From Polynucleobacter campilacus (lineage in GTDB: Bacteria; Pseudomonadota; Gammaproteobacteria; Burkholderiales; Burkholderiaceae), in assembly GCF_002206625.1 (NCBI RefSeq), contig NZ_NGUP01000003.1:176968-208967 (forward strand): a stretch of 32,000 bases of DNA, given 5' to 3'. The position numbers were made by a program, and so were the translations under genes. A model generated the notes under the pieces. The model saw only the letters and a program-made list of their open reading frames with translations, was not told the DNA's origin and did no database searches. Of the stretch, positions 1-32,000 are shown one piece after another; the stretch's first letter is position 1; every line of letters starts with the position of its first letter.

Positions 1-432
1 ATAAATGGTACCGTCTACTGGCAAGGCTAGGGTATAAGTCCAATTGAGTGCATTACCTGCTAGATCACCCTGTGCCTCCCCTATAACATCATCTGCCCTA
101 CCAATATATTTTCCTGGGGATTGTTCAGTCAAAGTCCAAATGCGTTTTTGCTTAGTGCCGTCTGAATAATCAAAGCTCTCATCGAGAGTGCCTACCTTCT
201 TACCATCAACTACTTTCCAATCTGCTTTGATGAGTACTGTAAATCGCTTCTTTACCTCGCCACTGCGATCTGTGAAGATTCCATAGGCATCAATCGTCCC
301 TGAAAAATACTCACTGAGATCTAATGTAGGCTTCTCATTTGCATATTGCTGAACATTCGGACCCGAACACGCAAGTAAGAATAATGTGAAAACTATTGCG
401 GCAAAAGACTTTAGGTAGAGATGTTGATTCAT
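1..432 (-). CDS. DUF3833-like lipoprotein (C-terminus lies beyond the left window edge)
   Basis: Absent from the ORF track because it runs off the edge. The ATG at 432..430 directly abuts the stop of the upstream ORF at 433. Translation starts MNQHLYLKSFAAIVFTLFLLACSGPN (lipobox LLAC), then DLSEYFSGTIDAYGIFTDRSGEVKKRF. The family call comes from remembered motifs and its usual neighbourhood with chalcone-isomerase-like and DCC genes. Confidence 0.6.
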   Translation of the reverse strand, partial: MNQHLYLKSFAAIVFTLFLLACSGPNVQQYANEKPTLDLSEYFSGTIDAYGIFTDRSGEVKKRFTVLIKADWKVVDGKKVGTLDESFDYSDGTKQKRIWTLTEQSPGKYIGRADDVIGEAQGDLAGNALNWTYTLALPVDGTIY

Positions 433-984
433 TTAGCAAACCTCGTTAAAAAGTGGTGGTGGGCAACCTTTTCCCAGTAATTCATTTCGTAACTTTGGTG
501 CGCTCGTCTTAGGATCCAACCAAATACCAAAGAAAGCTTTTGAAAATTCTACGTCAGGTATTTGAGCGATGAGCTTACCATCATGGTAAAAAATAGTTCC
601 TTGTTTTGGCGCATAGACAGCAGTTAAAGTCTGACCAGACTCAATATTAGGGAAGACCTTCGCAAGCTCCCTACCCCATAGCACCACCTGTGCATCTGAA
701 ACACCCATTTTTTTCATCTCTTCAGCACTGCTATTAGCGATGGAAACACCTGAGAAAGATTTTTGATAACGAATGTCAATCGCAAATTCGGGTGAAGATG
801 GTGTACCTGCACGATAAAAAGATGCATCATAAATATGAAAACCCCACCAATTCAATCTACCGCTACCCTGAAGCAGTGCAGGATTAAATATCTTATCGAT
901 ATAGCTGACTTCTCGAGCAAAGCCATTGGACATGAGTAAAAGAATTGAGATACACAAAGGCAAAAGGATTTTGATCAATCTCAT
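433..984 (-). CDS. chalcone isomerase-like family protein, secreted
   Basis: 183-aa ORF with signal peptide MRLIKILLPLCISILLLMSNGFA. It has a 4-nt ATGA overlap with the upstream DCC gene and abuts the DUF3833 start, so the three look like one operon. The family call rests on remembered similarity and neighbourhood, not a search. Confidence 0.55.
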   Translation of the reverse strand: MRLIKILLPLCISILLLMSNGFAREVSYIDKIFNPALLQGSGRLNWWGFHIYDASFYRAGTPSSPEFAIDIRYQKSFSGVSIANSSAEEMKKMGVSDAQVVLWGRELAKVFPNIESGQTLTAVYAPKQGTIFYHDGKLIAQIPDVEFSKAFFGIWLDPKTSAPKLRNELLGKGCPPPLFNEVC

Positions 985-1391
985 GATGCACCCTTTGAAG
1001 ATGTTGCCTTAACCAAATACAAGGCTGTTGGGCCAAATAATCTAGAAATTGCGTGGCGATTTTTAGCAAAAAATCGGTAACCCACCTGCAAGGTACCTTG
1101 TAATGATTTTCTAGAGAATATCCACGCCAAGAATGGGAGATTTGCCCTGCGGTATGCCTCCGGGAAAACAGCTACGCCCTCTATTAAACCTCCGCTGGCG
1201 TATTGACCATACATAGCAGCCAAGGCCTGATCGCAGGAAATGCCAATGTTGGCAGAATCAAAGCGCTCAGAATTAACATCTATAAAATCTAATAGCCCAG
1301 CCTGGTTTCTTCTAGATAAAAATAGAATCTCAGCCTGGCACAAAGGGCAAGCAGCATCATAAAAGAGGGTCAGTTTCTCTAATGCATCCAT
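981..1391 (-). CDS. thiol-disulfide oxidoreductase, DCC family (DUF393)
   Basis: 136 aa. The N-terminal LFYDAACPLCQAEI carries the CxxC motif typical of the DCC family. Confidence 0.75.
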   Translation of the reverse strand: MDALEKLTLFYDAACPLCQAEILFLSRRNQAGLLDFIDVNSERFDSANIGISCDQALAAMYGQYASGGLIEGVAVFPEAYRRANLPFLAWIFSRKSLQGTLQVGYRFFAKNRHAISRLFGPTALYLVKATSSKGAS

Positions 1392-1453
1392 GTCTAAGCA
1401 AGTTTAAGCCTTATTGAATAAACTGGCTGATAACCACACTATCGAAAGATGCC

Positions 1454-1828
1454 ATGCAAAAAGAAGTTGCCTTAAATGTATTTGGAGAGCCCCTCATCCC
1501 TTGCTCCTTTGACCCACTGACAGGCTTCTTTAGGGATGGCTGCTGCAAAACCAATGAAGAAGATGTTGGCAGTCACTTAGTTTGTGCTGTAGTCACAAAA
1601 GAATTTTTGCAATTCAGTCTTGAAAAGGGCAATGATCTGATTACCCCGCGGCCAGAGTATCAATTTCCAGGGCTCGTTGCTGGAGATCAATGGTGCCTAT
1701 GTATTTCTCGCTGGGTAGAGGCTGTGAATGCGCAATGTGCCCCTTTAATCAAATTGGAGAGTACTCATATTAATGCACTCAAAATAGTTCCCTTAGATAC
1801 TTTGAAAGAATATTCGAGCGAAGTGTGA
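1454..1828 (+). CDS. DUF2237 family protein
   Basis: 124 aa. PLTGFFRDGCCKT...DVGSHLVCAVVTKEFLQFS matches the conserved core I recall for DUF2237. Confidence 0.7.
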   Translation: MQKEVALNVFGEPLIPCSFDPLTGFFRDGCCKTNEEDVGSHLVCAVVTKEFLQFSLEKGNDLITPRPEYQFPGLVAGDQWCLCISRWVEAVNAQCAPLIKLESTHINALKIVPLDTLKEYSSEV

Positions 1829-2724
1829 AGGCTTTCTATACAGATCATTTTGTATTGCCGCTACCAGCGGGACACCGCTTTCCAATGGAGAAATACTCTT
1901 GCTTAAGAGATCTAGTAAAGACTGTTGCTGATATAGAGTTAATCGAAGCTCCTGCCGCAAGTGATACCCAAATTCTGTATGCCCATGATCCAAACTATCT
2001 CATCAAAATCCTTGGGGGGAAATTAAACCCTCAAGAGCAGCGAGAAATTGGCTTTCCTTGGAGTGAAAAAATGGTTGAGCGCTCTCGCCGCTCTGCGGGC
2101 GCAACTATTGCTGCGGCAAAGTCTGCTCTTGAAGAAGGTATTGCCGTCAATTTAGCTGGAGGTACTCACCACGCGTATCGCAATATGGGCAGTGGCTTTT
2201 GTGTATTCAATGACTCTGCTATTGCAGCACGCACACTTCAGAAAGAAGTGAACACAAAGCTGAAGATTGCGATTATTGATTTAGACGTTCATCAAGGTAA
2301 CGGTACAGCTTCTATTTTGCAAAATGACCCCTCAATCTTCACGCTATCCATTCATGGTGAAAATAATTTCCCCTTTAAGAAAGAGCAAAGTGATCTTGAT
2401 TTAGGCCTTGCAGATGGATGCAATGATCACACCTACTTAACTTCCCTAGAGCAATGCCTAGACGATCTAAACTCTCGCTTCAAAGCAGACTGCCTAATTT
2501 ATCTTGCAGGAGCAGACCCTCATGAAGGTGATCGTCTAGGTAGATTGAAGATTAGCAAAGATGGCATGCGCCTCAGAGATGAAACCGTTTTCCAGTACGC
2601 CTTAGATAAAAGGCTACCAATAGCGATATCAATGGCAGGTGGCTATGGAAAGGAAATTGAATCTACTGTAGATATCCATTTCCAGACCATCAGCACAGCC
2701 CTACGCTTTCAGCAAGAATACTAA
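1825..2724 (+). CDS. histone deacetylase family protein (HDAC-like amidohydrolase)
   Basis: 299 aa. The GTG start overlaps the DUF2237 stop (GTGA). Active-site motifs GGTHHAYRNMGSGFCVFND and IDLDVHQGNGT are present. Confidence 0.85.
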   Translation: MKAFYTDHFVLPLPAGHRFPMEKYSCLRDLVKTVADIELIEAPAASDTQILYAHDPNYLIKILGGKLNPQEQREIGFPWSEKMVERSRRSAGATIAAAKSALEEGIAVNLAGGTHHAYRNMGSGFCVFNDSAIAARTLQKEVNTKLKIAIIDLDVHQGNGTASILQNDPSIFTLSIHGENNFPFKKEQSDLDLGLADGCNDHTYLTSLEQCLDDLNSRFKADCLIYLAGADPHEGDRLGRLKISKDGMRLRDETVFQYALDKRLPIAISMAGGYGKEIESTVDIHFQTISTALRFQQEY

Positions 2725-2739
2725 TTTAGAGCCCAGCTA

Positions 2740-4443
2740 TCACCAAACCTGCTTTTTGCCATCAATCCAAGTTTCCTTGACTTTGATATTGGCAATTTTT
2801 TCTGGGCTTGTCTTGCGAGGGTTTTTATCCAAGATCACTAGGTCAGCTTGCTTGCCTACTTCAAGGCTTCCAATCTTATCGTCCGACATGAGTTGATAAG
2901 CTGCATTAATGGTGACTGCACGAATAGCATCATCTATAGATACACGCTCATTAGGCCCCAAGACTTCGCGGGGCGGCTTTTGCCATAGACGATCAACGCC
3001 TTCAGAAATGTAACGCAAAGGGCTTACTGGCGAGATCGGAGAATCGCTGTGATAGGTAAAGCGGGCACCTTCCTTTTTAAATGAAGCGCCCGGAGCAATT
3101 CTACTGGCACGCTCGGGGCCAACGATGTGATTATGAAAGGCTTCCCCCCAATAGTTCACGTGACCCACAGTAAATCCAGGAACAACGCCTAATTGCACAG
3201 CTTTTTTCACTTGCTCAGGTGTATTAATAGTGAAATGCTCAATTCGTAAACGGCGAGTTTCAGGCTTTGCATTACCTGCTAAAAGTTTTGCGTAGTTATT
3301 CAGAGTTTGTTCAACAGCACGATCGCCATTGGCATGAATTGATAATTGCCAACCCTGATCAAAGAATGGCTTGATCAAACCGAAGAGATCCTCATCTTTG
3401 TAATCAAGATCGCCACGTCTTTTGCTGCCAATTGGGTAAGTGTATGGCTGGTTTAAGGCGGCTGTTAATCCCTGAGTAGAGCCATCAGATACAAATTTGA
3501 TGCCCACAAAACGTAGGCGGTCGTTTCCATCATTTGGCTTAATAGTATTAAAGCCTTTGGGAATTGCCGGGCCATATAAGTAGCCCCTGACGCGAAGTGG
3601 CCAGTCCTTGCTAGCGCTAGCACCTTGGAGTAACTTCACTTCATTATCTAAGCCCAACATGGCCCCTATAGTAATTTCAGTGGTCGTGGTGACGCCTTTT
3701 GAAGCAATCATCTTCCCAGTCTTTTGAACCGCCTTGAGTAAATCCGCATCCGAAGGTGGCGGCATTTTTTCTAAAAATGGTAAGTAAGAAGCGCCTTCAA
3801 TCAAAACCCCAGTGAGCTTACCTTGAGCATTTTTCTGAAATACCCCACCACCAGCTGGATTGGGAGTGCTATCAGTGACACCAGCAATTTCATAAGCCTT
3901 ATGATTGACATACGCAATATGACCAGATTGATTTAGAACGAAAATAGGTACTTCAGTGCTGACCTTATCTAAAACATCAGCAGTTAATTCCGCCATGAAT
4001 GGATTAGTGCGGGATGGATCTACGCCAAAGCCCATCAACCATTGCCCTTTAGGTAAAGTCTTTAAATGCGCCTTTAATTTGTTGCTAAGCGTTGCAACTG
4101 TGTCGTACTTGGTGGTGAAGTTAGAGAGATCTAACCAAATATATTCACCAACTGCCGTCAAGATAATATGGACGTGAGGATCAATCAGGCCTGGCATGAC
4201 TGTTTTACCTTGCAGATCGACAATCTTGGTAGAGCTCGTTTGCCATCCTTTTGTCACGTCGGATTTAGTGCCTGCAGCAACAATTTTCCCATCCTTTACA
4301 GCAAGTGCTTCCACCTCTTCATTTTTGGCGTTTACGGTAACAATAGGCCCGCCATAAAAAATCGTATCTGCATTATTTTGGGCAAAAGCCATAGACGCAT
4401 GGATAGCCAATACTGCAATAAGAATATTTGATGAAAATTTCAT
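2740..4443 (-). CDS. secreted metal-dependent amidohydrolase (YtcJ-like, Amidohydro_3)
   Basis: 567 aa with Sec signal MKFSSNILIAVLAIHASMAFA. Metal-ligand motifs DPHVHI, SIHANGD and YHSDSP are present. Confidence 0.8.
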   Translation of the reverse strand: MKFSSNILIAVLAIHASMAFAQNNADTIFYGGPIVTVNAKNEEVEALAVKDGKIVAAGTKSDVTKGWQTSSTKIVDLQGKTVMPGLIDPHVHIILTAVGEYIWLDLSNFTTKYDTVATLSNKLKAHLKTLPKGQWLMGFGVDPSRTNPFMAELTADVLDKVSTEVPIFVLNQSGHIAYVNHKAYEIAGVTDSTPNPAGGGVFQKNAQGKLTGVLIEGASYLPFLEKMPPPSDADLLKAVQKTGKMIASKGVTTTTEITIGAMLGLDNEVKLLQGASASKDWPLRVRGYLYGPAIPKGFNTIKPNDGNDRLRFVGIKFVSDGSTQGLTAALNQPYTYPIGSKRRGDLDYKDEDLFGLIKPFFDQGWQLSIHANGDRAVEQTLNNYAKLLAGNAKPETRRLRIEHFTINTPEQVKKAVQLGVVPGFTVGHVNYWGEAFHNHIVGPERASRIAPGASFKKEGARFTYHSDSPISPVSPLRYISEGVDRLWQKPPREVLGPNERVSIDDAIRAVTINAAYQLMSDDKIGSLEVGKQADLVILDKNPRKTSPEKIANIKVKETWIDGKKQVW

Positions 4444-4542
4444 TGAATAGAGCCCAAATGGATTAAGAGAGGAACTTAGTAATCATAATTAGTTTTCTAC
4501 TACCAAGCACTTATAAATCTAGTAATGATCTGAAAACCATCT

Positions 4543-4695
4543 TTAAGCACATGTAGCGCCATAGGGTAATGTAGGCTCTTGGATAAATGAGAGATTGGCT
4601 TCCGCAGGCTTTGTAGTGATATAGGCAATAACGCATGCCGTAATGATTAGCAAGACGCCGACCCATAAGGCCCAAGATTTTGAATTTTTATCCAT
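4543..4695 (-). CDS. hypothetical small membrane protein (50 aa)
   Basis: Below the ORF-track cutoff. The ATG at 4695 is preceded by AAGGAG about 6 nt upstream. Translation is MDKNSKSWALWVGVLLIITACVIAYITTKPAEANLSFIQEPTLPYGATCA, with one hydrophobic helix. It lies 99 nt upstream of the amidohydrolase gene on the same strand. Confidence 0.35.
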   Translation of the reverse strand: MDKNSKSWALWVGVLLIITACVIAYITTKPAEANLSFIQEPTLPYGATCA

Positions 4696-4826
4696 ATCAA
4701 ACTCCTTAAAATGATCGTTCATGCTTCATATTACCCTCTAGTGATAGATGCGTTACGCTAATCACAATTTTCAACTTAAACTAAAATAAATTATCTTTGA
4801 TAACAATTAAATCCAAGGAAAGCGTA

Positions 4827-5462
4827 ATGAGTCTGATTGAGAAGCTGCAATGGCGCTATGCCACTAAAAAGATGGATCCAGCAAAGGCTGTATCCCAAGA
4901 TAAAGTTGAGAAAATTCTTGAAGCCATTCGCTTAACAGCGAGCTCTAGTGGATTACTGCCTTATGAGGTACTAGTCATTACCAATAAAGAGATTCGCGAC
5001 AAGATAAAGCCGATCGCAAATGGCCAATCTCAAATCGTTGATTGCTCACACTTGCTGGTCTTCGCAGCTTGGGATAACTACACTGCAGAGCGTATTAATG
5101 ATGCATTTGATATGACTGAAACAATCCGCAATTTTACAAGCGACGCCGGTACTGCTTATCGCCAAATGCTTCTCAAGGTCTACCCAGCCAGAGATTCAGA
5201 AATCAACTTTACACACGCTGCAAAACAAGCCTATATCGGACTTGGTACTGCACTGGTTGCTGCCGCTGAAGAGCAGGTGGATAGCACTCCCATGGAAGGA
5301 TTTGATCCACAAGCGCTTGACACTCTTCTGAATCTCAAAGAAAAGGGCTTACGCAGTGTTGTCATGCTTCCTTTGGGCTACAGAAAAACGGATGAGGATT
5401 GGCTGCTTAACCTCAAGAAAGTTAGACGTGCCAAAGAGAGCTTTATTCGCTGGATCAAGTAA
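4827..5462 (+). CDS. nitroreductase family NAD(P)H oxidoreductase
   Basis: The track ORF starts at TTG 4797. ATG 4827 has an AAGGAAAG Shine-Dalgarno sequence and gives MSLIEKLQWRYATKKMDP, a typical nitroreductase N-terminus. Confidence 0.8.
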   Translation: MSLIEKLQWRYATKKMDPAKAVSQDKVEKILEAIRLTASSSGLLPYEVLVITNKEIRDKIKPIANGQSQIVDCSHLLVFAAWDNYTAERINDAFDMTETIRNFTSDAGTAYRQMLLKVYPARDSEINFTHAAKQAYIGLGTALVAAAEEQVDSTPMEGFDPQALDTLLNLKEKGLRSVVMLPLGYRKTDEDWLLNLKKVRRAKESFIRWIK

Positions 5463-5485
5463 ACATTTATCCTGCAGGGAGAAAT

Positions 5486-5515
5486 AAAAACACCAACTAT
5501 TCAGTTGGTGTTTTT
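5486..5515. terminator. bidirectional rho-independent terminator between convergent genes
   Basis: AAAAA-CACCAACT-ATTC-AGTTGGTG-TTTTT: an 8-bp stem and 4-nt loop, flanked by an A-tract and a T-tract. Confidence 0.75.
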
Positions 5516-5581
5516 ATTTCCAGAGAACAATCATGATCAAAGATCAATCCAAGGACTCTCCATTATTTAACGAATATCAAT

Positions 5582-6550
5582 TTACTGAGGTTTAACTCCC
5601 GCGTTTTTCATGGCGACTTTCCATCTCTCAATATCCGTCAATAAAAATTTGGATCCATAGCTAGGGTTAGCTATTGTAGGAGTAGCCACAGAAGCATCCA
5701 TTTCACCAAAGCGACGCACTAAGCCTGGATCTTTCAATGCATTATTTAATGCTTTTGTTAATCGATCAATCACTGGTTTGGGGGTATCTTTGGGTGCATA
5801 TAAAGCATGCCATACCGATAATTGAAAACCAGGCATACCGGATTGACTAAATGTGGGCGTTGTAGGTAAGGAGCTAATACGATCCTTGCTAGCTACAGCA
5901 AGTGCTTTGATACTACCCGCACGAATATGTTGCAATGTACTGGCTGGTTGATCGCAAATGACATCGACTTGTCCAGCCAATAAATCATTGAGTGCTGGGC
6001 CAGTTCCTTTATAAGAAACTGATAGCCAGGATGCTCCCAAAGTTGACTTTATGAGCACTTCGCACAAGTTCGATGTAGCGCCAACACCTGCATTAGCGAA
6101 ATTCACCTTATCAGGGTTTGCTCGCACATAATCAACAAAACCTTGAAGGGACTCTGCCGGGAAATCTTTTCTGGCAACCAAAACCATTGGAACATCAGTT
6201 ACCATACCAATCGGAATAAAGTCAGTTGCTGGGTCATAAGGTAATTTTGAATACAGCGCTGGTGCAGATGCTTGAGCCATATTATGAAAAAGTAAGGTGT
6301 ATCCATCTGGACTCGCTTTGGCAACCTTAGCTGCACCAATCGTTCCACCTGCGCCGCCAGAGTTTTCAATAATGACAGATTGCCCTAAATCCTTAGACAT
6401 CGACTGCGCCAAAACCCTGCCTAATACATCTGTAGAGCCGCCTGGCGGAAATGGGACAACAATCGTGATTTGCTTATCGGGATAGGCGGCAAACGCTAGG
6501 GATGCAGATAAGCAACTCAATGCTAAAAGAAGTTTGTAGATGAATTTCAT
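5582..6550 (-). CDS. Bug family tripartite tricarboxylate transporter substrate-binding protein (TctC-like)
   Basis: 322 aa. A signal peptide is followed by AYPDKQITIVVPFPPGGSTD, the hallmark Bug N-terminal motif. Confidence 0.85.
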   Translation of the reverse strand: MKFIYKLLLALSCLSASLAFAAYPDKQITIVVPFPPGGSTDVLGRVLAQSMSKDLGQSVIIENSGGAGGTIGAAKVAKASPDGYTLLFHNMAQASAPALYSKLPYDPATDFIPIGMVTDVPMVLVARKDFPAESLQGFVDYVRANPDKVNFANAGVGATSNLCEVLIKSTLGASWLSVSYKGTGPALNDLLAGQVDVICDQPASTLQHIRAGSIKALAVASKDRISSLPTTPTFSQSGMPGFQLSVWHALYAPKDTPKPVIDRLTKALNNALKDPGLVRRFGEMDASVATPTIANPSYGSKFLLTDIERWKVAMKNAGVKPQ

Positions 6551-6577
6551 AACACTCCCATCAAATAATTAGGCGAA

Positions 6578-7477
6578 TTAAAGAGCCGCAGACCTGACAT
6601 AGTCAAACATAGCGGTATGGTCTGCACCTTTACCCAGCTTCTCATCCGCCTCTTTGGCAGTGAGAACGCATTGCTTTGCCAGGTTTGCATAGCAATTCAT
6701 ATTCTCAATAAAGTTCAGCGCAATTTGCACATCTTTACGCATTAAAGCCAAGGAGAAGCCAGAATTAAAGGCATCATTGAGCATAAAATTTTCAACTTTA
6801 TTTTCGGTCGTGTTATTACGACCGGTTGAAGCATTAAACACTTGATTTACGACATGAGGATCTAAGCCAAACTTATTCGCCGCATTGAGTGCCTCAGAGG
6901 CAGCAATCAATCCAGCTGCAGACACATAATTATTCAAAGCCTTCACTGCATGCGCTGCACCTGCATCGCCAACATGCACAATGCTCTTGCCCATACATTC
7001 CAGTAACGAATGAATCTCTCCAAAATATTCTTTTTTTCCACCAACAATAATGGCTAGCGATCCATCAATTGCTTTTTTAACCCCTCCAGATACTGGAGCA
7101 TCAATAAACTTAATACCCAACTTCTCTAATTTTTGATTATTTTCTTTAGATGAGATCGGGCTAGATGAGCTCATATCCATGAGGTAGCTATCCTTACTCA
7201 ACTGAGTAGCAATACCTGCAGATCCATTACTGCCCCACAAAAGCGCATCAATGATGGTGCTATCCGGCAACATTAAGATCGTTAGATTGGCATCTTGTAT
7301 TGCTTGCTCAGGGCTCGATACAAACTGAAACCCTTTGTCATCTGAAAACTTTGCTGCTACCTCTTGATTAAGATCAAATCCAGAAATCTGATATCCGGCC
7401 TTCAGGAGGTTTTTTGCCATGGGGACTCCCATGAGCCCCAATCCCACAAAAGCGATCTTTGTATCGGATGCTTGCAT
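6578..7477 (-). CDS. NAD(P)-dependent beta-hydroxyacid dehydrogenase (3-hydroxyisobutyrate dehydrogenase family)
   Basis: 299 aa with Rossmann motif IAFVGLGLMGVPMAKNL. Its start overlaps the stop of the upstream CMD gene (TAATG). Confidence 0.85.
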   Translation of the reverse strand: MQASDTKIAFVGLGLMGVPMAKNLLKAGYQISGFDLNQEVAAKFSDDKGFQFVSSPEQAIQDANLTILMLPDSTIIDALLWGSNGSAGIATQLSKDSYLMDMSSSSPISSKENNQKLEKLGIKFIDAPVSGGVKKAIDGSLAIIVGGKKEYFGEIHSLLECMGKSIVHVGDAGAAHAVKALNNYVSAAGLIAASEALNAANKFGLDPHVVNQVFNASTGRNNTTENKVENFMLNDAFNSGFSLALMRKDVQIALNFIENMNCYANLAKQCVLTAKEADEKLGKGADHTAMFDYVRSAAL

Positions 7478-7857
7478 TAGATACCCATTTCTTTAAAGAC
7501 TTCCTTAGCTACACGAAAGCTATCAATGGCAGCTGGGACGCCACAATAAATTGCAACCTGTAAAAAGACTTCTTGAATCTCTTCTTTTGTTAAGCCATTA
7601 TTAATAGCGCCTCTGACATGTAGCTTCAACTCATGTGGGCGATTTAGCGCTGCGATCATGGCAAGATTTAAAAAGCTACGCGTTTTTCTTTCTAGGCCTG
7701 GTCGATTCCAAATCTCGTTCCAGCAATACTCAGTCACCAACTCTTGCATTGGCATGTTGAAATCATCTGCATTCTTGAGTGAGGTCTCAACATACTCAGC
7801 GCCTAATACTTCTTTGCGGGTTTTTAACCCTTTTTCAAAATTATCGCGATTCATCAC
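7477..7857 (-). CDS. carboxymuconolactone decarboxylase family protein
   Basis: 126 aa. WNRPGLERKTRSFLNLA...EEIQEVFLQVAIYCGVPAA is typical of PcaC-like gamma-CMD proteins. Confidence 0.85.
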   Translation of the reverse strand: MMNRDNFEKGLKTRKEVLGAEYVETSLKNADDFNMPMQELVTEYCWNEIWNRPGLERKTRSFLNLAMIAALNRPHELKLHVRGAINNGLTKEEIQEVFLQVAIYCGVPAAIDSFRVAKEVFKEMGI

Positions 7858-8103
7858 TTCTCCTAGTTATTGATTATTTTTAATTAAATGGCTGGTAGAC
7901 TTTTTATAAGAAAATAATATTACCTCTTTTCCCCTCTCAACCCTAAAAAAGCTGAGATGACTGACCCTATCCAAATCTCAGTCAAGGCAGCAATTGGTAT
8001 AAAACTAATGGAAGATACCAATGTTCTCAAGGCAAGCACAACCGTTATTCTGAGCCAAGAACAATAAAAACAAACTCAAAAAAATACCAAAGGGAGAATC
8101 ATC

Positions 8104-9252
8104 ATGAAAACTATTTTCGGGAAGTTAGCTTTTGCAATATCTGGAGTGGCAATAGCAAGCACAGCGTATTGCGGCACTTACGTATACATTTCAAACATTG
8201 AAGATGCCGATATTGCAGCTTATGAGCTAACGACTGGGTCAAGTCCACACTTAAATTTAGTTGGGCGCTTTCCGGCTGGAAAATTCGCTATGCCTATGGC
8301 TGTAACACCCGATGGTAAAAATTTATATGCCTCGGTCCGCTCTAAGCCCTTTTCTTTATATATGTATCAAATAGATCAGTCTAATGGACAGCTAAAATGG
8401 ACTGGTGCAATACCATTGCCCGATAGCATGGTTGCTGTATCTACAGATAAAACTGGTAAATGGTTATTAGCCACCTCTTTTGGCGGCCATAACAACAGCG
8501 TGAACCAAATACAAGCCAATGGCTATGTCAATCCTATCCCAGCGGAAGCATTTCCAAGTGGCGGCAAAAATCCACATGCAATCATATTTGACCAGTCCAA
8601 TAAGTTTGTCTATGTGCCCCAGCTAGGAACAGATGAAATTAAAATCCATACTTTTAATGCCTCTCAAGCCAAGCCTCTCTCTGAAACATCAACTTCAGTA
8701 GCCCTCCAAAAACAACAAGGGCCAAGACATATTGTTATTTCGGACGACAATAAATTTGCCTATGTCATTACAGAGATGACTGGTGAGGTGGTAGTTTTCT
8801 CTCGAGATATCAAATCAGGGGCATTGACTCAAATTCAGGCTGTATCTAGCCTGCCAAGTGATAGTAAATTAGTGCCCGGCAGACCAAGACCTCCAACTGG
8901 CTCACCAGAGGCAACTGCATTTGATGACTCTAATATGATTTTCTGTGCTGAAATTAAATTAACACCCAACGGTAAATTTCTCTACACATCCGAAAGAACT
9001 AAGAGCACATTAAGCGGCTTTGAAGTTAACCCTCAAACAGGCAAAGTAAAGTATCTGTTTACGATACCTACAGAAGAAATGCCGAGAGGATTTAATGTTG
9101 ATCCTAGCGGTCAATTTTTAGTTGCCTCCGGACAAAAGTCTGACAAGGTATCTCTCTACTCCATCAATCAAGCTAATGGTGAATTAAGTCTGATTGAAAG
9201 AGTTGCTGGCGGCAAAGGAGCTAACTGGGTCACTTTCGTTAAAACGAAGTGA
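8104..9252 (+). CDS. lactonase, 7-bladed beta-propeller family (YbhE/Pgl-like), secreted
   Basis: 382 aa with a signal peptide. Contains NPHAIIFDQSNKFVYVPQLGTDEIKIHTF and repeated propeller-blade motifs. The Shine-Dalgarno sequence is AGGGAGA. Confidence 0.8.
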   Translation: MKTIFGKLAFAISGVAIASTAYCGTYVYISNIEDADIAAYELTTGSSPHLNLVGRFPAGKFAMPMAVTPDGKNLYASVRSKPFSLYMYQIDQSNGQLKWTGAIPLPDSMVAVSTDKTGKWLLATSFGGHNNSVNQIQANGYVNPIPAEAFPSGGKNPHAIIFDQSNKFVYVPQLGTDEIKIHTFNASQAKPLSETSTSVALQKQQGPRHIVISDDNKFAYVITEMTGEVVVFSRDIKSGALTQIQAVSSLPSDSKLVPGRPRPPTGSPEATAFDDSNMIFCAEIKLTPNGKFLYTSERTKSTLSGFEVNPQTGKVKYLFTIPTEEMPRGFNVDPSGQFLVASGQKSDKVSLYSINQANGELSLIERVAGGKGANWVTFVKTK

Positions 9253-9272
9253 AATGATCACTCCCAGCCCTC

Positions 9273-9296
9273 AAGCCACCCTTGGGTGGCTTTTTT
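9273..9296. terminator. rho-independent terminator shared by convergent genes
   Basis: GCCACC-CTTG-GGTGGC followed by TTTTTT, directly after the lactonase stop and touching the stop of the minus-strand ORF. Confidence 0.7.
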
Positions 9297-10394
9297 ATTT
9301 ATTTTTTAGCGTACTTAAAAACTGCTTAATTGCTTTATTCTGAACTTCATTCTCATTCGGCGTTACTCCTGCCCCTGAAAGATGCCCCATAGGTGCAGCC
9401 TCATTAATCGCAACATATTTCGCCTGAGGTATATATTTTACTGATTCCTTGGCATCAGATTCTGGATTAAGCAAATCCCCAGTTCCTGCCAGAATCAATG
9501 TCTTTGCTTTGATTGATTTCAATGCAGCAATCGTATCGCCATTAAAACCCTTTGTTTGCCCAATATCATGGCGATCATAAGCGCGAGATTGCCAAATCCA
9601 ATCATTCGCATCCATACGCTTCCAAGAAGCATCCTGTAGCTTATTGAGAAAGTTAATTTCTGCCTCAGGACTATTGAATTGTTGATTTTGGTAGGAAGGT
9701 GTTCTAACAATCACTCCACTTAACCACCCTGCCCATAGGCGCATTCCTTTTTCAACGGGCTTGTCATATTTACCGCCCTGGTAAGCTGAGTCAGTCATGA
9801 TGCTTTGCTAAGCATCTCAAGCACCCCAGAAGTCCATGCATGGGTTTTAGCCAAAGGAATGATGGGTACGATTGACTGCATCGCATTGGGATAAGAAACA
9901 GCCCACTGCAAAGCTTGCATACCGCCCATGGAGGCGCCCACCACTGTCACCAGCTTGGTGATCCCAAAATGCTCCGTCACTAATCGATATTGACTGTTCA
10001 CCATATCTCGGATATTGAACTCTGGAAAACTCACATTGGCCTGTGTTTGGCTATTTGATGGAGAGCTTGTCAAGCCATTGCCTATCGCATCCGTACAAAT
10101 CACAAAATACTTATCTGTATCGAGAGCCCTGCCAGGACCTATTAGGTAATCAATACGGTGATGATTTCCGCCAATCGCAGTCACCATCAAAATGGCATTG
10201 GATTTATCTGCGTTAAGAACACCCTGCGTGGTGAAGGAAATTTTGAAGTTTTCAATAGTGGCCCCATTTTCAAGGACAAGATTGCCCTCTGCATAAGTTT
10301 GATGAGGTGGATCCGTATCTTTGTGGGCGTAAGAGTTTGCCGAGAAAATGGTTAGCGTCAAACACACAACAAGAAAATGTAATTTTGTTTTCAT
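9295..10394 (-). pseudogene. alpha/beta hydrolase (homoserine-acetyltransferase-like esterase fold) split by a frameshift into 199-aa and 167-aa ORFs
   Basis: ORF 9795..10394 has the signal peptide and the nucleophile elbow GASMGG. ORF 9295..9798 has the C-terminal Asp/His part (TGDLLNP...PMGHLS). The two overlap by ATGA at 9795-9798. One extra base there would read through as ...SKAIMTDSAY... Confidence 0.6.
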
Positions 10395-10637
10395 AAGTCC
10401 CCTATTGAATCCTATTCCAAGAATGAAAAATCAGAATTTCCTTAGCATCAAGGTCGTAATCTTTTGCATTATTGGGCTATTTTTTATTTTAAGTATAGGC
10501 CAATGTTCAATATACCCCATGATATTTGAGATGATGATTTCCATCCTTATTCGCTGACTAGAACCTAGGCCTGGGACCAAAGACTGATGAGAGCAGAATT
10601 AGCTGTATATTTAAGCCATTAATGACATTGGAAGATC

Positions 10638-11642
10638 ATGCCTAGAAATATTCTAATAGTTGGAGAATACGGAAAAATATTTCTTGTTCCACTGATCCAG
10701 GCTCTTGGAAAACCCTGGGTAGTTCAACACTGCATTGTTGAACAAGCTAAATCTGAATTGCTGGAGCTTGTATCCAAGGCGCATATTTTGGTTGTATCAG
10801 CTGAGCTGGTTTACTCCAAAGATCCGACCCTAGTAAAGGATCTCATTACGGCAGGTAAGCAACTTCAATTAATCCAAGTGCCATTTTCTGGCATGGAGTG
10901 GCTGAAAAAAGAATGGCTTCCAGCTGGCTGCATCGTTTGCAATACAAATCAGCACTCTGAACCTATCGCCGAATACGTCATGCTGGGTATTTTGGAGTTT
11001 GCTATCAATATGCGCCTCATGGACCGGGAACTCCGCCAGGGTAAATGGACTTACGGTGGCTCTATCGTACGAGGACTGAAACATAGTGAGATTCAACATA
11101 AAACCATTGGCTTTATTGGCTTTGGACATATCGCCAAAAGAGTCACTGAGCTCGCCACTCCTTTTGGGATGGAGTTTATTGCGATTAGCCGCAATCCAAA
11201 GGTAGACGCTAGATTGAAGTGGTGGAAAGACAGTTCACATCTTGAGGCCTTATTGATGGAAAGTGACTACGTTCTCATCACTGCGCCTCTGAGCGAAAGT
11301 ACCAGGGATTTAATAAATGAATCCACACTAAAAAAAATGAAGCCCACTGGTGTCGTCATCAACGTTGCTAGGGGGCCGATTATTAATGAGGTAGCCATTT
11401 ATCAGGCCCTCAAAAACCATGAGATTGGAGGCGCGCTACTGGATGTTTGGTATCAATATGCCAGTACTGATAATTTAGAAATGCGTCCATCAGCGCTACC
11501 GTTCCATGAGCTAGATAACGTCATCATGACTCCTCACACTGCTAGCTGGACTGATCAACTCGATGAAAGAAGGATCGAATCAGTTGTGAAAAATATACAA
11601 AACTTCATAGATCAAAAGCCTTTGGCTGAGCGTGTTTTTTAA
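10638..11642 (+). CDS. D-isomer-specific 2-hydroxyacid dehydrogenase family protein
   Basis: 334 aa with NAD motif IGFIGFGHIAKRV, plus VINVARGPIINE and the catalytic-His region MTPHTAS. Confidence 0.85.
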   Translation: MPRNILIVGEYGKIFLVPLIQALGKPWVVQHCIVEQAKSELLELVSKAHILVVSAELVYSKDPTLVKDLITAGKQLQLIQVPFSGMEWLKKEWLPAGCIVCNTNQHSEPIAEYVMLGILEFAINMRLMDRELRQGKWTYGGSIVRGLKHSEIQHKTIGFIGFGHIAKRVTELATPFGMEFIAISRNPKVDARLKWWKDSSHLEALLMESDYVLITAPLSESTRDLINESTLKKMKPTGVVINVARGPIINEVAIYQALKNHEIGGALLDVWYQYASTDNLEMRPSALPFHELDNVIMTPHTASWTDQLDERRIESVVKNIQNFIDQKPLAERVF

Positions 11643-11664
11643 ACAGCTATAACAACTTGATATA

Positions 11665-12423
11665 TTAGTTTTTATAAGTAGGGTCTAACTTTTCTACAAT
11701 ACGCAGCATTGCGGGCCATTCCATCTCCCCGAATGGCCTTCTGACGTGAGGTTGGTATAGGTGGTGAGTCTTCTGAATGACTTCATCCGGTGGCATCGTT
11801 AATTTAACCCCGGAAGAGAGCGCATCTACCTGAGCCTTACATGCCATTTCTAGCCAATATAAAGTATTAAAGGCTTGGGCTGTACTTGGGCCCACCGCTA
11901 GGAGGCCATGATTCCGCAGAATCATGGCAGTTTGATCACCCAAATCTGCAACTAGGCGTGACTGCTCGTCTAAATCAATCGCAACGCTTTCATAGTCGTG
12001 ATAAGGGATGCCATAAAATCGCATCGATGTTTGTGTAATGGGTAGCAGGCCACATTCCATCGCAGAAACAGCCATACCAGCTCGCGTGTGAGTATGGATA
12101 ACACAGCTGACATTCTCTCTAGCGCGATGCACAGCACTATGAATCACATATCCAGCCTGATTAATCCCAAAATCTGGATTAGGGTTATAGATCACTTCAC
12201 CATCCAAATTAATAGTGATGAGATTAGAGGCAGTGACTTCGTTGTACATCAAACCATAAGGGTTAATTAAAATAAGCTCTTCTGCACTATCAGGAACTCT
12301 AGCGGTAATATGGTTGTATATCAAATCACTCATACCAAAATGAGCGACTAGTCTATAGCAGGCTGCCAAGTCAATACGGGCCTGACGCTCCGCAGGACTA
12401 ACAACATAAGTGGATTTATTCAT
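11665..12423 (-). CDS. class II aldolase/adducin family protein
   Basis: Contains HTHTRAGMAVS and RNHGLLAVG. I prefer ATG 12423 (MNKSTYVV...), 7 nt after the Bug stop, over the track start at 12459, which would overlap the Bug gene by 29 nt. Confidence 0.85.
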   Translation of the reverse strand: MNKSTYVVSPAERQARIDLAACYRLVAHFGMSDLIYNHITARVPDSAEELILINPYGLMYNEVTASNLITINLDGEVIYNPNPDFGINQAGYVIHSAVHRARENVSCVIHTHTRAGMAVSAMECGLLPITQTSMRFYGIPYHDYESVAIDLDEQSRLVADLGDQTAMILRNHGLLAVGPSTAQAFNTLYWLEMACKAQVDALSSGVKLTMPPDEVIQKTHHLYQPHVRRPFGEMEWPAMLRIVEKLDPTYKN

Positions 12424-12430
12424 TACTCTT

Positions 12431-13408
12431 TTATTCCATTGGCTTAATGTTGAAATCACGAATTAACTTTCCAGTATTTTCGTAATCATTTTTTAAGAAC
12501 ACCGAAAATTCTCCAGAGGAAGATGAAGATCTCACCTCAGCCCCACCCTTTGCTAACTTCGCGCGTGTTTCTGGCTCTTGCAATATGAGATTGATTTCAT
12601 TTAATAAGGTTTTCTGAATCGCTGGAGGTAGGCCAACTGGACCAAAAAGTCCTAGCCAAGCTCCAATTTCAAAACCGGGAAAACCTTGCTCAACCACAGT
12701 TGGGATTTCTGGCGCAAGCTCCGTTCTTTTCAGCGTAGCAACTGCCAAGGGCTTTAACTTACCGGCCCGCACCATCGCAATACTGGAAGATAGCGTATCA
12801 AAAGTGACTGGTAATTGCCCACCAATCACATCTGCTTGTGCTTGACTGCTGCCTTTATAGGGAACCTGAGTCATTTCAATATTGGCACGCTTAGCTAGCA
12901 CTGACATCACTAAGTTACTAGTAGCGCCATTGCCAGTAGATCCATAGCTAATCGGGGTTGGGCTCTTTTGCGCATTTGCCAGAAATTGTTGCAAAGTATT
13001 GGCTGGATCATTCGGATTGACCACCATTAAATAGGGTAGCCAGACAAGCATTCCAATTGGTGTGAAATCCGTCAGAGGAGTGTAAGTGAGGGTTTTATAA
13101 ATATGGGGGTTGATCGACATCGGTGCAGAAGCACTGACCAATAAGGTATATCCGTCTGGCTTAGCCTTAGCAGCAATTCCTGCTCCGATACTTCCTGCTA
13201 CGCCCACTTTGTTTTCTACTAAAAATTGCTGTCCCATTCTCTGAGAAAGACGATCGGCCATGATGCGCGTGACTGTATCTGTGCCCGTGCCCGGCGGGAA
13301 ACCAATGATGATCGTTACCGGTCTATCTGGATAAGCCGCCAACGCAACTAAAGAAATGCTGGACAAGGCAGAAAATATCAACGCCTTGACAAAGAATTGA
13401 AGCTTCAC
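12431..13408 (-). CDS. Bug family tripartite tricarboxylate transporter substrate-binding protein
   Basis: Contains AYPDRPVTIIIGFPPGTGTD. The likely start is GTG 13408 (VKLQFFVKALIFSALSSISLVALA signal peptide, G-rich Shine-Dalgarno sequence) rather than TTG 13447. Confidence 0.85.
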   Translation of the reverse strand: MKLQFFVKALIFSALSSISLVALAAYPDRPVTIIIGFPPGTGTDTVTRIMADRLSQRMGQQFLVENKVGVAGSIGAGIAAKAKPDGYTLLVSASAPMSINPHIYKTLTYTPLTDFTPIGMLVWLPYLMVVNPNDPANTLQQFLANAQKSPTPISYGSTGNGATSNLVMSVLAKRANIEMTQVPYKGSSQAQADVIGGQLPVTFDTLSSSIAMVRAGKLKPLAVATLKRTELAPEIPTVVEQGFPGFEIGAWLGLFGPVGLPPAIQKTLLNEINLILQEPETRAKLAKGGAEVRSSSSSGEFSVFLKNDYENTGKLIRDFNIKPME

Positions 13409-13439
13409 TATGCCCCCATTATTTTTAAAGTTTTCCAAT

Positions 13440-14237
13440 TTAAACAATCTTAATGACTAAATCTGGCAATCGATCTATAGAGCAACGAATCACGTCACCC
13501 TTGATGACTGGGCCCACATTTTCAGGAGTTCCCGAGTAGATAATATCCCCAGGGTAGAGCTCGTTAGCTTCGGATAATTTAGAAATTTGCTCAGCTACTG
13601 ACCAAATCATTTGCGATAAATCCGCCTTTTGTTTCACGGCCCCATTGACTGAAAGCTCAATATTCCCCTTGGTGAAATGTCCAATATTGGCAAGCGGGAA
13701 AATGGGGCCAATGGGTGCCGAGCGATCAAAGGACTTACCAATTTCCCAAGGCTTCTTTTGATCCCCCATAAAACGCTGCAGGTCTCTGCGCGTCATATCC
13801 AAGCCAAGTGCATAACCAAATACATGATCAAGTGCTTTTTCAACTGGGATATTCTTGCCGCCTTTGTTTAAGGCCGCAACCAACTCCACCTCATAGTGGT
13901 AATTCTTGGTCAAAGTTGGATAAGGATGATCCACGATTTTATTTGGCGCAACAAACTGAATGGCATCTGTTGGCTTTTGAAAGAAGAATGGGGGTTCACG
14001 CGTCGGGTCAGAACCCATTTCTCTTGCATGCGCTGCATAGTTTCTACCAATGCAATAAATCCTACGCACCGGAAATTCTTGGCTACTACCAGCAATAGGA
14101 ATGTAGACCTGCTCAACATTAAAAGGAGTTTTTACACTCTTGTCATGGGCTTGACTTACGCCTGCACTACTCAGAATAGCCGTACCCACACTCATTTTTA
14201 ATACATTGCGGCGTGTAATATTTTTTTCTTGTGTCAT
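13440..14237 (-). CDS. fumarylacetoacetate hydrolase (FAH) family protein with twin-arginine signal
   Basis: FAH motifs EVELVAAL, GLDMTRRDLQ and PGDIIYSGTPENVG are present. ATG 14237 is preceded by GGGAAG and gives MTQEKNITRRNVLKMSVGTAILSSAGVSQA, a good match to the Tat consensus. Confidence 0.85.
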   Translation of the reverse strand: MTQEKNITRRNVLKMSVGTAILSSAGVSQAHDKSVKTPFNVEQVYIPIAGSSQEFPVRRIYCIGRNYAAHAREMGSDPTREPPFFFQKPTDAIQFVAPNKIVDHPYPTLTKNYHYEVELVAALNKGGKNIPVEKALDHVFGYALGLDMTRRDLQRFMGDQKKPWEIGKSFDRSAPIGPIFPLANIGHFTKGNIELSVNGAVKQKADLSQMIWSVAEQISKLSEANELYPGDIIYSGTPENVGPVIKGDVIRCSIDRLPDLVIKIV

Positions 14238-14383
14238 CTTCCCTATTCCATTTAATACAATCTTTGCAGCCATCAAGATTTGGTTTCTAAGAAATCAATT
14301 TATACAACAATCAGAGGTAGAAATAGACAGTAAATACCCGCATCTATTATTAGAAAAGTATTGCAGATGAAAGTTGGGCTAAA

Positions 14384-15886
14384 TTAAGCCTGCATATAAC
14401 CATATCTGAGATTTGTTCTACCATCCCCATACTGGTCATAATTCACTTTTGCGATAGCAACCTTATCAGTCATTAAGGCGGCTCGTTGTGCAGCGGTAAA
14501 GTTATATAGCCGTGCAGAATTTTCGCCAAAGATTGCTCGCTTGACTGCTCCATCTGCAGAGCCCAGAGGATTAAAACCATATTTTTTCTGCATATCCTCA
14601 GGAATTTCTAATCGACGTAAAGCCTCAATTTGCCATTGAGGGGAGCCTGTCCAGATGGCGTCGGTACCCCAAACAACGTGATCGGCGCCTAAGCCTTGAA
14701 TAAGCTGACCAAGCATCGCGGCGCATAGCCTTGGTTCGGCAATAGTGCTTTGAGCAAAAATTTGACCTAAATCACCATAGACATTCGTGACACCCATTTT
14801 TTGTGGGATCTGGGCTAAATCTGTTACCCAATCAATGCGGCCAGATTGTCTAAACTGCTCCCATCCTATATCCCAGGTTCCACCTGTATAACGAAAAGCA
14901 GAATGGTAAATAACGAAATTTAATTGGGGCCAGTCTTTGGCAGCTTTTGCAACGTCATCTACTTTTGCATAAGCCAATAAGTGAGGATACTGCTGCGTGA
15001 TTGATGGTGGATAAAGACCTTTATGAACACAGACATTCGCTAAGCTTGGCTTAGCTTTACTCCATTTCGCTAACTTTTCATAAAAAGGATAAAGCAATTT
15101 CTCATCATCAAGACGCCAAGGGTGCTTTGAAAGTTGCTTATTAGTGTTATCGCCGATCGTGTAACCCTTAAAAGAGTCTGGCTTTAAATTTTCGTGATCT
15201 GCTTCGGCCTTTTCTAACCAACCCGGCATTCCCGGCATAAAAATGGCATGTGAAAACATTCTTTTAGTACCGGATCCTTGATTCACTGATTCACGCGCCT
15301 GCGCTTTCATTGCATTAGTCAAAAACCAATCTCGGGGATCCTCAGATCCAGAACCAGAAATCAATGCCACTTTAGTATCGCTATCTAAATAAATCTCTTT
15401 AAAGTAATTGGCAAACTTCAAGTCATCTAAGGTTTGTGGTTTACCAACTAAAGCAGGATTCCATGAGGCTTTGCCTACAGCCTCGCGAGATCTCACAAAG
15501 CCTTCTAGCCTGGTATCGTCACGTAAGAAATGGGTATGCATATCCATAATGAACTGATCTTTTAACAAAGCAGATCTTTCATTAGCCAGCTCTGGTGTTG
15601 CGGCCTCGGCATGACTAACGCTGTATAGCGGGCCAAAGGTGTCATTCATTACCAAAAAAGCTGCTGCCATTCCTGCAGCACTTTGAAAAAATCGGCGGCG
15701 AGGTATTCCTTGATGCTTGGCAAGGGCTGTGCCGATATCCTTGATACGAGTCTCAAATTCTTTTTGCTTGGGAGTCTGCACGCCAGGCAAAAACTCATCA
15801 CTTGAAATTGCTTGGGTAGGTATCGGAGAACGAAAACGGGCTTTTTCTGCCGGAATTAGTCCTGCAATCTCATCAGGAGTCATCAT
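14384..15886 (-). CDS. amidohydrolase family protein (Amidohydro_2-like TIM barrel) with internal Tat-like motif
   Basis: 500 aa with DMHTHF (HxH) and VVWGTDAIW. The RRRFFQSAAGMAAAFLV motif sits at about residue 63, after a long N-region. Confidence 0.75.
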   Translation of the reverse strand: MMTPDEIAGLIPAEKARFRSPIPTQAISSDEFLPGVQTPKQKEFETRIKDIGTALAKHQGIPRRRFFQSAAGMAAAFLVMNDTFGPLYSVSHAEAATPELANERSALLKDQFIMDMHTHFLRDDTRLEGFVRSREAVGKASWNPALVGKPQTLDDLKFANYFKEIYLDSDTKVALISGSGSEDPRDWFLTNAMKAQARESVNQGSGTKRMFSHAIFMPGMPGWLEKAEADHENLKPDSFKGYTIGDNTNKQLSKHPWRLDDEKLLYPFYEKLAKWSKAKPSLANVCVHKGLYPPSITQQYPHLLAYAKVDDVAKAAKDWPQLNFVIYHSAFRYTGGTWDIGWEQFRQSGRIDWVTDLAQIPQKMGVTNVYGDLGQIFAQSTIAEPRLCAAMLGQLIQGLGADHVVWGTDAIWTGSPQWQIEALRRLEIPEDMQKKYGFNPLGSADGAVKRAIFGENSARLYNFTAAQRAALMTDKVAIAKVNYDQYGDGRTNLRYGYMQA

Positions 15887-15932
15887 AATTTAAGCTTCCT
15901 ATAGTCAAAAGAGAACCTGCCTGAAACTCAAT

Positions 15933-16115
15933 TTAGGAGTTAGGCTTGATCTTATCGGAATCTTGCTCTTGGTTTTTATCGGTAGCTGCTTGTAGATTCA
16001 AGCTAGGTGCGGACATTTTTTCACCGTCCCATACTTGGCCACACCAGCACTCGCCCGCATCATTGATGATGCAAACACCAGAGCCACAGCAACGCTTATC
16101 TGGAGCCTTCATCAT
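15933..16115 (-). CDS. hypothetical Cys-rich small protein (60 aa)
   Basis: [31 protein letters not shown]... has 5 Cys in the first 26 residues. Its ATG shares one base with the alternative oxidase stop (TAATG). I recognised no family. Confidence 0.45.
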   Translation of the reverse strand: MMKAPDKRCCGSGVCIINDAGECWCGQVWDGEKMSAPSLNLQAATDKNQEQDSDKIKPNS

Positions 16116-16735
16116 TAGGCCTTGTCGTAGTCACTAGCAAATTGATGGTTTGTATCCCGGTGATGGGCCTCATCATTGCGCACAGCAATCACCACATCTC
16201 GTAGAGTTGCACTAGGTTCAAGCTTCCAATAATCAATGGCGATTTGAGGAGCTGGGACATTCTCTATACGACCCTCGTCAATTTCTTTTAGATATTCGGT
16301 ATAGGAATAGACTGCCTCTTCCTCAAAATAGCCAACGATGCGATGGGCAGTTCTTGGAAAGAATACATAAATAATGAAAAAGAAATTCCAGAAAATCGCC
16401 TGCGCAATCAAGACAAGGTAGCGCTCAAACATATTAGGCTTTGCAACCTCAATGAAAGTCATGAGATGCATTCTTTCATTCTCAGCTTCCGCTAAAAGCA
16501 CTCGAATCTTTGGCCCATAGCCAACTTTCATACTCCGTAGGCTGGTTAAATGAGTCCACATTCCAGCAACCATTCCCGGAACCCCCGCAACAGTCTCTAA
16601 AACAACCGCTCGGTGCCCATAGCGCTTCTTAAAAAAAGTATCAGCAAAAAAACGCATGCCTTTAGTAAAAAATAAGGCAACTCGATCAGAAAATCCAAGG
16701 GGTGTGTAGTGGGCTATCTCTTCCATATAAATCAC
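16115..16735 (-). CDS. aox: alternative oxidase (di-iron ubiquinol oxidase)
   Basis: 206 aa with the four di-iron motifs [22 protein letters not shown] and [11 protein letters not shown]. The track start at 16735 is GTG; an alternative ATG lies at 16726. Confidence 0.9.
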
Positions 16736-16888
16736 TTTAAATGATTTTTACATTTTACGCCCGCATGAAAATGACACACCCCTAGCCTACCTATCATGAA
16801 AGGGCCATAGCCTAGCAAATCAGCCCTTATTGAGCAGGTTTAAGACTTATTAACTAAACTGAATGAAGACTACATTAATTAAGACACC

Positions 16889-17584
16889 TTGAAACTGCTT
16901 CCAAGCCCTTTTTCTGCCCTCATTATTGGTTCCTCTGGAACCATTGGCGCAGCGTTTATGGAGCTACTTGAAAGTAATCCTCTGTGCTCAAGTGTCGTAG
17001 GTATTCATCGTCACTCAGAACAGAGTATCGATTACCAGCACCCAGACTCAATAGAATCGTGTGCCACAGCACTCTCTCAAGAAGCACCTTTTCAACTCAT
17101 CATTAATACGATTGGCGTCTTGCACACTAGCAATTGGATGCCTGAAAAGAAACTAGATGATCTTAATGCTGATCAACTAGTAGAGCTGATGAAGATCAAC
17201 GCGATTGGTCCAGCACTAACTATTCGGCACTTCTCTAAATTACTAGATCCTAAAAACGGCATCATGGTTACCCTGTCGGCCAAAGTTGGCAGTATTGAAG
17301 ATAACCGTCTCGGTGGTTGGTATAGCTACCGAGCCTCAAAGGCTGCGCTCAATATGCTGATTAAAACAGCCTCCATTGAATGGGCGCGCACCAAGCCGAA
17401 TACTGCCTTGATCGCAATGCATCCTGGTACTGTGAACTCGAGACTCTCAAAACCTTTTCGTGGCGAGCAGATTGGCAGGCCTGCGCACGATGCAGTGGCG
17501 GATATGTTTGCAGTGATTGAAAATTTAAAGAAAGAAGATTCAGGAAGCTTTCTTTCTTACTCAGGTGAAAAACTGCCCTGGTAA
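16889..17584 (+). CDS. SDR family oxidoreductase (CsgA/C-factor-like)
   Basis: 231 aa with IIGSSGTIG and YRASKAALN (YxxxK). The start is TTG and is uncertain by a few codons. Confidence 0.8.
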   Translation: MKLLPSPFSALIIGSSGTIGAAFMELLESNPLCSSVVGIHRHSEQSIDYQHPDSIESCATALSQEAPFQLIINTIGVLHTSNWMPEKKLDDLNADQLVELMKINAIGPALTIRHFSKLLDPKNGIMVTLSAKVGSIEDNRLGGWYSYRASKAALNMLIKTASIEWARTKPNTALIAMHPGTVNSRLSKPFRGEQIGRPAHDAVADMFAVIENLKKEDSGSFLSYSGEKLPW

Positions 17585-17600
17585 AAAGTCAATTACTGAT

Positions 17601-17762
17601 TTAGGCCTGCGACTTAGGTGCTTTTTTCCTACAAGCATCTGAGCAATATTTCACTTCTTCCCAATTTTTGGCCCAAGACTTTCTCCAGGTCATCTCTTTT
17701 TTGCAGACGACGCAAATTTTGCTTGGCAGAAAACTTTTATTACCCTTAAAGGAAGCGCTCAT
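17601..17762 (-). CDS. DUF2256 family small zinc-ribbon-like protein (53 aa)
   Basis: Below the ORF-track cutoff. Translation is MSASFKGNKSFLPSKICVVCKKEMTWRKSWAKNWEEVKYCSDACRKKAPKSQA. The C-x2-C...W-R-K...VKYCS-x2-CR pattern matches my memory of DUF2256. It starts 8 nt after the photolyase stop. Confidence 0.7.
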   Translation of the reverse strand: MSASFKGNKSFLPSKICVVCKKEMTWRKSWAKNWEEVKYCSDACRKKAPKSQA

Positions 17763-17770
17763 CTCAAACC

Positions 17771-19306
17771 CTAGAGATCATTGAGATGGGTTAGGAGGTG
17801 ATCTGCATGCTCCACGATTGACTTTTGGTCCTCATCGCTAATGCGCTTGAGATTGGCAGTCATCAGCTTTGTGCGTGGACTCGATTCAAACTGACTACGA
17901 TGTTTAATTAAGAAATTCCAATACAAGGTTGTTACTGGGCAAGCTTCTTCTCCAAAGCGAACATCTGACTTGTACTGGCAGGAGCCGCAATAATTACTCA
18001 TGCGCTTGATATAGGCTCCACTGGCAATATAGGGCTTACTGGTAAAGCGACCACCATTTGCAAACAGAGCCATGCCAGCAGTATTTGGCAGCTCTACCCA
18101 CTCAATCGCATCGACATAGATTGCCAAGTACCAGTCACACACTTCTTTTGGCAGAATTTCTGCTAGCAAGGCAAAGTTGCCCGTTACCATCAGGCGCTGA
18201 ATATGATGCGCATAACCATACTGCAGTGTTTGACCGATCGCATCTTTCATACAAGCCATATTGGTTTGACCAGTCCAATACCATTTAGGTAGAGCTCTTT
18301 GATGATCGTAATAATTATCTTGAGCCATCTTAGGCATATCTAAGTAATACATGCCTCGTACAAACTCTCGCCAACCGAGTATTTGGCGAATAAATCCCTC
18401 AACGGTAGAAAGATCTAAAGAGTATTTTTTCCAGGCCTGCAAAACAGCGGCAATCACTTCTCGTGGGTTGAGTAACTTCAGATTGAGTGAGCTCGATAGA
18501 ATGGAATGCCAGCCAAACGGAGTATCCGTCCACATGGCATCCTGAAATACTCCAAAGTTTCTTAAACGATATTCCACAAAATAATCTAGCGCTTCAAGGG
18601 CTTGAGCTCGAGTTACTGGCCACCGAAAATGATCTAGTGAGCCAGGATGATTTGGGTAGGTATCGTTAACAAACTCAAGAACTTCTTTTGTCGCTGAATC
18701 TGGCTCAAATAATACGGGGGACTCAATAATGCCGGGGCCCTTTTTAGAATAGGACTTACGGTTGTCTTGATCAAAATTCCACTGTCCGCCTTGAGGATTC
18801 CCTTGGTTATCAACCAGGATATTGTGGCGCTTACGCATTAGGCGATAAAAGTACTCTAGCCGTAATTCTTTTTTATCCGCTACCCATTCCAAAAACTCTT
18901 GATGCGAGCAATAGAAGTGATCATCCTCACGCATCTCAAGTCTGAGCGATAGCTCGCCTGCCAATTCTTCTATCTGCTGCTTTAAGCGCCATTCGCCTGG
19001 TTCAACACAGATGAGGTCTGTAACGCCCTTTTTAATCAGTTTTTCTTTTAAGGCCTCAACGATTGATAGCGGTGAGTCTTTAATGTAAGTCAGAGGGTAC
19101 TTGAGCTCTTTTAACTGAATGGCAAAGTGGCGCATAGCAGATAAAAACAGAGCAATCTTGGCTTTATGGGACCAAACATATTGCGCTTCTGCAATGGACT
19201 CAATCATGACTATTTCATCAGTCTTGAAATCAAAACCTCTGAGGGCAGCTCCATTTAAATCTAACTGATCCCCCAGAATCAGAACTATTCTTTTGGGAGA
19301 ACTCAT
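17771..19306 (-). CDS. FeS-cluster bacterial cryptochrome/photolyase (FeS-BCP, CryB/PhrB-type (6-4) photolyase family)
   Basis: 511 aa. The Cys spacing is C-x87-C-x2-C-x12-C by my own count (NMAC...NYCGSCQYKSDVRFGEEAC), the 4Fe-4S ligand pattern of CryB/PhrB. The protein is of the COG3046 photolyase-related type. Confidence 0.9.
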   Translation of the reverse strand: MSSPKRIVLILGDQLDLNGAALRGFDFKTDEIVMIESIAEAQYVWSHKAKIALFLSAMRHFAIQLKELKYPLTYIKDSPLSIVEALKEKLIKKGVTDLICVEPGEWRLKQQIEELAGELSLRLEMREDDHFYCSHQEFLEWVADKKELRLEYFYRLMRKRHNILVDNQGNPQGGQWNFDQDNRKSYSKKGPGIIESPVLFEPDSATKEVLEFVNDTYPNHPGSLDHFRWPVTRAQALEALDYFVEYRLRNFGVFQDAMWTDTPFGWHSILSSSLNLKLLNPREVIAAVLQAWKKYSLDLSTVEGFIRQILGWREFVRGMYYLDMPKMAQDNYYDHQRALPKWYWTGQTNMACMKDAIGQTLQYGYAHHIQRLMVTGNFALLAEILPKEVCDWYLAIYVDAIEWVELPNTAGMALFANGGRFTSKPYIASGAYIKRMSNYCGSCQYKSDVRFGEEACPVTTLYWNFLIKHRSQFESSPRTKLMTANLKRISDEDQKSIVEHADHLLTHLNDL

Positions 19307-19572
19307 TTATTTTTGTACTGTGTTGGACAATAGGCGCGATCAACCAACTTACTTCGAAGCGCAACGTGCTTGGTTGCTCTTCCTGTAACGCGCTTACGCC
19401 ATAATTCAAATGAACCCCGTTTAAGTTCGTGGCGCATTAATTGAATGACTTGTGGCTCAGATAATCCAAATGATTTCTCGATGGCATCAAATGGGGTACG
19501 GTCTTCCCAGGCCATCTCAATCAGGCGGGATATATCAGATTCAGAAAGTGTTTTGGACAAGAATTTTGGCAC
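19303..19572 (-). CDS. TIGR03643 (DUF2805) family protein
   Basis: 89 aa. Contains LIEMAWEDRTPFDAIEKSFGLSEPQVIQLMRHELKRGSFELWRKRV. It overlaps the photolyase start by 4 nt. Confidence 0.75.
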   Translation of the reverse strand: MPKFLSKTLSESDISRLIEMAWEDRTPFDAIEKSFGLSEPQVIQLMRHELKRGSFELWRKRVTGRATKHVALRSKLVDRAYCPTQYKNK

Positions 19573-19632
19573 CCTGCAAGTTTATGACTTATTTACTAAA
19601 CTTGTACGACACATGAATATTTCAAAAACCAG

Positions 19633-19980
19633 ATGATTGGCAAAATTCGCAGGAAGTTAATTTCGCTTGCGCCAACACCATTCCTAAAAGCGGTGGATGT
19701 GGTCTGCCCTATCTGCGACCGCCCTATACCTGATTCCCAAAAAGATGCCCATCACCTCATACCGAAGTCCAAAGGCGGGAAAACTACCGAGTACCTACAC
19801 CGGATTTGTCATCGTCAGATACACGCCCTCTTTACTGAAACTGAACTAGCCGTGCAATTTAATACTGCTACAGCTCTTCAAGAACATCCTGAAATGCAGC
19901 GATTTATTCATTGGGTTAAATCAAAGCCTAATCACTTTTATGAAAAATCACGTAAAAGTTCTCGCTTAAAAGAAATTTAA
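19633..19980 (+). CDS. HNH endonuclease family protein
   Basis: 115 aa. CPICDRPIP...DAHHLIPKSKGG...HRICHRQIH carries a zinc-finger-like Cys pair plus the HNH core. Confidence 0.7.
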   Translation: MIGKIRRKLISLAPTPFLKAVDVVCPICDRPIPDSQKDAHHLIPKSKGGKTTEYLHRICHRQIHALFTETELAVQFNTATALQEHPEMQRFIHWVKSKPNHFYEKSRKSSRLKEI

Positions 19981-20044
19981 CCCTTAAATAAGGCCAGAGG
20001 CGAAAGACAAAACCCCCACCATTTCTGATGAGGGTTTGCTTTTC

Positions 20045-20121
20045 TGGTGGGCCCACCAGGACTTGAACCTGGGACCAAAGGATTATGAGTCCTCTGCTCT
20101 AACCAACTGAGCTATAGGCCC
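20045..20121 (-). tRNA. tRNA with CAU anticodon (Met, or more likely lysidine-type Ile2)
   Basis: The reverse complement is GGGCCTATAGCTCAGTTGGTTAGAGCAGAGGACTCATAATCCTTTGGTCCCAGGTTCAAGTCCTGGTGGGCCCACCA (77 nt). It has a 7-bp acceptor stem, an encoded CCA and anticodon loop CT-CAT-AA. The anticodon arm, variable loop and T arm resemble E. coli ileX more than metT, as I remember them. Confidence 0.9.
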
Positions 20122-20123
20122 GT
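20083..20123. repeat. 41-bp direct repeat, copy 1 (att-like, inside the intact tRNA)
   Basis: TTATGAGTCCTCTGCTCTAACCAACTGAGCTATAGGCCCGT is identical to 25726..25766. It covers tRNA nt 1-39 plus 2 nt upstream. Confidence 0.95.
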
Positions 20124-20273
20124 ATAAACCTTGTTGGAATCTATAAGTGGCTATTGTAATAGTTTCCCCGTGCTGACGAATGTGCTGACTATGCCAACCC
20201 CGTCAAACCTATACGCCTTGTAGCTTCAGAGTGTCTAATCCTAATTATTAGGGTTGGTTGATGGTGTAGAAAC

Positions 20274-20302
20274 AAAAAAGCCACTGCGAACAGTGGCTTT
20301 TT
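20274..20302 (-). terminator. rho-independent terminator after the OMP gene
   Basis: AAAAAAGCCACTG-CGAA-CAGTGGCTTTTT: an 8-bp GC-rich stem with a T-tract on the minus strand, 17 nt after the stop. Confidence 0.8.
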
Positions 20303-20318
20303 GAGAGGCTAAGTTTGT

Positions 20319-21023
20319 TTAGAACTTGTAGCCAACACCAACGAGGAGTTGGTACGAGTTAATACTTGGGTTGCTTGTGAGCTTATAACCATCTGTTTGA
20401 GTGGCAGAAAAGCTTGGCTTGCCGTAACTCATATAGTTACCTTCAGCAAATCCATAAATACCGCCAGTGATGATTTGCTTGTAGCCCAAGCCAACCACAT
20501 ATCCGCCTTGCGTTGATGATGAGTTAGTGCTAACTAAAGAACCACTGCTACTTGTAGTGTATGTAGTTGGAGTCTGCTGCTTGATGGACACAGAGCTATA
20601 GCCTGCCTTCAGATACACTAATTTGTCTTTATCAATCTCGTATCCAGGTGTAACGAATATGTTAAGACGATTAGAGGTTTCTAGCGTGGAGCCCTTAAGT
20701 GAATATCCACCAATATTTGAGTTGTATGTTGAACTCTTTTGATTCAAGACAGAATAATCTACACCAATTCCTACCAACCACTTAGGAGCAACAGAATAGT
20801 TATAACCAGCGCCAATCACCAATGGGATACCGCCAAAAGATTGGCTACTGCTATTCCAAGTATCATTAGCACCTGCTTGACTGCCAGTGTAATTTAAATT
20901 TGAAGCATTGTTACTCTCATATCCAGTAGCAATCTGTCCATAGAATCCTTCAAATGCTGACTGAGCCATTGCTGAACTAGCCACTACTGTTGCGGCGGCT
21001 GCTACTAATAGTTTGATTTTCAT
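20319..21023 (-). CDS. small outer-membrane beta-barrel protein (OmpA-like / opacity-type barrel)
   Basis: 234 aa with signal peptide MKIKLLVAAAATVVASSAMA. It shows alternating aromatic/Gly beta-strand patterns, S/T/N-rich loops and the C-terminal ...LLVGVGYKF with terminal Phe. The Shine-Dalgarno sequence is AAGGGA. Confidence 0.75.
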   Translation of the reverse strand: MKIKLLVAAAATVVASSAMAQSAFEGFYGQIATGYESNNASNLNYTGSQAGANDTWNSSSQSFGGIPLVIGAGYNYSVAPKWLVGIGVDYSVLNQKSSTYNSNIGGYSLKGSTLETSNRLNIFVTPGYEIDKDKLVYLKAGYSSVSIKQQTPTTYTTSSSGSLVSTNSSSTQGGYVVGLGYKQIITGGIYGFAEGNYMSYGKPSFSATQTDGYKLTSNPSINSYQLLVGVGYKF

Positions 21024-21185
21024 TCTGTTATCCCTTGTGTCGTTAGTTATTTTTATTGCTTGTAGTAATTAATTAAAATTACCAGTATGATTATATATAT
21101 TAGTATGGTTTTTGCTTGATGGATGTTTGCTACCCCCCCTTAGAGCACTGCTGGCTGGGGTTCGTGCGTTGTGGGTTTACAACAT

Positions 21186-21371
21186 TCAGTTTTGAATGGG
21201 CATTTTGGCTTTAGCTAATTGAGTCTGAGCCTTAGCGACTTGCTGACGCTGTCGTTCAGCTTTGACAGCCTCTTGACTGCGTTTAACTTGTTGCTTGAGC
21301 GTGTCAATACGCTGTTGCTGTGGCGTCAGTGGCCGTATAGGTTTGATGGTGGTGACTTCTTTGATGAGCAT
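21186..21371 (-). CDS. hypothetical protein (61 aa, Q/K-rich helical)
   Basis: MLIKEVTTIKPIRPLTPQQQRIDTLKQQVKRSQEAVKAERQRQQVAKAQ... The ATG at 21371 lies 4 nt after the stop of the previous small ORF. The longer 87-aa track version would overlap that ORF. Confidence 0.4.
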   Translation of the reverse strand: MLIKEVTTIKPIRPLTPQQQRIDTLKQQVKRSQEAVKAERQRQQVAKAQTQLAKAKMPIQN

Positions 21372-21375
21372 AGAC

Positions 21376-21522
21376 TTAATGTATTTGTGTAGGAATGCTA
21401 ACAACGTTGTTGGCGCCAAACTGCGCTTGCAATATCTTCTGCGCCTCAAGCGTAGAAGTTGCGAAGACTACTGTAGTCACCACCATCCCACTTGCTCTGA
21501 CTGTTGCACGAAACTGTTTCAT
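21376..21522 (-). CDS. hypothetical protein (48 aa)
   Basis: MKQFRATVRASGMVVTTVVFATSTLEAQKILQAQFGANNVVSIPTQIH. The ATG at 21522 lies 4 nt after the TAG of the 146-aa ORF. There is no strong Shine-Dalgarno sequence, so expression would rely on translational coupling. Confidence 0.4.
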   Translation of the reverse strand: MKQFRATVRASGMVVTTVVFATSTLEAQKILQAQFGANNVVSIPTQIH

Positions 21523-21526
21523 ATAA

Positions 21527-21967
21527 CTACTTATCAAACACTTTACGAACATTGATGCTTGCGTTATTGATTTGCGTATCAAGTTCTCCAGCCTCAACAG
21601 CTTGCTTGACAAGCTCTAACGCTTTAATCAACGCTGTTGCACTTTCCACTTCAATACTTCCTTTGCCTTTAACAAGCTCTATAGTTTGTGTGCCATATCT
21701 AATGCTCACGCACATCTTGCCTTGTTCATTCTTAAACCACCACTCGCGAATACGTTTGGGAACTTCTACTTGTTTGCGTAAGCCTGTTTCTCTATCTACT
21801 ATGCTTTTATATTTCTTGACAACAAACTGCGTGCCTTCAATTTGACTTTTGGCTAACTGAATTTGCTCCCATAGTTTGTTTGATAGTTTATTTCTGCGTA
21901 AAACGATTTGTGGCAGATGTGCTGGTTTTTTTGCTGTGCTAAGTTTCAATCCATCCAATGTGCTCAT
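21527..21967 (-). CDS. hypothetical protein (146 aa)
   Basis: MSTLDGLKLSTAKKPAHLPQIVLRRNKLSNKLWEQIQLAK...KRIREWWFKNEQGKMCVSIRYG...LELVKQAVEAGELD. A GGAG Shine-Dalgarno sequence lies 9 nt upstream. It resembles conserved hypotheticals I have seen in proteobacterial mobile elements, but I cannot name the family. Confidence 0.6.
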   Translation of the reverse strand: MSTLDGLKLSTAKKPAHLPQIVLRRNKLSNKLWEQIQLAKSQIEGTQFVVKKYKSIVDRETGLRKQVEVPKRIREWWFKNEQGKMCVSIRYGTQTIELVKGKGSIEVESATALIKALELVKQAVEAGELDTQINNASINVRKVFDK

Positions 21968-22005
21968 TACTCATTCTCCAAGTTGATTTATAGGTATGGT
22001 TTATC

Positions 22006-22044
22006 AAAAAGCAGACTTTTTTTGTTATAAAAAACCCTGCGTTT
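22006..22044. repeat. imperfect A/T-flanked hairpin; its 3' arm (22029..22044) is the exact reverse complement of 23689..23704
   Basis: AAAAAGCAGACTTTTTTT-GTT-ATAAAAAACCCTGCGTTT. On the minus strand it reads as a terminator-like hairpin plus a T-run, about 40 nt upstream of the 146-aa ORF. Confidence 0.6.
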
Positions 22045-22333
22045 GCCTAAACCCTATATATCTACTGTAGTTGCGGTGTATGGCTTTATGCGACCTCTTT
22101 TTGCCACCAAGTTCCCATTCAAACCAAATAAAAGGATGGAAAAAATTACGGATTATTTGGTCTTGTATAAATAAAATACAAATGAGACAAAGGTTGGCAC
22201 GCCAAATGTATGTGCTGTTAAATCCGTTCTGATGTGTGACGGTAGACGATTGGGTTGCTCATTACTCGCTGTATCGCACTACCTAGCTGTAGTTATCCAC
22301 TATGTGCTAGATGCCTTAAATGCCACACCACTG

Positions 22334-22344
22334 TGTAGAAGCGT
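22334..22344 (+). repeat. TGTAGAAGCGT motif, copy 1
   Basis: An 11-mer identical to 22584..22594. The core TGTAGAAGC is shared with copy 3. Confidence 0.8.
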
Positions 22345-22570
22345 TTGCGATGCTGTAATGGTTAGTAGCGTAGCGATATGCGAATAAAGTGAGTGGGATG
22401 CCACAATTAAACCCACAAACACTCCACAAAGCTACTGATATAGGCTGTGGAAGTGTTGCGTTAGACGAGCACATAAAAGGGGATAGCAAAACCTACCTTC
22501 CTTGTTAAATCAAGTTGTGTGTATATCAGTTATGAAAACCTAAGTAAAAGTATTTACGAGATTACTTAAA

Positions 22571-22598
22571 AGCCACGCTTACTTGTAGAAGCGTGGCT
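22571..22598. repeat. 10-bp-stem hairpin containing motif copy 2 (CTTGTAGAAGCGT at 22582..22594)
   Basis: AGCCACGCTT-ACTTGTAG-AAGCGTGGCT. Confidence 0.8.
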
Positions 22599-22741
22599 TA
22601 TGCTTCCTAGTAAAAGATATCTAAAAGCAATTTCAAATAATCAATGAATAAGAAATTAAAAAAGAAAGTGCTGAGTAAAAGCGATAGCTTTTATGAAAGC
22701 ACAAGTTAGCGTAGCTAACTTCTAAACAAATACATCAATTA

Positions 22742-22752
22742 GCTTCTACAAG
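22742..22752 (-). repeat. motif copy 3, inverted (GCTTCTACAAG = reverse complement of CTTGTAGAAGC)
   Basis: A perfect 11-bp inverted repeat with 22582..22592, enclosing 149 bp. Confidence 0.8.
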
Positions 22753-23038
22753 CAATTTAATCTAACTATCTAATAGCTACACAGCTGAGAATTAAACACA
22801 CAGCACATAGACGCTATACGCAAGTCTATGCATTTCTGTAGTCAATGTCCCACAAACCCAATAAATAGCTATATGTAAGGAAATAAGCAAAACATTACAT
22901 TTGATATTTAAAACAGCTTATCCCATTGATTATTGGAAGGAATTTAATTTGATACAGAGTTGGCACAAAGAGGTCGCAGAAAGAAACAAAAGAAAACACA
23001 ATTTAGCTATAGCAAAACTTTGGTTAGGAAAGAAAACT

Positions 23039-23614
23039 ATGGCTAAGCAAGCAAAAGTGTTAAACAACGCAGAAATTCGTAAAGTGCTTGATTATTGCGC
23101 TACACGAAAACACGCATCACGCAACAGAGCATTAGTAATGATGATGTTTAATACGGGAATGCGTGTCAGTGAAGTGGCAAGCCTACGAATACGCGATGTT
23201 ATGGATACTGATAGCAGTATAAAGAACGAAATACGCTTATTGGCAGAAAACACAAAGACGAATGAGGCAAGAACAGTATTTGTAAATGAGAAGTTGCGAA
23301 GAGAGCTACAGCAATATGCCAAACTCCTTGTAAATACCAATCCTAACTGTAAGTTCTTTTACAGTCAAAAGCGAGATAGTGATGGATTTACAGCAAATAC
23401 ACTGACACAGCACTTCCACTATCTTTATAAGCGTGTGGGTTTGGATGGAGCAAGCTCACACTCATCTCGTCGCACTTTCATTACCACTTTAGCCAACAAA
23501 GGAATTGGTGTGCGTGTGATTATGGGTTTAAGTGGTCACAAAGCACTCAGTAGCGTTCAATGCTACATAGACTGTAATAGCGAATTGATGCGTAATGCTG
23601 TAGAGATGGTTTAA
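23039..23614 (+). CDS. small tyrosine recombinase, catalytic domain only (FimB/FimE/MrpI-sized, 191 aa)
   Basis: ATG 23039 has an AGGAAAG Shine-Dalgarno sequence; the track's TTG 22901 extension looks non-coding. Catalytic signature: Arg in NTGMRVSEV, HSSRRTF (HxxR) and GHKALSSVQCYID (His...Tyr). Confidence 0.8.
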   Translation: MAKQAKVLNNAEIRKVLDYCATRKHASRNRALVMMMFNTGMRVSEVASLRIRDVMDTDSSIKNEIRLLAENTKTNEARTVFVNEKLRRELQQYAKLLVNTNPNCKFFYSQKRDSDGFTANTLTQHFHYLYKRVGLDGASSHSSRRTFITTLANKGIGVRVIMGLSGHKALSSVQCYIDCNSELMRNAVEMV

Positions 23615-23688
23615 CTTGGTCAGCTTGGTTGGGATGGGATGGTTGGTTTTTATGGCCTTGTAAGCCAAGTAATTATAAGGGTTTAAGG

Positions 23689-23730
23689 AAACGCAGGGTT
23701 TTTTACAAATAAACAAAAAACCTGCGTTTT
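23689..23730. terminator. bidirectional terminator-like inverted repeat between convergent genes
   Basis: AAACGCAGG(G)TTTTTT-ACAAATAAAC-AAAAAACCTGCGTTTT: 9+6 bp of pairing with one bulged G. Confidence 0.6.
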
Positions 23731-23739
23731 AATAAACCA

Positions 23740-24327
23740 CTACTTCTTCCGTTTTTTCACTGCCTTTTCGTGCTCTCTCACCAAATCTAACTGTTCTTTT
23801 TTTTCTACACTTAGCTTACTCTCAAGCATTTTCAATATTGCTTCTTCTGACTCCCTAATTTCTCTATCTCTTTTAGTAAGCCCAATACTACCTTTTGGTG
23901 TAAATCCTGCTCTCGTTAAGGCAATATTCCCTGCACTCTCTGCGCTTGCTCCACGCTTACCTTCATCTATAGCTTTACTCCACGCATCCATAAACACTCT
24001 TGCAGCCTTTGCCTCTCTCTGTCTTTGTAGTTCTCTAATATCATCCACTACATTTGCATTCAACTCTTCTAATGCTTGCTTATAAATTCCTAAACGCACA
24101 TCTCTAATTTCTTTCCATCCAATAGCATCTTTTTCTTCTTGTGTTTTTGGTCTCTTATGCGTTTTCTTTAATTTCTGTTGATGAGCTAATGCCTCTTTTA
24201 ATTCCTTTTGCTGTTGTTCATTCAAAAGTGTTTTATCTTTTTTAGCTTCAACTTCTTCACCACGCTCCATTTTTGCGATGTGCTCTTGTATGCGTTCTGG
24301 TAGATGGGTGTTGTTTAGTTTTGGCAT
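23740..24327 (-). CDS. hypothetical highly charged (K/E/Q-rich) helical protein, 195 aa
   Basis: It starts 23 nt downstream of the integrase stop on the same strand. No motif recognised. The C-terminus is ...REHEKAVKKRKK. Confidence 0.55.
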   Translation of the reverse strand: MPKLNNTHLPERIQEHIAKMERGEEVEAKKDKTLLNEQQQKELKEALAHQQKLKKTHKRPKTQEEKDAIGWKEIRDVRLGIYKQALEELNANVVDDIRELQRQREAKAARVFMDAWSKAIDEGKRGASAESAGNIALTRAGFTPKGSIGLTKRDREIRESEEAILKMLESKLSVEKKEQLDLVREHEKAVKKRKK

Positions 24328-24350
24328 AACGCCATTATTCTAACTAATCC

Positions 24351-25565
24351 TTATGCTAACTTCTCAGCACTTAGCATTGGGGTTATCTTGCTGTAGTGCT
24401 TTTCAATCATCAAAACACTTGTTCCCATTTGGCGCGCCAATGTGTGTATATCTACTCCTTTTGCCAATGCTCTTGTAGCGTAGGTATGGCGTAGGCTATA
24501 CAGCGTTCTTCGCTGTCCTCCACTGTCATACATCAACTTGCTACGCTTCATCAAATTACGAAAGATGTTTTCCATATTGCTAATTTGCTCACCACTCGTC
24601 AGCCTAAATATCAGCTTGTCTAACTTGGCATCTATCAAATCATCCAATGTTGCGTAAGGTAGCTCGTGCCAAAGTATTATTTTCTCTAATACCGCAATCA
24701 CTTCATTCTTAGCAATCAAATAGCGTGGTCCAGTTTTTCCACTCACCCATATGCGTAAGTATTTCTTCTCACCAATCCAATGCCACTGCAAGTGCTTCCA
24801 TCTCAATGGCAATGCTTCTGTGCCGTGTCTAATTCCAGTATTCACGAGAAACTCTATATACGCACCACATAAAATTCGCATCAACCTTGTTCTTGCTGTG
24901 TATGAGCTTTCAATCCAACTTGGCACAAATGCTATCACCTCACTTAGCTCCTCGTCAGTAAATGCAGGACGAGCACGACTTCTTTCACCGTTGCTATCTA
25001 ACATTGGCACAACACGAGTGCTACTGATAACACCAAGCTCTTTTGCTAAATTGATAACACGGATATAGGCAGACGAGTGATTACGCTTAGTGCTTTGCAT
25101 AGGCACCTTGCCCATCATTGCTATACGCCAACTCTCAAAGTCTCTTACCAACTCTGTAGTAATTTTTTCTATCGTGTAATTACCAAAAAATGGAATAAGA
25201 TATTTGTTGATGGCAAATATATAGTCTCTGTATGTTCTCTTACCAACCCCATTAGCCATTGCTTGCGACATATTCGCTAACTCTTCTGTAGCAATTTGCT
25301 TAAATGTTTTTGTCACTGGCGTTAGTCCAGCTTCAGTTTTTATTTGGACTGTTTGATAAATGTATTCAGCATTTGTTATTGCTTCATCTTTATCCTCTGT
25401 GTAAGTTGATTGCGAATGCCACTTGCCATTGGCTAACTTAAATCGCACTTGCCAATGCTTGGTGCTGGAACGCTTATACAGCGTGGCTTTGCCAGCCACT
25501 GCTTTTATTTTTTTATCAGCGTCAGCGTCAACTTGTGCTTTATAGAATTGTTGTAGTAGTGACAT
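24351..25565 (-). CDS. tyrosine-type site-specific integrase (404 aa)
   Basis: The N-terminal part ATLYKRSSTKHWQVRFKLANGKW is typical of an integrase arm-binding region. The catalytic domain has NTGIRHGTEAL (Arg), LYSLRHTYATRAL (HxxR) and MIEKHYSK (Tyr). Confidence 0.9.
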   Translation of the reverse strand: MSLLQQFYKAQVDADADKKIKAVAGKATLYKRSSTKHWQVRFKLANGKWHSQSTYTEDKDEAITNAEYIYQTVQIKTEAGLTPVTKTFKQIATEELANMSQAMANGVGKRTYRDYIFAINKYLIPFFGNYTIEKITTELVRDFESWRIAMMGKVPMQSTKRNHSSAYIRVINLAKELGVISSTRVVPMLDSNGERSRARPAFTDEELSEVIAFVPSWIESSYTARTRLMRILCGAYIEFLVNTGIRHGTEALPLRWKHLQWHWIGEKKYLRIWVSGKTGPRYLIAKNEVIAVLEKIILWHELPYATLDDLIDAKLDKLIFRLTSGEQISNMENIFRNLMKRSKLMYDSGGQRRTLYSLRHTYATRALAKGVDIHTLARQMGTSVLMIEKHYSKITPMLSAEKLA

Positions 25566-25576
25566 ACACGCAAGTG

Positions 25577-25660
25577 TGCTGTCAAAGACATTTTCTCGCG
25601 ACTACATACGCTTGAGAGCGTTGTCGCAAACCCACGAATATGCAACAAGATTGCTGTCAA
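25577..25660. repeat. two direct copies of TGCTGTCAA (TTGACAGCA on the integrase strand) upstream of the integrase gene
   Basis: The 9-mer occurs at 25577..25585 and 25652..25660. These are candidate arm-type sites or -35-containing elements. Confidence 0.4.
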
Positions 25661-25668
25661 GCGGACTT

Positions 25669-25706
25669 ACAGTTTTGCTGTGCTTAAATCAATGTAGCAA
25701 AACTGT
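25669..25706. repeat. 11-bp inverted repeat next to the att repeat
   Basis: ACAGTTTTGCT-(16 nt)-AGCAAAACTGT. Confidence 0.6.
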
Positions 25707-25725
25707 ATTAGTCCTCTATCCAACT

Positions 25726-25766
25726 TTATGAGTCCTCTGCTCTAACCAACTGAGCTATAGGCCCGT
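25726..25766. repeat. 41-bp direct repeat, copy 2 (orphan tRNA 5' half)
   Basis: Identical to 20083..20123. It lies 11 nt downstream of the rpoD stop, and no tRNA 3' half follows it. Confidence 0.95.
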
Positions 25767-25777
25767 TAATCTTTGGA

Positions 25778-28264
25778 TCAATCTTCCTCGAGGAAGGTCT
25801 TGAGTTTGTCACTACGGCTTGGATGACGCATTTTTCTCAAGGCTTTCGCTTCTATTTGACGAATCCGCTCACGCGTTACATCAAACTGTTTGCCCACTTC
25901 TTCGAGAGTATGGTCTGTGCTCATCTCAACGCCAAAACGCATACGCAATACTTTTGCTTCACGTGGTGTTAATGAATCCAGAACATCTTTGACAACGTCA
26001 CGCATAGATTCATGCAGGGCAGCTTCGGCTGGGGCCAAGGTATTGCCATCTTCAATGAAGTCACCTAAATGAGAATCTTCATCGTCACCAATTGGAGTCT
26101 CCATCGAGATTGGCTCTTTAGCAATCTTCATGATCTTACGAATTTTGTCTTCCGGAATCTCCATCTTCAGCGCTAGGGTTGCAGCATCTGGCTCATGGCC
26201 AGTCTCTTGCAAGATCTGACGGCTGATACGGTTCATCTTGTTGATTGTCTCAATCATGTGCACTGGAATACGGATGGTTCTGGCTTGGTCAGCAATAGAA
26301 CGGGTGATTGCCTGACGAATCCACCAGGTTGCATAAGTGGAGAACTTATAGCCACGACGGTATTCAAACTTATCTACCGCTTTCATCAAACCAATATTGC
26401 CTTCTTGAATCAAGTCCAAGAACTGCAAACCACGGTTGGTGTATTTTTTGGCAATGGAGATTACGAGACGTAAGTTGGCTACCGTCATCTCACGCTTAGC
26501 CTCACGAGTACGCTTCTCACCTGCAGTCATCTGCTTATTCACTTCTTTTAACTCTGGCAGTGGAATGACCACACGGGTCTGAATATCAATCAACTTCTGT
26601 TGAAGCTCCTGAATGGCAGGTACGTTACGCTGTAAGAGTGCACCGTAAGGCTTGTTCTCTTTGAGCAGCTTGTCAGTCCAAGTCAGATTCATGGCCATCT
26701 TTGGGAAGTCTTTTAATACTTCACCACGATTGACGCCAATCTTATCTACTAACAAGCTCACAATGCCACGCTCTAGCTTCCATACTTGGTCAACCTGAGA
26801 GCGCATCGTGTCACATAACTTCTCAACACTTTTCGCAGTTAAGCGGAAACCTAACAACTCGCCACGAATCAGATCTTGTGCTTTGATATAAGCAGGACAG
26901 TTATAACCATCCTTATCAAAAGCACGACGCATTTTGTCGGCTTGTGTGCGAACGATGGCAAATTTCTCGAGGGAGATTTGTTTTAACTCTTCAAGCTGTT
27001 TAGCATTGGCTGCTGCAGCAGCAGCGCCACCGCCACCGCCCTCATCATCGCCTTCCTCTTCTTCAGCATTAGGATCAATCTCTGGCTCTTCTGGTCCCAA
27101 CTTAATATCTTCAGCGTTTGGATCTACTAGGCCATCCACAAACTGGTCAATCTCCATCTCGCCAGTAGTAATCTTGTCAACGTTGCTCAAGATTTCACTA
27201 ATGGTAACTGGGCAGGCAGCCAAGGCCATCACCATATCTTTTAGGCCAGCCTCAATCTTCTTCGCAATCACAATCTCGCCTTCGCGAGTCAGAAGATCTA
27301 CAGTACCCATCTCGCGCATATACATACGGACTGGATCGGTAGTACGACCAAATTCTGAATCTACCGTAGAGAGGGCTGCTTCAGCCTTTTCTTCGGCCTC
27401 TTCTTCAGAAGCGGCAGCTTCCGTGTTGTCAGACAGAATTAATGTTTCTGCGTCTGGAGCCTGTTCATAAACAGTAATACCAATATCGTTCAACAAGCTA
27501 ATTAAAGTCTCTAATGCATCAGCATCAGATAACTCATCAGACATTACGTCATTCATTTCACCATGGGTTAAATAACCCTTGGACATACCCATCTTGATCA
27601 AGGTCTTCAAACGAGCACGGCGTAACTCCTGCTGCTCCTCTGTACCCAATTGTTGAGCTGCAAATTCTTTTAAGAGCGCCTTCTCTTTTGCTTTGCGCTC
27701 ACGTGCTTTTTGACGATCCGTTAATACTGGCTCAGCGCCATCAGTAGGAGCCTCTACTTTAGCCTTACGACCGCGCTTTTTCTCCTCCTCAACTACCGGA
27801 GCAGCAACTTCAGCGGCCTTTGCTTTTTTACCTTTAACTTCTTCAACCTTTGCTACTGCAGAGGCTTTCACTTTTTTTACAGGCTCAGGCTTAGCAGCAG
27901 CTTTCACTGGTTTAGCTGGAGCTTTCACTGCCTTCACCGGCTTAACAGGTTTAGCTGCCGCTTTTTTGGCTTCAGGCTTAGGAAGCGCTTTTGCTTTTGG
28001 AGCTGACTTAGCAGCAGCCTTCACTGGCTTAGCTGGTTTGATTGACTTAGCCGAAGGTTTCTTAGCTACTGGTTTTGCAGCAGCTTTTGCTTTTGGAGCT
28101 GGCTTAGCTGGTTTGACTGACTTAGCCGTAGGTTTCTTAGCTACTGGTTTTGTAACAGCTTTTGCTTTTGGGGCCGGCTTGGCAGCAGCCTTCACTGGCT
28201 TAGCTGGAGCTTTCGCTTTTTTAGCGACTGGTTTGACTGGTTTTTTGGTCTTGGTATTAGGCAT
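25778..28264 (-). CDS. rpoD: RNA polymerase sigma factor RpoD (sigma-70) with long A/K/P-rich N-terminal extension
   Basis: 828 aa. Conserved regions are [12 protein letters not shown] (2.x) and [30 protein letters not shown] (4.2). Region 1.1 starts at about residue 215. Confidence 0.97.
28031..28180. repeat. 75-bp tandem duplication (x2, about 92% identical) inside the rpoD 5' coding region
   Basis: Units 28031..28105 and 28106..28180 differ at 6 positions by my alignment. Each encodes a 25-aa KPVAKKP(T/S)AKS(V/I)KPAKP... unit, within a wider low-complexity A/K/P coding tract. Confidence 0.85.
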
Positions 28265-28487
28265 TTATTAGCACTTACTCACATTACTGTTATTGATATC
28301 GACTGATGAAGTACAGCCCCGTAGTCCGCTTGCCCAAAATTTCATCAAAATAAAGCGCAAGTAGCTGAATTAATTCATTTTTTTCTTGGGAACAGAGGAT
28401 TATAGTCGATTGCGACTTTTTTAGCCCCCGATGAACTAAAAATAGTAAGTAGTTTCAGGCTATTTTTAGGGGTGTTTGCGTAAATAC

Positions 28488-30413
28488 TTAAGAGAATTTC
28501 AGCTTTTCGCCTAATTCACGATACCTAGCGCGATCTTGGTCATCGGCAGTGCTGCCAGCAATCTTTTGTGCAATTGCGGTCATTTCTTGTTTTAAATGGG
28601 TCAGTTCTAGCTTTTTAAAGGCGCCTTCTAGATCTGCCGTAGCCCCATCCAGATCCAAGTCTGACCCCATGACTCGATTTCTAAGTACCTCGTATAAGGG
28701 GGCAAGCTCACTGCGTGAGAGTTGGTCTTGGAACATTGCAAAAGCGCCAGCGCCTGCGGTAGCAGACTGATTACCCTCACCTGGAATTAATTCTACTAAG
28801 TCACATTGAGATAAAAGATCTTGCATCAATGAGAGAGCTTTAGTTGATCGCTGTTCTGCAGCCTTCAATGCCAGTGAACGTTTATTGGCGTCTAATGATT
28901 TTCCAAGATGTGGAAACTGAATGATTACACGCAACATTTGCTCTGCTAAATCCGTTGGCGCCTTCGGTGGCTCAATATTTTGGATAGCAACGCGTTTTGC
29001 AGAACCTTTAGATGCTTGCCAAGGTGCGCCCTGCCGATTACTGTTAGCAAAAGAATTTGAATTGATTTGTGATCTAGCTTGTTGTGCAGGAGCTGGTACT
29101 GCTGTTAAACCACAAAATGACTCAAGCTCTGCCGGGGTCGTATTCGTTCGAATCGCGAGCTCACGCAAAATCTGAGTGCGTAATGCAATGGGTGGCATCG
29201 AGAGCAATAATGGTTTGGCTGCGTGATGGGTATGCGCTCTACCCTCTGGAGTAGTGAGCTCGTGGTCCTCACTGACAACCTTAAAGAAGAAGCTGGAGAT
29301 CGACATCGCTTCTTTAATAACCTTCTCAAATGCAGTTGCGCCATAAGCGCGCACATAGCTATCAGGATCATGCTCTGTCGGCAAGAATAAGAAACGAATT
29401 TCTTTATCGTCAGACATCAGCGGCAAACAAGCCTCGAGTGCACGTTGTGCTGCACGTTGACCAGCAGAGTCGCCATCAAATGAGAAAACTACTTTGTCTG
29501 TTTGTCTGAGAAGCATACGAACGTGATTTGCTGTACATGCAGTTCCCAAAGTGGCTACTACATTCGGGAAACCCAATTGCGCCAGCGCCACCACGTCCAT
29601 ATAACCTTCACATACCAAGACATACTCTTGCGCACGAATTGCTTGTCTTGCTTCAAATAATCCGTAGAGCGTGTTGCCTTTTGAAAACAATGGCGTCTCA
29701 GGAGAATTTAAATACTTCGGCTCGCCTTGATCCAGAATGCGCCCACCAAAGCCAATGGTTTGACCTTTGGGATTGCGAATGGGGAACATGATGCGATCAC
29801 GAAAACGATCGTAGCGCTTCACTGGAGCGCCTTCAGACTGCTCTCCCTGAATTAGGAGGCCGCCCTCTACAAGCGTCTTTGCTACTTCATCATTGGTATA
29901 AGAACCAAACACCGACTCGAGTCCTTGCCAGCCATCCGGGGCATAGCCCAAGGCATAACGTTTTGCGATCTCACCGGTCAGGCCGCGACCCTTTAAATAC
30001 TCTACTGCTCTGGTATTGCCTTTGAGTTGTTGGCGATACCAATCTGCTGCTGAGCTCATCACCTCACTTAAGGCCATCGCTTGCTGCGCTCTTGCAACAT
30101 CATTGGCGGTGCGCTCTTCGCGCGGCAAATCTAGCCCTGCAGAGCGTGCTAAATCTTCAATCGCATCCACATAACCAAGACCAGAATATTCCATCAAGAA
30201 ACTAATGGCAGATCCATGGGCCCCACAGCCAAAGCAGTGATAGAACTGTTTAGTAGGCGACACTGAAAATGAGGGGGACTTTTCTGAATGAAAGGGGCAC
30301 AAACCTTGGTAATTTGCACCGGCTTTTTTTAACTTGACGTGCTGCCCAACCACATCAACGATGTCAACCCGATTTAAAAGATCGGCAATGAAGGATTGTG
30401 GAATAAGCGCCAT
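28488..30413 (-). CDS. dnaG: DNA primase
   Basis: 641 aa with zinc finger CPFHSEKSPSFSVSPTKQFYHCFGCGAHG and the Toprim motif EGYMDV. Confidence 0.97.
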   Translation of the reverse strand: MALIPQSFIADLLNRVDIVDVVGQHVKLKKAGANYQGLCPFHSEKSPSFSVSPTKQFYHCFGCGAHGSAISFLMEYSGLGYVDAIEDLARSAGLDLPREERTANDVARAQQAMALSEVMSSAADWYRQQLKGNTRAVEYLKGRGLTGEIAKRYALGYAPDGWQGLESVFGSYTNDEVAKTLVEGGLLIQGEQSEGAPVKRYDRFRDRIMFPIRNPKGQTIGFGGRILDQGEPKYLNSPETPLFSKGNTLYGLFEARQAIRAQEYVLVCEGYMDVVALAQLGFPNVVATLGTACTANHVRMLLRQTDKVVFSFDGDSAGQRAAQRALEACLPLMSDDKEIRFLFLPTEHDPDSYVRAYGATAFEKVIKEAMSISSFFFKVVSEDHELTTPEGRAHTHHAAKPLLLSMPPIALRTQILRELAIRTNTTPAELESFCGLTAVPAPAQQARSQINSNSFANSNRQGAPWQASKGSAKRVAIQNIEPPKAPTDLAEQMLRVIIQFPHLGKSLDANKRSLALKAAEQRSTKALSLMQDLLSQCDLVELIPGEGNQSATAGAGAFAMFQDQLSRSELAPLYEVLRNRVMGSDLDLDGATADLEGAFKKLELTHLKQEMTAIAQKIAGSTADDQDRARYRELGEKLKFS

Positions 30414-30464
30414 TAGGCTAGCAGTATGAAACTGTTTTACTGAGTTGGCTAGTCGCTCAATTAC

Positions 30465-30911
30465 TTACTTGGCGAGTGCGGCTTTTACTAAAGCAGATAC
30501 TTTACCCATATCAGCCTTACCAGCCAATTGACCCTTCAGAATGCCAATCACTTTACCCATATCTTGTGGGCCAGTAGCGCCTGTAGAAGTAACTGCTGCT
30601 GCAACTGCAGCCTCTACTTCAGTATCTGACATTTGGGCGGGCAAGTAGGCTTGCAAGATGGTCATTTCAGCAACTTCGATTGCCACCAAATCATCACGAT
30701 TAGCTTTTTCAAACTGCGAGATTGAGTCTTTACGCTGCTTCATCATTTTTTCAATAATCGCAATCACAGCAGCATCATCCAGAACAATACGGTCATCCAC
30801 CTCACGCTGCTTAATCGCAGCAAGCAATAAACGAATAGCCCCCAGACGTGCAGTCTCTTTTGCACGCATAGCATTTTTCATATCTTCAGTGATTTGATCT
30901 TTTAGACTCAT
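30465..30911 (-). CDS. GatB/YqeY domain-containing protein
   Basis: 148 aa. MSLKDQITEDMKNAMRAKE...RLLLAAIKQREVD is typical of YqeY. Confidence 0.9.
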   Translation of the reverse strand: MSLKDQITEDMKNAMRAKETARLGAIRLLLAAIKQREVDDRIVLDDAAVIAIIEKMMKQRKDSISQFEKANRDDLVAIEVAEMTILQAYLPAQMSDTEVEAAVAAAVTSTGATGPQDMGKVIGILKGQLAGKADMGKVSALVKAALAK

Positions 30912-30963
30912 TGCATTTTCCTGATGTTGAATATATCTCGCTATATAGCTGTAGTTAGCAATT

Positions 30964-31004
30964 CAAAAAACAAAAACCCGCTGCGTTTCACCGTCAGCGG
31001 GTTT
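30964..31004 (-). terminator. rho-independent terminator/attenuator after rpsU
   Basis: On the minus strand: AAACCCGCTG-(11 nt)-CAGCGGGTTT followed by TTGTTTTTTG. This is analogous to the internal terminator of the rpsU-dnaG-rpoD operon. Confidence 0.7.
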
Positions 31005-31039
31005 CAAAGCTTCTCGGTGAAGAGAGCTTTTAAATTCTA

Positions 31040-31252
31040 TTAGTAAAGCTTCTTAGGCAACATTTGGCTGCGAATGCGCTTGTAATGGCGCTTGGCAGCA
31101 GCAGCCTTTTTACGCTTACGCTCAGCCGTTGGCTTCTCGTAAAACTCGCGGGCACGCAAGTCTGTCAAAAGACCATTTTTTTCAATGGTGCGCTTGAAAC
31201 GGCGCAATGCCACTTCAAATGGTTCGTTTTCGCGGAGGCGGACTGTAGTCAT
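31040..31252 (-). CDS. rpsU: 30S ribosomal protein S21
   Basis: 70 aa: [48 protein letters not shown]... Confidence 0.97.
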
Positions 31253-31329
31253 ACTTATTTAACTCGTATATGCTCGATAAATATCGAAAAATTAACTGAA
31301 TTGCGATTCTAGCACGAGCAAACCAAAAA

Positions 31330-32000
31330 ATGATTGTTTTAGGAATAGAAACTTCTTGTGACGAGACTGGGGTGGCTTTATACAACACCACCCCTTGGGA
31401 AGAGGGCAAACCTGCATTTCAGGGCATTTTGGGGCAAGGTTTGCACTCCCAGATCGCTATGCACCGTGATTACGGGGGTGTAGTTCCAGAACTAGCCTCA
31501 AGAGACCATATTCGGCGTGTTTTACCCCTTTTAGACCAATCTTTAAGGCAATCAGGCCTCAAACTGGCTGATATTGATGCAGTTGCCTTCACCCAGGGCC
31601 CCGGCCTTGCTGGTGCCCTTCTAGTGGGTAGTGCATTTGCCAAGTCTCTAGCCCAGGGGCTCAATTTACCCTCCATTGGGGTTCATCACCTTGAAGGACA
31701 TCTACTTTCTCCGCTTTTAGGTCAAAGTGCTCCCCAATTTCCGTTTATTGCCCTGCTCGTCTCTGGTGGTCACACCCAGCTCATGAAGGTTTCTGGCATT
31801 GGCCAATATGAGCTTTTAGGCGAAACCTTAGATGATGCTGCCGGCGAAGCATTTGATAAGACTGCGAAATTATTAGGGCTGGACTACCCAGGTGGCGCAG
31901 CTATTTCTAAGTTGGCAGAAAAAGGACGGCCTGGAATTTTTGATCTACCCAAGCCGATGTTGCACTCTGGTGATTTGGACTTCTCTTTCTCAGGCCTTAA
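31330..32000 (+). CDS. tsaD: tRNA N6-adenosine threonylcarbamoyltransferase TsaD (3' end beyond window)
   Basis: Absent from the ORF track because it stays open to the edge. My hand translation is [19 protein letters not shown]...[11 protein letters not shown]...[14 protein letters not shown]...[14 protein letters not shown]. It is divergent from rpsU, as in many bacteria. Confidence 0.92.

Follow-up and report, generated by a model that had tools for sequence, protein, structure and literature searches.

The window analyzed here, a stretch of 32,000 nucleotides from Polynucleobacter campilacus, contains between two divergently transcribed genes a gap of about 1 kb that is rich in short repeats. 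The locus raises the question of whether this gap is a DNA switch operated by the small tyrosine recombinase encoded next to it or a gene in its own right. The sequence-only reading preferred a promoter segment inverted by the recombinase and listed a large structured non-coding RNA, or an array of iterons or arm-type sites, among the alternatives. It drew attention to the core motif TGTAGAAGC, whose three copies were found where it had placed them, at 22334–22342 (plus strand, copy 1), 22584–22592 (plus strand, copy 2) and 22742–22750 (minus strand, copy 3). Our analyses of the locus and its relatives led to a different answer. It is very probable that the gap harbors a structured RNA gene of a family shared with a Polynucleobacter-1-type sister, and with good confidence the whole of 22176–22720 (plus strand) is best explained as the gene for a candidate highly structured non-coding RNA of approximately 550 nt.

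The gap is bordered on the left by the gene for a 146-aa DUF6641 protein (21527–21967, minus strand; Pfam PF20346, 7.9e-12), transcribed away from the RNA. The protein matched phrog_31551 (1.6e-22), tblastn against phage records gave no match and so no link to GOS11034 or PSSM2_218, and its AlphaFold model (pLDDT 66) found no significant Foldseek match (best E-value 0.38). No PDB sequence match was obtained for this protein or for the 195-aa protein encoded convergently to the recombinase, and DUF6641 was not mentioned in the literature searched.

On the right lies the recombinase gene (22949–23614, plus strand), the product of which comprises little more than the catalytic domain (Pfam PF00589, 2.7e-28; phrog_216, 2.4e-42). 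It had been read as a 191-aa protein starting at 23039. The catalytic domain does begin near ATG 23039, but the start is probably TTG 22949, giving 221 aa, since the phrog_216 alignment runs from residue 16, ATG occupies the equivalent position in two related loci (L004 and L006), and a Shine–Dalgarno-like GGAAGGA is located at 22936–22942. Codon periodicity over the first 30 recombinase codons is weak, so this start is probable rather than certain; it shortens the gap to about 981 bp. The statement that the gap lacks any ORF of 60 aa or more held, except for the upstream-extended ORF of the recombinase itself (22901–23614). The region directly upstream of the gene (22771–22948, plus strand) is conserved and likely serves as its promoter and 5′ UTR, and a consensus RNA fold was found there on neither strand.

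Both genes are part of a tRNA-integrating genomic island of 5.6 kb, inserted at tRNA-Met. Its boundaries are marked by a perfect 41-bp direct repeat, one copy of which (20083–20123) makes up the 5′ half of tRNA-Met(CAT), whose gene is intact (20045–20121, minus strand). The second copy (25726–25766), a partial tRNA-Met 5′ half, is situated just 3′ of the rpoD stop codon and adjoins the gene for a 404-aa integrase (24351–25565, minus strand). The same island occupies the same site in P. paneuropaeus, and related islands, carried by Polynucleobacter and related freshwater Betaproteobacteria, adjoin tRNA-Met, tRNA-Phe, tRNA-Arg and tRNA-Lys genes. Comparison of the island proteins with PADLOC revealed no defence match.

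The order of the island components is constant: the divergent DUF6641 gene, the RNA, 0–4 kb of variable cargo and the small tyrosine recombinase. The DUF6641 gene was located 109–261 nt upstream of the RNA in 42 of the 44 listed loci with enough upstream sequence, and the recombinase followed downstream on the strand of the RNA in 20 of the 21 listed loci with enough downstream sequence. The cargo, consisting in the relatives of unrelated genes, always resided between the RNA and the recombinase, immediately beside the 3′ hairpins of the RNA, and its breakpoints had no single fixed position. In P. campilacus the slot (22721–22770) is empty; its right edge is formed by CATCAAT-N4 followed by the palindrome GCTTCTACAAGC (22741–22752), which is motif copy 3. 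Among nine first-cargo proteins, Pfam recognized a GNAT domain and a zinc ribbon and nothing else. In three islands (L001–L003) an ORF of 113–139 aa replaced the RNA core, with the upstream element and the 3′ hairpins on either side unchanged in kind. These islands without the RNA core retained the same DUF6641 and recombinase genes, which argues against an obligate partnership of the RNA with either of them.

At least approximately 75 related loci, 74–94% identical, were found in Polynucleobacter genomes and freshwater metagenomes; the metagenome loci were gathered by the exact 18-mer at 22456–22473, so that part of the local invariance was imposed by the search pattern. Part of the RNA region is more conserved than the recombinase gene, as in L008, where the RNA was 81% identical and the recombinase protein 69%. 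RNAalifold, applied to 38 non-redundant copies, predicted 106 pairs, of which 30 had compensatory changes. Hence, the comparison of homologous regions that the sequence-only reading had proposed did reveal covariation, and its alternative of a large structured RNA gained strong support. Alignment cells at the predicted pairs were paired in 98.6% of cases versus 27.6–46.1% with the 3′ partners slid, and cells changed on both sides numbered 221 versus 6–14. On four of the five measures none of 500 shuffles matched the observed value, and the count of further pair types was not above that of the shuffles. An extra helix, at 22319–22346, covaried as well, whereas an all-against-all column scan for further helices or pseudoknots added nothing convincing.

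The same data indicated the strand. The plus-strand structure contained 364 G–U against 11 A–C combinations, which assigns the RNA to the plus strand, and the alignment fold energy was −89.6 for the plus and −71.3 for the minus strand. The predicted fold bears further hallmarks of RNA, such as a G[CU][GA]A (GNRA) tetraloop and an optional hairpin inserted in some members. Not every part was equally informative: the helices of the block 22454–22514 are invariant within the family, where compensatory changes cannot show, and in the long-range closing helix changes were one-sided only, from G–U to A–U.

The predicted RNA may be followed from its 5′ end. The conserved upstream element TTATTTGGT-N6-TAAATA (22153–22175, plus strand) would represent the promoter or, alternatively, the start of the RNA. 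The element was also kept in L001 and L003, where the protein gene replaces the core, and 5′ of published Polynucleobacter-1 examples. No sigma-70 consensus match was detected on the plus strand upstream of the RNA, so the element is a putative promoter. A sigma-54 reading of TTGGCACGCC was considered and rejected, as its −12 element is not conserved and GGCAC constitutes a helix strand. The core domain of approximately 350 nt (22176–22524, plus strand) is predicted to be closed by the helix 22176–22185/22515–22524 and to contain about 14 further helices. Among its features are the helix 22319–22346, in which motif copy 1 forms one strand, a hairpin at 22368–22381 with the GNRA loop GCGA (22373–22376), and the near-invariant block 22454–22524.

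Downstream of the core, a GC-rich hairpin with the stem GCCACGCT/AGCGTGGC (22572–22597, plus strand) is flanked by conserved CUnAGUAAAAG-type motifs, at 22540–22550 before and 22604–22614 after it, and conserved sequence goes on past the hairpin. Most of motif copy 2 lies in the variable loop of this hairpin. The pair 22574/22595 was C–G in 21 sequences and U–G in 17, and the sister RNA type has a stem of entirely different sequence that still pairs. An A-rich linker (22615–22667, plus strand), variable in length and sequence, is followed by two 3′ hairpins, 22668–22702 and 22704–22720 (together 22668–22720, plus strand); the second, with a GNA loop, is the palindrome that had been noted at 22703–22721 and was found there. 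At single pairs of the 3′ hairpins both sides were changed in up to 17 sequences. The hairpins were kept even in islands without the RNA core, and nhmmer matches to L001–L003 covered these hairpins only. They probably mark the 3′ end of the RNA or a terminator. As the terminal hairpins have no clear U-tract and the plus strand no promoter match, we infer both transcript ends.

The closest known relative was found in Polynucleobacter-1 (RF01718), an orphan RNA motif published in 2010 by Weinberg et al. (PMC2864571), who scored it as probably cis-regulatory, with the hairpin equivalent to ours predicted by their pipeline to be a terminator, and who described a GOS11034-type gene next to it. In the literature searched, only this 2010 paper mentions the motif. 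When the window and 46 related loci were scanned with Rfam 15, at gathering and E-value thresholds, nothing was matched within the RNA except RF01718 in L016. RF01718 (gathering cut-off 37 bits) gave no match at E ≤ 10 in the 581 nt searched around the window RNA, and 20 related loci were likewise without a match at E ≤ 1. In L016, however, it scored 84.7 bits directly 5′ of a stretch homologous to the 3′ half of the window RNA (nhmmer, 1.7e-11 for the 3′ domain). The flanks of three published Polynucleobacter-1 sequences likewise matched the 3′ domain (3.6e-10 to 2.4e-13). Because the 3′ half is homologous to the flanks of RF01718, it appears that the 141-nt motif constitutes the 5′ part of a similarly sized sister RNA, i.e., a sister type with Polynucleobacter-1 as its 5′ subdomain and a 3′ domain common to both. 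The window RNA itself is, judging by these alignments, most likely a much larger, divergent relative of Polynucleobacter-1, with approximately 550 nt against the 141 nt of the Rfam model.

Several observations connect the two RNA types. They share organisms, habitat and the conserved upstream element, and helices covary between them. The L016 motif adjoins a DUF6641 homologue (43% identical, 6e-35) and lies upstream of a homologous small recombinase. The 3′ domain, the GC hairpin and a CUAGYRAAAG motif follow the published examples, including that in P. asymbioticus NC_009379.1. By eye, the order of elements in the 5′ subdomain looks similar: a first hairpin, of 5 bp with a loop of 11 nt, is separated by 7 nt from a second one, and a linker of 10 nt then leads to a hairpin of 4 bp with a loop of 8 nt and to a three-way junction with CACUAYC. 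A covariance model of the 5′ domain gave no significant match in 15 distant loci; its top match in L016, weak at 2.2 bits (E = 0.67), fell exactly on the RF01718 site (1824–1980).

RNAs as large and complex as this one are rare in bacteria. To our knowledge, those that have been studied are almost all ribozymes, ribonucleoprotein scaffolds or unusual assemblies. The window RNA resembles GOLLD and ROOL (also OLE, raiA and HEARO) in extending over several hundred nucleotides, in its many covarying helices and in its residence on mobile DNA. None of them was matched by it in sequence or structure in Rfam 15, and it differs from them in its fixed position between DUF6641 and a cargo slot followed by a tyrosine recombinase. 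We know of no function assigned to GOLLD or ROOL.

How such an RNA might act can be judged from its setting. Tentatively, we favor a stand-alone, trans-acting mode, which we regard as possible rather than probable. The RNA would be transcribed rightwards from the conserved element at 22153–22175, would end at the 3′ hairpins, and may act as an independent fold, perhaps together with proteins of the host or the island, in regulating or maintaining the island. Its position is the one taken in other islands by a gene for a small protein.

A less likely reading makes the RNA a long cis-acting leader, similar to an attenuator or riboswitch, the fold of which decides between a stop at 22572–22597 and 22704–22720 and read-through into the cargo or the recombinase. 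The arrangement agrees with this: among the loci listed the RNA is always upstream of the recombinase on the same strand, and in 15 of the 20 listed cargo-bearing loci the first cargo ORF begins 15–93 nt past the last hairpin on the plus strand. The score and terminator prediction for Polynucleobacter-1 (PMC2864571) point the same way. In the other five of these 20 loci, however, the cargo gene next to the RNA runs in the opposite direction, as much as 4 kb of genes in mixed orientation can intervene before the recombinase, and several cargo regions possess their own conserved promoter-like motif CTGATAGACTA. Conserved sequence continues beyond the first hairpin, neither hairpin has a good U-tract, and an ordinary protein gene takes the same slot in L001–L003. 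A sensor of approximately 350 nt would, moreover, exceed any known riboswitch aptamer, as we know of none that large.

An analogy with ColE1 RNA II and cer–Xer would turn the RNA into a pre-primer, and the region into the origin of an excised circular island whose multimers are resolved by the Xer-like recombinase. We consider this improbable. The likeness lies in the size, as ColE1 RNA II is similar in length to the approximately 550 nt of the window RNA, in the island having no recognisable replication protein, in the AT-rich stretch after the RNA (GC content of 0.318 over 22501–23000) and in the adjoining small Xer-like recombinase. No sign of circular replication was noticed, however, since terminal overlaps occurred in no contig among the 115 loci. 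The RNA had no homologue among 72,556 plasmids and 50,697 phage records, in which blastn returned only a low-complexity Borreliella match; the conserved 18-mer was also absent from IMG/VR viral contigs. The A-rich stretch in which priming would take place is variable in sequence and length, and a conserved antisense unit comparable to RNA I was not seen. The support is wholly by analogy.

Covariation alone cannot tell RNA from single-stranded DNA, and the folded molecule might accordingly be a single-strand origin, a transfer origin or an attC-like recombinase substrate. The C(GNA)G-type loop of the terminal hairpin, very stable in DNA too, and the insertion of cargo directly beside the 3′ hairpins would be in keeping with this. 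It is nevertheless a very improbable reading: the 364 G–U (or G–T) wobbles, the GNRA tetraloop and the large junction-rich domain are typical of RNA, the island encodes neither a relaxase nor a rolling-circle Rep protein, and in the three multi-gene cargo regions (L059, L069 and L095) no attC-like repeats or recurring hairpin sites were present between the cargo ORFs.

We hold it to be highly doubtful that the RNA or its 3′ hairpins are a partner of the recombinase, as a scaffold or guide for choosing or assembling the sites of cargo capture. The synteny of the RNA with the recombinase, observed in 20 of 21 loci, the cargo between them and the near-catalytic-only recombinase are compatible with such a partnership. 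Against it speak the islands that lack the RNA core and yet keep the recombinase, the absence of repeats bounding the cargo and the lack of complementarity between the RNA and the att sites or junctions; matches of the RNA to the att repeats, the palindromic elements and the recombinase upstream region were at most 8–10 nt and not conserved. The literature searched contained nothing relevant linking a tyrosine recombinase to a large RNA. If true, the partnership would amount to an RNA-assisted, integron-like gene-capture platform. Integron platforms resemble the island in placing a tyrosine recombinase beside a hotspot of unrelated genes and a hairpin-forming sequence; here, however, the integron-integrase model TIGR02249 scored below its cut-off (42.6 bits versus 265), attC-like repeats are missing and the cargo breakpoints are unfixed.

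The invertible switch proposed at the outset has to be considered very unlikely indeed. According to it, the target of the recombinase is the 149-bp segment enclosed by the 11-bp repeats (22593–22741), or a larger one, and its inversion would flip the promoter of the leftward operon ending in an outer-membrane protein gene, as in the FimB/FimE–fimS and MrpI switches. The likeness to those systems, a small tyrosine recombinase beside a non-coding region with inverted repeats, is real, and so are the repeats. The arms of the inverted repeat CTTGTAGAAGC/GCTTCTACAAG match perfectly over 11 bp and can be lengthened to 14 nt at 93% identity, and copies 1 and 2 share the 11 nt of TGTAGAAGCGT inside a 44-nt direct repeat of 73% identity (22301–22344/22551–22594). 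The hairpin reported around copy 2 is present, with 11-bp arms (22570–22599), as is CTGTAGT at 22065, 22287 and 22836; the latter occurs nine times in the window, always on the plus strand, against 2.4 expected. The claim that the repeats exceed chance was true of the core motif, whose three copies are the only ones in the 32-kb window (0.25 expected; reached in none of 100 shuffles). It failed for the 11-bp inverted repeat alone, since 22 of 100 shuffles yielded at least two one-mismatch matches.

Two longer inverted repeats had been overlooked, of 23 nt (22084–22106/22961–22983) and 39 nt (22017–22055/23678–23716), and these too might be counted in favor of a switch, but the right arm of the 23-nt repeat is inside the recombinase coding sequence. 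Long-range pairing of 22084–22106 with 22961–22983 was rejected as a candidate, because no more than GGCA..GGTCG is retained in the relatives and the right arm codes for protein. The 39-nt pair belongs to two palindromic elements, an imperfect one on the left, AAAAGCAGAC-TTTTTTT...AAAAAACCCTGCGTTT (22005–22044), and AAACGCAGGGTTTTTT-loop-AAAAAACCTGCGTTT on the right (23686–23729). The right element lies between the convergent recombinase and 195-aa genes and is terminator-like.

The relatives speak against inversion. The 11-bp repeat is missing from most of them, its arms being variable or absent in L004–L006 and in the 38-sequence alignment, and no inverted relative was found. Full-length copies were collinear with the profile and showed no internal inversion, and among the loci listed order and strand were constant in the 30 that include DUF6641, the 35 that include the recombinase-proximal region and the 42 that include the recombinase. 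The 149-bp segment belongs to the covarying fold and contains no sigma-70-like site on either strand. An 18-bp element upstream of the recombinase (22837–22854) does occur in both orientations, being reversed in a second allele class; since it differs jointly with about 60 nt around it, this looks like allele replacement, not switching. The assignment of the recombinase to the FimB/FimE/MrpI invertases was not upheld: NF007370 (PRK09870) scored 40 bits and NF007371 19.8, where the cut-offs are 221 and 222, respectively, and the best-matching models were Xer-type, likewise below their cut-offs. The outer-membrane protein gene, taken for the end of a surface-structure operon, proved to be island cargo and not part of a fimbrial operon.

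No motif copy of the sequence-only reading was kept as such in the relatives, which leaves the iteron or arm-site array unsupported. The copies are by-products of the architecture of the RNA and the island: a helix strand, a hairpin loop and stem, and a palindrome bordering the cargo slot. That the gap is decayed coding sequence or a set of small-protein genes has a negligible chance of being true, as its ORFs of 40–57 codons are outweighed by an absence of codon periodicity (variability by codon phase of 0.125/0.137/0.128, whereas the recombinase control was clearly periodic at 0.122/0.077/0.304), by pairwise indels of which 346 of 397 (87%) are not a multiple of three and break the frame, and by the strongest conservation coinciding with paired columns in which the changes are compensatory.

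Altogether, these results offer a well-supported candidate for an RNA of approximately 550 nt undetected by Rfam 15, together with evidence that the 16-year-old Polynucleobacter-1 motif represents just the 5′ portion of an RNA of comparable size. They also illustrate that DNA next to a recombinase gene, when rich in repeats and devoid of ORFs, can mimic a phase-variation switch. The precise setting of the RNA, with a tRNA island, DUF6641, a cargo hotspot and a short recombinase, makes its function testable in cultivable Polynucleobacter.

The related loci (L numbers) were collected from genomes, scanned with the recombinase (35 loci), and from metagenomes, scanned with a conserved 18-mer, 22456-22473 (at least 80 loci); the 18-mer is invariant because it served as the search pattern. 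Among the matches listed, the stretch 22151-22730 was 74-94% identical in about 75 loci. Its conservation can exceed that of the recombinase gene, as in L008, where the RNA region was 81% and the recombinase protein 69% identical. The order and orientation were constant: a divergent DUF6641 gene, the RNA stretch, 0-4 kb of unrelated cargo, a conserved stretch of ~200 nt and the recombinase. The DUF6641 gene was located 109-261 nt away in 42 of the 44 loci with sufficient upstream sequence, and the recombinase was co-stranded with the RNA in 20 of the 21 with sufficient downstream sequence. The RNA occupies a fixed position in a mobile island with a cargo hotspot directly 3' of it; the cargo slot of the window was empty.

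For 38 non-redundant copies (mean pairwise identity 77%), RNAalifold predicted 106 pairs, 30 of them with compensatory changes. Standard pairs filled 98.6% of cells compared with 27.6-46.1% when the 3' partners were slid by 1-3 columns, and 221 cells were changed on both sides versus 6-14 in the slid controls. Across 500 column shuffles, four of the five measures never reached the observed value; the fifth, the count of further pair types, did not exceed the shuffles. An additional helix at 22319-22346 covaried once locally realigned. The alignment energy (-89.6 for the plus and -71.3 for the minus strand) and the excess of G-U over A-C pairs in the plus-strand structure (364 vs 11), G-U being a mismatch on the opposite strand, point to the plus strand as the folded one. 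One pair of the GC hairpin was C-G in 21 sequences and U-G in 17. The window sequence alone folded better than shuffles on both strands (z-scores -3.6 and -4.6), which agrees with a structure and does not decide the strand. Variability by codon phase was flat in the RNA region (0.125/0.137/0.128; recombinase control 0.122/0.077/0.304) and 346 of its 397 pairwise indels were not multiples of three, so the region is not coding. The comparative sequence evidence thus shows a conserved, covarying plus-strand fold, and the sequence-only reading was right in naming a large structured ncRNA as an alternative.

A conserved upstream element, TTATTTGGT-N6-TAAATA (22153-22175), which is kept in L001-L003, precedes the closing helix of the core domain (22176-22185 with 22515-22524), in which only one-sided G-U to A-U changes were seen. 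The 5' subdomain (22196-22356) consists of three hairpins and then a three-way junction, and is followed by a hairpin with a G[CU][GA]A (GNRA) tetraloop (22368-22381), a site at 22385/22386 where some members carry an extra hairpin, and two more covarying helices (22389-22451). The predicted helices inside the near-invariant block (22454-22524) never vary in this family, so no covariation is seen there. Downstream lie the GC hairpin (22572-22597), a variable A-rich linker (22615-22667) and two covarying 3' hairpins (22668-22702 and 22704-22720); a CUnAGUAAAAG-type motif occurs three times, at 22540, 22604 and 22671. Many metagenome contigs start or stop within a few dozen bases of the invariant block (L039, L047, L049, L070, L080, L101 and L114), which fits assemblies failing where co-occurring island variants share identical sequence.

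Rfam 15 gave no match to the window's RNA, even at E <= 10 with only 581 nt searched. The link to a known family came from L016, an Oxalobacteraceae locus with a 56% identical recombinase and a DUF6641 homologue as upstream neighbour, in which a match to Polynucleobacter-1 (RF01718, 84.7 bits) lies directly 5' of the stretch profile-aligned to the 3' half of the window RNA. The flanks of published examples were taken from the original Stockholm file (Weinberg et al. 2010, PMC2864571, supplementary file 101). The flanks 3' of the 141-nt motif in P. asymbioticus NC_009379.1 and in two GOS (freshwater metagenome) scaffolds contain UGUUGCGUU...GCACGUAAAAGGAGAUAGCGAAACC...CCUU, the GC hairpin and CUAGCGAAAG, and match the profile of the window RNA type with E values of 3.6e-10 to 2.4e-13; the upstream flank of the published examples has UUAUUAGGU...CUAAAUAAC in common with it. 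Helices covaried in the joint alignment of both types, e.g., UGGG/CCCA, AAAG/CUUU and CAAG/CUUG, and the GC hairpin stem was GCCACGCU in one and ACUGAGCC in the other, each with matching partners. From these alignments we conclude that Polynucleobacter-1 probably corresponds to the 5' subdomain of a similarly sized sister RNA, and that the window carries a second type with a 5' subdomain that escapes the Rfam model. The two 5' subdomains look alike in element order and sizes, and a covariance model of the window-type 5' domain had its best L016 match exactly on the Polynucleobacter-1 site, with only 2.2 bits (E = 0.67). Polynucleobacter-1 was rated a likely RNA, probably cis-regulatory, with no assigned function (Weinberg et al. 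2010, PMC2864571); our literature search found no paper later than 2010 mentioning it.

The sequence-only reading had preferred a FimB/MrpI-type switch inverting the 149 bp (22593-22741) between 11-bp inverted repeats. All the repeats it listed were found in place: the core TGTAGAAGC occurs three times in 32 kb, always in the gap (expected 0.25; none of 100 shuffles reached three), the 11-bp inverted repeat is exact, and the hairpin (22570-22599) and the palindrome (22703-22721) are real. The switch itself found no support and is very probably wrong. The 11-bp repeat is confined to particular lineages, the 149 bp between its arms form part of the covarying fold and contain no sigma-70-like site, none of the relatives examined carries an inverted segment, and the recombinase scores far below the FimB/FimE family cut-offs. 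Nor are the motifs conserved as such: copy 1 (22334-22342), which lies in the realigned helix, changes jointly with its pairing partner, the loop of copy 2 (22584-22592) differs in nearly every lineage, and copy 3 (22742-22750, minus strand) is a small palindrome, GCTTCTACAAGC, which, along with a CTCAAATC-like motif, delimits the cargo slot on its right side in relatives. CTGTAGT, also listed, is present in nine copies in the window, all on the plus strand (expected 2.4), six of them in the 5.6-kb island (21471, 22065, 22287, 22836, 24391 and 25154) and the others at 1587, 30949 and 31243; those at 22065 (upstream of the RNA/DUF6641 pair) and 22836 (upstream of the recombinase) fall in sequence conserved among relatives.

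The recombinase, which shares 100% identity with a protein of P. campilacus, the species of origin of the window, was given as 191 aa from 23039. It probably starts at TTG 22949 and has 221 aa, since L004 and L006 have ATG at this position, 6 nt separate it from a conserved upstream GGAAGGA, and alignment to the integrase profile of PHROG begins at residue 16; weak codon periodicity in the first 30 codons keeps this start short of certain. Upstream of the gene lies an 18-bp element, TGTAGTCAATGTCCCACA (22837-22854), which islands of a second allele class carry reverse-complemented (loci listed for the element: L004, L007, L010, L062, L068, L074, L087 and L103). L008 and L074 carry it in opposite orientations with recombinase genes 95.8% identical, and this looks like allele exchange rather than a clean inversion because ~60 nt around it differ too.

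Two larger inverted repeats, of 23 and 39 nt, had been overlooked. An imperfect palindrome, AAA(C)GCAGGGTTTTTT-loop-AAAAAACCTGCGTTT, present twice (22005-22044 and 23686-23729), gives rise to the 39-nt repeat. Its copies bracket the unit of RNA, cargo slot and recombinase; its pairing is kept in L003-L006, and the right-hand copy resembles a bidirectional terminator. The arms of the 23-nt repeat (22084-22106 and 22961-22983) are 91% complementary; the right one lies within the N-terminal coding extension of the recombinase (W-H-K-E-V-A), the left one can be read as a 10-codon mini-ORF on the minus strand (MGTWWQKEVA), and relatives retain GGCA..GGTCG alone. The repeat could be left over from duplication of a gene start, or could serve as a binding site for a protein.

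The integrated island spans 5.64 kb between perfect 41-bp direct repeats, 20083-20123, the 5' half of an intact tRNA-Met(CAT) gene (20045-20121, minus), and 25726-25766, directly after the rpoD stop. From the rpoD side it carries a 404-aa integrase, a 195-aa protein without assigned function, the small tyrosine recombinase (opposite strand), the ORF-free gap, the DUF6641 gene, two small ORFs and an outer-membrane beta-barrel gene; P. paneuropaeus carries the same island at this site. The duplicated tRNA part is the 5' half (tRNA positions 1-39 plus two upstream bases), not the usual 3' end, and the intact tRNA-Met sits at the end distant from the integrase, which means that the promoter-proximal half of the tRNA has to come from the island. 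Just outside, adjoining the tRNA-Met gene, lies an HNH nuclease-like gene (19633-19980; 70.5 bits with the HlpB-type model NF058586, below the cut-off of 130).

The cargo regions showed further features. Cargo genes that are otherwise unrelated share an upstream CTGATAGACTA motif, 45-60 nt past the last hairpin of the RNA (L038, L039, L055, L059, L069, L079, L080, L105 and L111); it could be either a promoter for the cargo or a signature of the junction. Inside the multi-gene cargo region of L095, a segment of the recombinase-upstream region, TCATAAATAG-ATATGTAAGAAAACACGC (other strand), occurs twice at a spacing of 1.4 kb (8549-8576 and 9961-9988), a hint that cargo modules can bring or copy this element. 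L004 (Polynucleobacter sp. AP-Latsch-80-C2) has a group I intron match (RF00028, 57 bits vs the cut-off of 50) at 3524-3739, minus strand, ~1.4 kb from the RNA locus.

Where the RNA core would lie, L001-L003 instead have a 113-139-aa ORF and ~300 nt of non-coding sequence (L001 3507-4262, L003 4329-5093, in a near-identical island backbone), and the upstream element and both 3' hairpins are kept. On this evidence the core acts like an interchangeable gene that brings its own start and stop signals. The replacement ORF (MRNDEQVANDW...) weakly matches a terminase small subunit PHROG (E = 0.002). The RNA would be transcribed from the upstream element and would end at the 3' hairpins. Because the core is exchangeable while DUF6641 and the recombinase stay unchanged, we tentatively favour a stand-alone RNA that may work, alone or with host factors, in island regulation or maintenance. 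A cis-acting leader controlling read-through seems unlikely: the constant co-orientation and the first cargo ORF on the plus strand in 15 of 20 cases speak for it, but some cargo lies on the opposite strand and putative separate cargo promoters occur. By analogy, an RNA II-like replication primer could be envisaged, with very little probability, and a single-stranded DNA structure, a poor fit to the wobble pairs and the GNRA loop, seems very unlikely too. The locus adds a far larger, previously unrecognised variant to a known but uncharacterised family of RNAs, and its genetic context is clear.
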